Notes under the pieces: generated by a model
Told to the model about the DNA's origin: nothing
Databases searched by the model: none
The model's input: only the letters and a program-made list of their open reading frames with translations
Virus record (IMG/VR): IMGVR_UViG_3300035698_035310
Location: 186,001 to 250,000 of that record
Length of the DNA stretch: 64,000 bases
Reading direction: 5' to 3' (one strand)
Shown here: positions 1 to 64,000 of the stretch, in pieces
Numbering within the stretch: the stretch's first letter is position 1
How the letters are laid out: each line of letters opens with the position of its first letter
Program-made: the position numbers and the translations under genes

Positions 1-109
1 TAAATTCAACTCCCATCCATACGATGATTCTTTTGCCCACAATCTCATCACCACGCTATAACAATTGGATATCTTTCTATCATCCGGCATGATTTGGTCT
101 GGAATGGTG

Positions 110-364
110 TCAGTTATCTTCATCATCCACCACGCCGTGCCATCTTAATTTATAACCCATTGAATCTATTTCATCATTAATTTGTATATCTACTGTATTA
201 CTTGTTCTGTTAATGGTATGTGAAAAATCTATTTTATTATCAAATAACCAAAACAGTCTTTCGCGCTCACCTTCTGTTAATACTGCGCCCGTTCTTTCAT
301 GTAGCGTCGATTCTATTATATCTATATTATCACAAGATGATAGTTTTTTGCCCATATGAAACAT
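110..364 (-). CDS. small hypothetical protein with (F/Y)KLxW C-terminal motif
   Basis: Ends ...SMGYKLRWH; a similar tail occurs in 2407, 5628, 7843, 12187 and 54011. Confidence 0.55.
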   Translation of the reverse strand: MFHMGKKLSSCDNIDIIESTLHERTGAVLTEGERERLFWLFDNKIDFSHTINRTSNTVDIQINDEIDSMGYKLRWHGVVDDEDN

Positions 365-785
365 CCTTATGTGTTGATTTAAAATCTAATATCGTTTTTT
401 GTGTAATACCATACTCTTTTATAACTATACCAATCGAATTTTTACTTGCGGTTAACACCGACCAATCTCTATCTGTATATGTATATGACGTATCCACATA
501 AAAAAAATCTAACCACCCTTTCTCAACTGGATTGTTACGACAATCAAAAAATTTATAGTTCATATTTTTATATTCTGTATTGTTTTATGATCTAGATTCA
601 TTATTACAGCTAGCTCGTTTTGCGATAGAGTGTATTTTTCTACATATTTTTCAAGTAGCAAATCGCTCATTGGGTACGTGCTCATTTTTGGAAAAACCCG
701 TCTGTGGTACTCACTAAACAATTCACTAGTAGGTTTAATCTTACCTAACACCGTGCCACCTGGAAGTTTCGTCACTGTTGATCCT

Positions 786-1148
786 CTACTCATCGACCAC
801 CCCTATAGATACATACTTCTCATCCATATTAACTATATCTACCACAGTTAATTGATTCTCCATAACTAAAGCCTCTATCGTGGAATATGTCATATCAAGT
901 GCGCCACCATCAGCAGTGCGACAATATAAACAATACAATCCACCAGCAATATAAACACAGACATGACCAGTAATAATATCTTCATCCTTACGAAGCGTTT
1001 CAACCGCATCACGTAATCCAGGTTCAGCATCAATAAACTTAGCACCATAATCGCCCATCAAACGATTATATTGTTCATCAGTCAATGAATGTATCTCCGC
1101 CGCCAATAACTCTAATAATTCTTTCTCGCCATTTTTATGTTCAGTCAT
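786..1148 (-). CDS. hypothetical protein (start re-assigned to MTEHKNG)
   Basis: ATG overlaps the upstream stop (ATGA) inside GGCACAGTTATGA; ends in TAG. Confidence 0.6.
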   Translation of the reverse strand: MTEHKNGEKELLELLAAEIHSLTDEQYNRLMGDYGAKFIDAEPGLRDAVETLRKDEDIITGHVCVYIAGGLYCLYCRTADGGALDMTYSTIEALVMENQLTVVDIVNMDEKYVSIGVVDE

Positions 1149-1324
1149 AACTGTGCCACACTTATATAATCCTTTAACCAATTCTCTGAATGAAATATAT
1201 ACATCAACCATGATTGAGTGCGTTTATTCTGTATTATATCTTGTATATATATCGCACCCACTTCTTCACGTGCAGCCATTATCGCACCTTCCGGTATATA
1301 CGGGCAATAATGACCAACTGTCAT
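1145..1324 (-). CDS. small paralog of the ...YISVAQL family
   Basis: Tandem duplicate of 1321-1530 (REEV-A-Y--DII-N-R---WL); ATGA overlaps. Confidence 0.6.
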   Translation of the reverse strand: MTVGHYCPYIPEGAIMAAREEVGAIYIQDIIQNKRTQSWLMYIFHSENWLKDYISVAQL

Positions 1325-1530
1325 AACTGTGCCACACTTATATAATAACCCATCAGCCATCTCTCAGAATAAAGCAAGTCCACCAACCATTCACAATCAC
1401 GTTCATTATGTATTATATCATATGTATATCTCGCACACACTTCTTCGCGTGTTCCAGTTACACCATTAGGTCGATACCCTTCATAGTTTTCATATTTAAT
1501 GGTTATAGTTACCATCATAGAATCTGTCAT
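1321..1530 (-). CDS. small paralog of the ...YISVAQL family
   Basis: ATG overlaps the TAA of 1530-2027; paralog of 1145-1324. Confidence 0.6.
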   Translation of the reverse strand: MTDSMMVTITIKYENYEGYRPNGVTGTREEVCARYTYDIIHNERDCEWLVDLLYSERWLMGYYISVAQL

Positions 1531-2027
1531 TATGGTATAACAACCCCCGCAACAGGTGCAACACCAACTATTTCGCATTCTACTTCATACACTATACCAT
1601 CTCTAGTCAACGGGCACATATAAGAAAATTCATCTTTATAACCATTCCATCCAGCAAAACCAAGTGCAACGATAGTAAGCAAACCAATCAACATATGCGC
1701 AATAGAGATAAACCATCCATTGTTTTTATAATAAGATTTCAATGTCGAAAGTTCGGTATTTGGTTTATAACTATTGTAGCCATCGTTGGTTATAAAATAA
1801 TCACCTTTGTTATCTATCTTGAGATCATCTTCAAGTAACATGATGCGAAGCGAACGCTGATAATCAAACAACGATATAGATTCTTTGCTGCCATCTACAT
1901 ATTGATGTGAATCATCAAATATAATACGAAATGAACCATCATCATGATTGGCGTATGATGTTGTGCTATAGACAGAACACAATAAAACCAACACAGCAAT
2001 CAACATCGTATGAATAATTTTCATCAA
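1530..2027 (-). CDS. exported/membrane hypothetical protein
   Basis: N-terminal signal-like hydrophobic stretch and an internal TM segment; GGAG RBS. Confidence 0.65.
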   Translation of the reverse strand: MMKIIHTMLIAVLVLLCSVYSTTSYANHDDGSFRIIFDDSHQYVDGSKESISLFDYQRSLRIMLLEDDLKIDNKGDYFITNDGYNSYKPNTELSTLKSYYKNNGWFISIAHMLIGLLTIVALGFAGWNGYKDEFSYMCPLTRDGIVYEVECEIVGVAPVAGVVIP

Positions 2028-2089
2028 TTTTCTCCATTCATATTAATAATGATTTATTATACCTCTGAACTACTGTTATGTCAAGATAA

Positions 2090-2416
2090 TTATAGATGCA
2101 TAATCCTATATAGTAACACATCGTTGCCTGTTTCACGACACCAATCATCTATATGCATAGAGAATCCATTTAAATGCCAATAACATTTTTGTATTTTACC
2201 ATCATATTGATGTGTTATGACTGCTGGCCCATCTACGCGATGTCTTTCACCATTGATCCACCATGCCATTATATCAAGTTCACCATTTTGAAACCACGAT
2301 GTAAATGCGGGGCCATTTTCACGATGCAATACTGATCGATGTTTATTATCATTAATCCACGATTCTGAATATAATACATCATACTCATGATATTCAAGAA
2401 CGGGGTTCATTTCCAC
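2090..2416 (-). CDS. HRxxGPA-repeat (MORN-like) protein
   Basis: LHRENGPA and RHRVDGPA repeats; tail WCRETGNDVLLYRIM. Confidence 0.75.
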   Translation of the reverse strand: MEMNPVLEYHEYDVLYSESWINDNKHRSVLHRENGPAFTSWFQNGELDIMAWWINGERHRVDGPAVITHQYDGKIQKCYWHLNGFSMHIDDWCRETGNDVLLYRIMHL

Positions 2417-2622
2417 GCCAATTTAAACGCCATAGCGTCTTCCACATATTGGAACCAAAGTGATGTTGCAACTTTTCCGTTTTTACAACTACCCATTTCA
2501 TCTATTCCCCATTTTACATTATACTTGCCTAAATTTTCAGACAACCATTTGGATATATCATCTGAGTAATTTGGTTCGGTTATCCAGTTTTTATCTAACC
2601 ATATTATGGTTTTATCTTTCAT
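2407..2622 (-). CDS. small protein with FKLxW tail
   Basis: ...FQYVEDAMAFKLAWK. Confidence 0.6.
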   Translation of the reverse strand: MKDKTIIWLDKNWITEPNYSDDISKWLSENLGKYNVKWGIDEMGSCKNGKVATSLWFQYVEDAMAFKLAWK

Positions 2623-2944
2623 TTATATTCACGCGTGATCCACTTATACAAATCACATCCCCATTTTTGACGGTTGGTTGATCCAACGTTATTTCACCTT
2701 TATCTGTTAACACGGTTGTAGTGCGATACTTTACTGACACTATATCCAATACGGTGGCTTCGGTGTTACATACCCATTCTGACGTTGTTACATCGGTATA
2801 TAAGGCATATGCGAAAAACGACACTATACATGCCGCCATAATCAATCCACCTTTTTCGCATATAAATTCTAATATTGATAACATATCATATTCCACCTTT
2901 TAATATGATACCCCCAACACAATACGCATTGGGGGATCATAGGT

Positions 2945-4678
2945 TTACTTCGCTAACAGTTTACGTTTTTCTTCTGGCGTCAGGGCTTTGAGTTTATCTT
3001 CAACCGCAGCATCCAAAAGTTTATTATCTTCTGCATCGCGAACCTGTTCGTTATCCGTCTCAACAATTCCTTCGATTTCACCTGTGCGGAGATCGATGGC
3101 GGTGTTATCAAACGATTTAACATCAACAACCGACATTCCACCATCAGCATATTCGATGGCTACAACATCACCCGTCGTAGTGATAGCAAGTTCTACATTA
3201 TCACCAGCGGCGGCGCGGAATACACGGTCAACAGCAGAGTCAATCATAACAAAGTAGGTTTGATTTCCGCTAACTACTTCTGTTCCGATACGTGTTACTG
3301 TGCCCTTAACTGTCTTAATGTCAACCGCACCGGAAACACCAGAACTCATACCACTGTTGCGATGCGCAGATTGATACGCACGCATAGCTTGTCGAACATT
3401 TTTACCAATGCCGAAAACCGCACGATTGGTTCCAGATACAAATCCATATTGTTTGATATTACCATCACCATCTTTGATCGTAGCAGCATACGTAGGCTTA
3501 CCGCCAATATTTACCATGATAGGAAAAGTTGCGGTGTATCCACCAAAGTTAGATACCGCGCCATTAAGAACTTTTTGAGCAGCATCTTCGGTGGGTCCAG
3601 TTACGCGATACATGCGTGCTTCTTTCGTGCGTGTGTCAACCAACACAAATCCAACGGTTCCAGCATCATTGCCAACAGATGTCATACCTGTATACCAACG
3701 CGAACTTCCATCTTTGGTATATACGAGGCTGGTTCCAGTGGTAGTTTTAGTTATGCCATCTTTAGCACCTAAGAATATTTGATTCCACCAACCGTTTTTA
3801 AGTTGACCCCATGCGTCCAATTGATTCGCGATGAAAGTTTCAGGTTGAATGCGATCAATCCATGATGGCGCTGATGCAATGTCATATTCTTTTAATTCAC
3901 CAGTAGTTGGGTTAACAACAACAACGCCATATGCATCATTACCTTTCCAACCTACCGCTTTATCGTATAATGTGACTACCCACCACGGTTCGTTATTATC
4001 ATCCAATTCTAATGTATAATCAGTGATACCGGTTGATGCATAACCACTCAGCCATAGATGACGCTGAACGCCATATGAAAAATACGAATCTTTTGTATAA
4101 TGTAAATTTTTATTCAAATGCATTTCCGCATCGCGATAATTTGTTGCACTTACTACAACATATCCGGGTGTGCCTTCCATTTTGACCCACTTAAATAAAC
4201 CAGAAGGCTCCAATGCTGCAACCCATACCAATTTGCCATTTACACTTTGAATAGACATTGTTCCAATTTTAACCTTAGAACCCAATCCCGCATCTTGCCC
4301 CATTAATTCTTCGGCGCGTTTAACCGCTAGTGCTTGATCAACAACTCGCAATTGCGATAAATCAATAGTTTCTACATCGGTGCGAAAATTGCTTTCTTCA
4401 ACCGATCCAATAAGATTTTTATGACCATCTGTGCTTACCATCCAACTAGAGCCGATGTTAACAGTTATCAGAAATATAAATGATGCTAATAATGTGCCAT
4501 ATCCGAGAAACGATATTCTTGCCGCTCCTATTTTAGTGGCGTATAATCCAATACCTATACCATTTATCATCAACAGCACTAACGCGCTGCTGAACCCCCA
4601 TGCAAATACTGGCATAGCTAAATACCCAAAAATAAAATTAAGTAAAATAAGCCATATGGCAAAAACACCGTTCTTCAT
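2945..4678 (-). CDS. large membrane-anchored protein of unknown function (about 3 N-terminal TM helices plus a beta-rich soluble domain)
   Basis: 577-aa ORF with GGAG RBS and upstream TTGACA promoter; resembles a widespread bacterial/phage uncharacterised family (WVAALE, WIDRIQP motifs). Confidence 0.75.
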   Translation of the reverse strand: MKNGVFAIWLILLNFIFGYLAMPVFAWGFSSALVLLMINGIGIGLYATKIGAARISFLGYGTLLASFIFLITVNIGSSWMVSTDGHKNLIGSVEESNFRTDVETIDLSQLRVVDQALAVKRAEELMGQDAGLGSKVKIGTMSIQSVNGKLVWVAALEPSGLFKWVKMEGTPGYVVVSATNYRDAEMHLNKNLHYTKDSYFSYGVQRHLWLSGYASTGITDYTLELDDNNEPWWVVTLYDKAVGWKGNDAYGVVVVNPTTGELKEYDIASAPSWIDRIQPETFIANQLDAWGQLKNGWWNQIFLGAKDGITKTTTGTSLVYTKDGSSRWYTGMTSVGNDAGTVGFVLVDTRTKEARMYRVTGPTEDAAQKVLNGAVSNFGGYTATFPIMVNIGGKPTYAATIKDGDGNIKQYGFVSGTNRAVFGIGKNVRQAMRAYQSAHRNSGMSSGVSGAVDIKTVKGTVTRIGTEVVSGNQTYFVMIDSAVDRVFRAAAGDNVELAITTTGDVVAIEYADGGMSVVDVKSFDNTAIDLRTGEIEGIVETDNEQVRDAEDNKLLDAAVEDKLKALTPEEKRKLLAK

Positions 4679-4740
4679 AATCAATCTCCTTTAAATTTAT
4701 GTATAATTCAATATATCATTATATGGTAGATGTGTCAAGA

Positions 4741-5133
4741 TCAATCCCAACGCCCCCGTTTCTCCCAATACTTCTTCCACTTATTGAAACTGCCACCACC
4801 TTTGGGATTCATATCAAGACGATACACTGCCAACTTTGTTCGATCCCGCAATCGACGTTCGACTTGCTGTAGATATAACGTCCACGGATCAGGTTTATAT
4901 ATTTTCTTGGAGCCTTTTTTACTATTGCATGTATCACAAGCAACAACAATATTAGTAACCGAATGAATCCGATTGATTTTACTTAATGGAATAACATGAT
5001 CAGCAGTTGCCGATTTACGTGTTAACTTACAACCACAATAGTAACACTTATTGGTTTGATCTTCTAAAATATTATCGCGGTCAATGGTATAAAATATTCT
5101 ATCCATTTTCGATTGAAACTTGATTTTGCTCAT
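4741..5133 (-). CDS. HNH endonuclease
   Basis: CYYCG...TADHVIPLS...NIVVACDTCNSKKG. Confidence 0.9.
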   Translation of the reverse strand: MSKIKFQSKMDRIFYTIDRDNILEDQTNKCYYCGCKLTRKSATADHVIPLSKINRIHSVTNIVVACDTCNSKKGSKKIYKPDPWTLYLQQVERRLRDRTKLAVYRLDMNPKGGGSFNKWKKYWEKRGRWD

Positions 5134-5134
5134 A

Positions 5135-5608
5135 TTATTTTATTTTAATACACCATCGTCTTTTATGTTTTAAATCATACGCCGTAACAAGATAATGCTT
5201 AGATGTCACGACGTGATGATTGTATTGTATTTGTGCACATGATCCTTGTTTTTTATTAGAGAATGTAGCTAACTCCATCGCGATTTCATTTTCTTTAGAT
5301 ATGCTGGCGGCTTCAGAATGATATAATTCAAAATCATCAAGGTATATTTCACCATTAATCGTATAACTAACACCCACAACTATTGTGTCACTGCGAATGT
5401 TTCCACTAGAACTAGATAATAACCCACCAATCCATTTTCCATCCAATATATTATCATCAACGGATATCACCGTAACCATTAATGGTGATAATACAACTGT
5501 TACGGGAGGATGATTTCTATTATACGATTGAACGGCTATATATATAATTGCCAATATCACAATCGCCCAAATAATGTTAAATTTATAAGTACTCAAAAAT
5601 TTGTTCAT
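5135..5608 (-). CDS. membrane-anchored hypothetical protein
   Basis: N-terminal TM helix; GGAG RBS. Confidence 0.6.
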   Translation of the reverse strand: MNKFLSTYKFNIIWAIVILAIIYIAVQSYNRNHPPVTVVLSPLMVTVISVDDNILDGKWIGGLLSSSSGNIRSDTIVVGVSYTINGEIYLDDFELYHSEAASISKENEIAMELATFSNKKQGSCAQIQYNHHVVTSKHYLVTAYDLKHKRRWCIKIK

Positions 5609-6168
5609 TTTTTTCTCCTATATCGTTTTATATCCATCGTAGCATTATAGCCATGCCATCCTCTTCTGACGTTGTATACGCAACATTACCACGATTTGTT
5701 AGTTTTTTAGGGGTAACATTATTCAACGAACGTTTAGATTTATCGGTCAGTGTTCCATTATTACGCATTTCACGTATCTTGTCAACTGTTATAAATCCTT
5801 CATATAATACAACAATGCCAGAACGTTTCATTACAACTGCATATATTTTATTTTCAAAACACCAATCTTCAATTTCAACCAAGTCTATGTCTTCACCGTT
5901 GGGTAATGTTATTTCATATAAATCATGATGTATAAACTTTATCGCACTCAATAATGGTTCTTGAAATATATCTGGAATTTTCTGCATAGTTATCCTTTTA
6001 TTTTTTTTATCGTCACATTTGTGCTAATTAATAAATCTTTTTGGTAGATATCAAACTCGTAAAATATTTCTGCCATATCATAACACACCACAACAATATA
6101 TGTCAAGATGCTTGACACATGTAAATATAGATGATACAGTTTTAATATAACCAATAAAGGAGAATATT

Positions 6169-6435
6169 ATGACTGAAAAAACAATTGCAACACCGACACT
6201 AACGATTTCAAACTGCATCGATTGCCCGAATCATGAAGTCATCAATGATCGTGACCCATCTGATTGGTTCTGTGATGATGACGTTGCCGTTGTGTGCACC
6301 AAAACCCGCAACCCTACACAAAACACACAATCAAAGCATGCATCAGACCATAGCCCTTACAGAGCAATCACAGTGGCATGCCGTCCATATCAAAAACGTA
6401 AAGAAAGTGAAATCCCTGATTGGTGTCCACTATAA
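6169..6435 (+). CDS. Cys-rich small protein, lone plus-strand gene with its own promoter
   Basis: CIDC...C...C...C...IPDWCPL; GGAG RBS; TTGACA at about 6113. Confidence 0.7.
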   Translation: MTEKTIATPTLTISNCIDCPNHEVINDRDPSDWFCDDDVAVVCTKTRNPTQNTQSKHASDHSPYRAITVACRPYQKRKESEIPDWCPL

Positions 6436-6743
6436 TCAATCGTTTTTAAATCGGGTTTCGTATATTATAAATTGCGGTACACACATTTCGACATTTATGG
6501 TAATCATGGTGTGTTCACCATTTTTGCTTTCATACTCGCCCACATAAACAGAATGCACAGTGGCTTTCCAATCATCCTCATCATAGAACATATTAATCCC
6601 AGCGTCGGTATCTTTATAACCCCAACACAGTGATGGTCTATATACAAGATTGCCTTCTCTTGGATCAGCACCAAACTCTGCAAATATAATAGCGTGTGCA
6701 TTTTCATATAACTCAAACGCCATACCCATAGATATTTCTACCA

Positions 6744-7016
6744 TTAATTAACTCCTTTATAAATGCTGCATGGAATAATTTTAGAGTCCGTGCCTAACTT
6801 AACAGCCATAACACCCGACTTCCAACCTATCCAACGAGTGACATATGATACACCGTCAATACATACCGTGTCAAATACAGGTTTAGGTGCCGCTGGCTCC
6901 TCATTAGAGTGTTCAGAGCTAACCGGATCGGCGCATGCCGTTAACGCTAATATAGCAATCATCGGTAAATAAAAAACAAATCGTGGAATATTATCAAACT
7001 TCATGTTATTCTCCAT
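6744..7016 (-). CDS. putative lipoprotein
   Basis: Hydrophobic signal ending LALTA-C; paired Cys (VCIDG...IIPC). Confidence 0.6.
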   Translation of the reverse strand: MENNMKFDNIPRFVFYLPMIAILALTACADPVSSEHSNEEPAAPKPVFDTVCIDGVSYVTRWIGWKSGVMAVKLGTDSKIIPCSIYKGVN

Positions 7017-7030
7017 TAATAATTTATACC

Positions 7031-7828
7031 TTAACCAAGTGTGCCAAATACAGCAAGTATGCCCAATGCATTTGGATTAAACGCAAGAGTTGCCACCAAA
7101 CCAATGGCTAATAGAAATGCTGCCAAGTATCCCATAAGAACACCAGTAAGTTTAAGCCAACTGATATTAACTACGATAGCATCTTTCTTTACGGAAATAG
7201 ATTCAATTGCCATAGATATAATCGTTTGTCCTTTTAAAGCATACACTGGTGATTTTTCCAAGTAACTACGAACCAATGTTGACATGCCTTTATCGACCAG
7301 AGACTTATTGATTTTTAAAAACTTATCTTTTAAATCTGATTCTATTCTGACTGTGGTTGGTTTGTAATAAAACTTGCTTGCGCGATACATTACAGTTCCA
7401 GTTGTATAAGATGTCACATGGCTGGTTTCAGTGGAAAGATTTGCACACCCTTTGCTTAGTTTAGAGGCGACATTTTGTAATTTATCCATCCAACCTTTCT
7501 TTTCGGTGCTTGGCTCAATCTTCAAGCACTTACCAGTTTTGTTGATGTTGGCATTAAGGTCAACTGATAGAAGACCGACATTAGCTGCTGAATTATCCGA
7601 TTCAATTATCTCACCAATTTTAGTGCCGACAACAACTTTATCTACATCAATCGTGTAGATGGATAATTGTTTGGTGATTGGTAATTTCTTTTGAATTTCT
7701 GCATTCAGTGTGGCAACTGGTATATTGATGTTATCCAAATCAAACTGACTGAACACAGTCGCAACTGCACATATGAGTAGAAATACTATCCCTGCACCTG
7801 ATAATAAATATCGTTTAGTTTTTGTCAT
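7031..7828 (-). CDS. DUF1439/YceB-like membrane protein
   Basis: N-terminal TM, LNAEIQKKLPITK and YLEKSPVYAL segments resemble DUF1439; extra C-terminal TM. Confidence 0.45.
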   Translation of the reverse strand: MTKTKRYLLSGAGIVFLLICAVATVFSQFDLDNINIPVATLNAEIQKKLPITKQLSIYTIDVDKVVVGTKIGEIIESDNSAANVGLLSVDLNANINKTGKCLKIEPSTEKKGWMDKLQNVASKLSKGCANLSTETSHVTSYTTGTVMYRASKFYYKPTTVRIESDLKDKFLKINKSLVDKGMSTLVRSYLEKSPVYALKGQTIISMAIESISVKKDAIVVNISWLKLTGVLMGYLAAFLLAIGLVATLAFNPNALGILAVFGTLG

Positions 7829-8480
7829 GTTGTTTCCTTTTGTTATTCCCACCTTAATTTAAACGCCATCATGTTAGTTTCACCCTTTATGTATAACACC
7901 GAATAGTCGTCGCTATCTCTCACAAACCATTCACCATTAACTAAATTCTCGCGGCACCATGCTGCGTAATCTAAAATATAATTATTGCCATCATCTACAT
8001 GAATGCGATACATGGTGTTATTATGACGATGTATGTCTAACATCTATAACCTCTATATGTATATCACTATCTTTGGCATGGTCGATTAATAAATTTATAT
8101 CTAAAAACCATTCATTGTTGGCTGATATATTGGTTATCAACGTTAAATATATTTCCAGTTCAACATTAAGCCCATGTTGAGCAGGTCTGTCGACGTATTC
8201 CGTCGCCACATCAATAAGCACCTAACGTTACAAGTAGGTCTTTCGCTGACATTTGTTCAAGTTTGGCGATACGTTCACGAACCAAATATGAAGCGACAAA
8301 CTCTACTATATCATCGCCCGGAACCTCGATTCTCTCCTCACCAACAATAACTGAAATATCACCAGATAAATCTGAGTTACAAATAAAACGTGTTTCACCA
8401 TGCTCATACGTATGTGACATGCAGTATCTCCTTATATTTCAGTTATGCATATTATATAACACATATGCGTATGGTGTCAA

Positions 8481-9029
8481 TTATTTTATCATCGCTTGTG
8501 CATGATCACTGCTATTTCCACAATACAATGTCGTGGGAGAACCATATAAAGACCAGCCATCCAATAGTGCCTCATTAACTGCATTTGTTATAGCAGAAGA
8601 ACTGGTTTCTGATAACAATTTATATTTTGTAAGTTTTGGTGTTTCATCATTGTCTGATTTAATATCAACATAATCAGGCATATCATCAGATGCGATCCAG
8701 CGACCTGCATCAATGCTGTAAAAATATGTTCCACACGCAAATGATTTATTGGTGTGAATAATTTCTATTGCAGTTTCTAATTCAATGTGTATTCTATCCA
8801 TTGAGATAGTTTGCTCTTTGGTAAACTCCGTGCCGCCATGTTGATCAGTCTTACCTTCGGGTTCGATGCCCAACATTTCTCCAATATCAAAGTATATTCG
8901 ATATCCAGAGTTTCCATATGGGCGCTTGGGATCAATTTTTACTGCACCATATGAATAACTATCATCATGCATGAATACGCTGTTAGCCAATAATGTTATA
9001 TGATCTTCCGTTAATTCAAATTCTCTCAT
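8481..9029 (-). CDS. two-domain protein with C-terminal DUF1737-like domain
   Basis: YKLL...VNEALLDGWSLYGSP pattern. Confidence 0.55.
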   Translation of the reverse strand: MREFELTEDHITLLANSVFMHDDSYSYGAVKIDPKRPYGNSGYRIYFDIGEMLGIEPEGKTDQHGGTEFTKEQTISMDRIHIELETAIEIIHTNKSFACGTYFYSIDAGRWIASDDMPDYVDIKSDNDETPKLTKYKLLSETSSSAITNAVNEALLDGWSLYGSPTTLYCGNSSDHAQAMIK

Positions 9030-9300
9030 TTCATTTCATCTCCTGTTATCCCGTTGCAATTGTAAACGGCCCTTCAAATACTTCTTCGTATTCGTTACTA
9101 CTTAGACCGATATCGAACTCTTTGATAAATATTTGACCATGTTCATTGGGTTCCAAATCTAATACCATATCTCCACCTATACGAATGGCTGCTGTGAGAG
9201 CGCGTATTGCATATATGCATTCAGTTGCACTCATGTCACATAAATCTTCTTCCGATGGTATATTGTCAACTATCGTTTGTGGTTTTAATTTTAGTTTCAT

Positions 9301-9528
9301 TTAATTTGGTCCCATATCTAATGGTATAGAATTGGAATATTTAACCATTGGTTGTGTAAATGTTTTATATCTATGTCCACCTTGTGATAAATTTTCATTT
9401 GTTGCTATTGATCCATATGGTTGCCATCCGTCGAATATCTCTGCATTAACATGCTTGGTTAAAGTTGATTCAGATTCACACGATATTATTTTATATTCTG
9501 ATATTCTTTCCATTAAATTCCTCTTCAA
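9301..9528 (-). CDS. DUF1737-like protein
   Basis: YKII...VNAEIFDGWQPYGS pattern. Confidence 0.6.
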   Translation of the reverse strand: MKRNLMERISEYKIISCESESTLTKHVNAEIFDGWQPYGSIATNENLSQGGHRYKTFTQPMVKYSNSIPLDMGPN

Positions 9529-9959
9529 GTAGTTAAAAATTTTTCACGATCTACTGACAATTGATTAGATTCTTGTCTGAAATAATCAGCATATATTTGA
9601 TCTGTAAATGAAAACATGTATGCTGGTTTTCTATTAGGCATGAATGATTTACTCGTAAATCGATCATCGTTGCTAGGTTCTACATATCCCCATTGAACGG
9701 TATAATCTGCACAACTATAGTTTAATGAATCCAATAATATATCATAACATCTATCCGTGCCATGCCCAAATCTTAATACATGAACTTCATTATGTGGGCG
9801 TGATACGATAGATTCCATTTCGTCTAACGCAACTCTATTACCACCACCATTGGATTCACAACCATGATTAACACAAAATATTAAATCATGCCCATCTTTA
9901 GAGGTTTTTTCCATGTCTGATTCGCCACATATAGGGCAATTTACCCATTCTAACATCAC
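9525..9959 (-). CDS. protein with Lar-like N-terminal zinc ribbon
   Basis: NCPICGES...CVNHGC. Confidence 0.45.
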   Translation of the reverse strand: MMLEWVNCPICGESDMEKTSKDGHDLIFCVNHGCESNGGGNRVALDEMESIVSRPHNEVHVLRFGHGTDRCYDILLDSLNYSCADYTVQWGYVEPSNDDRFTSKSFMPNRKPAYMFSFTDQIYADYFRQESNQLSVDREKFLTT

Positions 9960-10141
9960 AACAATCTCCTTTTATATGCTATCGATTAAACAGTATAACA
10001 TTTATTGCGCTAATGTCAATACCCTATGTCGTTAAGTGATCGTAGTTGTGAGTTTTGGATGACGTTTTAAATCATCAACCCACTGGTCAGAACTAATAGC
10101 CCCAGTATCATCATATAATGTTCGATATAATCTAGTTTTAA

Positions 10142-11668
10142 TCATGTGTACATCGTTTTCATAAGTAATGGATCATTATCGGTATGGACGCAGTACTCTT
10201 CAAGTGAACATACATGGTTATTAAAATACCAAAACACACTTTCTACTTGACCGGTTTCATAATAATATATTTGTGCTGGACCATCATTTCTTTGATATAC
10301 GCTCGAGTCGCCGTCGCGATACCACGCTTCTCCACTGAGGTTTCCTGACATATAATGTGAACGTAATATATATGGAGTTTTAATCATATGTACATCATCT
10401 TCATAAATAATTCATCATTGTTCGTTCGATGACACCATATACGAAACGAACATGTTTCATCATCAAGATAATATGTATATTGCGTTTTTCCCGAAAGGTA
10501 ATAATTTATAATTGCTGGTCCGTCAATTCTGTGATGTTGCCCTTCTAAACACCATTGCTCTGTATCTATGTTGCCTCTTTTATCATATCGTATTATAGCA
10601 GGACCATTGTCTTTATGAATGCAATCATTATTAACCCACACACGACTAGATATATCACCGTTATGATTATAATATATAGCAGCAGGACCATCTGATCTAT
10701 GATGTATATTATTTTCATACCATCTCATGCAATATAATTTACCCGAATGATAATATTCGTTTTCTGTGCGTATTGTCATTTGAACATCATCGTCATAAGA
10801 ATGGGACAATTATCGGTTTTTCTGCACCATGTATTAAAATCATATACCGATCCTTCATAATACCACAACACATAATTAATGTTCCCATAATAAGTATAAT
10901 ATATCAAAGCAGGACCATCATCCCTATGTAATATACCAATTTCGCTACTGTATTCATCGCGCAAATGTTTTTCACCCTCATATACTGAATGTAATTTCGA
11001 AAGCATAGCTGTCTCCAATCAATTTAGATCATTATATCACATTATCAAATAGTGTCAATCAAATCATAATGATATCATCGTCATAAGCAATCGACAGTTA
11101 TTGGTTTTCTTACACCAATCATTTAAAGAAAGATACCATCCATCAAAAAACCAAGAAATATCGGTAATATTATTATTTTCATCAAAATGTATAATAGCGG
11201 GGCCATCATTTCTATGAAAATCACCAAATTTATTAAAATAACATACATGCGTCAATCTGCCGTCTTTTTTATAAAAAGATTGCACAGGATGCACGGGGTT
11301 TTGATCATAATCTAATTCTGGTGGTAATTTCATGTATACATCAATTTCATAAACAATGGACAGTTATTGGTTTCTGTACACCAGTCTTTTAAAGTATAAT
11401 TTTCTCCATTTAAATACCAATTCAATTCTTCGATGTTTCCATTTATGTCATAAAATATTTGTGCAGGACCGTCAATCCTATGCCACCCACACGATGTATA
11501 CCACAGTTCGCGCTTCACATCACCTGCCATGTAATACAGTATATTAGATGGATGACCATCATCGCGGATTAGCCACGATTTTGACCTCAAATCACCAGAT
11601 TGATAATACTCTAATTCAGGATTTGTCATATCTGAATCCATGTTATTTGAACTGATTGATTGTATCAT
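10142..11668 (-). CDS. tandem cluster of five HRxDGPA-repeat paralogs (10142-10387, 10384-10809, 10776-11006, 11064-11333, 11330-11668)
   Basis: Each has HRxDGPAxIxY repeats and the tail WCxxTxN(D/C)(P/R/E)L(L/F)MxM; mostly overlapping stop/start junctions. Confidence 0.8.
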
Positions 11669-12748
11669 CTAATTCAAGTGAAATCTCTTCCAATGCCTCA
11701 AGGACAAGATACCGAATAATTGCGTCATCAGCCGTAGCCAACTCGCGAATAGACTTAATGATTGTGCTTTGTAATGCTTCAATATCATTCGTGTAATTAA
11801 TAGCCATAATAAATCCCTTCAATAAATTTATTTAATATAACAACAGTATAACACTTAATCAACAAGCGTCAAGCAAATCCTTATTTCAAAATAGGCGTTA
11901 ACTCAGCCCATTCGGCTTTTATTTCCGCGCCATCACTAAATCTAACATTATAAAACATTTTTTTACAATCATGTGATTGACCGCCAGCCCATTTATCAAT
12001 CAACCTAACTATTTCTTGTGTAGCAACATGTATTGCTTTATCGCCAGGATTGTATACATGCACATTCGTTGGTGAAGCCAAAGCACATGCTATATGATTG
12101 TCTCTAACAGAATCTGCTATTAATAATACAATAAACACAATTACAAATAGCACAATTATTTTTTCTTTCATAACATCATCCTTTTTTTATTCTTCCCACA
12201 TTAACTTAAATCCAACGATGTCACTTTCTTCTTCAAACCAAAATACAATGTTCTCAACATATTTAAATGTGGGATCAACTGTGAAATAGTAATACCAATC
12301 ACCCGCTAAATTATCATAACACCAATCGTGCATATCTACCGGAATGTTTAGAGGATAAGGAATAGAATACTTATTGCACCATCCCAATATTTTATCTATA
12401 CGAATAGGGTCTCTGTCTGATGATAAATCGCATATATATGAATAAGACAACGTTGTCAAGCAACAACCCTCCCAACAACAGCCAATGTTTTGACTTCCGT
12501 CATATAATGACCTCCCAACTGTAATATTGCAATAGTTCCTGACTGCTGTATGCGCCTTATGAAATACTTATGCCATACATATCTATTGTGACTGAAATCA
12601 CGCGGTCTTCTTAACGTGTTTAATATTACACCGAGATCTAAATCAGCATTGCGTATCTTGTAAAAACTACCAAACGTCGGAAATATACCACCTGCGTGAG
12701 TGTCAGTTCCAGATGATCGTTTTAATGTATCCGCCAGTATAACCATTT

Positions 12749-13228
12749 CTACCAACAAACCCAAATATTAATAACACCTTCGTTGCCATCATCGTCATCT
12801 TCGGCTAAGTGCTTGAATGTGTCGTGCCATACTTGCATGATTTCACGCTGCCAATCTTCTGTCTCTTCATCACAGCAATCCATCGATACACTAACCCAAT
12901 TATATGTATCATTGCGAAATCTACCTTCGTCATCGACGCAGTGTTTCATTTGCCAATGCCAAAAATCCATATATGGACGTTTCTTGAATTTATCATCGGC
13001 GCAATCTTTTTCATATTCTTTGAACCAAATCTGTGATGACCCACGATCCTTGCCATCTGAATCAATCTGTGGATAACCTTTCTTATCATGCCAATCATTG
13101 AAATCGCCAGTACCTGGAAAGAAATGCCGACCAGCATCACGTTGTTTATAACCAAGAATCTTATCTATTGCTCTCGTCATTTCCATAAAGTCATAAAACG
13201 TTACGGTTGTTTTGGTTATTTCAACCAT
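12749..13228 (-). CDS. hypothetical phage protein (start re-assigned to MVEITK)
   Basis: Trp/Asp-rich ORF (RPYMDFWHW). Confidence 0.6.
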   Translation of the reverse strand: MVEITKTTVTFYDFMEMTRAIDKILGYKQRDAGRHFFPGTGDFNDWHDKKGYPQIDSDGKDRGSSQIWFKEYEKDCADDKFKKRPYMDFWHWQMKHCVDDEGRFRNDTYNWVSVSMDCCDEETEDWQREIMQVWHDTFKHLAEDDDDGNEGVINIWVCW

Positions 13229-13831
13229 TAAAAAATACCCGTTTAAGTTTTGTGCGATAATTAGATAATTCACTCTGCACCAAATTTTCACTGGTTTGCG
13301 GATAAATGCCGTGCGCCGTTTGTGTGTATTCACCGCTGCGCACACATGCTAAAACTCGTTCACGCATATCAGGAAACGGCACTAAATCAACCCACGCCTT
13401 TGTGCCCGGTTTATAAAAGAACTTCAATTTTTCCATACTAATCTCCTATTTTAAATGTTTGGAACCAATCGCAATCAATACCGGCTTGTGTGCCGCCAAT
13501 AACGCTTTTATAATTGGTACATGCGGCACCTTCGGTAAATCAGGCACCAACCGCATTACTTCAAAATATGGTACGATTTTTCGCATAATAATTCCTTCCT
13601 ATAAGTGAACCTACAGTATAACACTTATTCAGGTTGAGTCAAGCACCGCGATATCCACATCATACATATGAACCATCTCGAACAACGATTCTTGTGAAAT
13701 TTTATGAAACTCAACTTTCTTGCTAAATTCATCCATCATAAAACCATACCACATAGATTTAAAATCATAATGTAACACAAACCGCAATCCATCATACCCA
13801 TCAAGAAATGTTATATTATAATCAATTACAT

Positions 13832-14233
13832 TCATGTCCACATCAATTTAATAGCCATACAATCTTCTATGCTATATGGCGCAGTCATTTCGTTATCAAG
13901 CAACCACGCCTCTACCTCATGGGTTGATAAATCAACACCACACAAATACCAAATTTCAGATATATCTTTACCTGATCTATAATTGTAGATCAGTGCAGGA
14001 CCATTCAATCTATGTAGTATACCATTATCGTGCCATGATACCCTAACGGCTTCACCATGACTATTAAATTCACATCGTGTGGGTGCACCAGAATCCCGAT
14101 GTAATTTACCATACTTATACCATTTACGCACCTCTGGTATTTTATTATTGCTATCTAGAAATTCTGTAATAATTTGATATTTTTTTGTAGGGTCCGCTTG
14201 ATGTTTTGGAAGCCTACCGCCAGAATCTCTCAT
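13832..14233 (-). CDS. HRxxGPA-repeat protein with xKLMW tail
   Basis: LHRDSGAP, LHRLNGPA; ends EDCMAIKLMWT. Confidence 0.7.
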   Translation of the reverse strand: MRDSGGRLPKHQADPTKKYQIITEFLDSNNKIPEVRKWYKYGKLHRDSGAPTRCEFNSHGEAVRVSWHDNGILHRLNGPALIYNYRSGKDISEIWYLCGVDLSTHEVEAWLLDNEMTAPYSIEDCMAIKLMWT

Positions 14234-16283
14234 TAACTATCCTTTTAACTTACCCAACGCCATTTCTACAAATAACTCCGCATCATCAAGAACTTTAAAC
14301 ACAAACACCGGATTGCTTGTCCATACATTACCCTTAACTATATCACCCGAATATGCACCCGATACCGGATATGCTAACTCTGCATATTCATCCGTGTAAA
14401 TCATATCAACACTATAATCAATTGAATAACTGTCACACCAATAAATCATATTATTTATCGCCGCATATTTGTCATCACCATAACAAAAAGAACAAATCGA
14501 TACAACATATCCACCATGTAATATATTAACAGCCTTCTTATATAGATTCTCATACCTGACATCATGTGCCAAATAACTTGTTATTATACTACTTCCATTC
14601 ATTTAAATAAACACTTAGCCATATCACTCATTAATTTCGCCCCCTATAACTACATCACTATTAACCATACCACTTAATGACACCTGTGACAAATCACTGA
14701 TACTTATAAAAAAATCAATACCAGCAAACGATGCATGATTATACGTCCAACCATTGGCATTATTATCAATAAATACTGTCAAATCGCCGACGGAGTTATA
14801 TTCACATATCTCAATCATGTGGCGTAGATTCTTTATATAATTTCATATATACATACTTCGTTAAACTGCGACAACTATATCCATCATGTATATAACCCTC
14901 GCTTTCCTTGATATACTCTAACATACCAGGCGATTCAATCTGCATGGAACCCAACAAGCCCATCTTATATAAATCCATTATTCTATTCGTATCCATAACA
15001 CCAACATAGCACAGTAAGGCACTTATTACAATATAAGCCATAGGTTTAAGGAAAATATTTCTATGGGTATCAGGCCACGGTTAAAATGTCCACACTTACG
15101 TCATCAATCGTATATATTTCAACCAATTTTTTCTGTGACATAACCCGCTTCAACACACGCAAAAATGATCCATGAAAATAAGTGACACCCAACATTTGAG
15201 TCTCATTATTTTCATCTATAAACATGAATTCATAAAATTTACTATTAAACGACGATCTCTTGTAACTGATGAACCGAACTACCGCCATGAAACACTTACC
15301 CCTTGAATGGTGTCTTAATGATCTCAATCGTGCGAATATATATCACAATAAGAACACTCCGCCTATCAGTAAAAACAATCCCAATACAACACCCATCATC
15401 CCTATAACAATCAAACACTTGGCTTTATCACTCATTCTTTGTCCCTCCGGCGTTTGATATCATCTTGAATTTCAACTTCTAATTCACGTATTCGTTCAAC
15501 ATAATAAGCATCAATGTTTCCCTTATATACCAAATGCTCAGTTATAACAACAGAACACACTTTCAAAATATCAGGAGGGAAATCTTTGTAATTCTTCCTT
15601 AACATAGATGACTTACTATGATCATGTTTATTAAAAAACAAACTTTTACAAAAATTTTGTTGGTTTGATTTAGGAAATATATCAGCGTTAGCAGTAGAAG
15701 AAAATACCACCACCATAAACACCACCGCCAGCAAACATACAATTATAAATATCCTGTGCCTCATCATCAAGATGTGCAATACGCTCCTTGATTAACAAAT
15801 CTATATCAATTACTAACTGTTTAGCTAATAATTCCGCCGCATCTATTTCATCATCTGTCATTAATTATCCCCTTATTGTGGTTCACCAAGAACCATAACC
15901 CCCACCACTACACAAACAAACAAAACTATCAACCAAAAACCCATATTAATTTCCTCATTTTTATTTCTTTTTTAGTTAAACCCACCGCAATTATAAATCG
16001 ATCTGTATATTAATCTGGTCTTGGTTTATCCGCATACGGCGAAATATCAATTCGAATTAACCCATCAGTAGCTACTACATGCTGAAATAAATAACCATCA
16101 GCCGTATACCGAGTTAATCGTTCTGGGGTAAATCCATCAACACGACGACAAAACCATGCCGTAGCAGCTACACATCCCATTCTTCGTTTTTTGGATTTCC
16201 ATTCCAATATTGCCTCATCTATGCACATATTAATTTCCTCCATATAATATCATAATAACACCATGGGACAGTTATGTCAAGAA

Positions 16284-16342
16284 TTATAGATTGGCTTAAA
16301 TCAGCCATTTCAATCGTGGTCTGCCGTGGGGAGGAGACGGTT
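16284..16342 (+). repeat. direct repeat DR1 (about 58 bp), left flank of the inverted gene block
   Basis: ttatagattggcttaaatcagccatttcaatc...ccgtggggaggagacggtt is highly similar to 17977-18034. Confidence 0.8.
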
Positions 16343-16391
16343 GACATCACCAATAACTGTGATATAATAATCTAAACAGTTGGAGACAGTT

Positions 16392-17390
16392 ATGACAGAA
16401 CATCAAATATATCAATTTCGTTCCGGCGAACCCCGTAAAGAAATATTTACCAATGAACAGTTTAAACACCATAGCATTGATGGCCCCTCTGTCATATATT
16501 ATGATAAAAATGGACTTATACGATATACTGAATGGTGGATCGATGGGAAACAATTGCATATTCAAGATTGGTGCGAACTTACTAATAACGATCCCCTACT
16601 TATGAAAGTGAAATACTCATGAACAGACCAGACAAATCAACACAATTCATAATATATTACAATAATGGCGATGGATCAAAAGATACCGACGTCATCGCTA
16701 ATATCGAATGGCGCAATCAACTCGGCGAACTCCATAATAGCAGCGGACCAGCAAAATTGCTACACAAAACAGACGGAACAGAATTTAGGAAACTTTGGTG
16801 CATCCACGGTGTCGCATTTAGTTTCAATGATTGGTGTAAAAAAACCAATAACTGTCCCACACTTATGATGATGATGTATACATGATAAAACCTATATTAA
16901 TATCACATTATTGCGATAACGGCATACTTAAATCAGAACGTTGGATGCGGGATGACAAATGCCACAATACAACCGGACCCGCTATAATTCGATATTATTC
17001 CAACGGTTTAATATATAATATTTGTTGGTATCTAAACGGAGAACAATGCGATATACATCATTGGTGTAGAAAAACCGGTAACGATCCCCTACTTATGAAA
17101 ATGATGTACTCATGACATCATTCAATAACGATGAAAAATATATGGTATTATATAATAAACCCATACGCGAAGCATCATATCATGATGAAACCGATATACT
17201 CAAATCAGAAATTTGGCGAGTTGGTGGACTGTTCCATAAAAATAACGGGCCAGCTATAATCCGATATTATACCGACGGATCAATATATAATGTAAATTGG
17301 TGCCTCAACGGCATTAAATTTGATTTAGAACTATGGTGCCGTAGAACCGATAACGATCCGTTGCTTATGAAAATGATGTATACAGCATAA
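16392..17390 (+). CDS. four tandem HRxxGPA-repeat paralogs (16392-16622, 16619-16885, 16882-17115, 17112-17390), opposite to the local strand
   Basis: H(S/N/K)xxGP(S/A) motif, tails WCxxTxNDPLLMKMMY, ATGA overlaps. Confidence 0.8.
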
Positions 17391-17976
17391 AAACAATTAT
17401 GCTATAATAAAACCATGATGCTAGATGACGAACAAAAACACATAATTCAACTATTCGACATGGGTATGCGTGCAACCATAGAATACTTATATCCACCATT
17501 AAAAGAAAACCCCCATCCACCAAAAAAAATTAGATAAATGGTATACAACAAATGAATGACATCGTAGATATTAAAACAGGAAAACCCGTGCTAGACGAAA
17601 TCAAGTCTAAAGCAGAAGCATCCAAAAAACGCGCAGCAGGAAAACATAACTTCTACGTGAAAGCACGTATCAGCACAGAAACTATTAAAGTATTAAAAGA
17701 AGCGTTGATGACCAGTTCAGTATGCGACGATAACGGTAACGCACTTATCCCATGGACTAAAGAATTAATTGATGAATTAACCAGTGGTGTCACCGACCCC
17801 GGACCTAAAAATAAAAACCGCGATTCTTAATATAAATCGCGCCCTATCCACGCAAATATCGCCGTAATCGACCAACGCAATACATAAAGACCACTATTAT
17901 TACTATACTAAAATCCATTATAATATCCTTTAATTGTTCCCACCAGTATACGACAGTAAGACAGTTATTGCAATAT

Positions 17977-18034
17977 TATAGATTGGCTTAAAACAGCCAT
18001 TCCAATCACATCTACCGTGGGGGGAGACAGTTAT
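17977..18034 (+). repeat. direct repeat DR2
   Basis: ttatagattggcttaaaacagccattccaatc...ccgtgggggagacagttat. Confidence 0.8.
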
Positions 18035-18776
18035 TTTTATTACCCTTTGACATATTGTCTTTAGCCCATAATGGCTGAAGATTTGTGTAATGCATCGCTT
18101 TATGCTGTTCATTTATATCCGATAAATCAAATGATGATAATGGAATAATATGATCTATATGCCAACCATCAGTAGCCCAGTTATCCCAAGACATCCCCAC
18201 CGTAAATTGATTCTCTAAATGTTCCTTTAATGTAGCAATGTCCGTTCCAATCAATTTTAACGCAGATTTAGTCTTCTTAACCCCGCTATTACGTAAATAC
18301 TTACCTAACGCATTTCTAAGATTAATACGCAGTTTAAAAAGTGGATCATTAGCATAGCGTTCCCTTCGAAGTTTATTCCGTATATCCCTTGTTTTACTAG
18401 CATATTTTTTGTCCCATCCAGACTTCAATTGTTTAAACTTTGAAGTTTTTGCGTAAGGAACCCTCCATATATCCCATGAACACTGCTTACAATACGTTTT
18501 TTTATCATAATGACACTTGCCAGAAAAATCACTCGGAAAACTATCTAAATCTTTTATAGTATCACATTTACGACATTTTCTCTTTCCTTCGCTTTGTAGT
18601 ATATGTAACTCTGATACATACTTTTTTTCTTCCATCAACTTTTCAGGGTCTTTGCTATTCTTTATACTTACACACTGCTTGCAACTTCCCCTTAAATATG
18701 AAGGATGATCCCGTATACCTGCTGATGCATAACTGTCTAATGATAATTCCCGATTGCATGTTTTACATTTTTTCAT
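18012..18776 (-). CDS. HNH homing-type endonuclease with N-terminal CxxC modules
   Basis: KKCKTC, RKCRKC; WHIDHIIPLSSFDL...HYTNLQPLWAKDNMSKGN; ATG directly after a TTGACA promoter. Confidence 0.85.
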   Translation of the reverse strand: MKKCKTCNRELSLDSYASAGIRDHPSYLRGSCKQCVSIKNSKDPEKLMEEKKYVSELHILQSEGKRKCRKCDTIKDLDSFPSDFSGKCHYDKKTYCKQCSWDIWRVPYAKTSKFKQLKSGWDKKYASKTRDIRNKLRRERYANDPLFKLRINLRNALGKYLRNSGVKKTKSALKLIGTDIATLKEHLENQFTVGMSWDNWATDGWHIDHIIPLSSFDLSDINEQHKAMHYTNLQPLWAKDNMSKGNKNNCLPPR

Positions 18777-18803
18777 TCGATTACAATAACACACTGGAGA
18801 CAG

Positions 18804-19151
18804 TTATGTCAATCGGTCTAGGGGCTGACAGTTATACAGCGATGGTATATTTTGTTCAGTGCGATTGCGTGATTTGTTATATGCAGTATCAAATTCTTTG
18901 ATTACTTGTTCTAATGACATATCACCAAAATTATACCATTCACCACGTACTTGTATATGCCTAAAATAAAAATGCATCCAACGCTCTGCCCACTTACGAG
19001 TATACGTGTTGTGGACTTTGGATATACTTAGTTTTTCTGGATTGCCTGTTTGTAATGTGCTTAATCTTTTAATAGATGATTTGGCTTCACCTATTTTATA
19101 TAAACTGGTGCTACCATTACGAATAAGATATACATCACCAAATGCGATCAT
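18804..19151 (-). CDS. GIY-YIG (T5orf172-like) endonuclease domain protein
   Basis: VYLI...YKIGEA...RLSTLQTGNP...E..MH..F...VRGEWY. Confidence 0.85.
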   Translation of the reverse strand: MIAFGDVYLIRNGSTSLYKIGEAKSSIKRLSTLQTGNPEKLSISKVHNTYTRKWAERWMHFYFRHIQVRGEWYNFGDMSLEQVIKEFDTAYNKSRNRTEQNIPSLYNCQPLDRLT

Positions 19152-19199
19152 TGGATATTCCTTCCAATCAATGTAGATACAGTATAACAGTTATTCAAA

Positions 19200-20510
19200 T
19201 TATGTCAATTGGTTTAGGGATAAATCAACTATTCTATTAACCATATTTTGTATATCAGAATCTATTACATGAAACAAATACTCGTTTTCTAAATCTACAT
19301 CTTTAGTTTTTTTAAGTAAGCCATCGTCAAAGGCTGATTGATTGCGCATAGATTTATAACCACCAACACGCTCACGCATGTCATCAATCAACCTAGTGGT
19401 ATCAAGGATACCATCTTCATAATATAGATTGATACCAAGATTATTCAAATATGTGTATATATCAACATCGATTGTTAACAAATCCATATAACCATCATAC
19501 TTACGCCAATGATAGTTAAGTTGACGGTTGAAGTATAAATCATACTTACCGCTATCAATATCATTATACACTTGTAATAAATCTTTATGTAAATCATTTA
19601 AATTACACGACGTTATTCTTTCAAATATATCTTTATCAAATGTATTATCATCCATATTATGCAATGGTGACATTTTATGATATATGGTGCATATAACATT
19701 ACCAGTACTACCATCAACAGATATATTATTGACATTGAAAAGAGGTGCACAATGTCTGTAATATGTCCGCAAATAAACAGTTATTTTATTGTCTTTGATT
19801 TCTATTCTAAAAAATGATGAAATTTTAAATAATTTACATAAATCATTATATATACATAGCATATCAGCCGACATATTGGTGAACAAAGCATTAGTAAGAT
19901 CAATGTCACACTTACGGATATAATTCCAAATGATTTGATTGTTATCTGATGTTAAATCATACACGGCTGTATATTTTTTATCAGTCATAATAAAAATAGA
20001 TGAATATAACCCATCGTTGTGGTTTAGGATGTTTTGTACATTTTTCATTATAGTAATAATTTTATTTGATACAATATCGCGTGCTTGATGTAATAATTTA
20101 TTATGTTTTCTAAATAGATCGCGTATACGAATGTATTCTATTTCTTCATTGGTTTTTTCTTTATAAGTCCACTTTCCTGTAATTTTATGTTTATGTAATG
20201 ATTTTTCCATGGCTATTCGTTCAGGTATGGATGCATTTAAAACTTTTTTAACAGCAATAGACAGCAATCCTGCATTAGACACATGAAACCATTCCTTTAC
20301 TTTGATATCTTCGATGTGAAAATGAGAAAGTTGTGACTGTATTGCTTTTTCTGTTATTAGTGCATCTTTTTCTGATCCAGTATATATTACTTTAAATGTG
20401 TCACCGGGACGATAATGATTATTACTTCTACTTTCTGGATTTGTGGTGATACCTGGAGTGACTTGTATTCCATTAGGATATTTTGTTTCATTGATGTATA
20501 CGTAATGCAT
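19200..20510 (-). CDS. protein with N-terminal GIY-YIG/T5orf172-like domain
   Basis: YVYI...PGITTNPESR...EKAIQ..L....VKEWF; C-terminal ~330 aa unassigned. Confidence 0.6.
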   Translation of the reverse strand: MHYVYINETKYPNGIQVTPGITTNPESRSNNHYRPGDTFKVIYTGSEKDALITEKAIQSQLSHFHIEDIKVKEWFHVSNAGLLSIAVKKVLNASIPERIAMEKSLHKHKITGKWTYKEKTNEEIEYIRIRDLFRKHNKLLHQARDIVSNKIITIMKNVQNILNHNDGLYSSIFIMTDKKYTAVYDLTSDNNQIIWNYIRKCDIDLTNALFTNMSADMLCIYNDLCKLFKISSFFRIEIKDNKITVYLRTYYRHCAPLFNVNNISVDGSTGNVICTIYHKMSPLHNMDDNTFDKDIFERITSCNLNDLHKDLLQVYNDIDSGKYDLYFNRQLNYHWRKYDGYMDLLTIDVDIYTYLNNLGINLYYEDGILDTTRLIDDMRERVGGYKSMRNQSAFDDGLLKKTKDVDLENEYLFHVIDSDIQNMVNRIVDLSLNQLT

Positions 20511-20991
20511 GCTATAACCCTTTTATTATTGTTGCAGTCTACAGTATAACACTTATTCAACCAGTGTCAAGTCAGGTTTGGGGGCGAAGTGTAGGGGAGG
20601 GTGGAGATCGTGAGACAGTTATTTGGATGACGTTTCTTTTGTCATCGGATATTCATGCGATAAATCAATAATTGATCCAGTATCGCCATCAGCCGTTATA
20701 TAGGTTATCATATAAACTTCTTCATTAGGTCTATGAACAACATCATATGGAATAATATCATCTACCGTGACAAATTGACGATCTTCACCAGTACCAACCA
20801 ATATCCTATCACCAGGTTTATATGGTGTATTAAATAACGATTCCATTAATCCATCAAAAAAATCATTCAACTCATTAGTTGACATATCCAGTAAACATTC
20901 ATTGCCATCTTCCATGGTGCATTCCTTTCATTGGTTTAATTACAGTATAACACCTTGGGACAATTATGTCAACGACCCACCAAATAAAAGA

Positions 20992-21101
20992 ATAAATACT
21001 ATTATAATAATGAATGTGTCGGGTTGTTTGCGCAACCCACGAAGTTCGAAGGATCGAAACTTCTAACACATTCAATAACTATTTATAGAAGGAATATCAC
21101 A
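20992..21101 (+). ncRNA. structured 5' leader (three-way junction) of the endonuclease gene
   Basis: P1 GAATGTGT 21012-19/ACACATTC 21066-73; P2 GGGTTG/CAACCC; P3 GAAGTTCGA/TCGAAACTTC; bounded by ATAAATA and TATTTATA. Confidence 0.6.
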
Positions 21102-22124
21102 ATGACTAATGCACTCACAACTGAAGATTTCATTCAACGTTCTATAGAAGCGCATAAGCCTTATCACGAACATTATGATTATAGCAAAGCGATCTATATC
21201 AAAACAACTAAAAAAATAACAATTACATGTAAGTTTCATGGCGACTTCGAAGTTATTGCTGCTACCCATCTAGGTGGTGCACATTGCAATAAGTGTAATA
21301 AAATGATTAATTCCATAATAAAAGAAGAAAATATTAGATTGCAAAAAATCGCTAACAATTATGAAATACAAGAAAAAGCAAAGGATTTCTACAACCGTGT
21401 TGATGAACGATTTGGTAGATTCAATTATAGTAAGAGTGTATTTGAAAATATGTCAACACCCATTATAATAAAATGCACTTGGCATGGCGAATTTGAACAA
21501 ACACCAAGTGTTCATTTAAGCCACCTTACAGGCTGTCCTGAGTGTAATCAGTTAGTTGCCAAGTGGCGTAACGATAGAACTACCCCAGCGTTCATTAAAA
21601 AGGCGAGAAAGGTGCATGGATGGCTATATGAATATGATAAAGTAGAATTTATTGATAATAAAACACCCATTACTATCATTTGCCCAGACCATGGTGTATT
21701 CAACCAAACACCATCGAATCACTTAAGGGGTGGAGGATGCCAAAAATGTGGCGGAAGGTTTGGGGCGAAAGAAACTGAATGGATAGAATATATGGAAGAA
21801 CGTATAGGTTATTCACTGGTCACCGACCACACTACCTTAAAGATGGCTGATGGCAAAGTATACTTCCCTGATGCATATGATCCTGACACTAAAACAGTAT
21901 ATGAATTCGATGGTGATTACTACCATGGCAATCCAAATAGATATGCACCTGATCAAACGAACTATACATCAAAGAAAACCATGGGTGAGCTATATGAAGC
22001 CACTCTCAAGAAAAAATCGGATTTAGAAACCAATGGCTATACTGTTTTGTCCATATGGGAAAGCGAATGGGATGCATTCAAGACGACTTTACCTGATAGA
22101 TTTCCTAATATCAAAGCAGCATAA
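21102..22124 (+). CDS. free-standing endonuclease: DUF723-like zinc-finger repeats plus a Vsr/PD-(D/E)xK-like catalytic domain
   Basis: Three YDYSK..Y.....I.I.C..HG.F.Q.P..HL.G..C..C repeats; PDAYD...YEFDGDYYHGNP...WE..W; GAAGGA RBS. Confidence 0.85.
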   Translation: MTNALTTEDFIQRSIEAHKPYHEHYDYSKAIYIKTTKKITITCKFHGDFEVIAATHLGGAHCNKCNKMINSIIKEENIRLQKIANNYEIQEKAKDFYNRVDERFGRFNYSKSVFENMSTPIIIKCTWHGEFEQTPSVHLSHLTGCPECNQLVAKWRNDRTTPAFIKKARKVHGWLYEYDKVEFIDNKTPITIICPDHGVFNQTPSNHLRGGGCQKCGGRFGAKETEWIEYMEERIGYSLVTDHTTLKMADGKVYFPDAYDPDTKTVYEFDGDYYHGNPNRYAPDQTNYTSKKTMGELYEATLKKKSDLETNGYTVLSIWESEWDAFKTTLPDRFPNIKAA

Positions 22125-22298
22125 AAAATAAGCCAAATAAAAAATTTATCGCGGACGAGAAGTCACCCTCATACCCGTACTGTAATAGTATAACGATCCT
22201 ATAAGTGTAAGGTAACAGCCACATGTGAATATATTCCTAGGAATTTTTTTCTATGTGTCATAGGAATATATACTCACGTATAAATTATAGGTAAAAAA

Positions 22299-22735
22299 TC
22301 ACAGTGTGACAGAATAAGTGCGCCAACTTTCATCACAGTGTGAATGAAACTGGAAAAATCATCACAGTGTGTGCATTTTGGAACACGTGTTTTGCTCACA
22401 GTGTGATATTTACCCTCACAGTGTGATTTTTTATCCTCACAGTGTGATATTTGGAACGCTTATCTGCTCACAGTGTGATATTTACCCTCACAGTGTGATT
22501 TTTTATCCTCACAGTGTGATATTTACCCTCACAGTGTGATATTTACCCTCACAGTGTGATTTTTTATCCTCACAGTGTGATATTTGGAACGCTTATCTGC
22601 TCACAGTGTGATTTTTTATCCTCACAGTGTGATATTTACCCTCACAGTGTGATTTTTTATCCTCACAGTGTGATATTTACCCTCACAGTGTGATTTTTTA
22701 TCCTCACAGTGTGATATTTGGAACACACACTGTGA
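22299..22735. repeat. array of 18 direct copies plus 1 inverted copy of the palindromic core TCACAGTGTG(A); candidate origin/iteron or protein-nucleation site
   Basis: Core starts at 22299, 22333, 22362, 22396, 22416, 22437, 22468, 22488, 22509, 22529, 22549, 22570, 22601, 22622, 22642, 22663, 22683, 22704; from 22396 onward spacings are 20/21/31 bp; located at the strand switch. Confidence 0.9.
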
Positions 22736-22857
22736 TGAATGTGAATTATTGAATAACTGTCTCCACCATGTTCCATAACTGTCTCCACACTAGATATAGT
22801 GGGTGTTAATGTGTAATATAGTTGCGCATTATAATTTCGTCATACACTCACAAAGTA

Positions 22858-22945
22858 GAACACTTATAGAACAAAGGTAGTTTTGAATTTTCCATAACAG
22901 ATGTTATGCGATTCTAACGGGGTAAACAGTGAACATAGGTGGAAC
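22858..22945 (+). promoter_or_regulatory. two alphaproteobacterial LexA-type boxes (GAAC-N7-GAAC)
   Basis: GAAC-ACTTATA-GAAC 22858-72; GAAC-ATAGGTG-GAAC 22931-45. Confidence 0.5.
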
Positions 22946-23031
22946 ATTTGTATCATACATAGTCCATATTGGTTTGATATGCATTATATATAATACATTG
23001 TCATAAGTGTTATACTGTGATATAATGTATC

Positions 23032-24891
23032 ATGGGATTAATACTGAATAGAATAGCGTATAGCAAAAATAATTGTTATAGGATAAATTACACATATAAT
23101 GGAGATATGGTGTCCAATGATGGATGGGTTGAGATGTCTTTATTTACGTTTGGCAGGCAAGTTGAACACAATTGGATAACTATGGATATGTTATTGGATA
23201 TGATCAACATTGATTATGAAGTATCTATAAGTGTGGCACAGTTATGAGAGATTTAACGGGTGAGATATTAAAAAGCATAGAGGAATTGATTAATACTACA
23301 TTACCGGATACACCGGAACGCAAAAGGGTTTCTGCACTTGGTGATGAAATACTTGATACATTAAGAATTCATCATGATATTGTAACGACGGTATATATAG
23401 TGAAGACGTTATATATAAAGAAAGATAATGGTAAGTATATTGTCATCAATAAAATGTTTAATGGTACAATATGTATATATAAGTATGACACTATTCTTGA
23501 CATAGTTAAGTTTGGTAAATTTGGATTAGATGAACTCATGAAAATGGATAACACATATGAAGATTCGGTTGTGGCACAGTTATGAGACTACTTAATGAAG
23601 ATCAATTGGAAGAACTTATGGATGCGATGATCAGGGATATGGTGGAGTATGAACTTACGGGTATTGAGGTATTGTTTTGGATGATAGAAGAAATACCACA
23701 ACTTGAAGCTATGGTATATATACGCAATGAATGAAGATGATCGATGGATGATACAGAAGACGATGATACGGAAGGTTCCATTACCGGTTAAGCGTCGTGT
23801 TATGCCGACAGTTATTGCGAATAACGTAGTTGGTGTATCACCGATGGCTCCACCGGTTAAGTCTATTCATACGATGCGGTTTGAGGATTACAGTGATTTA
23901 GAGATGGAAGAGGTTTTATACCGGTTGATTTTTGGCGGGACGGGACATTATTATCAGGTATGGTTATTCAATGAAGTTATTGATAATGATATGATGGTTA
24001 ACAGGGATGTATCAATTGGCAACGTTTGATGTTAGTAAGTTTAATAAGTTTAGGGTGCCAGTTGATAACCATAAAGGTATGTTACATTCTGGTATAAATG
24101 TGTATACGAACCCGTATATAAGATTGTTATCATCGCGCAATGCGCCGATTGAAGATTTAATAATAGTGATATTGAGAAATTCTATTGGTGTTGGTCAAGA
24201 AGCATTATTTAAACATATAAATCCACCGGTATTGGATAGCCATGTTACTATAGAACCCATAGGTGTTGATGAATAGGTCTTATGGGTTTCATAGGTCTTG
24301 AGCCATAGGTTTCATAGCATAGGTGCTATGGGTTTCATAGCATAGGTGCTATGGGTTTCATAGGAATAAAGCTATAGGAGTTATTGATGGCAATAAATGA
24401 TAGCAAATTACGCGGGGTGATTAAGTATACTATAGTTACGGATGATGGAGGGAAACCGATGACAAAGTTATTAGAAACTACTTGGGGAGAAGCCAAACGT
24501 GCATTAATGGAGGATCGTCGTTACACTGTCACTTATAAAGGATTTTCACATGTTGGTGACACTTATATAGATGCAATGTTACAATTAGTTCGATGGCGCA
24601 GTTTGGCGCGTGATGCTACTAATATGCATGAAGAACTGTTTGATATATTGAGTTCATATATAATTGAACGGGATGTATCGATAAGTGTCTTATAGATTAT
24701 TGATGATATTATTAGAATATCGTGCAGAGTTAGTATATCCATATACATATGAAGTATTAACACAAAGTAATACATCATATGTCCGTGTGACTAAAAAGCA
24801 GGAAGTTTTATGTGATATAATTGCGTCGCAGGAAAATTTATCGAAAATTATTTTTATAAATTGCGGAGAAATTTTAATTTCGGAGATTTGA
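23032..24891 (+). CDS. cluster of small AT-rich hypothetical genes with related C-termini (SISVAQL, SVVAQL, DVSIGNV, DVSISVL)
   Basis: ORFs 23032, 23244, 23703, 24007, 24384 and 24685; tails resemble those at 786-1530. Confidence 0.5.
24256..24380. repeat. degenerate tandem repeat of CATAGGTGCTATGGGTTTCATAG
   Basis: Exact ATAGGTGCTAT cores at 24319 and 24342 (23-bp period) with degenerate copies on both sides. Confidence 0.8.
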
Positions 24892-24897
24892 AAATCC

Positions 24898-24980
24898 GTT
24901 CTTGTTTTGTTCTGAATTTTTATTTGTTCTTGTTTTGTTCACGATCTGTTCTATGTTCTACTTTTGTTCTTGTTTTGTTC
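24898..24980. promoter_or_regulatory. array of five GTTC-N7-GTTC (alpha-LexA-type) boxes
   Basis: GTTC at 24898/24909, 24926/24937/24948 and 24955/24966/24977 (11-bp periodicity). Confidence 0.6.
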
Positions 24981-25134
24981 TAATTTCCTATTTTTCCTTT
25001 TTTCAAATATGACTGTTTCCTCCTTGACCCCAAGATACCAGATTTTGACCGTCCTGTCAAGTCTTTTCTTTAGTCCAGTTAGTTGATAGTTGGCACACTT
25101 ATTGCTGTCGCATGAATCGCGCCAAAATAAGTGC

Positions 25135-25253
25135 TTGACAAATTTTTTACTTGGGGGTATAGTTAAGATAGGGAGGGATGAGTGAAATTTAAAATCCAAA
25201 AAAAACTCATCCCTCCCTACGGTCAGTTTAGCACGTATTGAAAAGATGGTCAA
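25135..25253. promoter_or_regulatory. pair of face-to-face sigma70-type promoters, each initiating at AGGGAGGGATGAG
   Basis: Plus: TTGACA 25135, TATAGT 25158, motif 25169-82. Minus: TTGACC 25253-48, TAAACT 25230-25, motif 25219-06. Both have 17-bp spacers. Confidence 0.75.
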
Positions 25254-25528
25254 GTGTTTATTTCATTTTTTTGTATAATTGTGATATAGTGGGGCACTTA
25301 TATAAGGAGTGAATAGAAATTGAAAACGTGTGAATATTGTGAAAGGGAAGTGGTTAGTGAAATTCCCAAGGAGTCTGGCAAGGGTCGATGTTGTGGTATA
25401 GAATGTGGGCACCGTATAATATATGGTATATGGGATGAAGATTGCAGGCAGGTTATTGTTGAAGAAACTGATTGACATATAGAATGGGTGTGGTATGTAT
25501 AGATCATCATTAACCAAAGGAGATTATT

Positions 25529-25768
25529 ATGTCTAAAGCTATTATATCGCATCGCGCCATTTCTGATATGTGTATTGGCATATTGAAGAATCAATCCAAG
25601 ACGGCATTTACATTGGGCGAGTTCCAACAAGTGGCGGTTCCTATTATACAGACGGTGTTCCCTAACAACAACACTGTAAAGGATACGACACGTTATTCTT
25701 TACAGCAGTTACGCGACGCTGGTGTTGTTCGGTTTGTTGACGACGCTGGTATCTACAAAATTCTTTAA
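25529..25768 (+). CDS. stand-alone DpnI C-terminal-like winged-helix domain
   Basis: FTLGEF...VFPNNNTVKDTTRYSLQQLRDAGVVRFV...G.YK resembles the DpnI wH pattern FTL...F.KNNHIKEKIRQQLQILRD..IEF..G.Y. Confidence 0.65.
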   Translation: MSKAIISHRAISDMCIGILKNQSKTAFTLGEFQQVAVPIIQTVFPNNNTVKDTTRYSLQQLRDAGVVRFVDDAGIYKIL

Positions 25769-27864
25769 TCCTTGACGTCATAAGTTAAGTGTGATATGGT
25801 GCAATTAGATTGTTTGAACGGAAGGAACTATTATGGATCGTGAAGCACTTATAGAATTTCTCAAAGAAGAGATGGAACTTGAACTTAGCATTAGTGGTCA
25901 ATACCGCAATGCATTATGTGTTGAGATTAAAATCGGTGGCGAGTCGATAAGCTCGGATATCATTTCTGTTTCTGAATTCACGGATTGAAAGAAAACTCAT
26001 GGCTGATATGTATAACTATCATTTTGTGATGTCTAGTTACTCGCATACTGATAGGCGGCAATTGTGGCAAGTATGTTCTAAGCCATTTATACGGCAAGCA
26101 GACGCAGATACATGGATGGAATATATGCAAAGCGAAGAACCAAAAAAAGAGTTCTTTGTAATTGATCGCGAAATGCCACGTCACCATGATGAAAAATTTG
26201 ATTAGGTGGTTGACGTCATACATTAAGTGTGATATGGTGCAGTTATAATCTGATAGTTTCTGTTATGCCTTTCTTCAAAACATGAGGCACGTGATACAAT
26301 TCATCCTGCAAATGGTAATGTTGGGAACTATCAGATTAGTAAATTTTTGAAAGGAATTTATTATGTCACGATCACGGCGGAAAGTTAAAGATATCAAATG
26401 GCAGAAAGGGAAAGTGTGTCCTAAGTGTCGAAAGGGTAATTTGGTTGGTTGTGGTCAATCCAAGAAGAAAGGACACGAGAAGTGTGTTTTTTGTAGTGTT
26501 TGCAAGGTGGCTAATTTTTAATGGAAAGGAACCAACATGCCTAATGTATTGACGGTATTGAATATCAACAGTCCTTATGATGACACGGTGTCATTGCATA
26601 CTGATTGGCAGGGTGCTTATGAATCAATGGTTGACATGTTGCAATTATGTCATGTTGATTGTTCAAACATCAATCTTGAAGAGTCTGAGATCGATTTTGA
26701 ACTTGAAGACAACAAGGGCGAGTTATGGAAATGCACTATTCATTGTGATGTTGCAGTTCCCACTTGACACTTATTATAAGTGTGATATGGTGCAGTTAAA
26801 TTGAATGGAAAGGAATATACAATGATGCTCACAAAAACGAAAACGGTTGATACACTTATTGATGCGTTTAATGCGTCGGATTCACCCTCGGATCGATATG
26901 CAATTGGTAGTGCATTACGTAGCGAACTGGCGAATTTTGTTAAAAACCTTGATGAAACGATTTTGCCGATTTATCATAAGTGCGTTGTTGCCGATGTTCT
27001 TAAACCGATTAAGGGATAAGGGCAATGGTAAGCGTTGTTGAAAAAAGTGGCATCCGGTTTGTATGTCGTAAGCCAGCAAAGCAAGGCACGTATCTTTGTG
27101 TTGACACGGTTGATTTATATGCCAAGGGGTTAACGATTGGTCCTATACAAACGGCATTTATCAGTGAGAATTGGACATTGCGTTCGGTTAATTTAACTGT
27201 GAATGTGGAGAGGTGGTTGACGCGTAGTGGGCATATTCGCAAAGATTATAAGCGGCTGCATTTTTCTGAAAAAACGATTGAAGAATTGTTAGGAGATAAA
27301 AAATGAGAGTTAATTCGTTTGATTATTTAACAAGTCGTTTGGATCAGTTATCGAAAGATCGCGGCTCTCAGTCAAGCAATACTACGAGCGCATTGTGTAA
27401 CGTGTTCAATATTATGGGATCAATCACCTTTAATGAAATATATGAAGGGTTGGTTGATTATACGAACACAAATCACATGAAATCGGACGACGGATTTGAT
27501 CGTTTTCATGGTTGTGTTGGTGAAGGGTTTCATAAGTATTTCAGGCAAATTGATATGTTTGAAGATTATCAACGACCCGACGGCGAAGAAATTGGTGGTT
27601 ATTTGGATATGATTGCGTGGCATCTTATTGCTGGTAATAAAGCATTTTGGACTGTGTTTGCGGAACTTAGTTGGATTCATCATGAACTCACTAAGAATCC
27701 AGACCTTAATGTTGTTCGGTTGATTCGTGATGTTCGTAATGACGTTGAAGATTATTATGAAGATCAAAAGAAAAAAGATTGACATAATTGTCACACTGTT
27801 GTATAGTTAGATTATAGAAATTCACGCGTATATGTTCGGTGAGTTTTTCCAGCGAAACCTTTCT

Positions 27865-27906
27865 AAAAAATGCCTCACTGATCCTTTCACAGTGGGGCAT
27901 TTTTTT
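27865..27906 (+). terminator. intrinsic terminator
   Basis: AAAAAATGCCTCACTG / CAGTGGGGCATTTTTT. Confidence 0.75.
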
Positions 27907-27967
27907 GTCTTGACATATATGAATGATTGGGTTATCATGGTATACTTAACAATAAAGGGAATATTAC

Positions 27968-28501
27968 ATGAGTGATGATACGATAGACTTTCCGGGAACT
28001 ACGTCTAAAGCTCCGTCGAATGATCATGGTCCAATTATTGATTATAATACATTGATTCGTGCTGCTCATTTGAATGTTGTTAAAGACGCGATTCAAATCG
28101 TTTCGGATACTGGTCCTGCTGAATTCTTTAATATCAATATTACTTATGATTTGATGCACCCTGATTCGGTATCTGAAGAATGGTTGTGGAAGAAATATCC
28201 TGAGAAGATTACCATTATACTTAACAACCAATATGAAAACTTACACGTTGAGGACACTGGCTTTCGTGTCACCTTACATTTCGGTGGTTCTCCGGTTGCG
28301 TTGTTTGTTCCGTTTGATTCTATACTCAGTTATGTTGATATGGTTACGCGGGTTATGTTTTCGTTTGAAGACCCACATGCTAATGAACCAGTTGACAATC
28401 CATTTGAATCGGTTGATACGCCAGATATTAAATTGGTTCCTGATGCTGGCGCGGAAGTTATATCGTTGGACGCATTTAGGGATAAGAATAAAAAGGATTG
28501 A
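27968..28501 (+). CDS. sspB: alphaproteobacterial-type ClpXP adaptor SspB
   Basis: IDY..L...A...VV; KKYPEKITIILNNQY..L.V...GFRVTLHFGG....L.VPFDSI...VD; C-terminal ClpX-binding-type AEVISLDAFR. Confidence 0.85.
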   Translation: MSDDTIDFPGTTSKAPSNDHGPIIDYNTLIRAAHLNVVKDAIQIVSDTGPAEFFNINITYDLMHPDSVSEEWLWKKYPEKITIILNNQYENLHVEDTGFRVTLHFGGSPVALFVPFDSILSYVDMVTRVMFSFEDPHANEPVDNPFESVDTPDIKLVPDAGAEVISLDAFRDKNKKD

Positions 28502-29575
28502 CACCTCCTATAACTGTGCTATGTTAATCATGAATAGTTGAAAGGATTCACAATGGCTGACAATAACAACAAGATTACGTTTGCATTTAATTTGTCCGAT
28601 CTTCCTATGATGGCGGATGCGATGTCGATTGCTGGTTGCACTGCTATGTTATGCGGTCAACCTGCTGCACAGAAACGTTGTGATGAAATCAAAGAAATGA
28701 TTGAAGCCCACATCCCTCCTATACTTAATTTGATTGATGGTGAAGAGTGGATTAATATTGTTTTGCTTTTGGGCAAATCTACCAAATGGAATGTGTATGA
28801 GGGTGGTAGCAGTTGGTCGCGGCATACCCGTTATTACAAAATCATCATTGATGATAAAGTATGGCAATCGAAGGGATGGATTGACGATAAAGTTTCTAAA
28901 ACAGAACGTGCTGCCAATATCGCTGGCTTGGTTGAAGCATTGGACTCTATGGCACCATTGACGACTGAGCGTGATGGCACATTGATTGGTGATGAATTAT
29001 GACTGATAGAATGAAAAAAAAGGGATATCACCTCCATATTGCGATAGCGTCATTAGTTGTTCTAGTGATGATCGTCATCGGTGCCGATGCGTTATATGAA
29101 ACGGGATATAACCACGGCGTCGCGGATACTGATGTCCCTATCATAACGTCTTGCAAGGCTCCGGTCAAGTATAACAAGATCGAACCGGAACGTATGCCAA
29201 AAGTGTTGAATTGTCCATCCACCTTTACGATACTTGCACCGCCTGAAAAAATAAAAGATTGACATCGTCATAGATTGATGTATGATTGGTTCAGTTAAAC
29301 ATTGAAAGGAAATGTTATGAGCAAATTAAAAGAATACGTTGACATGAAAGTTAATTTTATGGCTAAGTTCAATGACCAGCGATTGATTGATGTTGACAAT
29401 CTAACTGAGGCAGATGCAAGTCGTATCTATGCTTCATTGGATAATGATTTGTCGCCGGAAAATCTTGAGCGTGATGGAGAAGCAACCCGCGCAGAGATTC
29501 GTGATAAAAAGGCTTTATTCACTGGAGCGATGTATGTACTTAACTCACTAGGGTTCGTGCATCCACAATCACGTT

Positions 29576-30199
29576 ATGGCTGAAACACTTATACAGGAGA
29601 AACACGTGAACTTTTTTAAACGAGCGATTAAATACATCCGCCTCAAGTGGGCAATCATATCTTTAGATGGCGAGGCGATGGTTTCGTATGATCGTCTAAT
29701 GGGTTTCGCTAGTGGCATGAGTGCCTCGATCAAAGAAGCCCAAGATGCACAAGAAAAAAACGCAATCGTTCGCGAGGAACTTGCCAAAGAAATGGATGAG
29801 GCGAGCGAAAAATTGATACGTGCAATGCGCGTACCCAATATTGTTCCCGATGATAATGTCATTTTTGATGAAAATGGATCACCAATTTATTTAGCGGTTA
29901 AACCACCTCGCCAAGGCGTGCCAGACATTGACACCACTGGTATGACCTTTGAAGAAATTGGTAAGGCGATTGATATTGAACATCATTCAATTGCGGCTCT
30001 TGGAACATACAATGGAAAAATGTATACGCAAAAACAGCGGGTTTTCTTACAGTTGACCAACTTGGGTTATGTCACCACCAACGACGCAAAGGTGATGGGT
30101 ATCAAATGCCTAAGTGCGCGAATATGTGAACTGCGCCAAGATGGTATTGATATCATGACTCAGCCTGAAGACGGATATACTTCTTATCAATTAGTATAA
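29576..30199 (+). CDS. protein with C-terminal helix-turn-helix domain
   Basis: TQKQRV..QL...G.VTTNDA..MGI..LSARI.ELR..G.DI. Confidence 0.65.
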   Translation: MAETLIQEKHVNFFKRAIKYIRLKWAIISLDGEAMVSYDRLMGFASGMSASIKEAQDAQEKNAIVREELAKEMDEASEKLIRAMRVPNIVPDDNVIFDENGSPIYLAVKPPRQGVPDIDTTGMTFEEIGKAIDIEHHSIAALGTYNGKMYTQKQRVFLQLTNLGYVTTNDAKVMGIKCLSARICELRQDGIDIMTQPEDGYTSYQLV

Positions 30200-30210
30200 A
30201 GGATAATATC

Positions 30211-30669
30211 ATGCCGAATTATTGCGAGAATGTTGTAACGATTAAACATCCAGACCCTTTGGTTATCGCTGGATTGGTTGAGGCATTTAATAACGGAAAA
30301 TTCTTTCAATTCGTTGTGCCTATGGATAGTGATATTGACATGGATGCAAACTCCGAGAATGATTCTTTGCCAAATTGGTATAATTGGCGGGTTGATAATT
30401 GGGGAACTAAGTGGGACATTGATCCCACCGATGGGAATGTTATGATTGAATCACCCATTGAAATAAACCTTAGTTTTAATACCGCGTGGTCGCCACCCCT
30501 TGGTGTATATGCCAAATTGTCCGAGCAAGGGTTCACCGTTGATGCAAAGTATCATGAATATGGAATGATGTTCTATGGTACGTTTACCAACGACGAAGAA
30601 ACATGCTCCAATTATGAATCGTTTGAAGAAATTCCTGCTGATATAATGGAAGATTTAGGGATTGCATAA
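30211..30669 (+). CDS. DUF1281/YubB ferredoxin-like fold protein
   Basis: MPNYC.N...WYNWRVDNWGTKWD...FNTAWSPP. Confidence 0.8.
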   Translation: MPNYCENVVTIKHPDPLVIAGLVEAFNNGKFFQFVVPMDSDIDMDANSENDSLPNWYNWRVDNWGTKWDIDPTDGNVMIESPIEINLSFNTAWSPPLGVYAKLSEQGFTVDAKYHEYGMMFYGTFTNDEETCSNYESFEEIPADIMEDLGIA

Positions 30670-30738
30670 TAACACTTGACACTGACATCAATTGTGCTAA
30701 TATCTTGGTATAGTTAATCAATAGAAAGGAAATTCCAC

Positions 30739-31434
30739 ATGGGTTACACTCATTATTTCACACAGAACCGCTCTATCACTGATTCAGAATGGGCGTTGTT
30801 ATGTACAAACATTCGTGAAGTCATCAACGCGGTAAGTGATTCCATTCCGGTGCAATTCGAGTATGATACCAATGAACCTGCGATGCTCGACGATCACATG
30901 ATCCGGTTCAATGGCGTTGAAGATGACGGTCATGAAACATTTATTCTTGAGCGTGAAGGCGCTGGTTTTAGTTTTTGCAAAACCGCACGAAAACCATATG
31001 ACACCGTTGTGACTGCATCATTGTTGATTGCACAAAAGGTTGCGCCGGGTGCATGGGATGTTAGTTCAGATGGCGACTCCGATGATTGGCATGGATTAGA
31101 ATTGGCGACGCAAGTTATTGGTTTGAATTTTGCGGCGGAGTTTAAATCTGCACATCCGGGTGAAAATATTGATGACGATATTCCGTTACTTGGTGAAGCG
31201 CCATTCGTTGGTGGTAAAGTCATTTTCACATCAACGAGTGTATTTAATGATGCCAGCATTAAAACCGAAGACGGTGGGATGGCTGTAATTCATGAAAGCA
31301 ATGATGCATCCGTAACGGCTGAAGATGATTGTGTATTCGTTCGCCTACAGAGTTGGGATGACACACGAGCACATCCAATGTTTAATTCTTTGTTTGGCAA
31401 GCGTATACGCATTACCGTAGAAGTGGAGGACTGA
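30739..31434 (+). CDS. conserved phage hypothetical protein
   Basis: MGYTHYF...FNG...HETF...FCKTARKPYD..V...VSSDG pattern; own promoter. Confidence 0.7.
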   Translation: MGYTHYFTQNRSITDSEWALLCTNIREVINAVSDSIPVQFEYDTNEPAMLDDHMIRFNGVEDDGHETFILEREGAGFSFCKTARKPYDTVVTASLLIAQKVAPGAWDVSSDGDSDDWHGLELATQVIGLNFAAEFKSAHPGENIDDDIPLLGEAPFVGGKVIFTSTSVFNDASIKTEDGGMAVIHESNDASVTAEDDCVFVRLQSWDDTRAHPMFNSLFGKRIRITVEVED

Positions 31435-32418
31435 TATGGAACGCGTTAAAGTTGGTCAAGTGTACATGGACAACGATAAACGTCTCCATGGTGCCAGAAC
31501 GTTACAAGTAACACTGGTTTATTTGGTTGCGATGCCTGATTCCAAGAAAGGTAATTATGGTTGTGCGGCGGAATTCGCCGAGTGTGATGTGTATCTAAAC
31601 GGCGAAGCAACCGGTAAGACTACAACAATTCACACAGCGCGGATGATGAAACCAACAAGCAACGGTTATAAACTGTTGAACGTTCATGTATTGCCTAGAC
31701 TTCAGCACGAACTTAAAGTTGCTGATCGATTGGCAAACACGGTATCGACGATGCTTGAACAACCGACGGCGCAAATACAATACAGCATTCAGGATGTTAA
31801 CAGAACACTGATTGAATATGGCAAAACCCGCGAATCAGTTTTTGCTTGACAGATGCTGAAACTGTGTTATACTTATAACATACAATAATGAAAGGTTTTT
31901 GACGATGGATTTATTTAGAATGATGATCACACCCGTGCATGCAGGTGCTGAAATCAAACGTAACGAAGAGTTGGTTCTAAGCAAAGGCACGCCGGTTATC
32001 GCCGAAATCATTCATCAAGACAATGGTGTGTTCTGCATGCCAGTAGGTGGCAACGTAGGTTCGTGGATATGCGCATCTAAGTTGTTCCGACTAACAAGCC
32101 CCGAGGCACTGATTGCCAGTTGTAGTACGGGTGGGGATATCTAGAGCGATCATGATTTAACGCGTTTGTCACTATTACCAGCGATACGTATTTATACGTC
32201 ACTCCTAACATAAACCAACAGTTTTTATCTAGTAAGTCTTAACGGATATCCCCCGTAATTTTTTATCAACCACAGAGGAGAATAAGACCCATGGCAAAAG
32301 CAACTAAGACTTCAGCAGCACGACCCGTTCGTTCCCCGCGTATCTGTAAGCCAATCAAAAGCTCAACCACGCGACGCAAATAACATGTTTGTTTTCTGAT
32401 AATCACACGCATGTAAAG

Positions 32419-32460
32419 AAACCCCGTGCCGACCTTTGAAACCGGTTAACGGGGTTTTTT
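32419..32460 (+). terminator. intrinsic terminator after a 30-aa basic peptide ORF (32290-32382)
   Basis: AAACCCCGT...ACGGGGTTTTTT. Confidence 0.7.
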
Positions 32461-32500
32461 AATGCTTGACACTTATAGGGTGTTGTGGTATAGTTATAAA

Positions 32501-32620
32501 GATTCACGAAAGTGAAGTTGTCGCACCCTTACCTGGATAGCCCCTTAAAAGGCGACACCTTACTAGGCCGACAAGAAATAAAACCCGATATTGCTGCCCT
32601 GCATATCGGGTTTTATTTTG
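32501..32620 (+). ncRNA. putative small RNA (about 120 nt)
   Basis: TTGACA 32466/TATAGT 32489 promoter, TTCAC-GAAA-GTGAA hairpin, strong terminator ATAAAACCCGATAT/ATATCGGGTTTTAT, no ATG-initiated ORF on this strand. Confidence 0.6.
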
Positions 32621-32720
32621 TCTGAATATATAACTAAACCAATTTAAAAAAAGACTTGACGACATATAAAAATCTGTTATTATCTGGTTATCAGAAAACA
32701 AACACATAAGGATTTATATC

Positions 32721-33521
32721 ATGGCTAAAGTTAAAGACCCAAACGGTTATGTAATTTATCGCGGCCCTTCAATGTTAGATGGTGCGCCTATTGTTATGGT
32801 GGCGACGGGGTTTGCAGATAAGAGTTTGAATAGCAAGACTGGTCATATGATACAGACTTGGATTATTCGGGAAGACATCAATCCGCATGTAGCAACGAAT
32901 TCAGGCGAGGATTCAAGTGTGTGTGGTGCATGCCCACACCGAGGCGACCTTAACCCTGACGTAGATTCGCCTACTGGTTTCAAGAACACTGGACGTTCAT
33001 GTTACGTTAAAGTATGGCAAGCCCCGACTCATGTATGGCGTGCCTTTGAACGTGGTTCATATGATGAAATTTCATTGTATGATATCCCTAATCTATTCAA
33101 GGACAAGGCTGTTCGGTTAGGTTCTTATGGCGACCCTGCGGCTGTTCCGTTTTGGCTAATCGACGCGATTGGTCAATCTAGTGATTTCACAACAGGATAT
33201 ACCCACCAATGGCGTGATTGTGATCGTGATTATGGTAAGTGGCTTATGGCTAGTGCCGATAATAACGCAGACCGGTTTTGGGCGCGTTCCTCTGGATTCA
33301 GAACGTTTCGTGTTCGCGGTGCTGACGACGCATTAGGCAAGAAAGAAATTGCGTGCCCTGCTAGTGAAGAGATGGGTAGAAAGACGAATTGCGCTGAGTG
33401 TAAAGCGTGCGGTGGACACAATGCCAAAGCAAACGTAGACATATCCATCATGACTCATGGTGCATTAAAGAATAACTATTACAAGCGTGCCGACGCGTTT
33501 GAATACAGAAAGGCGGCATAA
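32721..33521 (+). CDS. Cys-rich conserved phage protein of unknown function
   Basis: GPSMLDG.PI...NSKTG.M.QTWI...CG.CPHR...CYV...RLG.YGDP...GYTHQW...CPAS...C..C..C. Confidence 0.75.
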   Translation: MAKVKDPNGYVIYRGPSMLDGAPIVMVATGFADKSLNSKTGHMIQTWIIREDINPHVATNSGEDSSVCGACPHRGDLNPDVDSPTGFKNTGRSCYVKVWQAPTHVWRAFERGSYDEISLYDIPNLFKDKAVRLGSYGDPAAVPFWLIDAIGQSSDFTTGYTHQWRDCDRDYGKWLMASADNNADRFWARSSGFRTFRVRGADDALGKKEIACPASEEMGRKTNCAECKACGGHNAKANVDISIMTHGALKNNYYKRADAFEYRKAA

Positions 33522-35821
33522 TATGAAAAAACGTCCAATTGATATCAGGCGCGAAGGGCTTCATACGCAAGACCCTGCTATAACCTTGAAACAATTATTC
33601 GATTCTACCGATGGTGGATTGTGGGATCATAAAGGTGTTACTGACGCATGGGTATCATATAAGGATTCCAAAGGTCAACTGTATGGTAGCCATAAGTGCG
33701 TCCATGAGGTATGTATCGAAGGACGTGAATACAAAGTATCGCAATCTGCATTACCTAATTGGGGAATTCATATTTTGTTTACGGATGAAGTATATAAACC
33801 AAAAATAAATTATGTGACGCAAATGCGTTCATTAAATTTATTCATTAACTGTTAAAAAGGAGATTGATATGCAATTAGGCGATTCAGTTAAAGATTTAAC
33901 CGGCGACTTCGAGTTGGGTGAAATTATTGATATATATACGAACCGTCACGGCGACCATCCGGTTATTATGTATACGGTCGATTTTGGCGATGATAATGTA
34001 TTTGATCGATTGTTTCATGAAATAAGTGCTTGACTATTGGTTCAGTTATGTTAGATTAACTGTATTGAAATGAAAGGAAACATTATGGCTAAATCGATGT
34101 TTGAAGTTGAATGGATTTCGGAACAGGGTGGTGGACATACCATTTTGTCAGAAGAGGTTGCGGCGGAAGACGAAGGCGAGGCGATGGATGTTGCCTATGA
34201 TGATTATTATTTCTTGAAATTAATATCTGTAAATCATTTATATGACATTGAAGGAGAAACGCCGTGAAAACCAAAAAGATATATGTTACGATTGCGGTAG
34301 AAGTTAAAGAAGACTTCAATATGCAGAAAGCGTATACTGAAATGACATACGCGTTGGATCATGATGATATCGTCGGTACTGAAATCGTTGATGTTGAAAC
34401 ACAATTGAGTCGATATGGATGGGAGGACTGATATGCGCGGCACAAAACCATTAGCCCCTATGTCGAACTGGCACCGGTTGTTGACCATGTTGAGTTTGAA
34501 TGGTGGATCATTATACCGAGCACAACTGTATACTGCCAAACCTAAGATCAAAAAATATGTTGATCATGACGGCAATACCAAATATAAATCAATTCCAGCA
34601 AAAGACCTTCACACTTATATCGATACTGGCAAATTGCGCAAAGTGACTTGTGTATCATCATTTGCGCCATTGTCATATGCATATGAGCATCGGGCGGAAA
34701 GCATGGGATTGGTTCATATTAAAAAATTCAATAATCGCAAATGGATTACGTTGTTGCCAAAGGGACGTGCCGTGTTGGCGATGTTGGATGTTGGAAAGAA
34801 ATGGGTTCCAGAAACGAAAATTGAAAGGGAGTTTATTCGATGAGTAATATCTTTACAGCGCCGTTAGGGCTTGTATACGAAATCGACGATCAGAACTATA
34901 TCACTACTTCCGTGACTATGGACTTAAATGAGATCATCGATACCAACAACGAAGGGTTTCTTGATGCATTATCTATCTATGCTACAGATACTGAATTGTT
35001 AATGGATATTGATTATAAACTTCTGCGCATTGACGAACATGGTGCACTAGTGTTTAGAGTCCATGGCGATTTATCGGCGATCACAGATGACTGATAAACC
35101 AAAATCTAAACGGGGTCGAAAGAAAAAGGAACCGGAACCTCCTACCCCGACGAATTTGGTTCATTGTACATTGATGGCATGCGGCATGGTTCATCTTGAT
35201 CCAGCCAAGTGTCCCAAATGCGGCAATGATGATTCACAGCGCCCACTTAAGTTTGTAGGTGTTCCCATTTATATGACAATTGTTTAGGAGTAGCATATGA
35301 CTAAAATGATTTACACTGTAGTGCGCCGTCCCAAGGTTGGACGTCATGGGTTAACCACCATTGGGTGGGCGGAAGAATGTGGCAGAGAAGCGATTGTCAC
35401 GGGTGGTTATTTACATACTCGACGCACGTTACCGGGGGAACAAACTTATTACACGGCAATCATGACAAAAGCGAACTTTGATAGATGGCTCGGCGACAAA
35501 TTTGAAACCCGTGCACAAGCCGCGTTCGCTATATGGCGTCTATATTATAAAAATGAGCGTGCGAAACGTGATCAAGATAAAGCGAATGAAGCGAATGGAA
35601 AACATGCACGTGCGGTCGGGCGGAAACATAAACGCGAACATCGTGCGACGCCTGAAGGACAAGAAGAACGCCGGTTGATGTTAAATCGTAAAGCAAAAGA
35701 AAAGCGTGATAACATGACGGATGAACAGCGCAAGGCGATCAATGATAAACTTAAGAAACGTCGTGCGCATAAGAAAGAATTCGGTTGACATTGTGGAAAC
35801 ACTTGTTATATTAGTAACATC

Positions 35822-35895
35822 GGGGGCATAGCTCAGTGGTAGAGCAGTGGGTTCTAAACCCTTTGTCGGGAGTTCGACTCTCCCTGCCCTCGCCA
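35822..35895 (+). tRNA. tRNA with CUA anticodon (amber suppressor), Trp-like body
   Basis: Acceptor GGGGGCA/TGCCCTC, D arm GCTC/GAGC, anticodon loop TT-CTA-AA, T arm GGGAG-TTCGACT-CTCCC, G73 and encoded CCA; own TTGACA promoter at 35785. Confidence 0.92.
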
Positions 35896-35915
35896 AATTT
35901 TGAAAGGATATAATC

Positions 35916-36392
35916 ATGTCGGCAATTACTGATTTTTACCAAGGGTTCGGAACTGATGATAAAGGACGCTCACTTGATGATTACTTATTGTTCTCAGATG
36001 AACAATTAGAATCGGTTCATGATTATATCCAGTGGATGTTTCCCAACACGGAAGTCAGCCGATTTAATATCGATGCACCATTGCTTACAGATGCTGACAT
36101 TGAATTGTTTATGAATGACATACCAATGATGAACAATGTAACGTTGGCGTGTGCACGCATGACTAAATTTTATAAGTTTTCCAATATATATGTTGATGCA
36201 GAGAGACAATGGGTTACACAAGGCAATCATAATTTTTTACGACTTACTCGTATGTTGAAATTTCTTCGATCTATAAACAAAAATTATGAAGCAGAGTCGT
36301 TGTTTGTTATGCTTGCTAGAGTTTATTCAGATAATTCATTCGTGGTTGGCAAAGACACACTTCGGTATTGGTTGGACGCAGCAGAGAGTTAA
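35916..36392 (+). CDS. OGFr (opioid growth factor receptor) conserved-region domain protein
   Basis: LESVHDYIQWMFP...HNFLRLTRMLKFL. Confidence 0.85.
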   Translation: MSAITDFYQGFGTDDKGRSLDDYLLFSDEQLESVHDYIQWMFPNTEVSRFNIDAPLLTDADIELFMNDIPMMNNVTLACARMTKFYKFSNIYVDAERQWVTQGNHNFLRLTRMLKFLRSINKNYEAESLFVMLARVYSDNSFVVGKDTLRYWLDAAES

Positions 36393-36568
36393 TGAAATGA
36401 AAAAATGGTTCAGATATAAACGATACACCAAATTTGAAAAAGGCAAACTAGTATTTGATGTTGGTTGGTCATTTTGGATTGGCAAGTTTCATATCCGTTA
36501 TAACAAACAAAACAGTTATAGTGGATTGGGGTTTGAATGGTGGGGCGATGAACCTACATGGTTAGATT

Positions 36569-36592
36569 AAAGCACCTTCGGGTGCTTTTTTT
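36569..36592 (+). terminator. intrinsic terminator with UUCG loop
   Basis: AAAGCACC-TTCG-GGTGCTTTTTTT. Confidence 0.9.
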
Positions 36593-36997
36593 GTCTTGAC
36601 ATATCGCTTGACACTGTTATTATACTGGTAGGGAGGGATGAGTTTTTTCTGGATACATTATGATAAAAATAAGTGCTTGACAATTGGTTCAGTTATGTTA
36701 GTATCATAATCAGAAAAGGGAGATGAAAAATGATTGGATTCTTACTATACATTGTAGCATTATTCATGTTATTGACTATACCATCTAATATATGGATTGT
36801 TCCATTATTGTTTGGTATGTTGTTTCATTGGAAAATGTGGTTGACTGGTATTGCTGCATTCTTTGTAGGAGCAGGGTTCAATAAAAACTTTTAACTGCAT
36901 CAAAATAAATGCTTGACACGACGAAATAACCTGCTAATATCACTACATCAAACGACACTTACGGGCTTTTACTTAACACTAATAGGAGACTATCACC

Positions 36998-39184
36998 ATG
37001 CAAATCAAAACAGAAAATCGAGAAGTTGGGCGTTCCGGCACTTCAAACGAACGGACGTTTAACATCGATATGACTGCCAAGGCATTTAAGATTCTATCCG
37101 ACGGATTGTATTCGGATAAAATTCTTGCTGTTGTTCGTGAACTTTCTTGTAATGCCAAGGATTCACATATCGACGCTGGCAAAAATGACGTGCCTTTCGA
37201 AATTCACCTACCGAATTCACTTGAGCCGTGGTTCGCGGTTACTGATTACGGACTTGGGTTATCACCTGACGATGTATTGGAAATGTATTCCACTTATTTT
37301 GCTTCAACCAAAACGGGTTCAAACGATGTAACGGGGTGTCTTGGACTTGGTTCTAAATCGCCTTTTGCTTATACCGATTCGTTTTCAGTTGAAACACGTT
37401 GGAATGGCACACTTACTGTATTTTCATGTTTCTATAACGAGGCAGGTATCCCCTCAATCGTTATTTTGGGTGACGAAGACGGAATGCCTACCGACGAAGT
37501 GAACGGCGTTACCGTTAAAATGGCTGTAAACGATGGTGACATGCGCGAATTCGCACAAAAGGCAATGAAGGCACTTGATCGCTTTGATCCTGCCCCTATC
37601 GTTACTGGTAACACTGATTATGAAATTGTTACTAAGACTTATACGGTTGAAGGCAAAGGCTGGAAGATGCTTGAACGTGAAAGTTCATATGGTGAAAGCA
37701 AAATCCATGCTATCCAAGGCAATGTAACATATCCAATTAGTTCACAATCATTAGGCGACTTGACAAGCAATCAAGATGCAATTATGGGATTGACAGTTGA
37801 TTTGTTCTTTGATATCGGCGAGTTGGACGTTGCGGCAAACCGCGAGGCGTTGGGTTATGATGAAGCAACGATTAAAAATATCAAGGCTAAACTTGATGCC
37901 GTATCGACTGAAATTGCCCCATTGTTTCAGGATAAATTTAAGGATTGTAAAACACTTTGGGATGCGCGTTTGTTGTTCAAAGAAGTGATCAATCCTTTGA
38001 CATCTGGCTTGCAACGGATTCTATCTGACAACAATGTTGGGTTGAAATGGAAAAAGCAATCACTATCTGATTCGTTCAAATTGGATCGCGATGATTTTCC
38101 TAACGTTCAGATTGTATCATTCCAAAAGAATACACGCGGTGGACGTGGGCAAACTGCGGAATGGAGTTATAACGGTGATATTAAATTCCCCGCCAGTTCC
38201 GATATTCTGTTTTTCTATGACGATGTTGGCAATGGTTCGCATAGCCGAGTGACTCATTTTATGGAAACAAATGGTGACTCTGTTCGTTATCAGCATATGT
38301 TCAAAACCGACGATAAAAAAATGATGAAAAAGATTTCTAAGGCGTTGGGTAATGTTACTATTCAACCTGTAAGCAATCTTGAAAAACGCCCCAAGGCTGT
38401 TCGCCAAGCGCGACGAGTTACATCAAAGGTTTTGGAATATGTTGGACGCGCCCATGATCGCCGTGATAGTTGGAATCCTACTGATCTGGATTTAACGACT
38501 GGTGGTGTTTATGTTATGATTGATCGCTTTAAGGTATATGATTCCAATAATGGTTCAGGACGTGAACGTGAAGATTTTAACACCATTGTCGATTTGGCGA
38601 AAGAACATAAAATCGTTGACTTGACTAACAAGATCGTTTATGGAATTCGTAAAGGTGATGTTGATAAATTGAAAGATGATTCTGGTTGGGTTAATCTTTT
38701 CGACCTGATCCGCGACAAACTTACGGTTGCGGTTAAAAAAGAAAAGGTGGCGCAAGTTATGGCTGACCGTTATGCCTATCACCAGTTTTCAAATGATTTA
38801 TCATCGTTCGTTAATGATATGGATGATACTGATTTGGCAAAGGATTCAGTTATTGGAATATTCAAACGCGCACATGAATATCTTTCAAACCGTGATTCAT
38901 CTAAGGCACAAGCGATTTCAAGTGTTGCGGATAGCGTAGGATTTACGTTAAAATCTGCCAAGCCAAAACACGATCTTGGGAAACTTTGGGACGCTGTTAA
39001 AAATAAGTATCCATTATTGAAACTTGTTTCTGACAGTGATTTGCGCGGCGGTTATTACAACAATCGCGACAACTCTATCAGTGAAAATAACCATGCGGCA
39101 TTGACTGATTATATCGCGATGGTTGACGCAAAAGACGCAGTGCCAGAAAAGCGTAAAATCCTTACGTTGGCCTCGGCGGCATAA
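36998..39184 (+). CDS. rIIA: rIIA protein (GHKL ATPase N-terminus)
   Basis: LSDGLYSDKILAVVRELSCNAKDSH...TDYGLG...STK...GCLGLGSKSPFAYT; directly upstream of rIIB. Confidence 0.9.
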   Translation: MQIKTENREVGRSGTSNERTFNIDMTAKAFKILSDGLYSDKILAVVRELSCNAKDSHIDAGKNDVPFEIHLPNSLEPWFAVTDYGLGLSPDDVLEMYSTYFASTKTGSNDVTGCLGLGSKSPFAYTDSFSVETRWNGTLTVFSCFYNEAGIPSIVILGDEDGMPTDEVNGVTVKMAVNDGDMREFAQKAMKALDRFDPAPIVTGNTDYEIVTKTYTVEGKGWKMLERESSYGESKIHAIQGNVTYPISSQSLGDLTSNQDAIMGLTVDLFFDIGELDVAANREALGYDEATIKNIKAKLDAVSTEIAPLFQDKFKDCKTLWDARLLFKEVINPLTSGLQRILSDNNVGLKWKKQSLSDSFKLDRDDFPNVQIVSFQKNTRGGRGQTAEWSYNGDIKFPASSDILFFYDDVGNGSHSRVTHFMETNGDSVRYQHMFKTDDKKMMKKISKALGNVTIQPVSNLEKRPKAVRQARRVTSKVLEYVGRAHDRRDSWNPTDLDLTTGGVYVMIDRFKVYDSNNGSGREREDFNTIVDLAKEHKIVDLTNKIVYGIRKGDVDKLKDDSGWVNLFDLIRDKLTVAVKKEKVAQVMADRYAYHQFSNDLSSFVNDMDDTDLAKDSVIGIFKRAHEYLSNRDSSKAQAISSVADSVGFTLKSAKPKHDLGKLWDAVKNKYPLLKLVSDSDLRGGYYNNRDNSISENNHAALTDYIAMVDAKDAVPEKRKILTLASAA

Positions 39185-39340
39185 GAAACTCCTACCTAGC
39201 CCGTAGGTGGCAGGGTTGAACGGTGATTGACTTCTTCTGTTTAATCCTGCCAAACTAATTTGAAATGAGTGCTTGACAATATAACAAATGGTGGTAATAT
39301 TCATTATCACATTCGGAAACCAACTAGGAGACTAAAACTT

Positions 39341-40492
39341 ATGAAAACGATTCAAGCCGCAATTATCGCCCAAAATTCAATCACACTTATGATTGACGGG
39401 CAAACTACGCCTATCGCCTCTTCGCATACAAACTATGAAGAAATTCGTGGACTTGCTGCCGCTGGCAACTATGCACCAATTGCATCATTGCTTGATATGG
39501 TTCAGGTTATTAACGACTTTGGTAAAGGACGCGTTACCGTTGAAAACGGTGAAGTTCTTTATGATGGTAAGCCTACCCATAACGCGGTGACTTCGCGTAT
39601 CCTTCAAATGGTTGAAGAAGGTTTGGAAGTTTCACCAATGGTTGCATTCCTTGATAACCTTATGGATAACCCTTCATTCCGTTCCGTTCAACAGTTATAC
39701 GGTTTCTTGGAAGTGAACGACCTTCCGATCACGGAAGACGGTTTCTTTCTTGCCTATAAAATGTGCGCCGAGGTTAATGGTAAATTGACTGATATTCGCA
39801 CGCAAACGTTTGATTATAGCGTTGGCGCAAAACCTGCCGAAATGCCACGTAACGAAGTGAACGAAGACCCTGATCAAACTTGTTCTTCTGGTTTGCACGT
39901 ATGCGCCCAAGGTTATCTTGGTTCATACAGTTCTGGCGAACATACGATTTTGGTTAAAGTTAATCCTGCCGATGTTGTTGCAGTTCCGACTGACTACAAT
40001 AACGCCAAAATGCGGGTAAGCAAACATGAAACCGTTTGTAAGGTTACTGCGCGAACTCGCGGTGCTGTATATACCAGTGCGGTTTATACCCCTTCGGCGG
40101 ATTCAAAAAGCACACTGGTAAATGGCGATGATTTGCTTACGCTGGATGAAGCAGTTGACGTTCTTGGGCTTAAGGGTGCTAAAAATCCAATTGCCGCACT
40201 ACGTAAGCGCCTATCGCGTGCAAAGCTGACTTCTAACCCTAAACTCAAGTCGGTTTTCAAAGATGGTGTTGAAATGATTCAAATCATCCAAACGGAGGCC
40301 GACGATGTTGAAGTTGCTGACGATTCGGTTATGACTCACGTTGATGCAATCGCATACTTTGCCAAGCAAAACAAAGCCAATGGCAAGGCACAACCAGCCG
40401 ACCCGAAAGCGGCATTGCGTAAAATGCTTAATCGTGAATCTGCTTGCAAGCGCGTTTACGTTGATGGTGTTGAGATGATCAAAATTCTTTAA
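39341..40492 (+). CDS. rIIB: rIIB protein with a duplicated C-terminal extension
   Basis: FLDNLMDNPS.RSV.QLYGFL....LPITEDG.FLAYK...MPRNEV.EDP.QTCS.GLHV...VKVNPADVV.VP.DYNNAKMR. Confidence 0.92.
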   Translation: MKTIQAAIIAQNSITLMIDGQTTPIASSHTNYEEIRGLAAAGNYAPIASLLDMVQVINDFGKGRVTVENGEVLYDGKPTHNAVTSRILQMVEEGLEVSPMVAFLDNLMDNPSFRSVQQLYGFLEVNDLPITEDGFFLAYKMCAEVNGKLTDIRTQTFDYSVGAKPAEMPRNEVNEDPDQTCSSGLHVCAQGYLGSYSSGEHTILVKVNPADVVAVPTDYNNAKMRVSKHETVCKVTARTRGAVYTSAVYTPSADSKSTLVNGDDLLTLDEAVDVLGLKGAKNPIAALRKRLSRAKLTSNPKLKSVFKDGVEMIQIIQTEADDVEVADDSVMTHVDAIAYFAKQNKANGKAQPADPKAALRKMLNRESACKRVYVDGVEMIKIL

Positions 40493-40867
40493 CCCGAATG
40501 TGATATAGGGTAAATAAAAGGGGGTTGGTAGAAATGCCAGCCCCTTTTTTATCATAAAGGAGTCGTTATGACATATTACAGTGATTATCCAAGTGTTCCA
40601 ATTGGCGGGAGCAATCCTTATTATAAGTGTTCATATTGTGGCATATCTGATCCACAAATCAATGGCACCCTTGAAGGGCATTATGAAGATTGTGAATATC
40701 GTATCATCAAAGAATTGGAACTACGCATCAAAGAATTAGAAGCAAACCCATAGCGTTCGACCCATAGGTGCTATGGGTTTTTTGCTATAGAACCTATAGA
40801 AATAGTTCTTGACAATTGGTTCAGTTAGTCTATAATACCTTTATAACTTAAACGAAGGGAAATACAA

Positions 40868-41404
40868 ATGGGCGCACAATTAAACACGATGGAAGTAGAC
40901 GGTAAAGCATCACGTGAAGAAGTGGTGATGCAATTCAACACCCGTTGCGAACAAGATGGATATGAAATGGGTCATTCTTATTCAGGTTCGTTTTCGCAGT
41001 TTGCTGGTTTATCATTTACCAATAAACATTTTTATACCGAACAGGAAGCCTACGATTACATTGATGTGAATGGTGAAAAATGGGGACCGGCGGTTGCTGT
41101 TAAGTATACTGCGATTGAACCATCCAAGCGACTGATCGCGCACAACAAAGCAATCATGGCATTGAGTCAAAAAATTCATGATGCGAGATATAAATTGCGC
41201 AACGCAAATGAAAAAATGCGTATCAACAATCGCAAAGATAAACCAGCGTATGTGGTTAAAGCGGAAGCGGCATTTGAACGGGTGAAAAAATCTATTGAAC
41301 CCAAGATTGCAGACCGAAAACTACAACGCAATAAAACCGAGACGACGCTCGCCGCGAAATCGAAAGACGTTCGCTGGTTGATGGGCGGTTGGTGTTCCTC
41401 TTAA
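40868..41404 (+). CDS. hypothetical phage protein
   Basis: Own promoter (TTGACA 40809, TATAAT 40831); E.GHSYSG...KWGPA...GGWCSS. Confidence 0.7.
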   Translation: MGAQLNTMEVDGKASREEVVMQFNTRCEQDGYEMGHSYSGSFSQFAGLSFTNKHFYTEQEAYDYIDVNGEKWGPAVAVKYTAIEPSKRLIAHNKAIMALSQKIHDARYKLRNANEKMRINNRKDKPAYVVKAEAAFERVKKSIEPKIADRKLQRNKTETTLAAKSKDVRWLMGGWCSS

Positions 41405-42298
41405 ACTTTAAATAAAATTCAGAAAATGTCAAGAGAAATCTTGACATTTTTTGTTATATTATTATTCCAGAAAAAACTCATCCCTCCCTACCATAAGAAT
41501 ACCATATTCAACATATAAGTCAAGCATTTATTTGCACTTGACATAAAAATAAATACGGTTATAATGGTAGTTCAATTAAAAGGAGATGATATGACTATTA
41601 AAACAAAAGGATTACTTATAACCTTTCTATATGTTATGTTGGGGTTAGTTTCATATATGATGATAGGCGACTTTACAGTGTTCGCTTGGATTGATCCTTG
41701 GGTATATATATACATGGCATTGTGGCCTTTGATTTGGGCATGGACATTCATCAAGTGGGCTGCGATCATTGCGGTGATTGTAATTGTTGGTATTATTGCC
41801 CATGAAAAATGGAGTAAATAAGTTCAAAATAAGTGCTTGACTCTTGGTGCACTTAGTTCTATGGTGCACCAACTGCAACGAATCAGAAAGGTAACTCCGA
41901 TGTTTGATATCAAAAACTCACTACGCGAAATGACCGCTCAATTCGACGAAATCGTAAAACACGATTTATCCGAAACACCTACCGTTTTGGCTATGATTCA
42001 TTTTCGCAATAAGTTAATTGAATTTCAATTAGCACCACACCTTGTTGATAAAGTGGTTGCGAAACTCGACATCACACTTCCACAAAACCTCGACGAAGAA
42101 ACAATGGAAGCGGTATTTGAATATCTTGAAGGGGTTGCGAAACTTGCTCTGCATTGTTGGGAAGCGACGACAATACACTTTAACAATAGCGAAGATGTAT
42201 TTTTCAGCATGTTCGATGATGTTGAGTTAAAAATCACTTAACGCTTGACAGTTGGTGCACTTAGTTGTAAGGTGCATCAACTGAAAAGGAGATGACCG

Positions 42299-42769
42299 AT
42301 GTTCGAACTTAAAATCACAGACTTGAAAGACGCACCCACGATTGGGTTGGGTTGGGCAACTAAAACAGTTAGCCTGCTTGATACATCTGGTATTGCGAAT
42401 CCATTCTTTGGTGAAGGACATCAAAAGTTTTTCATGGACGATCTTGATAATGAAAAACAAGAATGTCATCGTCCCGGAATGCAACACGCACCCAAAATGA
42501 AAGACATCCTGAATATACTTACATTCACGGAAACTTTCACCGATGAAGACAAAGTATTGATTCATTGTCATGGCGGCATGTGTCGTTCCCCCGCTGTATC
42601 CATGTTGGCGTTGATTCAACATGGTATGACTAAAGAAGACGCGTTTAAAATGGTTATGGAAGTTCGTCCCGTGGCAATGACAAATTACCTTGTTATCCGA
42701 TTGGGTGATGTAGCCTTGGGTTTGAATGGCGAACTAATTCAGTTTATGAATGGAATTGATTTTGATTAG
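42299..42769 (+). CDS. protein tyrosine/dual-specificity phosphatase-like protein
   Basis: CX5R loop LIHCHGGMCRSPA; VRP.A..N downstream. Confidence 0.85.
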   Translation: MFELKITDLKDAPTIGLGWATKTVSLLDTSGIANPFFGEGHQKFFMDDLDNEKQECHRPGMQHAPKMKDILNILTFTETFTDEDKVLIHCHGGMCRSPAVSMLALIQHGMTKEDAFKMVMEVRPVAMTNYLVIRLGDVALGLNGELIQFMNGIDFD

Positions 42770-43045
42770 TTGACATTCTAAATATATATGCTATTCTAAA
42801 AATAGAAAAACAAATGAAAGGTTTATATGATGAATATTTTAAATTTTATCGCTGGCGAAATTCTTCACAAAGAAGGATGGTCGCTTGAAGGTTTGACAGA
42901 ACGAGTGCAACTTGGTATAGTTATGATCGGAAGTAACCCGTTTATTGAACAGGGGTTAGCGGTTCAACAATATCTATTTGGATAAGGATTCCATTATGAC
43001 AAAATTCAACAAAGAAATTGTTGGTGATGTACAGCGGTTCGGACT

Positions 43046-43558
43046 ATGATTCCAAACCTTACCAGCGATGGTGACAATTGGGTCAATGGTTCGATTGGTG
43101 TGTTTAAAATTTGCGCCAAAGTTTTTTCTGAACCATCAGTTTTTGGTATCAAGAATGGACGCATTAGCAAATTGCAAGTGTGCGATACTTCACAATTACA
43201 TTGGGGTTTTGATGGTTGTTATTTGAATTATGACCGTGGTTGGGATATGCGCCCAAAGAATGAACCAGAACGTAAGTTCTTAAATGACTTGCTTACTGCA
43301 TTCGGCGATGATATCATGGAAGGCGACGACTATGTTTGGTATGACCTTTATGGTTATGCAGATCAAGCCGCGTTTGATCGGTTAGATCGCGAACATTTGA
43401 TGTCAGTTGATACCAAAAACGAGGCGCTTGAAGAAGCGCAAGGTTACATCAAACATGATGACGCATTTGATATCATCAAAGTTCGATGTTCCGATGATGA
43501 AGACGATGACGAAGTTATCTTGAAAAAAGACTTGACGGAAAAGGCGGTTGCTGTATAA
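43046..43558 (+). CDS. hypothetical protein
   Basis: W..G....KVFSEPS.FGI..GRISKL...NYDRGWD; its stop overlaps the -10 of the next promoter. Confidence 0.65.
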   Translation: MIPNLTSDGDNWVNGSIGVFKICAKVFSEPSVFGIKNGRISKLQVCDTSQLHWGFDGCYLNYDRGWDMRPKNEPERKFLNDLLTAFGDDIMEGDDYVWYDLYGYADQAAFDRLDREHLMSVDTKNEALEEAQGYIKHDDAFDIIKVRCSDDEDDDEVILKKDLTEKAVAV

Positions 43559-43564
43559 TACAAT

Positions 43565-44150
43565 TATTGAATTCGCCCGAAAGGGCACACGAGTTGCTAG
43601 GACCACGGTGTGTATACGCACTGAATAGAACAGAGGTTCTAACCCTCTGAATTCCAGTTAGGTTTGCTGGATTATGGAATAGCCGACATGCGACGGTATG
43701 GTCTGGTGAAATCATAATAGTTCAATAGCATTAAATTTGTTACGCTGGAACTGAAATGAAGGCGTTACTATGGGAAGCCATTTAAGGTGAGTGGTTCAGT
43801 GCTTAACGAAGATGATATGTCTGGAGTGGTCCAGTGAAAATAGGACGAGTCAAAACGTCAACATATTAGCTTCCCGAATTAATTATTGCTGGTAAGGTTC
43901 TGCTCAAGCGTTCATAGCGTAGAGATAAACTGCAAAAGATGATAAAATCCGTAAGGAGTTTGTTCCACTTGTAGTGAATGATGGTTCGGGTATTAGTAGT
44001 GCCCTTATGCAAAGTGCAAATCCCATCACAGCAAAACATAGTTAATATCGTTGAACTCTATCCTATTGGAAGGTGAAACTGAAATCCGTATGGCAAAGTA
44101 ATCGATTTAGATCATGCGAAGTTATTAGGTTACGATATTATTAGTTAAAT
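43565..44150 (+). ncRNA. large structured RNA, unit A (about 590 nt)
   Basis: Promoter TTGACG 43532/TATAAT 43554; nested helices 43565-71/43721-27, 43772-78/43869-75, 43886-91/44029-34, 44043-51/44132-40; GNRA hairpins; no ORF of 60 aa or more on the plus strand. Confidence 0.7.
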
Positions 44151-44189
44151 AATGCTTGACAGTTTATGTATGTTGAGGTATTATAAAGA

Positions 44190-44860
44190 ATAGAATGTGA
44201 TGGAAGGTTGGTATCTTCTTCGGTGGCACAAACCACGGGTAGCTTAAATACCAGAACGTAAGTTCAGAAAAGCACATTCCCTAAGTTTAGGTTAAAAGCA
44301 TCGAGGCGTAGTGGCTGGTAGGTGTTATAACCTTAGCGAAATGTAGCGGCACTGGTTGGGTTTACACGACTTGGCAAAGACTGCATCAGAGTAGCTTGAA
44401 ATGGGTGGTGCCGATACGAAGGCAGATGATATAGGGAGTGCGCACAAACTATATTATTTCATGCGGAGCATGGACACGCAGGATTTGCCCAAATGGGCAC
44501 ACGAGCTTGCGATAGTGTACGATGCACGACGTACCTAGAATACAGCCGGTAGTGAGCCAGTAAAGTTACACTCACAAGGAGGTTGCTAGGACATTTAATG
44601 ATGTAACACATTGAATGTATATGGGTTAACCATTGAAGCAGAGTGGGTTTAATTCCTACGCGCATTTCCAATTCCCGAAAGGGAATACGACGTTGGTATG
44701 TTGATCGTCGGCAAATACATCGGCACCCGTGTTAACCTTGGAGTACACGTTAAATAAATCCAAGGGATAGGTTCGCCCTATGCCCGATGATTCTACAGGG
44801 AAATGGTTGTTGAATCACTTGTGTAGAGAACCCCCCTCTGCTAATACCAACCAAAAAATA
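44190..44860 (+). ncRNA. large structured RNA, unit B (about 670 nt)
   Basis: Promoter TTGACA 44156/TATTAT 44179; helices 44193-99/44273-79 and 44638-43/44836-41; H-type pseudoknot 44728-65; GNRA hairpins; shares motifs with unit A. Confidence 0.7.
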
Positions 44861-45420
44861 TAGGGAGCGTGGCTGAAATGTAGCAAATCAGGTGTGTCAC
44901 GTAAGTTAATCTACTGAAAATTTGTTGCCCCTGCCTAAGTGGGTTAATTGGGTTTTATAGAAAAGTAGTATATAATATGTAGGGAATTTGCGAAAGAACG
45001 TAAGTGGAGCCGATACAAGTGATAGGAAATTAGACCTTGACGTGGACGCTAAGAAGTTTACAATCTGAATTTCAAAACAATTCATCGTGGTGATACTTAA
45101 CACCAGTAGAACAAATAACAGTAAGGAACGATGGAGCCGGATATCCATGCTATAAAAAACCGGCATACTTATTCGCCCGAATGGGCAAACAGTTTTGGAT
45201 TAAATGGGCGTAGCTCATTAGCGGTGAAGACGTAAGTGCTTCTTTATTAAGAAACGCATAAGTGACATTCGCGATGTCATGGGGTGAAATCCCTCAATCC
45301 AAATTTAACTATACGCAGGGCAATCCCGTAAGACGTAAGTGTTTCCAAATCACAAGACCTCCTTTCGTTAAATATTGTGATTGAATGAAGCCCCATCAGC
45401 ATCCAGCGGTGGGGTTTTGT
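44860..45420 (+). ncRNA. structured RNA, unit C, with a tRNA-like T-loop subdomain and terminator
   Basis: ATTCGCCCGAATGGGCA (45171) is nearly identical to 43571; 8-bp helix 45194-201/45296-303 enclosing GGGGTGAAATCCC; terminator-like hairpin 45390-45420; boundaries uncertain. Confidence 0.5.
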
Positions 45421-46102
45421 TTTTCCAATCATGCTCCCACATAACGACAAGATTATAACCCGAATCTTTAATAAGTGTTTCTTTTTTAAGTGTATTCTCA
45501 TATAGATGTTTGAACGGTTGTTTATTTGATGGATTTAGTTTGGTATGATCGGTGGTATTTGGATTACCATGCCAATAATCGCCGTGAAATTCATAAACCG
45601 TATTAGTCGTTGGATTATAACCATCCACTATGAATTGATTTATTTTAACTTGGCGATGATTTCTATCATTTGGAAGACCGATTGCATCAAGCCATTTTGT
45701 TTCTGATTTAGAAACATTATTGGTGCATTTTGCACAACCGCGACCTGATATATGATCTGTTGGGCGTTGCGTAAAGATACCATGTTTTTTGCATATTATA
45801 TTAATATTTGTTCGTTTATTAACATATATAGATTGTGAATAGTCATATTTACCACTGTGTGCAATATTGGATAAGATAATAAATTCATTCAATGTTCTTG
45901 TTTGTGTGATATTGCAACACTTATTGCATCCAATGCTACGTATATGATCGGCTGCACGTTGTTCAAATATACCATGATCGTCGCATATTATTTTTATTTT
46001 AGAATGTGAATGACTATATTCAACTAATGAATAATCATATACATCACCGTGAACGGCGATAGCTTCTTGTATGAATTTAGTGGTGGTTTTTCTTCTTGAC
46101 AT
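45368..46102 (-). CDS. free-standing endonuclease (DUF723-like repeats plus Vsr-like domain)
   Basis: YDYS.VEY....KIKIIC..HG.FEQ...DH...GC..C twice; VDGY...YEFHGDYWHGNP...MWEHDW. Confidence 0.85.
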   Translation of the reverse strand: MSRRKTTTKFIQEAIAVHGDVYDYSLVEYSHSHSKIKIICDDHGIFEQRAADHIRSIGCNKCCNITQTRTLNEFIILSNIAHSGKYDYSQSIYVNKRTNINIICKKHGIFTQRPTDHISGRGCAKCTNNVSKSETKWLDAIGLPNDRNHRQVKINQFIVDGYNPTTNTVYEFHGDYWHGNPNTTDHTKLNPSNKQPFKHLYENTLKKETLIKDSGYNLVVMWEHDWKNKTPPLDADGASFNHNI

Positions 46103-46207
46103 GTGTTATCCTTCCGGGTTATAAATACGTGTGGCGGTTGGATTACCTTCCGGTGTCCAATGTGATGAATGTTCGTAGCAAACATCACGCCGTCATTTTT
46201 ATTTATC
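46103..46207 (-). ncRNA. structured 5' leader of the endonuclease gene
   Basis: GATAAATA...GTGATG/CATCAC hairpin, ACC-GGAA-GGT GNRA hairpin, TATTTATA, GGAAGGA RBS; aligns with 58299-58402. Confidence 0.65.
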
Positions 46208-46673
46208 ATTATTTCCTTGACATATAATATCAAACTGGTATTATAATAAAAACCACATAGGAGATTTAACAATGAAAAAGTTCTGGATTATTTTTAGCAC
46301 TACGTCTGACCCAAGACGATGTTCGAAACCAACACGAGAGGCGAAAAAGCATTATGATAAAGAAAAAGCCTTGACTGAGTTGAACAGACTTGCTAAACAA
46401 GAACGAGGCAGAGAATTTATTTTGTTGGAATCTATTTGTTCTGCTGTTGTAACAGATGTTGCAATCACGCCGCATACCTGATGCAAATATTTTGGATCAT
46501 ATTTAACTTATCAGGCAATCCAGAACGGGAATCAAAACCCGCCTATAAGTTAAAGCAATACACCGATGAACAAAAAGCATTGGCAGAATTGGAACGCTTA
46601 TCAAAGTTTTATACTGGACAAAAATATGTCCTAATGGAAACCGTTGGTTATGCCGACAAAGATGGAGTTAAAA

Positions 46674-47207
46674 ATGCCAAAATCTAAAGGAATGATTCTA
46701 CCTAACCCAAATCGTAAGGCTGGCGACTTGGTTGTATATGGCTTGATCCCCACCGATCTACCGTCGTTGCGTGAACCTAATGGCGTTGGCTCTAAGGGTG
46801 GAAAATGCGCAGCGCATGGGCATCACGGGGGCGTTCAAATGCTTAAGTATGCCAATCATCCAGACGTCCAAGCATACATCGAAGACGGTAATGCACATGG
46901 CGCGGATTACTTTAATACGTGTATCACACTTGATGCACATAGCAAACAGATTGATTCAATCATCGAAACCGCACAGTTGTTGGGTTATGTTGCTGATAAA
47001 GTAACTGACCCAGAATATCCGTGGTTCGTTGATCGTGAGACTGCTAAGTGGATGGACACTGATAACGTTCAGATCATTTGGGACGTCCAGAAAGGTAACA
47101 CGGTTCTTGCTCTTCGTAAAGCAACGACGTTTGGTTGGTTGCTAGGCGACAAAGGTAATGATCCAATTTTTCGTGGGCTGGTTGGCGCACTTACATTAGC
47201 TGAATAG
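46674..47207 (+). CDS. Pth2-like (peptidyl-tRNA hydrolase II fold) protein
   Basis: LIPTDL...GKCAAHGHH...CITL...VTDP.YP...TTFG; GGAG RBS. Confidence 0.5.
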   Translation: MPKSKGMILPNPNRKAGDLVVYGLIPTDLPSLREPNGVGSKGGKCAAHGHHGGVQMLKYANHPDVQAYIEDGNAHGADYFNTCITLDAHSKQIDSIIETAQLLGYVADKVTDPEYPWFVDRETAKWMDTDNVQIIWDVQKGNTVLALRKATTFGWLLGDKGNDPIFRGLVGALTLAE

Positions 47208-47661
47208 AAAGGGCACATTATGACACTTAATGAATGGTCAACCATCTGCACAATCAAACAAGAGCCTTCATACCGATTCGTCGGCAATGAAGGCGTTGTT
47301 GCTCTACGCATGGAACGTAAGTGTTGGCTGCGTGTCAAAGGCGACAAGACATATACCGTAACCCCATTGGGTGAAGGAATTTACACTGAAAACAAAGACA
47401 CGTGGAACGACGAAAGTCGTTTCAAACTTTGAATACGCATACCAGAAGGAACGAGTAATGAATAAACAATATGAAGACGTCGACTTTGATACACTTAATA
47501 ACGAATTTGCGAACGAACGAATAAGTGATTTTCCAGATGGATTAATCAAAGATACGACAATAGTCGTCGATCAGTATGGATTTAAAATAAAAAACCCAAC
47601 ATTAGAAATCGAAGAGGATGGATTCATAACTGTATTCCCACCAATCATAAAAGAATAAAAG

Positions 47662-47700
47662 AAAACCCATAGGTCTAATTCAATAGCACCTATGGGTTTT
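47662..47700. terminator. bidirectional terminator-like inverted repeat containing the ATAGCACCTAT core
   Basis: AAAACCCATAGG/CCTATGGGTTTT between convergent genes. Confidence 0.75.
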
Positions 47701-47715
47701 TCTATATGGGTTCTA

Positions 47716-48366
47716 TTAGAATGTCATGCAATTTTCTATGACTCGAAGTTGAACATTTCCTAAACTGCGATGTCTGGTTTGTTTTAGGTTGAGTTTGAAT
47801 TTAATATCATCACTTTCTTCTAAGACTTTAGCAAACAGTTCGGGTTGCATTGTTAATCCAATATACAATAACCGCATAGTGCTTAATATCTTTCTTATTG
47901 GTTTGTCGAGTACAACTATTTCCTTGCCGGTAATAAGTGCGATAAACTTATCAAGGTTCATACAACCACGCACTGAGTTGCATTCGGAACAAGCCATAGC
48001 AAAGTTATGCTTGAAATTAGAACCACCTTTTGTCCTTGCAACAACATGTTCAACCGTGGCGCGGTTAGTGTCGTGGTGTGGAATCGCATCACCGTCGTCC
48101 AGTTTTGGATACCACATTGGGTCACCACAATAGCAGCATCTATGATTTTGTGCTTCTAATAATTTGATATTGCGGCGGCGGAGAAATCGAGTATTTCTAC
48201 CGCGTTTATTTTTACGCGTATTTTCTTTAGTTTTTTCTACGTTGCCACCATTAGCCGCATCATTCTCGAGACGTAGCGCACGCACTTCTTCGAGAGACAT
48301 GCCTTTTTCTCGCTCACGTTTGTGTTTTCGTTTTTCGGTTCGTCTGAGTTTTCCTAATGGTGTCAT
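47716..48366 (-). CDS. HNH endonuclease
   Basis: CCYCG...ATVEHVV....GGSN...N.AMAC.ECN..RG. Confidence 0.85.
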   Translation of the reverse strand: MTPLGKLRRTEKRKHKREREKGMSLEEVRALRLENDAANGGNVEKTKENTRKNKRGRNTRFLRRRNIKLLEAQNHRCCYCGDPMWYPKLDDGDAIPHHDTNRATVEHVVARTKGGSNFKHNFAMACSECNSVRGCMNLDKFIALITGKEIVVLDKPIRKILSTMRLLYIGLTMQPELFAKVLEESDDIKFKLNLKQTRHRSLGNVQLRVIENCMTF

Positions 48367-48419
48367 TACAAATCCTTTCAGTGGGGATAGTATAGAACCA
48401 TCCCCACTGATGTCAAGGG

Positions 48420-48959
48420 TTATCGCATTTGTTTATGAATCAGTGAACCACCGTTTGGCTTACGCTTACACTTAGGGTGATATCGATTTTCTGCGTTTGC
48501 AAGTTTACGCTGTCTTGGTATCACTGTGCCACAATCTTTGCATGTATATGTATGCTTTGCGACTTTCTTGCGTATTTCGTTAAGAATGGTAGATGAACCA
48601 CATCGTTTAACGTTCGTTATTCCAAGATCAAACATTATTACACGCCATTCTCTACCATGTGCAGCAATCTTTCTGCCATTGATATAAGAACCAAATCGTT
48701 CTTTGACGAGTATGTGTGCTGTTTCATGTAGCAGTGTGTTAATAAAATCATCCATTTCTTCTGGTTTCACTGCACCATGCAAATAATATTCGCTGGTTAC
48801 TTCGACCAGTTTCTTGGAATACTTACAGCAACCAAAGCGATTCTTTGCACGCCAATTGATTGCGAATTTCCATTGTTCTAATGCATCAAAATCATCACCA
48901 GCCGCGTTTCTAACACGATCTAATAAATCGAATTTTTCAAGATATGTAAGAAGTTTCAT
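48420..48959 (-). CDS. SprT-like zinc metalloprotease
   Basis: TLLHETAH...HGREW..IM...G; C-terminal YTCKDCG. Confidence 0.85.
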   Translation of the reverse strand: MKLLTYLEKFDLLDRVRNAAGDDFDALEQWKFAINWRAKNRFGCCKYSKKLVEVTSEYYLHGAVKPEEMDDFINTLLHETAHILVKERFGSYINGRKIAAHGREWRVIMFDLGITNVKRCGSSTILNEIRKKVAKHTYTCKDCGTVIPRQRKLANAENRYHPKCKRKPNGGSLIHKQMR

Positions 48960-50865
48960 GGTAGTTCCTTCCGTTTCAATAAGTGCATTAGATACTATAG
49001 TGTATATGATGTCAACACTTTATTTTCACTTGACACCATTGTGCAATCGTGTATAGTGATAATCCAAACAACGAAAGGAACCGTTATGTTATCAGAAGAA
49101 GAAAAACGTTTTATTGCATTTTGTGCCGAACTTGGCAAACTTTCCGTGAAACATGGCGTTACCATTTATTCATGTGGTGGTGTTACTATTCACGACGTGC
49201 CATTATTAGAAGTGCTTTACATCGACGATGTATCAAGTGGTGATTTGGATTCAGTTATTGTAGAAAAGGAAATATAATGCCAACACTAAACATATGGGAA
49301 TTACCGGACAACACTGAAGTTGTTTATATCGACGTTGAAGGAAATCGTGTAACTGGTCGATTGGTAGAGAATTATGGTTCATATTTTGAATTCGTGCCAA
49401 AAGACGAAGATGCAAGTATGATGATTATGCATGACGTGGTTGATACCGTTGTTAAAGTCAGCGCAATAAAAACGGTTTCATTTGATTTTATCATGGATTC
49501 GTTTGTGTCTATACAGGCACCCGAAGGCACTGATCCTGATACATTGATTGAAAAAGCGATGATTGCGTTTCATGATTTATTGGCTGCGAATCAAGCCGAT
49601 GTCATATTTGATTCAACCATTCCAACATCTGAAAACACCGACCCATATGGAAACAAGTTATGAAAATATTTGAACCCATCGAACAATTATTTGATGAAAT
49701 GGAAGAGACCGGCATTAATATTGCACGCGCCGCAATAAGTGTCGAACTGAAAGCATTGAATGAAATGTTTCCGCGTCATACGTTCATGTATGAAGGACGA
49801 CAATGTTTGGATTATGTCAAGGTTTCGCCGCCGTTGCTTGGTGAAGAAAAACTTGTACCTTGGACATTTTCTGGTCCTAATTATTGGGATGGCAGGGCGA
49901 GTCAATTCCCCGCAATACAAAACATGGTGGAACACTTACAGCGGATTAATGATATCCATACCGAGTTGACTGTAATTACCCGCCGCAATACTGGTGTAGA
50001 AGAAGTTTTCTAAACAAAGGGGTTGACATAGCCCCTTGACTTCCCTACTATACTGGTAGGGAGGGATGAGGTTTATTTGGCTGCGAAAAATAACTGCACC
50101 AAAATGAAATAAAGTATTGACACCTTCTATCCAACCTGTATAATACCCACAGATTGAACGAAACGACTTACCCCGAAGGAACGAACAAATGGCTGATTCA
50201 AATTTTGTAGCGAAGCGAGTAGATGCCGGTGTCCCAATATGGACAATATTTGCTTACGGTAGGGACATTGGTTCTGCTACGGTTTTCGATTGGGAAGACG
50301 AAGGCCCAATGGCAACTGTTCGTTATGGGTATGATGATTTACCAGTTACGTTTTCGGGTTCTTCTATACGCGATGTATTGGCTAAGGTTGGCGCATTTTT
50401 GCGCACCATTGATTCTGATATGGAAGGCGAAGCCGCCGCCGAGTATTATAGCGAAGTTACAGGACCAATGGAAGCGGCGGAGCGTTTAGCAGAACGCGGG
50501 TATCGGGATGATGACCCTATTTGGTAATAGGGGTTGACATTAGGAATTGGGTGGTCTATAACGCCCTGAACTTAACAAAGGAACAAACAAATGTATAGCG
50601 TATATGATAGTTCGAGAGACCCGCGCATGGTAATACCCGAAGTTATGGCACGGACTGTATTCGATAGTATTATCGGCGAGTGGAAAATTGCCAAGTTAAA
50701 GGGTGGCGAAACTGAACGACGGTTTAAAGTTAAAGAATCGGCGCAATTCGTATTCGATAAACTTGGCGGTTTTACTATTTGTTTTATTGAAGGCGACTTA
50801 ATAATTAAGGGTTGACTCGCCCAATCCAATAGGCTATACAATAGGTCAACCAACGGAGAGAGATT

Positions 50866-52374
50866 ATGCAAATACCAGAAATCACACTTTCAACGCAGCA
50901 AGTTAATATTCTTGATTGGGTTAAATCAGGAAAAGGTAATGTCATTATCGAAGCTGTAGCTGGCAGTGGTAAGACCTTCACATTGGTTGAAGCCGTTAAG
51001 TTGATGGTAGGCACTGTATTCCTTGGTGCTTATAACTCTGCTATGGGTTATGAGTTGAAGGAAAAAACCAAGGGCATGAAAAATGTTCGGGCTGGCACGT
51101 TCCATAGTGCAGGCTTTGGCGCACTTCAATATCGTTACGGAAAAATGCAAGTTGATGCTAACAAAGTGCGAGATATCGTTAATGGTATGGCGGAGGGCGA
51201 CGACTTGTTTGCTGTATACGGCAACTTCATTAACAAGATGGTAGCACTTGCCAAGGATTCCGGCATTGGGTTCTTTAATAAAATTAACGACCCTATCATG
51301 TGGAATGAACTTGTTGATAAGCACGACCTTATGGATCAACTCGACGAACACTTAACAGTTGATGTTGGTATTCAGTTATCAATGGACGTCTTAAAGGCAT
51401 CTAACTCTAATCTTAAAGTTATTGATTTTAGTGATATGATTTATCTTGTATTGTTAAACAACCTCCGCCTTTTCCAACAAGATTGGGTTTTGGTTGACGA
51501 AGCCCAAGATACCAATAGCACGCGACGCGCACTGGCAAAGAAAATGTTAAAACCCGGTGGGCGTTTGATCGCGGTTGGTGATCCTCGCCAAGCAATCTTT
51601 GGCTTCACTGGTGCTGATTCCGATGCGCTGGACTTGATCTCCAAGGACTTCGGTACAACGACGCTTCCTTTGACTAGCACGTTCCGTTGCCCTAAATCGG
51701 TTGTTAAACACGCCCAACAATGGGTATCACACATTGAAGCGTATGATACTAATATCGAAGGCGAAGTTATCAACGCTAAATTCGACGACGTGTTCGGTGA
51801 AAAATCCGAATATAAGTTTACCGGTTCCGATGCAATCATTTGCCGCCTTAACGCGCCTATCGTTGAACTTGCATTCAAGTTGATTCGTAAGGGTGTTCCT
51901 TGCCGCATTGAAGGTAGAGATATCGGCACACAACTTGCAGCACTTGCAAACAAGTGGAAAGTAGTCCGCCTTGACGCCTTACGCAATCGCCTTGAGAAGT
52001 ATAAGGAACGTGAAGTATCTAAGGCTATGGCAAAAGGGCAAGAACAGAAAGCCGGTAGCATTACTGACCGCGTGGGCTGCCTTAATGTTCTTATCGAACG
52101 CGCCGAAGAAAAGAAACTTGACGTTGCTGGTTTGATTGTAATGATCAAGGGCATGTTTTCAGACGCCCAAGATAAAACCACAAATAAGAACATTTTGGTT
52201 TTATCATCCGTTCATAAATCAAAAGGTAAAGAATGGCCTAGAGTGTTCTTGTTAGGACGCCAAGAAAATATGCCAAGTCCTTTTGCTAGACAGACATGGC
52301 AACTTTTACAAGAGGATAACCTTATCTACGTTGCTGTAACGAGGGCGATGGAAACGTTAATCGAAGTGGATTAA
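50866..52374 (+). CDS. UvrD/Rep-like superfamily 1 helicase
   Basis: Walker A AVAGSGKT; VDEAQD; VGDPRQAIFGF; TFRCP; SVHKSKGKEW; YVAVTRA. Confidence 0.93.
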   Translation: MQIPEITLSTQQVNILDWVKSGKGNVIIEAVAGSGKTFTLVEAVKLMVGTVFLGAYNSAMGYELKEKTKGMKNVRAGTFHSAGFGALQYRYGKMQVDANKVRDIVNGMAEGDDLFAVYGNFINKMVALAKDSGIGFFNKINDPIMWNELVDKHDLMDQLDEHLTVDVGIQLSMDVLKASNSNLKVIDFSDMIYLVLLNNLRLFQQDWVLVDEAQDTNSTRRALAKKMLKPGGRLIAVGDPRQAIFGFTGADSDALDLISKDFGTTTLPLTSTFRCPKSVVKHAQQWVSHIEAYDTNIEGEVINAKFDDVFGEKSEYKFTGSDAIICRLNAPIVELAFKLIRKGVPCRIEGRDIGTQLAALANKWKVVRLDALRNRLEKYKEREVSKAMAKGQEQKAGSITDRVGCLNVLIERAEEKKLDVAGLIVMIKGMFSDAQDKTTNKNILVLSSVHKSKGKEWPRVFLLGRQENMPSPFARQTWQLLQEDNLIYVAVTRAMETLIEVD

Positions 52375-52399
52375 CTATGGTTTTTTGATAAATACTTAT

Positions 52400-53134
52400 A
52401 TGGTAAAACGCAAAACAACAGAACAGTTTATACAAGAATCGACTGCAATTCATGGTGATGTATATGATTATTCATTGACCAATTATATCAATAGACGTAC
52501 CAAAGTAAAAATAATATGCACCGTTCATGGTATATATGAACAAACTGCGGGAAATCATTTATATCAAAAACAAGGTTGCTCAAAATGTGCCGGTGATAAA
52601 CAGGCATCGAGACAGCGAAAATCACTATCACAGTTTATTCAAGAGGCAACAATAGTTCACGATTCTTTATATGATTATTCGTTGGTGGATTACAATCATA
52701 CTGATATAAAAGTAAAAATAATATGCCCAACGCATGATATATTTAAGCAAACGCCGCATGATCATTTACATGGAAAAGGTTGCCCTAAATGCGTTCATAC
52801 TATATCAAAAGGTGAAACTAACTGGCTTAATCGCATTGGTTTACCAGACGATACACAACATAGACAAGTGCGCTTGCCTATGAATAATAATAAAAATCGA
52901 AGGGTTGATGGTTATGATCCATTAACCAATACTGTTTATGAATTTCATGGTGATTACTGGCATGGCAACCCCGCACGTTTTAATCTCGATGATATAAACC
53001 CAACCATTAAAAAACCATACAGACAACTCTATGAAGCCACCTTAACCAAGGAAGTGCTTATCAAAGATTCCGGTTATAATCTTGTAGTTATGTGGGAGCA
53101 TGATTGGAAAGCTCATCCCTCCCTAACAGTATAA
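52400..53134 (+). CDS. free-standing endonuclease (DUF723-like repeats plus Vsr-like domain)
   Basis: Paralog of 45368 and 57561; GATAAATA at 52387 just before the ATG, no structured leader. Confidence 0.85.
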   Translation: MVKRKTTEQFIQESTAIHGDVYDYSLTNYINRRTKVKIICTVHGIYEQTAGNHLYQKQGCSKCAGDKQASRQRKSLSQFIQEATIVHDSLYDYSLVDYNHTDIKVKIICPTHDIFKQTPHDHLHGKGCPKCVHTISKGETNWLNRIGLPDDTQHRQVRLPMNNNKNRRVDGYDPLTNTVYEFHGDYWHGNPARFNLDDINPTIKKPYRQLYEATLTKEVLIKDSGYNLVVMWEHDWKAHPSLTV

Positions 53135-55814
53135 TATTAAATTACTCGTAAAAAAGCAATGATTATTTTTATAATATGACGTAAATTACTTGTTGACATT
53201 GGTTCAGTTAGTTTGTAATATCTTTTTATCAGAACATCATACATTCACAAATGAAAGATTGAAAATAATGCCAACATATCGAAAAAGAATACTCATATCA
53301 GAATTCGCTGAACCAGAAATATTTTTTGAATATAAAGGTGTGAAAATATATCATACTTATACAGACAATGCTGAAACACTTTCATCATTGAATTTTGACC
53401 GTGATTGTAAAAGCAAGCGGTTGTTTACCACGAACAAAAAATGCGGCATGGTTCCCATGTTTGATGTTTATTTTGAAAACGATCTTCGTGTATGGGACAA
53501 ACAATCAAAAAATGAAACCCGTGGGGTGTTTAACATTCAAAACATTCCAAATCCTAAAGGGCATCATATTACGACTCATGCTGGTATTTCAAGAGTTCTT
53601 ATGGAAGCAATTGACACCGGTTGGATTAAAACTAATAAAACACCAGAGTGTATTCACGATTGTCATATACTCGCACATCCAAAATAATCACATCAAGGGG
53701 AGAAGTAAAACCTTTTCCCCTTGACTAACTTTAATAAGTGTGCTATGAATATATCATAATTGAAAAGGATACGAAAATGCATAACGCAGATGTTCTACAT
53801 AATGCCTTACTTACCGCAACGATGATGATGCGTAAAGGTCGTGCGTTTAAGATTGTTAGATATTCACCCAAACAAGAAACGGTTTATTATAGACCATTTT
53901 TCGCCAACGACCTGACTGACATACGCACTGACGAGTTGGATCACTTGTGCGACGATGATTCGATTCAGTTATTCACCACAACGCAACTCGAAACACAATA
54001 AGGAAAACCGATGCAAACTTATACCACCCCACGCTTAACGAACATAAGTGATACATTTCGCGCCGACGTTGCTGCGGGTGAATTAACTACATGGTGTGAA
54101 GAAAACAGTGTAGGTGCTTGGTTCATCCACGCCGTTGATCATGTGGAGTTTGAATTCCCCACAGATGCCAAACAATTTATGATGAAGTTTTGGGAGCTAG
54201 ACTCCTAAAAATCCCCCCGCATGTTCCTACGCAAGTAATGAAGACACTCCATGCGGGGGTTCTTTTTGTTTTGGCGCACCCAAAAAAAGCTCATCCCTCC
54301 CTATCAGCATAATAGCAGGGTCAATAGATAAGTCAACCATTATTATTAAAAATAAACCATTGACAACGGCTTTTGTATTTTATATAATATATAGATTGAA
54401 AAGGAGAATTGAAATGTCGCGCACTTATCGTAAGCTTCCTTATTGGTCAAATGATCCAAAATTAACACGTGAGCGAGGCTCCAAATGGACTGGCATGCGT
54501 GTTTTTGTTGCTCCTAATGGAAATGTATTCGGTTGGGATGATGAAGCCCTACGTAAAAAATCATCTAAACGTCGCACCAATCGCATTCGCCGTTTGATGG
54601 GCAAGAAAGAAATTGTTCTTGCCGTTGCTGCTATGGCAGAAGACGCAATGGAAGACCTCAACGAAATGATGGATTGGGAAGCCGAAGAGTATTGCGATAC
54701 ATATTACGACGAGTATGAATTGTCTGAATGGGCTGATTGGAAACAGCGTGAAATTGATGATCAAGCAATTGAAGAATATTATTTAAATGAAGACCCATAT
54801 TATTACGATTTTGATTATTAAGGGTTGACATCACTATTTGATTTCGTTATGATTCATCCAAGCTAACAACACAACATAAATCTTGAAAGGATTTAACTAT
54901 GGCTAATAAATTCACAATCACACGCACTTATGATCGCGATGAAATTATTGACACAGTTAATAAATCCATTGAACAAAACGGAACATATCATCAAATCAAA
55001 TCGTTGCTTGATACTTTATATACTGGATGGTTTTTTGATATAGAAACGGCTTGCGAAGTTGAATTGATTTTACGCGAAAAGGGCGATTTTATTCGCGAGT
55101 TTTATCAAGAACGGCTAGACGAAATGAATGCTGCCAAGAAATTTGACTTGGTATAACTATTCACTTAAGATAACAACACAACATAAATCTTGAAAGGATT
55201 TAACAATGTCTAAAACAATTTCCCGCGTAGACTTCATTGAACTTATGGCAGATGCTGCAATGCGACTTCCAGTAACACGCAAGCGCAAGCCAGAGGATGA
55301 CCCATCTGAATTCATCGACTTGTTTGATTATGATGCAATGTCAAACGAATGGTCGAAAGGTGTTCAGTGGCTTCGTGGCGTTGGTGATAGTGGCACTTAT
55401 AAAGTTCCGACACCCGATGGAACATTCAAGCGCGTTCCAATGCGAACTATTGCTGAAATGCCAGCGTTCATTCAAGAGATTGTTACCGAGGCACAAACTC
55501 ATTTGAATATCGATTCGATTGTCGAGATCGCTTAACTAATCTTTAATCATTCGGTGCGATACTTCTTTATGAAAGGAGTATCGCACATGATTGATTTTTT
55601 ATTATACTATTCACTTGGTGGGGTTGTTTGGTGTGTATGGACTGAAGTTCTACACCGGAAAGGATTCTTAGCCAGACTAGGGTTGATTGTATTCATCCCT
55701 TTTGTTGCAATCACTTTAATGTTGGAATCAATACGAAATTAGTTATTGACTCTTTTATTAAAAAATGGTACACTTAGTTATACACTTATTATTAACATTT
55801 GAAAAGGAATTGTA

Positions 55815-56315
55815 ATGAGACGTTCATTAAAATTAGTATTAGCCTCGATGTTGATCGTGGCGCTATCCGGTTGTGTTACACAAGGGAGTGGCGGCGGCGT
55901 TGGCACTAAAGGTTTGCTTGGCGGTCTTCTAGGGGCTGGCGTTGGCGGATATGCCGGTTCAAATATCGGCGGTGGTAAAGGCAAACTTGCTGCTACTGCA
56001 ATCGGCGTTCTTGCTGGTGCATGGCTTGGAAATAACGTTGGAAACACGCTTGACGACGTTGATCGGTTGAAATCGCAAAAGGTAACACAACGCGCACTTG
56101 AACGAAATCCGCAAGGTTCTCCAGCGGTTTGGTCGAACCCCACCAATCGAACCTCGGGAACCACGACACCGACTCGAACGTATAAGTCACGAAATAATGA
56201 AGATTGTCGAACATATAAACAATCAATAGTTATCAATGATAAAATTGAAACAAAACATGGAACTGCATGTAGAATAAATGGGCTTTGGGTAGAACAACAA
56301 CCGCCCGGCTCATAA
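55815..56315 (+). CDS. glycine-zipper lipoprotein resembling the Rickettsia 17-kDa surface antigen family
   Basis: Lipobox LSG-C20; GGLLGAGVGG...G.GKLAATAIG.L.GA..G..VG..LD..D...W.NP....SG...P.R.....C R.Y.....G.ACR. Confidence 0.85.
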   Translation: MRRSLKLVLASMLIVALSGCVTQGSGGGVGTKGLLGGLLGAGVGGYAGSNIGGGKGKLAATAIGVLAGAWLGNNVGNTLDDVDRLKSQKVTQRALERNPQGSPAVWSNPTNRTSGTTTPTRTYKSRNNEDCRTYKQSIVINDKIETKHGTACRINGLWVEQQPPGS

Positions 56316-56644
56316 TATTAAAGATAAAACCAATCTTTTTTTCTATCATCTTTTAAATATTTAATAGTTGACAAACTGAAATAATTTGGTATAGTTAAAT
56401 CATCAACAAACACAAACAACGAAAGAAGAGGCTTAAGACGATGGGTAAAACATTTTCGCGTGATCCAGATAGTGACAATTATGCAGGTGGACATATGAAG
56501 GCAAATCGCCAAGAAACAAAATTCCGCCGACAAAAATCGGTTCGGAAAGATGCATTGCTAGACGAAAGCATGCAACCTGATGAACCAACTTATGGCAAAC
56601 ACACGGATGATTTTAGCCCACGGAAAGACGGCTGGTAATCAATT

Positions 56645-56676
56645 AAAAAGGGAAGCAGAAATGCTTCCCTTTTTTT
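56645..56676 (+). terminator. intrinsic terminator
   Basis: AAAAAGGGAAGCA-GAAA-TGCTTCCCTTTTT. Confidence 0.9.
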
Positions 56677-57560
56677 ATGCTTGACACTGGTTTAGTTAAT
56701 TGCTATGTTAAATCGTCGTTGCCCAAGAAAGCGGGTTGATAAAGACTTGACTGACACTACGAAGTGTTCTATTGATTAATCATAACAACAAAAAGGAACC
56801 GAGTATGACTACAGCAGAAGTAATCCCTTTCGCCGTTCTTAAAGCCAAGATCGATGACCGTGACATTACACCAGAAGCAATTGAAGAAGCATCGTTTTCA
56901 CCCGAGGTTGAAGCTGATGTTTTGACAAATTTGCTGGTATCCGGTTTATACAAAGGCATGACGAATTCTGGCATTGACACCCTTTCGGATGTAAATCAAG
57001 AATTACTTGGTGTTATATATGAAATGGTTGGCGCGGTTGTTGATCGCAAATATAAATTGTTTAATGAATTCAATGCAATACGTGATATTCAAGCCGAAAA
57101 GGGCGATGTTCAACTTGAAACAAATGTTTTTCTAAAACCAAAACAGGAGACAACTGATGCCTAAAGCCGTAACGCAATATGAAACATTCGACGGAAAAGT
57201 ATTCTCCGACGAAAATGCCGCTGAACAATGGGAACGCAATACAAATAAAGCAAACGCAATCATATCGATGTTTCCGAACAACGGTCATCTTTCATCTGGC
57301 GATTTCTATCAGTTATCAAGAGATTTGATTAGCACCGCGAGAATTAAACTTGCCGATGCTTTAACTCGTGGCGGCTTCGATGACGAAATGATTAAAGCAT
57401 TTCGTGATAATACCAGCGATGTAATCGGACGCTATCTCGACGACGGCGGTTCAACATATTATAAAGCATGGTGGTTATTTTCTTGTATTGACAATCAAGG
57501 GCGGATGTTCAATCAACCGTTCTTTGCCAATAATCCAAGAGAAATAAGAGATGAAGTTTC

Positions 57561-58298
57561 CTATTGATTCTTCCAATCATTTTCCCATATCGTGACAAGA
57601 TTATAGCCGTGAGATTTAATAAGAGTCTCACGGTTCATAGTCTTTTGATATAACTCGCCGAATGATTTTTTATTATTGGTGTTGATATGTTCGGGATTGT
57701 GTGTATTAGGATTCCCATGCCAATAATCACCATAGAACTCATATATGGTATTTGTGTCAGGGTCATAACCGTCTGGATATATCCATTGATTATTTAATAT
57801 TAAAGTTCGTCGCCTATAATCATTTGTATCAGGTAATCCAATATGATCAAGCCACGATTTTTCCATATATGATTTATTCTGTATAGTTAATGGTCGCAAC
57901 ATAATGGCGCACTTATTACATCCATGATTTAAATGTGCTGATGGTTCTTGTTGAAATATTCCATGTTCAGGGCAAATGATATTCACCTTTGTATGCGTGT
58001 TATGATAATCAACTAATGAATAATTATATTTATCGCCATGTTTTATCAACGATTTTTGTATAAATTTTAATGTAGTTCCCCGTATTTTATCTGAATTATT
58101 TTTTATTGCACATTTAATACAGCCTTTTCCACTACTAGTGTGCGAACAAGGCGTCTGTTCAAATATTCCATGAGTTGTGCATATTATTTTAACTTTGGTA
58201 TGGGCGGCAATATATATAGACAATGAATAGTCATATCTATCACCATGAATGGCGATAGCATCTTGAATGAATTTTGAGGTAGTTTTTCTTCTTGACAT
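57561..58298 (-). CDS. free-standing endonuclease (DUF723-like repeats plus Vsr-like domain)
   Basis: Same N-terminus MSRRKTT as 45368; PDGYD...YEFYGDYWHGNP...IWENDW. Confidence 0.85.
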   Translation of the reverse strand: MSRRKTTSKFIQDAIAIHGDRYDYSLSIYIAAHTKVKIICTTHGIFEQTPCSHTSSGKGCIKCAIKNNSDKIRGTTLKFIQKSLIKHGDKYNYSLVDYHNTHTKVNIICPEHGIFQQEPSAHLNHGCNKCAIMLRPLTIQNKSYMEKSWLDHIGLPDTNDYRRRTLILNNQWIYPDGYDPDTNTIYEFYGDYWHGNPNTHNPEHINTNNKKSFGELYQKTMNRETLIKSHGYNLVTIWENDWKNQ

Positions 58299-58402
58299 GT
58301 GATATCCTTCCGGTTATAAATACATTGGCGGTAGGACTTACCTTCCGGTGTCCATGTGATACATACTTGAAATATGTATCACACCGCTCCTATCTATTTA
58401 TC
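58299..58402 (-). ncRNA. structured 5' leader of the endonuclease gene
   Basis: Perfect 10-bp hairpin GTGATACATA/TATGTATCAC (58356-82), ACC-GGAA-GGT hairpin, TATTTATA, GGAAGGA RBS. Confidence 0.65.
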
Positions 58403-58479
58403 TTTTTTATTATTAAAACCCTTGACAATGATGGATGTTTGCTTTATATCTAAATCAACTTTAATGAAAAGGAATTATT

Positions 58480-59325
58480 ATGAAACTCATAGCGATTAAT
58501 GCAGATATCACCACGTTGGAAGTTGATTGTATCGTAAATGCATCTAATCCAGCACTAATGCATGGCGGTGGGGTATGCGGTGCAATATTTGAAGCCAGTG
58601 GCGCAAATGAACTTGCGGGATTTATTGCGCAGAACTATGGGCTAGGATGCTTAACAGGGCAAGTAGTTGTGACTCCGGGGTTCAACCTACCGGCGAAGTT
58701 CATCTTGCACACTGTCGGGCCTGATATGCGCCTATATGCACAAGAAGCGGGTGATACATTGTTGCAGTTATGTTATATCAACTGTATTGAGGCGGCATTC
58801 GATGAAGGGTTGACTTCTATTGCCTTCCCTGCTATCAGTACTGGAATCTTTGGATTTGATAAAAAACGTGCTGCTACGATTGCAGTTACTACATTGATGG
58901 ACTACAGTGGTAGCGAAGATATCGAAATTACCTTTGCTTGCTTTGGCGATGAAGATACCGCAATAGTTCAAGCCGCGATTGATGATGAAGATGCATCACG
59001 GCATTATCTATCATGGTCAATGTATAATGAACAATACGATATTGATTCGGCGGCTGGAAAGTGTGACATTGAAGGCGATTGGGAAGTGTTATACGCTGAC
59101 TTATCTACGGATGTTCCTACTGGCATTTACATGGTATCAACAACCTATGATGGCAACCTCGGTGTAGCGAAAGGCGTTGTTATCAATGATGGTGTATTCG
59201 ATATCGACCAAACCCTACGCGCTTGTGCGGTTGCCCGTAACAATGCAGGATATTGGGGAACTTTTCTTGAAGGATTGGATTGGAATAGCGAAACCGAAGA
59301 ATTTACAGCACACTTCGGTTCTTAA
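58480..59325 (+). CDS. macrodomain (ADP-ribose binding/hydrolase) protein with C-terminal extension
   Basis: DITTLEVDCIVNASN..L..GGGV.GAIF...PAKFILHTVGP...SIAFPAISTGIFGF. Confidence 0.92.
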   Translation: MKLIAINADITTLEVDCIVNASNPALMHGGGVCGAIFEASGANELAGFIAQNYGLGCLTGQVVVTPGFNLPAKFILHTVGPDMRLYAQEAGDTLLQLCYINCIEAAFDEGLTSIAFPAISTGIFGFDKKRAATIAVTTLMDYSGSEDIEITFACFGDEDTAIVQAAIDDEDASRHYLSWSMYNEQYDIDSAAGKCDIEGDWEVLYADLSTDVPTGIYMVSTTYDGNLGVAKGVVINDGVFDIDQTLRACAVARNNAGYWGTFLEGLDWNSETEEFTAHFGS

Positions 59326-59953
59326 CACTTGACATCATCGATTAAGTGTTCTATGGTTCACTTAACAACGAAAGGATAATACAATGTCGGAAATTCGCCA
59401 CAAAGTAACATTCATGCATGAGGTAGATGGAAAAGACGAACCCTTGACCGTGATGTATGTTTATCGTATTCCACAACTCAACGAAATTGTAGTTATGTTG
59501 GATTCGAAAATTCGATATCGGGTTCTTGAGGTTCTTAATATTATTGATGATCGAAACATCGATTTTAAAAAAGATTATATAACGATGTGTGAAATCGAAT
59601 ATTTCATCAAAGTGTCTTGGAAATAATATACAAAGCCTTGACTCTATTATCTAATAGTGTTAAATAACATCATGGAACTAAACGACCTCCCATCGGTTGC
59701 AGCAATGCACCAACACAAGAACCCCGATCAGAAACGGAATGAACGTCGTATGCAGGAATTTATAACTGACGATATGATACACCCCGACGAGCCAGCACCA
59801 CAACATAGGTCGCCTTCGTTGTTGAATGACACCGCCTCGACAGTTGTGTTCGAGGCTGGCATTGATACACCGCAAATGAGCCGCGATTGTATCATTGCTA
59901 TATATGAAAAAATATTGGGTGGCAATCCAGAAACTGAACTTAAAAATCTTTTT

Positions 59954-60631
59954 GCTTGACATTGGTTCAGTTAGTTGCTATAAAGTAGGTAACTTAACCC
60001 GAAAGGAAACATGATGAGTGATCAAGTAGAAAGCCTGTTAAATGACGTCGTGAAAGATTTTCGCGAAAAAACTCTCGCCAAAGCAATTGGTGATCATGTC
60101 GGAAAAGTCACAGTTCAACATGCAATCACCCTTTTCAAACTGACGACAATTATTTCTGCATTCATGGCAATGTTTAAGTTTGCCGCGTTGGGTGGATTCG
60201 TAACGATGAGTTGGGGTTGGGTTGCATTTGTATTCTTGTTGCCACTTCCAATTGCGTTTTTTGATGCAATCGCTCTTTCATATGTTGCACATCGTATATA
60301 TGATAAGGACGAGTCATGAAAATTGATACCTCACGACTTGCAAATATTATGCGCATCGCGTATAACAATCATCACATGAACATGGGTAGCCGTTATTTCT
60401 GCAATCGCACCGATGAGATATTATATAACACAATGCGTCGGGCAAACTTAACTGGTTTAGATTTTTTGGATTGCAGCACGATGTCAAAGAACATATCAAC
60501 AGTTATGCATGGGTTGTTGCCGTGGAGCAATGATTTATATGAAGAACTTCGTGCATTGTTATTTGTAGAAACCGCTTGACTCTGGTTCAGTTAGTTGCTA
60601 TAAAGTAGGTAACTTAACCCGAAAGGAAACA
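59954..60631 (+). repeat. two copies of a 58-bp promoter/RBS cassette (59954-60011 and 60574-60631)
   Basis: gcttgac(at/tc)tggttcagttagttgctataaagtaggtaacttaacccgaaaggaaaca; 2 mismatches. Confidence 0.9.
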
Positions 60632-60633
60632 CA

Positions 60634-61473
60634 ATGTTCACTTATACCGCAAAAGAAATCAAAAGCCATATATACAATCATTATAAAATTGATGATGATA
60701 CTGGCAGGGTCGACGAAGTGTTCGGATGGACTAACTACGGCGTTGATGATTTTCGTGAAGCATTGTCGCACGGTATCGAAGTGGCGTTACATAATCACAT
60801 CGAAAAATCAAAGAAATTATCTACGCGTTTGCGTATTTTGGCTGGTAAGTGGTTGAAATCTAAAACCATTATCGACGCCATATTTAAATTGGAAGGCAAT
60901 GTTGTCGACCTGCATGATACCATCACATTGCTCATCGCGTTAAAGCATCGTATCAGAAACGCAACCGATCTATCCGACGCAGATCGCCCATCTTATACAT
61001 ATCGTGCCAAAGTGTCCGATTCGTTGCGCGACGAATGTAGCAAATATATTAAAATTACAACATTGCGCGACGATGAATTGTTTGTATTGGATTCTCCTCT
61101 TTTGGTATGGAGGAACAACGACGACAACAAGTTTTATTCGGTTGCCCACGACTTCGAAATCCGCGAACATCGCGTAGGTGTAGCGGGTTATGAACATGAT
61201 CTTGCCAAAGGGGCTGTATCGGTTTCATACTTGATGCATAACTTTAAAACTGATTACACACAATATGGTGTATCATATGATGCAGAAACCGGAAACTATT
61301 TGCATTGTTCAGTGAATTGTAATGGACCCGAACGCATCGAAAGTTATGAAATTTTCTATGCCAATATCGAAGACGCGATTATGGAATCTAAAAAAGGAAT
61401 TGCGGCATTGAAGAAGAAAAATCGTGCTGTAACAAAAGCCGCAACTGAACACCTTGATAGATTAGCCGCATGA
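60634..61473 (+). CDS. hypothetical protein
   Basis: 279-aa ORF after a duplicated promoter cassette with GAAAGGA RBS. Confidence 0.7.
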   Translation: MFTYTAKEIKSHIYNHYKIDDDTGRVDEVFGWTNYGVDDFREALSHGIEVALHNHIEKSKKLSTRLRILAGKWLKSKTIIDAIFKLEGNVVDLHDTITLLIALKHRIRNATDLSDADRPSYTYRAKVSDSLRDECSKYIKITTLRDDELFVLDSPLLVWRNNDDNKFYSVAHDFEIREHRVGVAGYEHDLAKGAVSVSYLMHNFKTDYTQYGVSYDAETGNYLHCSVNCNGPERIESYEIFYANIEDAIMESKKGIAALKKKNRAVTKAATEHLDRLAA

Positions 61474-62198
61474 TCGGATATTTTATCGCTATCGTTTTTG
61501 CCTTGACACTTGTGTTGTTTGGTTCTATAACTGTAACCAACGACGCCGAGACGTGTGTCAAGGCGGAACGCGAGATTTACATGACCTGCACTGAAAGGTA
61601 ATACAATGGATTTTACTGGAATATTTTACTTACTTGTCGTGATGTATAATTTGTTTATGCTTTGGAATATATCTGCTTACAGTTTTTCCGCGTTCGTGAT
61701 ATACAAAGTGCCGACATTTTTAATCGCGGGTGGTATGCTTTGGCTTGCGTTGACCCATTTCGGTTTTCTTATACAGGTGGGATAATGTATTTTCTTGGCG
61801 GCATAGTTGCGCTATTGCCTTGGTTGGGGGGTGTCTACCATGTAATCGTAGCACCCAAACCTGAAAAAAAGAAACGAGAGAAAAACGAACATCTTTCGAT
61901 GTGTTATCCAAACCCATCTACAACTATAATTCGTGCTTCAAGATATACATCGTTCATGATAGTTCGTGAACACGATGAAACATACACTGTTTATGAATGC
62001 AGGCACCTTACCAAACTTCGAGCAAACATGAATAGTAAATTGAGGTGCGGCAACAAATTAACCGCCGAAGGTGCTAGAGCACTTGTAACTGCATTAAGCA
62101 TTGAAAGCGAATGGGTCGATACACCAATAGTATTCGATTAGTGCTTGACAGTGGTTCAGTTAGTTGCTATAACAAGGCAACAGATAAAGGACAATCAA

Positions 62199-62807
62199 AT
62201 GAAAACGCTTCGTAAAAAACTTCTTGAACTTGAACAGATAAATGTTGATCTGCACAAACTCAAAGCACCCATCGATAAGAAACTTAAAAAGAATTGGGAA
62301 GCGATCAAAGTCGTCAGAAAATCTATTGATGAAGAAGACATTGCGACAATGCTCAAGTTAGGCGTTGATTGGAAATTTCTTTTGAAACCGGCTAATGATT
62401 TTGGCAGTACCGAGATGTATAATTATTTCGACACCCAAGTGCATGAATTGGGAATGCATTCCGGCGGACGCTGGAGAGACACGCGACAGCCAGTGGTGTC
62501 AATCATGCTAACACATGGCGACGAGAAAAGCCTTATGAATAACATCGCAGGAGTTAAACTTCTTTCACCGTTTTATGAACAGGTTGACGGTGCGGTTCCG
62601 TTTGCAATATTTGATCATGGTTTGTCAGAATATGCAGTATATTCAATGACTTATAACCCAACAACCAATGAAGTTATTCTAAAGACATTGCGTCATGGCA
62701 GAACCGAAGAGAATTTCCTTGGGGCGTTGCCGGATGCTATGAAGCACATACAAGATCATCATTGGTATGATGGGAAAGAAGAAGATCATGACGACGATGA
62801 TTATTAA
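62199..62807 (+). CDS. hypothetical protein (start re-assigned to MKTLRK)
   Basis: AAGGA RBS; promoter with GGTTCAGTTA box upstream. Confidence 0.7.
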   Translation: MKTLRKKLLELEQINVDLHKLKAPIDKKLKKNWEAIKVVRKSIDEEDIATMLKLGVDWKFLLKPANDFGSTEMYNYFDTQVHELGMHSGGRWRDTRQPVVSIMLTHGDEKSLMNNIAGVKLLSPFYEQVDGAVPFAIFDHGLSEYAVYSMTYNPTTNEVILKTLRHGRTEENFLGALPDAMKHIQDHHWYDGKEEDHDDDDY

Positions 62808-62863
62808 TTAGTGCTTGACAGCGATTTGGATAACTGCTATACAATGATCATCTTAAACAAAAG

Positions 62864-63079
62864 GTGGACAACATGACCGACAAACCAAAATTCTTATTCG
62901 AATATACAGTTGTGTATTCAAAAGGTGCAACGTCAGCACGGTCTGATCTTAAAGACCGAGTCGAAGAACTTCTTAATGATGGATGGGAGTTGGCTGGCGG
63001 TGTTGCTATGAATGAAACCGATAAATTGTTCAGTATATGTCAGGCATTAACCAAAAAGGTGGAACTTCACTATGATTAA
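62864..63079 (+). CDS. DUF1737/DUF4177-like small protein
   Basis: ...VEELLNDGWELAGGVA. Confidence 0.5.
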   Translation: MDNMTDKPKFLFEYTVVYSKGATSARSDLKDRVEELLNDGWELAGGVAMNETDKLFSICQALTKKVELHYD

Positions 63080-64000
63080 TACATTTGCAAAAGGCGACAG
63101 CGTTCGCGTGCATCATCAGTATACGCATTTCACCACCATTGGTGTTGATATGACTGTCACCGACGTTGTCATTGAAGACGTTGACGGCGAACTGGTAACG
63201 TTTTATGAAACCAATAAGCCATGTTCAGTTAATGGCCCATATTACAACGACTTTGAGTTGGTCAAACTGGACGATACATCGAAACCATTTATCTTTAAGA
63301 TGGCAATCGCATAGCTTCCATAGCAAAATAGCCATAGCACCTATAGGAAATAACCTATAGAAGCTATGGTTTTTTCACTCGACAATGGTATAGTTAATTG
63401 GTATAACTGTATCAACTTGAAAAGGAACCGTTATGAAATTCACATACAGAACACGCCACATTCCTTCTGGATCAATATCAGATACCGATGTTGAATGCTA
63501 TACCGAAGTTGATTTTTTACGGTACTTGAACAAATGGAATGTTGAAGGTAGGGGTTGGTATATATACACCGCTGTTAGCATAACGAATCATTTCCCAATG
63601 GCAGGCGCTGCACACGCCCTGAGTAATACAGTTATCGTCCGTAAACCATTGCGCGATATGGATGGAGTCAACGCGGACGGTGGATACTGGCAGTCAATTA
63701 CCGAAACAACCCATTAACATTAACAAAAGGGAACGATCATGACCGACAATAAACGAAAGACTGAACTCGATGCCGCTGACATAGCCAAGATCATCGGAAC
63801 TATTTGTGGTCTTATTGCAATCGCTTTTGCAATGTGGCATCTTGGCAGTTGGATTCATTGGGAATACTTAACCAAGCCGCATGTTCTCGATGCGATGTGT
63901 GAAGTTATCGACCCGGCGACGTTCAATGACCCGACAATTTGTCATCGGGAATAAGTGTGTCATAAATGACACAGGTGTGATATAATTATCACACATTGAA

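What the first reader, a model, noticed from the sequence alone, without database searches (positions are those of the whole stretch)
35785..35895. Amber-suppressor tRNA(CUA) in a region that still uses TAG as stop
Seen: a canonical cloverleaf with anticodon CTA, G73, encoded CCA and its own promoter; the anticodon stem has G-U and U-U irregularities. TAG terminates several ORFs here (e.g. 786, 18012, 24695, 32144, 35287, 40753, 42769, 47207, 62141, 63314), while rIIA, rIIB, the helicase and the macrodomain are intact under the standard code. Inference: regulated readthrough, recoding restricted to genes outside this window (e.g. late/lysis genes), or a counter to host tRNA-targeting defence. 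The body looks Trp-like, so the charged amino acid is uncertain.
Basis: partly seen in the sequence, partly recalled or inferred. Interest (0 to 1): 0.65.

Follow-up and report, generated by a model that had tools for sequence, protein, structure and literature searches.

The report
Conserved amber-suppressor tRNA in a megaphage
A genuine tRNA that reads the UAG stop codon sits upstream of rIIA in a ~570-kb salt-lake phage that otherwise uses the standard code; related phages keep it in the same slot and one conserved phage gene carries an in-frame UAG, so UAG is probably a leaky stop during infection, as already reported for other jumbo phages.

Summary
Window 35822-35895 (+) is a canonical tRNA with anticodon CUA, G73 and an encoded CCA. 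It is the best-scoring tRNA of the genome (Rfam 65 bits) and lies 9 nt after an 11/12 sigma-70 promoter. Contigs from four salt-lake samples show no differences there.

The window belongs to a circular-mapping genome of about 570 kb. I examined about 430 kb, and it reads cleanly under code 11. TAG ends about 10% of genes in the 359-kb record. There is no general excess of coding sequence after TAG, and the baseplate genes, including a 3446-aa ORF, are intact. This is therefore not a code-15 genome.

The tRNA is nevertheless not idle. Two related phages (rIIA 73% and 62% identical) carry a tRNA(CUA) in the same slot, with compensatory stem changes. A third relative has tRNA-Lys(UUU) there. A second, unrelated tRNA(CUA) lies in the tRNA cluster.

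One conserved gene outside the window (phrog_14850, genome 305,342) has an in-frame TAG, with homology continuing on both sides.

Best reading: a functional amber suppressor, probably charged with Gln, that makes UAG leaky and lets in-frame TAG persist. XacN1 and RsoM2USA show the same kind of tRNA. Expression and charging are untested, and about 140 kb was not seen.

The parts
35785..35790 (+). -35 hexamer TTGACA of the tRNA's promoter. It overlaps the TGA stop (35786-35788) of the upstream 163-aa gene.
   Evidence: 11/12 match. It is one of 125 near-consensus sigma-70 promoters in the 359-kb record, against 9-28 in shuffles.
35807..35812 (+). -10 hexamer TATATT, with an extended -10 TG at 35804-35805. 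The predicted transcript start is about 2-4 nt before the tRNA 5' end.
   Evidence: The start site itself is inferred, not shown.
35822..35895 (+). tRNA with anticodon CUA (amber suppressor), G73 and encoded CCA.
   Evidence: 65 bits, best in the genome. No differences in four samples. Orthologous tRNA(CUA) in L162 and L164.
35854..35856 (+). Anticodon CTA within the loop UUCUAAA (U33, A37, A38).
   Evidence: The loop is shared by 11 phage tRNA(CUA) genes that were aligned.
35297..35788 (+). 163-aa gene of unknown function. It is the conserved left neighbour that defines the tRNA slot.
   Evidence: blastp gives 38-52% identity to the gene just before the tRNA in L162, L164 and L163. No Pfam hit.
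35916..36392 (+). 158-aa OGFr_N-like gene starting 20 nt after the CCA, with its own Shine-Dalgarno sequence. No terminator lies in between, so it is probably co-transcribed with the tRNA.
   Evidence: PF04664, 49 bits. Co-transcription is inferred.
36596..36623 (+). Next sigma-70-type promoter (TTGACA-16-TATTAT), ahead of rIIA.
   Evidence: genome 222,596. It also explains the short dispersed repeat seen.
36998..39184 (+). rIIA (728 aa), the right-hand synteny anchor used to find relatives.
   Evidence: rIIB follows at 39269-40492 (PF26926 in relatives).

Best explanation
This is a functional amber-suppressor tRNA gene that a clade of very large phages keeps between a conserved 163-aa gene and rIIA.

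How it most likely works:
- The host RNA polymerase transcribes it from a strong sigma-70-type promoter, so it is probably made from early in infection.
- RNase P trims a very short leader. The CCA is encoded.
- A host synthetase that relies mainly on U35 charges it. For this G73 / G31-C39 version that is most plausibly GlnRS.
- It then competes with release factor 1 at UAG. UAG becomes a leaky stop rather than a sense codon.

The genome tolerates this for three reasons. TAG is its rarest stop. TAG is nearly absent from long genes and from the translation and baseplate regions sampled. Readthrough adds a median of only 10 codons.

The pay-off is that in-frame TAG codons can persist or be used. 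At least one conserved gene (an HD-motif protein of family phrog_14850 at genome 305,003-305,566) needs UAG suppression to give a full-length product.

The phage thus sits at the stage that Borges et al. proposed as the step before TAG reassignment: a suppressor has been acquired while the code is still standard.

Shown: the gene, its promoter motif, its conservation and covariation, the standard code, and the one in-frame TAG.
Inferred: expression, charging, the amino acid inserted, suppression efficiency, and the selective benefit.
For: Real and canonical tRNA.

Not an assembly error.

Promoter: 11/12 match. It belongs to a class that is about 6-fold enriched and matches gene strand.

Orthologous slot:
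- tRNA(CUA) in L162 (rIIA 73% identical) and L164 (62%).
- tRNA-Lys(UUU) in L163 (57%).
- Double compensatory changes at acceptor pairs 2-71, 3-70, 4-69, 5-68 and 7-66 and in the T stem.
- Across 12 phage tRNAs, 94.8% of cells pair and 20 of 21 pairs show changes on both sides.

The relatives also end 2-3 of about 25 genes per locus with TAG.

A second, unrelated tRNA(CUA) lies at genome 28,369-28,446.

Standard code:
- ORF coverage is 92% under code 11, with little gain if TAG is read as sense.
- Stops are TAA 352, TGA 151, TAG 59.
- Coding-looking extensions follow TAG no more often than TAA, and the junctions show a Shine-Dalgarno sequence plus ATG.
- gp5-like, gp25, 1269-aa and 3446-aa baseplate/fibre genes are intact.

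In-frame TAG target:
- The two halves hit phrog_14850 at positions 89-186 and 197-266.
- Both halves hit the same 29 jumbo phages at adjacent in-frame places. It is a single CDS in pT24 and RsoM2USA.
- The alignment is collinear through the TAG.
- The split ORFs are on record in JGI, ENA and Logan assemblies.

Gln call: the E. coli Gln and Lys identity sets and the 31-39 effect come from PMC1483225. E. coli tRNATrp(CUA) is charged by GlnRS (PMC2965240). The window tRNA has G73, G3-C70, G10, C34, U35, A37 and G31-C39.

Precedent and model: PMC5852040, PMC8504454 and preprint 10.1101/2021.08.26.457843.
Against: No RNA run holds the locus, so expression, processing and charging are unshown.

The host is unknown. 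The phage TyrRS gives no taxonomic signal, so the E. coli identity rules may not apply.

Only one in-frame TAG was found among about 640 genes. It could be a recent nonsense mutation in a dispensable gene. The aligned position is variable (F, T or I in homologs), so it says nothing about the amino acid inserted.

TAG-ending genes show no enrichment of nearby back-up stops. Median extension is 10 codons, against 8 for TAA and 7 for TGA.

The U28-U42 mismatch is specific to this copy and may weaken the tRNA.

G1-C72, G2-U71, A36 and A38 depart from the E. coli Gln set.

About 140 kb of the genome, where the capsid, portal, terminase and lysis genes may lie, was not examined.

My gene set comes from a crude codon-bias ORF picker, not a trained gene finder.
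Confidence: 0.55

Rival explanations
1. The phage is a true TAG-recoded (code-15-like) phage. Its recoded genes (capsid, portal, terminase, lysis) lie in the ~140 kb that I could not read, and this tRNA is the code-switch tRNA.
For: No capsid, terminase or sheath gene was recognised in the 359-kb record. IMG/VR trimmed 211 kb of the contig as non-viral. In the 71 kb of that part which I sampled, TAG ends only 1 of 74 genes, against 59 of 562 in the record (Fisher p=0.009). There are two suppressor tRNAs. Recoding concentrated in late genes is known.
Against: The sampled part holds late baseplate/fibre genes (686, 136, 1269, 3446, 609 and 696 aa) with no internal stop. A ClpP-like head maturation protease lies inside the record and ends at a TAG. 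The trimming is explained by bacterial-like genes (EF-Tu, EF-Ts, L33, GreA, GroES, PurM). No RF2 gene was found, and the only release-factor homolog is RF1-like. TAG ends 59 genes spread over the whole record.
Confidence: 0.1
2. The suppressor acts mainly on the host. Examples would be extending host proteins that end in UAG as part of takeover, or rescuing phage genes hit by nonsense mutations. On this reading the single in-frame TAG is an incidental pseudogene.
For: The early-type promoter. Conservation across relatives that all still use TAG stops. tRNA(CUA) genes recur near rIIA/rIIB in 8 of 80 distant IMG/VR loci and in XacN1 and RsoM2USA, where no targets were found.
Against: No direct evidence for any host effect, and the host is unknown. 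The post-TAG half of the phrog_14850 gene is intact and 72% identical to its RsoM2USA homolog, which is not what a long-dead pseudogene would show.
Confidence: 0.2
3. The tRNA is a neutral relic: a former sense tRNA (Lys or Trp) whose anticodon mutated, now carried along without function.
For: A relative has tRNA-Lys(UUU) in the same slot. This copy has a U28-U42 mismatch. No expression data exist.
Against: It has the best tRNA score in the genome, with all invariant nucleotides and the CCA kept. CUA is kept in three lineages whose rIIA proteins differ by 27-38%, with compensatory stem changes. It has a near-consensus promoter.
Confidence: 0.07
4. Programmed, gene-specific readthrough. The tRNA exists to make a fixed ratio of short and long products of particular genes, such as the HD-motif protein, or the head protease with the 163 aa that follow it in frame.
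For: The in-frame TAG in phrog_14850. TAG at genome 297,625 ends a ClpP-like head maturation protease and is followed in frame by 163 coding-looking residues.
Against: For the protease, no family spans the stop and an ATG lies 9 nt downstream. Seven other TAG junctions tested are ordinary gene boundaries. Conservation of these TAGs in relatives could not be checked.
Confidence: 0.08

Closest known systems
tRNA-Sup(CUA) genes of Xanthomonas jumbo phage XacN1 (PMC5852040) and Ralstonia jumbo phage RsoM2USA (PMC8504454)
   Same: These are jumbo myovirus-like phages with many tRNAs that use the standard code and TAG stops, yet encode one or two tRNA(CUA) genes. XacN1 gives one of the best rIIA hits for this phage. 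RsoM2USA has the closest homolog of the TAG-interrupted gene. The anticodon loops are the same.
   Different: The tRNA bodies are only 58-60% identical to the window tRNA. In XacN1 they sit in the terminal-repeat tRNA cluster, not next to rIIA. In-silico readthrough found no targets in XacN1, whereas one interrupted conserved gene is found here.
Suppressor tRNAs of TAG-recoded (code 15) phages: Lak megaphages, crAss-like phages and others (Borges et al. preprint 10.1101/2021.08.26.457843; PMC9523058)
   Same: A phage-encoded tRNA(CUA) in a low-GC, very large phage with its own translation genes. TAG is the rarest stop. The model has early, standard-code expression of the suppressor.
   Different: Here TAG still ends about 10% of genes, late baseplate genes have no in-frame TAG, and only one in-frame TAG was found. 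The phage carries an RF1-like gene, not RF2.
Standard-code Agate phage with an acquired TGA suppressor (same preprint)
   Same: A suppressor tRNA in a standard-code phage closely related to other phages, read there as the step before recoding.
   Different: That case is opal rather than amber, in gut phages of much smaller size. No conserved syntenic slot or candidate target gene is described in what I read.
E. coli su+7 (tRNA-Trp with anticodon CUA), per Yaniv et al. 1974 as cited in PMC2965240
   Same: A Trp-like body with G73 and anticodon CUA. In E. coli that change moves charging from TrpRS to GlnRS, which is the basis for my Gln guess.
   Different: su+7 is a laboratory point mutant with A1-U72. 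The window tRNA has G1-C72, G2-U71 and a 4-nt variable loop. Its syntenic relative is a tRNA-Lys, so descent from tRNA-Trp is not shown.

Membership tests
tRNA (Rfam RF00005) | Cloverleaf scoring above the gathering threshold over the full model | tested here: met
   65 bits against a threshold of 29, model positions 1-71, E=7.6e-12. ARAGORN agrees.
tRNA (Rfam RF00005) | Invariant and semi-invariant nucleotides (U8, A14, G18G19, A21, U33, G53 T54 Psi55 C56, A58, C61, R15-Y48) | tested here: met
   Read directly from the sequence. All are present.
Amber suppressor tRNA | Anticodon CUA in a 7-nt loop with U33 and a purine at position 37 | tested here: met
   Loop UUCUAAA. There are no differences in four samples.
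Amber suppressor tRNA | Maintained by selection: conserved anticodon and compensatory stem changes in orthologs | tested here: met
   CUA in the same slot in L162 and L164, with double changes in the acceptor, anticodon and T stems. Only two orthologs were available.
Amber suppressor tRNA | Is expressed, aminoacylated and inserts an amino acid at UAG | not testable with these tools
   No RNA run holds the locus.
tRNA-Pyl (ARAGORN's label) | Atypical Pyl architecture (very short D loop, 3-nt variable loop, 6-bp anticodon stem) together with PylS | tested here: not met
   The tRNA has a canonical 7-nt D loop, a 5-bp anticodon stem and a 4-nt variable loop. PylS_Cterm gives only a 29-bit sub-threshold hit on a HisRS-like ORF. 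The architectural criteria come from my own knowledge.
Code-15 (TAG=Gln) recoded phage | TAG not used as a stop, and many conserved genes with in-frame TAG | tested here: not met
   59 of 562 genes end in TAG. One in-frame TAG was found in about 430 kb. About 140 kb was not examined.
Code-15 (TAG=Gln) recoded phage | Phage-encoded RF2, seen in several recoded lineages (an accessory feature, not a strictly defining one) | tested here: not met
   No RF-1 or PCRF domain in the 359-kb record. The only homolog, just outside the record, is RF1-like (prfA 121-124 bits against prfB 54).
Bacterial tRNA-Trp | Anticodon CCA, G73, A1-U72 (E. coli identity set) | tested here: not met
   G73 is present, but the anticodon is CUA and the first pair is G1-C72. 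The best cellular full-length matches are tRNA-Trp at 76-80% identity, which is resemblance only.
Substrate of E. coli-type GlnRS | U1-A72, G2-C71, G3-C70, G10, Y34, U35, G36, A37, U38, G73 (PMC1483225) | tested here: inconclusive
   Six of ten are present (G3-C70, G10, C34, U35, A37, G73). G2-U71 is a partial match. G1-C72, A36 and A38 differ. G31-C39 disfavours LysRS. The host and its synthetases are unknown.

The most novel reading that the evidence does not exclude
UAG is deliberately kept ambiguous in this phage clade. On this reading, two conserved amber suppressors act together with a phage RF1-like factor. That factor lacks domain 1, has its PxT motif changed from PPT to PPN, and is itself interrupted by an in-frame UGA at a conserved Trp position. 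Together they would set the level of UAG termination during infection. That level would gate the full-length synthesis of particular proteins: the HD-motif protein, and possibly a head protease fusion. This would be a stable, regulated intermediate between the standard code and code 15, not a passing stage.
Probability: 0.15. Interest if true: 0.75.

Novelty: new member of a known kind. Interest (0 to 1): 0.45.

Why it matters
Stop-codon reassignment in phages is known only from its end state (code 15 or code 4 genomes) and from a model of how it starts. This genome and its relatives offer a concrete, testable early state. They have a conserved suppressor in a fixed slot and a sister lineage with tRNA-Lys in that slot. 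TAG is still used as a stop, and a single conserved gene already depends on suppression. If the tRNA is active, the clade could show which comes first (suppressor, loss of TAG stops, or in-frame TAG) and which amino acid is chosen. If it is inactive, it is one more unexplained Sup-tRNA like those of XacN1 and RsoM2USA.

Tried and rejected
Sequencing or assembly error: rejected (and the relatives).

tRNA-Pyl: rejected on architecture, and no PylS was found.

Recent duplicate of another phage tRNA: rejected. The highest identities are 73% to Phe, 68% to Trp and 64% to the other suppressor.

Genome-wide TAG, TGA or TAA reassignment: rejected on ORF statistics.

Programmed readthrough at eight other TAG junctions: no family spans the stop.

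Searches for close relatives that found nothing useful:
- blastn against phages.
- tRNA pattern with a free anticodon, and rIIA, against IMG/VR.
- rIIA against metagenome contigs, which returned only the source contig.

Host inference from the phage TyrRS failed. It is 33-39% identical to many phyla.

The second suppressor had no match in 401 Pseudomonadota genomes.

Searching the whole 570-kb record was not possible because the record is not held.

One relative locus (P0123, rIIA 70% identical) came back without DNA.

I did not run the large representative-protein search. Clustering at 50% identity would hide the close relatives needed to see whether the TAG at 305,342 is conserved.

Structure prediction, fold search and complex prediction were not used, because no claim here rests on a protein fold or a protein contact.

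Full report
**1. The observation**

ARAGORN finds a single tRNA in the window, at 35822-35895 on the + strand, with anticodon CTA. Rfam's tRNA model matches it end to end at 65 bits, E=7.6e-12. In a scan of the whole 359,044-bp record this is the best-scoring of 37 tRNA matches.

Read from the sequence:
- The acceptor stem is GGGGGCA/UGCCCUC, with a G2-U71 wobble.
- The discriminator is G73 and CCA is encoded.
- The D loop is AGUGGUA and the variable loop has 4 nt.
- The anticodon loop is UUCUAAA, with CTA at 35854-35856.
- The anticodon stem has a G27-U43 wobble and a U28-U42 mismatch above three G-C pairs.
- All the usual invariant nucleotides are present.

A TTGACA-16-TATATT promoter with a TG extension lies at 35785-35812, an 11 of 12 match. 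It ends 9 nt before the tRNA.

Contigs from four salt-lake metagenome runs cover the tRNA with no difference. One run is at depth 73 and three come from other samples. The CTA anticodon is therefore not an assembly error. These are contigs, so rare variants would not show.

**2. What genome this is**

The window is bases 186,001-250,000 of a 359,044-bp virus record with 36% GC. That record is the last 359 kb of a 570,750-bp JGI contig. IMG/VR classes the record as a 'provirus'.

An independent ENA assembly gives a 570,549-bp contig with a different starting point. It joins the two ends of the JGI contig. This fits a circular-mapping genome of about 570.5 kb.

The DNA just outside the record has the same GC content. 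It carries an RF1-like gene, GreA, GroES, PurM, an ADP-ribosylarginine hydrolase, EF-Ts, a split EF-Tu, ribosomal protein L33, SIR2, MscS, methionine aminopeptidase and radical-SAM clusters. On the other side it carries a baseplate module. I take the 'provirus' trimming to be a false call caused by these bacterial-like genes.

The record itself encodes:
- EF-G, ClpX and a TROVE-domain protein.
- A full-length TyrRS, a TilS-like enzyme and a GluRS catalytic core without an anticodon-binding domain.
- A HisRS-like core.
- A family B DNA polymerase and topoisomerase II.
- 32 to 37 tRNA genes, mostly at 18-48 kb.

The host is unknown. The sigma-70 promoters and Shine-Dalgarno sequences argue against Bacteroidota. 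The TyrRS gives no taxonomic signal.

**3. Is TAG recoded?**

Under code 11, ORFs of at least 60 aa cover 92% of the record. Reading TAG as sense adds less than reading TGA or TAA as sense does.

A crude codon-bias gene picker gives 562 genes, with stops TAA 352, TGA 151 and TAG 59. TAG stops occur in every 30-kb bin, but in only 1 of 35 genes of 400 aa or more.

A coding-looking in-frame extension follows 17% of TAG stops, 11% of TAA stops and 1% of TGA stops. Nearly all the TAG cases are ordinary boundaries with a Shine-Dalgarno sequence and an ATG a few bases on.

I read 71 kb outside the record. It holds 74 genes, only one of which ends in TAG (Fisher p=0.009 against the record). There are no ORF pairs split by TAG. 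The late genes there are intact: a gp5-like hub with lysozyme (686 aa), gp25 (136 aa), a 1269-aa protein and a 3446-aa fibre-like protein.

No RF2 gene and no RF domain is present in the record. This is not a code-15 genome in the roughly 430 kb examined. About 140 kb remains unread, because the look-ups were exhausted.

**4. One in-frame TAG**

Of nine TAG junctions with coding-looking extensions, one is different.

The 113-aa ORF at genome 305,003-305,341 matches family phrog_14850 at profile positions 89-186 (E=1.5e-27). The 74 residues that follow the TAG in frame match the same family at positions 197-266 (E=1.6e-26).

By tblastn, both halves hit the same 29 jumbo phages at adjacent in-frame places. 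In Tenacibaculum phage pT24 and Ralstonia phage RsoM2USA the region is one uninterrupted CDS.

A MAFFT alignment is collinear through the TAG. An HD motif lies upstream and a well-conserved C-terminal half lies downstream. The aligned residue at the TAG column is F, T or I in homologs, so the position is variable.

The split ORFs are on record in JGI, ENA and Logan assemblies. There is no start codon with a ribosome-binding site directly after the TAG.

The other eight junctions show no family spanning the stop. Either this gene needs UAG suppression for a full-length product, or it carries a recent nonsense mutation. I could not check relatives or allele frequency.

**5. Conservation of the tRNA**

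A word search with rIIA found a clade of metagenomic relatives at 52-73% identity. Three loci came with DNA. In each, the homolog of the 163-aa gene (38-52% identity) is followed by a tRNA and then rIIA and rIIB. The slot holds:
- tRNA(CUA) with G73 in L162.
- tRNA(CUA) with A73 in L164.
- tRNA-Lys(UUU) with A73 in L163.

Excluding the anticodon, the window tRNA is 71% identical to both CUA orthologs. L164 is 73% identical to the Lys tRNA, and the two share an unusual D arm.

The stems differ by double compensatory changes at acceptor pairs 2-71, 3-70, 4-69, 5-68 and 7-66 and in the T stem. On 12 phage tRNAs the cloverleaf pairs in 94.8% of cells, with 20 of 21 pairs changed on both sides.

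The relatives also use TAG stops.

A path from Lys(UUU) through Lys(CUU) to CUA, followed by A73 to G73 and A31-U39 to G31-C39, would fit these data. The direction of change is not shown.

Among 80 more distant rIIA loci of IMG/VR, eight carry a tRNA(CUA) 1-3 kb downstream of rIIA. XacN1 and RsoM2USA also carry such tRNAs.

The genome has a second tRNA(CUA) at 28,369-28,446 (U1-A72, A73). It is only 64% identical to the first and has no close cellular match.

**6. Which amino acid**

Among 401 Pseudomonadota genomes, the best full-length matches to the window tRNA are tRNA-Trp(CCA) at 76-80% identity, including the acceptor stem and G73. The Met and Phe hits rest on the D and T arms only.

In E. 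coli a tRNA-Trp with anticodon CUA is charged by GlnRS (PMC2965240).

Against the published E. coli sets (PMC1483225), the window tRNA carries six of the ten Gln elements (G73, G3-C70, G10, C34, U35, A37). It carries only U35 of the four Lys elements. Its G31-C39 pair disfavours LysRS.

I therefore favour Gln, with Trp or Lys possible. This is an inference that depends on an unknown host. The phage's own TyrRS has no obvious partner. No tRNA-Tyr(GUA) was found, and neither CUA tRNA has the long variable arm that bacterial TyrRS uses (that requirement is from my own knowledge).

**7. Mechanism and rivals**

The promoter belongs to a class of 125 near-consensus sigma-70 promoters in the record, against 9-28 in shuffles, and these follow gene orientation. 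Transcription by the host polymerase, probably early, is therefore the likely mode. No terminator follows the tRNA, and the next ORF starts 20 nt after the CCA.

I conclude that the tRNA most likely makes UAG a leaky stop. The phage tolerates this because TAG is rare, is avoided in long genes, and is followed by another stop after a median of 10 codons. The suppressor in turn lets in-frame TAG persist. This matches the pre-recoding stage proposed by Borges et al..

The rivals are recoding in the unread 140 kb, a mainly host-directed role, a neutral relic, and gene-specific programmed readthrough. They are weighed in their own sections.

**8. Verdict**

The finding is real and the tRNA is very probably functional. 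The kind is already known from XacN1, RsoM2USA and the recoding literature.

What is new here:
- The conserved slot next to rIIA, with a Lys/CUA alternation among relatives.
- The pairing with a second suppressor.
- One candidate target gene.

Interest is moderate.

Noticed in passing
Outside the window: genome 28,369-28,446 (+) = L001:10869-10946: A second tRNA(CUA) lies in the tRNA cluster. It has U1-A72, A73 and the same UUCUAAA loop. It is only 64% identical to the window tRNA and has no match in 401 Pseudomonadota genomes.
   Followed up: partly
Outside the window: genome 305,003-305,566 (+) = L003:5003-5566: A conserved HD-motif gene (phrog_14850) is interrupted by one in-frame TAG at 305,342-305,344. 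It is a single CDS in pT24 and RsoM2USA.
   Followed up: yes
L090:60-764 (+), just outside the 359-kb record: An RF1-like gene lacks domain 1. GGQ is kept and the PxT motif reads PPN, where relatives have PPT. An in-frame TGA at codon 36 aligns with a conserved Trp in the 233-aa relatives. More than 1500 short relatives exist, and most are called at about 186 aa from the same internal start, so the internal stop may be common in the family.
   Followed up: partly
Whole record, with L088, L090, L113, L115: The 359-kb 'provirus' record is part of a contig of about 570.5 kb that maps as a circle in a second assembly. The trimmed part looks like phage DNA, with the same GC content, translation genes and a baseplate module.
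   Followed up: partly
L113:20105-21290 (-) and L159:8353-10891: The phage EF-Tu is split into a 77-aa and a 296-aa ORF by an insert of about 230-280 nt at the HVD/CPGHADY junction. This may be an intron. A GIY-YIG endonuclease gene lies just upstream. EF-Ts, L33 and EF-G are nearby.
   Followed up: no
Genome 92,019-94,538; 288,502-289,353; 38,372-38,971: The phage encodes a TilS-like enzyme next to a full-length TyrRS (TIGR00234, 324 bits). It also has a GluRS catalytic core without an anticodon-binding domain (283 aa) and a HisRS-like core (199 aa). No tRNA-Tyr(GUA) was found.
   Followed up: partly
Genome 17,997-18,068; 18,169-18,286; 23,684-23,769; 34,932-35,039: Several tRNAs are odd. One has a 2-nt 'anticodon' in a 6-nt loop. 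Two have inserts of 38-51 nt in the anticodon loop. One is an 86-nt 'tRNA-Asn(GUU)' with a long variable arm and G73.
   Followed up: no
Window 36596-36654 and genome-wide: A short repeat appeared many times on both strands in the read-laying output. It coincides with the shared sequence of the sigma-70-type promoters. There are 125 such promoters at 11/12 or better, about 6-fold over shuffles, and they follow gene strand.
   Followed up: yes
Window 22124-27000, including ORF 23703-24029 (+): This stretch has only short ORFs and strong positive GC skew. The 108-aa ORF has a weak match to the N-terminal part of T4-type major head proteins (PF07068, 28.5 bits; phrog_138). No full capsid gene was recognised in the record.
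   Followed up: partly
Genome 296,983-298,116 (+) = L252:83-1216: A ClpP-like head maturation protease (214 aa) ends in TAG and is followed in frame by 163 coding-looking residues. An ATG lies 9 nt after the stop, and no family spans the stop.
   Followed up: partly
L183-L186, L188, L203, L239, L244 (IMG/VR loci): Eight of 80 distantly related rIIA loci carry a tRNA(CUA) 1-3 kb downstream of rIIA/rIIB. All have A73 and diverse bodies.
   Followed up: partly
Sampled DNA outside the record (ENA contig about 272,800-309,330 and 449,438-484,304): TAG ends only 1 of 74 genes here, against 59 of 562 in the record (p=0.009). TAG as a trinucleotide is not depleted. Bins within the record also vary from 3% to 16%.
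   Followed up: partly
Window 35916-36392 (+): The gene right after the tRNA matches the opioid growth factor receptor N-terminal family (PF04664, 49 bits). It is absent from this position in the three relatives.
   Followed up: no

What the first reader, a model, noticed from the sequence alone, without database searches (positions are those of the whole stretch)
43565..45420. 1.85-kb cluster of apparently paralogous giant structured RNAs with their own promoters
Seen: in an otherwise gene-dense region, this stretch has no plus-strand ORF of 60 aa or more. It has two near-consensus promoters (43532/43554 and 44156/44179) and a terminator-like end. It contains many nested perfect helices (43565/43721, 43772/43869, 43886/44029, 44043/44132, 44193/44273, 44638/44836, 45194/45296), GNRA-capped hairpins (GCCC-GAAA-GGGC, TCC-GTAA-GGA, GAAC-GTAA-GTTC, ATTCCC-GAAA-GGGAAT), T-loop-like GTGCAAAT/GTGAAAT motifs and an H-type pseudoknot (44728-65). 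Modules recur between units: GCCC-N4-GGGCA three times (43575, 44487, 45175), GGGCACACGAG twice, GTTGCTAGGAC twice (43593, 44582). Established: phages carry large ornate RNAs such as ROOL (about 600 nt) and GOLLD (about 800 nt) of unknown function. Inference: two or three related giant RNAs in tandem, possibly a new class or a hetero-oligomeric RNA assembly.
Basis: partly seen in the sequence, partly recalled or inferred. Interest (0 to 1): 0.88.

Follow-up and report, generated by a model that had tools for sequence, protein, structure and literature searches.

The report
Modular structured-RNA array in a jumbo phage
A 1.85-kb protein-free stretch of a giant T4-like phage encodes a chain of about ten separately folding RNA domains, conserved in about a dozen related phages and matching no described RNA family; one of its loops copies the ribosome's anti-Shine-Dalgarno sequence.

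Summary
Window 43559-45367 has no credible ORF on either strand or under any single stop reassignment. It has two near-consensus early-type promoters and ends in an intrinsic terminator. No Rfam 15 family matches it.

Syntenic promoter-to-terminator non-coding units of about 0.6 to 2.3 kb exist in about 12 related metagenomic phage contigs. Compensatory base changes support many helices, including three H-type pseudoknots.

The "paralogous giant RNAs" reading is only partly right. What recurs is a roughly 23-nt punctuation hairpin (AUUC-GCCC-N4-GGGC-AnACGAG) that separates different 80-200-nt domains. Between phages these domains are reordered, duplicated, inserted or deleted, and some have their own promoters. 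This fits an array of independent modules better than one global fold.

In all six independent relatives that reach the 3' end, the last module is a hairpin with a different stem in each phage. Its 15-nt loop is invariant (CCUCCUUUCGUUCAA; the window has A for the last C) and is complementary to the phage's AAAGGA ribosome-binding sites.

The most likely function, which is inferred, is an early-expressed cassette processed into stable decoy or regulatory RNAs, the last one acting on Shine-Dalgarno pairing. It is a new RNA class whose function is untested.

The parts
43532..43559 (+). Promoter P1 (TTGACG-16-TATAAT). The predicted start, near 43566, lies just before the first punctuation hairpin. 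The promoter overlaps the stop codon of the upstream DUF7678 gene.
   Evidence: 11 of 12 positions. It resembles the AAAAAAGnnCTTGACA promoters that open the homologous loci in relatives.
43571..43593 (+). Punctuation hairpin copy 1: AUUC-GCCC-GAAA-GGGC-ACACGAG.
   Evidence: The 4-bp stem is kept while the loop varies (GAAA, GAAU, GAGA, GUGA, UAAU, UUCG). L085 has a compensatory GCCU/AGGC version.
43595..43730 (+). Domain U1a, a multi-branched fold. It is closed by UGCU/AGCA and contains one hairpin plus a four-way junction.
   Evidence: 41 pairs, 19 with compensatory double changes across 4 copies (window, L080 twice, L084). The covariance-model search found full-length copies only in these phages.
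43746..43878 (+). Domain A3, closed by GGGAAGC/GCUUCCC (43772-78 / 43863-69).
   Evidence: Collinear with L080 7550-7737. The closure is conserved in L080. Only two sequences are available, so support is weak.
43879..44036 (+). Domain A4, closed by UUGCUG/CAGCAA. It contains the conserved internal loop GUGAAUGA...AAGUGCAAAUCCC (the G motif, about 43968-44025).
   Evidence: AAGUGCAAAUCCC is invariant in 5 phages. The GAAGG/CCUUC stem becomes GAUGG/CCAUC in the window. In L081 and L083 this module lies after Z rather than before it.
44037..44145 (+). Domain A5, closed by a 9-bp helix UAAUAUCGU/ACGAUAUUA (44041-49 / 44131-39).
   Evidence: 26 pairs, 5 with double changes in 3 sequences (window, L080, L096).
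44156..44184 (+). Internal promoter P2 (TTGACA-17-TATTAT). The predicted start is near 44191.
   Evidence: It matches the phage's early promoter pattern perfectly. Internal promoters also exist in L080 (8055-83) and L088 (2952-80).
44188..44285 (+). Domain B1, closed by GAAUGUG/CACAUUC. It contains a GAAC-GUAA-GUUC hairpin. No homologue was found in other phages.
   Evidence: There is no comparative support.
44286..44396 (+). Domain B2 (CAUCGAGGCGUAGUGGCUGGUAGGUG...).
   Evidence: Homologous to L080 8320-8425 and to L081/L082. In L081/L082 it lies near the 5' end of the unit.
44397..44668 (+). Insert B3, absent from L080. It carries punctuation hairpin copy 2 (44483-44505) followed by a weak U1a-like domain.
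   Evidence: L080 joins 8425 directly to 8433. The U1a model scores 20 bits at 44478-44621. There is weak similarity to L088 2246-2500.
44669..44856 (+). Domain B4, made of four elements:
- a variant punctuation hairpin, AUUCCC-GAAA-GGGAAU (44671-86);
- pseudoknot 1 (S1 44689-92/44706-09; S2 44699-705/44719-25);
- pseudoknot 2 (S1 44728-32/44745-49; S2 44736-41/44760-65);
- a hairpin GUAGAG...CUCUGC.
   Evidence: compensatory changes:
- Pseudoknot 1 S1: GACG/CGUC in the window, GGCG/CGCC in L080 and L095, GGCU/AGCC in L088.
- Pseudoknot 1 S2: UGUUGAU/AUCGGCA in the window, UGUUGGU/ACCAACA in L080.
- Pseudoknot 2 S1: CGUG/CACG becomes AGUG/CACU in L088.
- Pseudoknot 2 S2: CCUUGG/CCAAGG becomes CCUUGA/UCAAGG in L088.

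Folding z = -5.1 for 44190-44860.
44857..45078 (+). Domain B5. It starts with the conserved AAAAAAUAnAGGGAGCGUGGCUGAA and contains the helix CGUGGC/GUCACG.
   Evidence: The helix covaries: CGAGGC/GCCUCG in L081, CAGGGC/GCCCUG in L083, CGGGGC/GCCCCG in L085. B5 together with Z makes up the 266-nt cassette present in L081 and absent from L082.
45079..45193 (+). Module Z, made of three elements:
- hairpin UGGUG/CACCA (45088-92 / 45101-05);
- an H-type pseudoknot (S1 45131-35/45144-48; S2 45136-40/45160-64; A-rich third loop);
- punctuation hairpin copy 3 (45171-93).
   Evidence: There are nine distinct copies in seven phages, and all can form both pseudoknot stems. Compensatory changes:
- UGGUG/CACCA to UGGCG/CGCCA;
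- AUGGA/UCCAU to GUGGA/UCCAC and GUGGG/CCCAC;
- GCCGG/CCGGC to GCCAG/CUGGC.
45194..45340 (+). Domain B7, closed by UUUGGAUU/AAUCCAAA. It holds two AAGACGUAAGUG repeats and a GGGGUGAAAUCCC element that resembles the G motif.
   Evidence: It aligns only poorly with L080. There is no covariation evidence.
45348..45382 (+). Anti-Shine-Dalgarno hairpin: stem AUCACAA/UUGUGAU presenting the loop (A)CCUCCUUUCGUUAAA (core 45358-45369).
   Evidence: Six independent phages have six different 7-8-bp stems around the same loop, CCUCCUUUCGUUCAA. The loop is complementary to the AAAGGA-type ribosome-binding sites that dominate in this phage.
45389..45420 (+). Intrinsic terminator (GCCCCAUC...GGUGGGG followed by UUUUGUUUUU). 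It lies inside the 3' end of the converging HNH gene on the other strand.
   Evidence: Equivalent strong terminators end the unit in L080, L081, L083, L092 and L095.

Best explanation
Window 43532-45420 is a non-coding cassette driven by two host-type (sigma-70-like) early promoters and closed by one intrinsic terminator.

**Architecture.** The transcript or transcripts form a chain of about ten independently folding domains of 80-200 nt. These are multi-branched folds and H-type pseudoknots with many C-GUAA-G loops. A recurrent element, AUUC-GCCC-N4-GGGC-AnACGAG, joins several of them (three canonical copies and one variant in the window). The domains behave as evolutionary cassettes. Related phages carry different subsets, orders and copy numbers, and sometimes place a promoter in front of a single domain.

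**Proposed mechanism (inferred, not shown).**
- The long early transcripts are cut at the A/U-rich stretch just 5' of each punctuation hairpin, for example by host RNase E.
- Each released RNA then begins with a protective 5' stem-loop and accumulates as a stable small RNA.
- Each domain binds its own host or phage partner, acting as a decoy or regulator during host takeover.
- The 3'-most product is the hairpin plus terminator. It displays a copy of the 16S rRNA anti-Shine-Dalgarno tail and either pairs with AAAGGAGG-type ribosome-binding sites or titrates a factor that recognises that tail.
For: **Non-coding.**

**A discrete transcription unit.**
- Promoters.
- Terminator.
- Relatives have the same promoter-to-terminator layout, followed by a fresh promoter for whichever gene comes next.

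**Conserved in a clade.** About 12 contigs were found through the neighbouring DUF7678 gene and a Z-module pattern. L080 shares 67-76% nucleotide identity with most of the region.

**Covariation.**
- U1a: 19 of 41 pairs.
- Z hairpin and pseudoknot.
- Both B4 pseudoknots and the B5 helix.
- A5.
- M0, the opening module that the relatives have and the window lacks.
- Anti-SD hairpin.

**Modularity.**
- Order differs between phages: G before T before a before Z in L080, but a, T, Z, G in L081.
- There are 1 to 3 Z copies.
- Clean 266-nt and roughly 275-nt cassette indels exist.
- L080 has a promoter inserted after U1a.

**Punctuation hairpin.** It occurs 1 to 5 times per locus, always in the same orientation, with structure kept and loop free to vary.

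**Anti-SD loop and ribosome-binding sites.**

**Tertiary-contact signature.** C-GUAA-G occurs 7 times against 0.5 expected.
Against: - There are no expression data, so transcripts, their ends and any processing are all inferred.
- The single-sequence minimum-energy fold of the window is not better supported by L080 than shifted controls are. Two of three segments have unremarkable folding z-scores. The structure claim therefore rests on module-level comparisons, several with only 2-6 sequences.
- Three window segments (B1, most of B3, B7) have no homologue and no comparative support.
- No target of the anti-SD loop was found in the window beyond ordinary ribosome-binding sites. The same loop would also pair with the phage's own sites.
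- The host is unknown.
- Enriched GNRA loops and a conserved receptor-like internal loop could mean the domains dock on each other. That would favour a large folded particle over independent pieces.
Confidence: 0.55

Rival explanations
1. Two or three giant RNAs, each with one global three-dimensional fold, possibly assembling into RNA-only particles as GOLLD, ROOL and OLE do. The variable domains would be peripheral decorations on a conserved core.
For: - Total size, two promoters and one terminator.
- C-GUAA-G tetraloops enriched about 14-fold.
- An invariant internal loop, AAGUGCAAAUCCC, that could act as a tetraloop receptor.
- Strong folding z-score for 44190-44860 with a 9-bp long-range closure.
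- GOLLD and ROOL are also phage-borne and form homo-oligomers (PMC12286853, listed).
Against: - No common core in a fixed order: modules are permuted between phages.
- Near-identical phages differ by a whole cassette.
- The smallest unit is only about 0.6 kb.
- Promoters sit between domains in some phages.
- The long-range closure in the window uses a repeated GUUGGUAU and is not conserved in L080 or L095.
- No match to any large-RNA model.
Confidence: 0.22
2. The punctuation hairpins are cis-acting transcription signals resembling nut/boxB or the rrn antitermination sites. They would load a factor on RNA polymerase so that it reads through the many structured, terminator-like segments. On this view the hairpins are not processing sites.
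For: - GCCC-GAAA-GGGC resembles lambda boxB (GCCCUGAAAAAGGGC, from my own knowledge).
- The first copy lies about 9 nt after the predicted start in the window.
- Copies recur along the unit, as antitermination signals do in rrn operons.
- A stem followed by a U-run, which looks like a terminator, lies inside the units of several relatives.
Against: - The loop is free to vary, including UUCG and UAAU. A boxB-type reader of a GNRA-like loop would not tolerate this.
- No boxA-like sequence and no N-like arginine-rich protein was seen nearby.
- T4-like phages are not known to use this mechanism (my own knowledge).
Confidence: 0.07
3. A DNA-level element, such as a replication origin, packaging site or operator array, in which the repeated GCCC-N4-GGGC palindromes are protein-binding sites.
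For: Three or four palindromic repeats in an ORF-free stretch. Palindromes also keep compensatory changes.
Against: - All copies have asymmetric conserved flanks in one orientation.
- G-U pairs occur in the hairpin (L081 GCCC/GGGU) and throughout the other helices.
- Pseudoknots covary.
- The unit is bracketed by a promoter and a terminator.
- No base-composition anomaly stands out in the profile.
Confidence: 0.03
4. Hidden coding sequence: small ORFs, minus-strand ORFs, or a gene read through recoded stop codons. This is prompted by the amber-suppressor tRNA elsewhere in the window.
For: - Minus-strand ORFs of 66-86 aa in the window and up to 122 aa in L080.
- A tRNA with anticodon CUA at 35822-35895.
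Against: - All three stop codons are frequent in every plus-strand frame, and reassigning any one stop opens no long frame.
- No codon periodicity, and indels are almost never multiples of three, unlike the flanking gene.
- The ATG in module M0 of the relatives is not conserved, and its helices covary.
Confidence: 0.02

Closest known systems
GOLLD and ROOL (large ornate RNAs, often phage- or prophage-borne)
   Same: Long, protein-free and richly structured, with pseudoknots and GNRA loops. Carried by phages, and biological function unknown.
   Different: - No covariance-model match even at E <= 10.
- GOLLD and ROOL have a fixed core architecture. Here the domains are permuted, duplicated and deleted between relatives, are separated by a punctuation hairpin, and can have their own promoters.
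Phage T4 tRNA-cluster stable RNAs (rnaC species 1, rnaD species 2)
   Same: A T4-like phage makes a polycistronic transcript that yields small stable RNAs of about 120-140 nt whose function is still unknown. A homing endonuclease gene sits next to or inside the cluster.
   Different: - No tRNA genes lie in or beside this locus.
- No sequence or structure similarity: the U1a model scores 6 bits or less across the T4 cluster.
- The locus lies downstream of rIIB, in a different genomic position.
Flavivirus 3'UTR / sfRNA module arrays (tandem xrRNA and dumbbell elements)
   Same: A viral non-coding RNA built from tandem pseudoknotted modules whose number and order differ between related viruses. 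It is thought to act as a decoy or sponge.
   Different: A eukaryotic RNA virus with no sequence relationship. Exonuclease resistance is the defining property there and is untested here.
Small RNAs with C/U-rich loops that pair with Shine-Dalgarno sequences (RsaE/RoxS, S. aureus RNAIII hairpins)
   Same: An invariant pyrimidine-rich loop complementary to ribosome-binding sites, presented on a hairpin directly before a Rho-independent terminator.
   Different: Here the loop is a 15-nt copy of the anti-SD tail (CCUCCUUUC...) rather than a UCCC box. It lies at the end of a 0.6-2.3-kb structured transcript and is phage-encoded. No target is known.
Type III toxin-antitoxin RNA arrays (ToxI) and phage pseudo-ToxI
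   Same: Tandem pseudoknotted RNA units cut from a precursor. Phages can carry mimics of them as an anti-defence measure.
   Different: ToxI units are near-identical repeats of about 36 nt next to a ToxN gene. Here the units are heterogeneous, 80-200 nt long, and have no endoribonuclease partner nearby.

Membership tests
GOLLD / ROOL / OLE / HEARO and every other Rfam 15 family | Match to the family covariance model at or near the gathering score. | tested here: not met
   - Whole window at gathering threshold: only a tRNA at 35822.
- Region at E <= 10: two chance-level hits of 16-18 bits against thresholds of 55-80.
- Seven related loci at E <= 1: nothing in the homologous regions.
GOLLD / ROOL-type single giant RNA | Conserved core helices in a fixed 5'-to-3' order in all members. 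| tested here: not met
   Module order differs between L080 or the window and L081 or L083. Cassette indels separate near-identical phages. Unit size ranges from about 0.6 to 2.3 kb.
tmRNA / tRNA-like RNAs | A tRNA-like domain detected by ARAGORN or Rfam, and a tag reading frame for tmRNA. | tested here: not met
   ARAGORN finds none in the region or in 8 related loci. Rfam finds none.
Conserved structured RNA (general) | Helices maintained by compensatory substitutions across homologues. | tested here: met
   - U1a: 19 of 41 pairs.
- Z.
- B4 and B5.
- A5.
- M0.
- Anti-SD hairpin with six different stems.

Caveat: there are only 2-9 sequences per module, and no R-scape statistics were run.
H-type pseudoknot | Two stems in crossing topology, both kept across homologues. 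| tested here: met
   The Z pseudoknot forms 9-10 of 10 pairs in all nine copies, with double changes in both stems. Both B4 pseudoknots show double changes in both stems.
Intrinsic (Rho-independent) terminator | A GC-rich hairpin followed directly by a U-run, at the end of the unit. | tested here: met
   Window 45389-45420. Equivalent terminators occur in L080, L081, L083, L092 and L095.
SD-occluding small RNA (RsaE/RoxS/RNAIII type) | An invariant pyrimidine-rich loop complementary to SD sequences, on a hairpin next to the terminator. | tested here: met
   The phage's ribosome-binding sites are mostly AAAGGA.
SD-occluding small RNA (RsaE/RoxS/RNAIII type) | Demonstrated pairing with and repression of target mRNAs. 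| not testable with these tools
   The host is unknown. Only generic ribosome-binding-site-like matches were found in the window.
CsrB/RsmZ-type protein sponge | Many GGA motifs in hairpin loops. | tested here: not met
   GGA occurs 29 times against 34.5 +/- 4.8 in shuffles.
Type III antitoxin RNA array (ToxI-like) | Near-identical short tandem repeats next to a ToxN-type endoribonuclease gene. | tested here: not met
   No such tandem repeats. The neighbours are rIIA, rIIB, a DSPc-like phosphatase, DUF7678 and an HNH endonuclease.
Protein-coding gene (standard or recoded) | An open frame, 3-nt substitution periodicity and in-frame indels. | tested here: not met
Lambda-type nut / boxB antitermination site | A GNRA-like loop of conserved sequence read by an N-type protein, with an adjacent boxA. 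| tested here: not met
   The loop varies freely, including UUCG and UAAU. No boxA-like element was seen. Protein binding cannot be tested here.

The most novel reading that the evidence does not exclude
The locus is an evolvable plug-in rack of RNA decoys. Each 80-200-nt domain would neutralise or redirect a different host factor. The punctuation hairpin would be the universal processing and stabilising joint that lets cassettes be swapped between phages. The terminal module would be a mimic of the 16S rRNA 3' tail that reprograms or protects translation initiation. This would make it an RNA-only counterpart of the protein anti-defence and host-takeover islands of T4-like phages.
Probability: 0.2. 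Interest if true: 0.9.

Novelty: new variant of a known kind. Interest (0 to 1): 0.74.

Why it matters
Large structured phage RNAs such as GOLLD and ROOL are among the least understood RNAs, and few classes are known. This locus adds a class with a different organising principle, in which independent pseudoknotted and multi-branched domains are strung together by a common joint and shuffled between phages.

It also offers an unusually concrete functional handle. An invariant loop copies the ribosome's anti-Shine-Dalgarno sequence, which can be tested directly by toeprinting, reporter assays and pull-downs.

If the modules prove to be decoys, this would extend RNA-based host takeover and anti-defence well beyond pseudo-ToxI and RNA anti-CRISPRs. 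If instead they dock into one particle, it would be a new natural RNA architecture for structural study.

Tried and rejected
**Searches that found nothing**
- Rfam at gathering and at permissive thresholds, on the window and on related loci.
- BLAST of the region and of 20 kb around it against 50,697 phage records.
- A motif scan of IMG/VR with the punctuation hairpin returned only chance hits and the window's own contig. The Z-module pattern found only the window's own contig in IMG/VR.
- A DUF7678-profile scan of IMG/VR and of GTDB genomes found only distant homologues. In the 1.78 Mb of loci fetched up, those carried no punctuation-hairpin cluster, no Z module and no anti-SD loop. The GTDB loci were not scanned for the RNA.
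- Six literature searches found no description of the locus or of DUF7678.

**Ideas tested and dropped**
- Stop-codon recoding.
- CsrA-sponge idea: GGA is not enriched.
- Kinship with T4 rnaC and rnaD.
- K-turn reading of the punctuation hairpin. By inspection, the non-bulged strand lacks the required GA.
- Intramolecular partners for the anti-SD loop. The AAGGAGG at 44577 lies in a window-only insert, and the AGGGAG at 44861 is not conserved as a complement.
- Resemblance of GUAAGUCGUAAGG (L081, L083) to 16S AAGUCGUAACAAGG, and of ACGAG...AGGACC to the sarcin-ricin loop. Both were noted and judged likely coincidence.

**Methods that gave no usable signal**
- Using the window's single-sequence minimum-energy fold as the test structure gave no signal above shifted controls. 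It was replaced by module-level alignments.
Full report
**Where the window comes from.** The window is part of IMGVR_UViG_3300035698_035310, a 359-kb viral contig. The same sequence lies on a 570,750-bp JGI contig. It encodes rIIA (36998-39184) and rIIB (39269-40492) and several HNH endonucleases, so it is a T4-like jumbo phage. It has no nucleotide-level relative among 50,697 deposited phage genomes.

**Checking the observation.**
- Between the stop of a DUF7678 gene (43046-43558) and the stop of a converging HNH gene (45368-46102, minus strand), the longest plus-strand ORF is 45 aa.
- Every plus-strand frame holds 8-19 copies of each stop codon, and reading any one stop as sense opens no long frame. 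This matters because the window carries a tRNA with anticodon CUA at 35822-35895.
- Minus-strand ORFs of 66-86 aa exist. In the alignment with the homologous region of L080, however, substitutions fall evenly on the three codon positions (43/49/51 and 32/44/54). Only 1 of 31 indels is a multiple of three. The adjacent DUF7678 gene, aligned the same way, shows a strong third-position excess and only in-frame indels. The stretch is therefore non-coding.
- The two promoters each match 11 of 12 positions. The second is a perfect instance of TGCTTGACA-N17-TAnnnT, a pattern found 36 times in the window against 9 expected, so it belongs to the phage's own early promoter class.
- The region ends in a GC-rich hairpin plus U-run.
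- The recurring motifs are real. TTCGCCC-N4-GGGCA occurs three times against 0.1 expected.
- Folding energy alone is significant only for 44190-44860 (z = -5.1). The flanking thirds give -1.6 and -1.2.

**Known families.** Rfam 15 gives no match at gathering thresholds or at E <= 10. This holds for the region and for the homologous regions of seven related loci. ARAGORN finds no tRNA or tmRNA there.

**Relatives.**
- The upstream DUF7678 protein has homologues of 50-63% identity in metagenomes.
- Fetching their contigs gave a syntenic series: rIIB, a conserved 178-aa gene, a DSPc-like phosphatase, DUF7678, a few small genes, then an ORF-free gap.
- A pattern derived from one module added two more contigs. 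About 12 distinct phages result.
- L080 is 67-76% identical to most of the window region. The others share pieces.
- In each relative that is complete, the gap opens with a conserved promoter (L080 6911-38, L081 7638-66, L083 7990-8018, L088 2011-38). It closes with a strong terminator, after which a new promoter serves whichever gene follows.
- The downstream gene differs between phages: PTH2 in L081 to L083, another gene in L080, and a reversed HNH in the window and apparently L095. The RNA is therefore not a leader for a particular gene.
- Unit lengths run from about 0.6 kb (L082) to 2.2 kb (L080).
- No member of this clade is in IMG/VR apart from the window's own contig, and none is in GTDB genomes. 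The 1.78 Mb of loci fetched up, which encode more distant DUF7678 or rIIB homologues, carry none of the RNA signatures.

**Structure, module by module.**
- **Domain U1a (43595-43730)** has four copies in three phages. Its consensus fold has 41 pairs, 19 of which show compensatory double changes. It is a closing helix, one hairpin and a four-way junction.
- **Module Z (45079-45193)** has nine distinct copies in seven phages, with up to three in tandem in L092.
  - Its first hairpin switches between UGGUG/CACCA and UGGCG/CGCCA.
  - The loop of the next stem pairs with a downstream CCGGC to form an H-type pseudoknot with an A-rich third loop.
  - Both pseudoknot stems show double changes, and all nine copies can form 9-10 of 10 pairs.
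- **Domain B4 (44669-44856)** contains two more pseudoknots. In L088 its stems change from CGUG/CACG to AGUG/CACU and from CCUUGG/CCAAGG to CCUUGA/UCAAGG. The first pseudoknot covaries in L080, L088 and L095.
- **Other helices** that covary are the B5 helix (four versions), the A5 closing helix and the opening module M0 of the relatives.
Five of the seven long-range helices coincide with domain closures. The two others, 43565/43721 and 44638/44836, compete with covarying helices.
- **A caution.** The window's single-sequence minimum-energy fold, taken as a whole, is no better supported by L080 than shifted controls are. The evidence is at module level, sometimes from very few sequences. B1, most of B3 and B7 have no comparative support.

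**The punctuation hairpin.**
- What recurs inside the window is a roughly 23-nt element, AUUC-GCCC-N4-GGGC-A(n)ACGAG, and not whole RNAs.
- It occurs one to five times in every related locus, always on the plus strand.
- The stem is kept: L085 has GCCU/AGGC and L081 has a G-U closing pair. The loop is GAAU, GAAA, GAGA, GUGA, UAAU or UUCG.
- It sits at joints between different domains. In the window it lies right after the P1 start, inside the window-specific insert, in variant form at the start of B4, and at the end of Z.
- A covariance model of hairpin plus U1a finds the hairpin in many places but full-length U1a only in three phages.

**Modular architecture rather than a global fold.**
- The G motif lies before the T, a (the window's B2) and Z modules in L080 and the window, but after Z in L081 and L083.
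- L081 and L082 are identical over about 720 nt except for a clean 266-nt block, B5 plus Z.
- The window has a roughly 275-nt insert (44397-44668) where L080 joins the flanks directly.
- L080 has a promoter inserted after U1a, and an internal promoter followed by a terminator-like stem.
- A single RNA with one conserved core would not tolerate this. An array of independent units explains it.
- Against that view, C-GUAA-G loops are 14-fold enriched (7 against 0.5). The invariant internal loop AAGUGCAAAUCCC could be a tetraloop receptor. Docking between domains, or between molecules, therefore remains possible.

**The terminal hairpin.**
- In all six independent phages whose sequence reaches the 3' end, a hairpin lies 5-25 nt before the terminator.
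- Its 7-8-bp stem is different in every phage: AUCACAA, GGGCGC, GAUGGG, CGAUGGG, GAGGCGC and AAAUCGCC.
- Its loop is invariant, (A)CCUCCUUUCGUUCAA.
- CCUCCUUUC is the anti-Shine-Dalgarno tail of 16S rRNA in many bacteria (established knowledge).
- The phage's own ribosome-binding sites are mostly AAAGGA (41 of 86 upstream regions contain AGGA), and these are complementary to the loop.
- The design is an invariant single-stranded loop on a covarying stem next to a terminator. Base-pairing small RNAs that occlude Shine-Dalgarno sequences have this design.
- No specific target was found, and the host is unknown.

**Most likely mechanism.**
- Shown: a conserved, non-coding, multi-domain structured RNA locus with early-type promoters and a terminator; modular evolution; a punctuation hairpin; and an anti-SD loop.
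- Inferred: host RNA polymerase transcribes the cassette immediately after infection. The precursor is cut in the A/U-rich stretch 5' of each hairpin, where ...GA|AUUC fits the RNase E preference (my own knowledge). The products begin with a protective stem-loop and act separately as decoys or regulators. The 3' product acts on SD/anti-SD pairing.
- I put about 0.9 on the architecture being real, about 0.6-0.7 on independent modules rather than one particle, and about 0.3 on the SD-pairing role.

**Comparison with known systems.**
- The locus works most like a polycistronic stable-RNA cluster such as the T4 tRNA/rnaC/rnaD cluster, or a viral multi-module decoy RNA such as flavivirus sfRNA. Its end resembles a C/U-rich-loop small RNA.
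- It is not a member of GOLLD, ROOL, tmRNA, introns, ToxI arrays or CsrB-type sponges. The defining features were tested and not met.
- Six literature searches found no description of it.

**Verdict.** The finding is real and is a new class of phage structured RNA. The interpretation should change from "paralogous giant RNAs" to [quoted passage not shown]. Function is untested.

Noticed in passing
window 35822-35895 (+): A tRNA with anticodon CUA (amber suppressor; ARAGORN labels it tRNA-Pyl). TAG is still the rarest stop among long ORFs (10 of 66).
   Followed up: partly
window 61650-62807 (+): The only TAG-bridged pair of long ORFs in the window: pieces of 163 and 222 codons in one frame, separated by a single TAG. 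An early-type promoter at 62142-62173 lies at the junction, so these may simply be two genes.
   Followed up: partly
window, whole (e.g. 6109, 25132, 32463, 44153, 56678): The pattern TGCTTGACA-N17-TAnnnT occurs 36 times against 9 expected, mostly on the plus strand. It appears to be this phage's early promoter class.
   Followed up: partly
window 45368-46102 (-) and 47716-48366 (-): Free-standing HNH endonuclease genes. The first converges on the RNA unit, and its last 50 nt or so overlap the terminator and the anti-SD hairpin on the other strand. L095 shows the same sequence after its terminator, while other relatives have different genes there.
   Followed up: partly
window 42299-42769 (+); L074-L086, L097: A dual-specificity-phosphatase-like gene (Pfam DSPc, weak match) is always found one or two genes upstream of the RNA unit. 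Some enzymes of this fold are RNA 5'-phosphatases (my own knowledge). A link to the RNA is pure speculation.
   Followed up: no
L081 8582-9076, L082 7999-8493, L083 9132-9656: In three relatives, a PTH2-type peptidyl-tRNA hydrolase is the first gene after the RNA unit. It is absent at that position in the window and in L080.
   Followed up: no
L081 7495-7629, L084 6269-6403, L085 3884-4018, L088 1877-2005 and others: A conserved hydrophobic 42-50-aa ORF (ending ...PFF or ...PFFG) directly precedes the RNA unit in most relatives. It is absent from the window, where the unit starts right after DUF7678.
   Followed up: partly
L081 7889-7971; L080 8089-8167; L088 2985-3073; L084 6867-6926: A conserved element, CCAAGGG-[two small hairpins]-CCCUUGG-UUUUUAUUCCC, looks like an internal terminator or attenuator. 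In L080 and L088 it follows an internal promoter by about 30 nt, which would give an RNA of about 85 nt. The window lacks it.
   Followed up: partly
window 35774-35919: The U1a covariance model gives a marginal hit (13 bits, E 0.04) over the tRNA. It is probably a chance match between two branched folds.
   Followed up: no
L081 ~8405-8420, L083 ~8975-8990: GUAAGUCGUAAGG lies about 30 nt upstream of the anti-SD loop. It recalls the 16S sequence AAGUCGUAACAAGG, which precedes the anti-SD tail at a similar distance. The equivalent of helix 45 is missing, so this may be coincidence.
   Followed up: no
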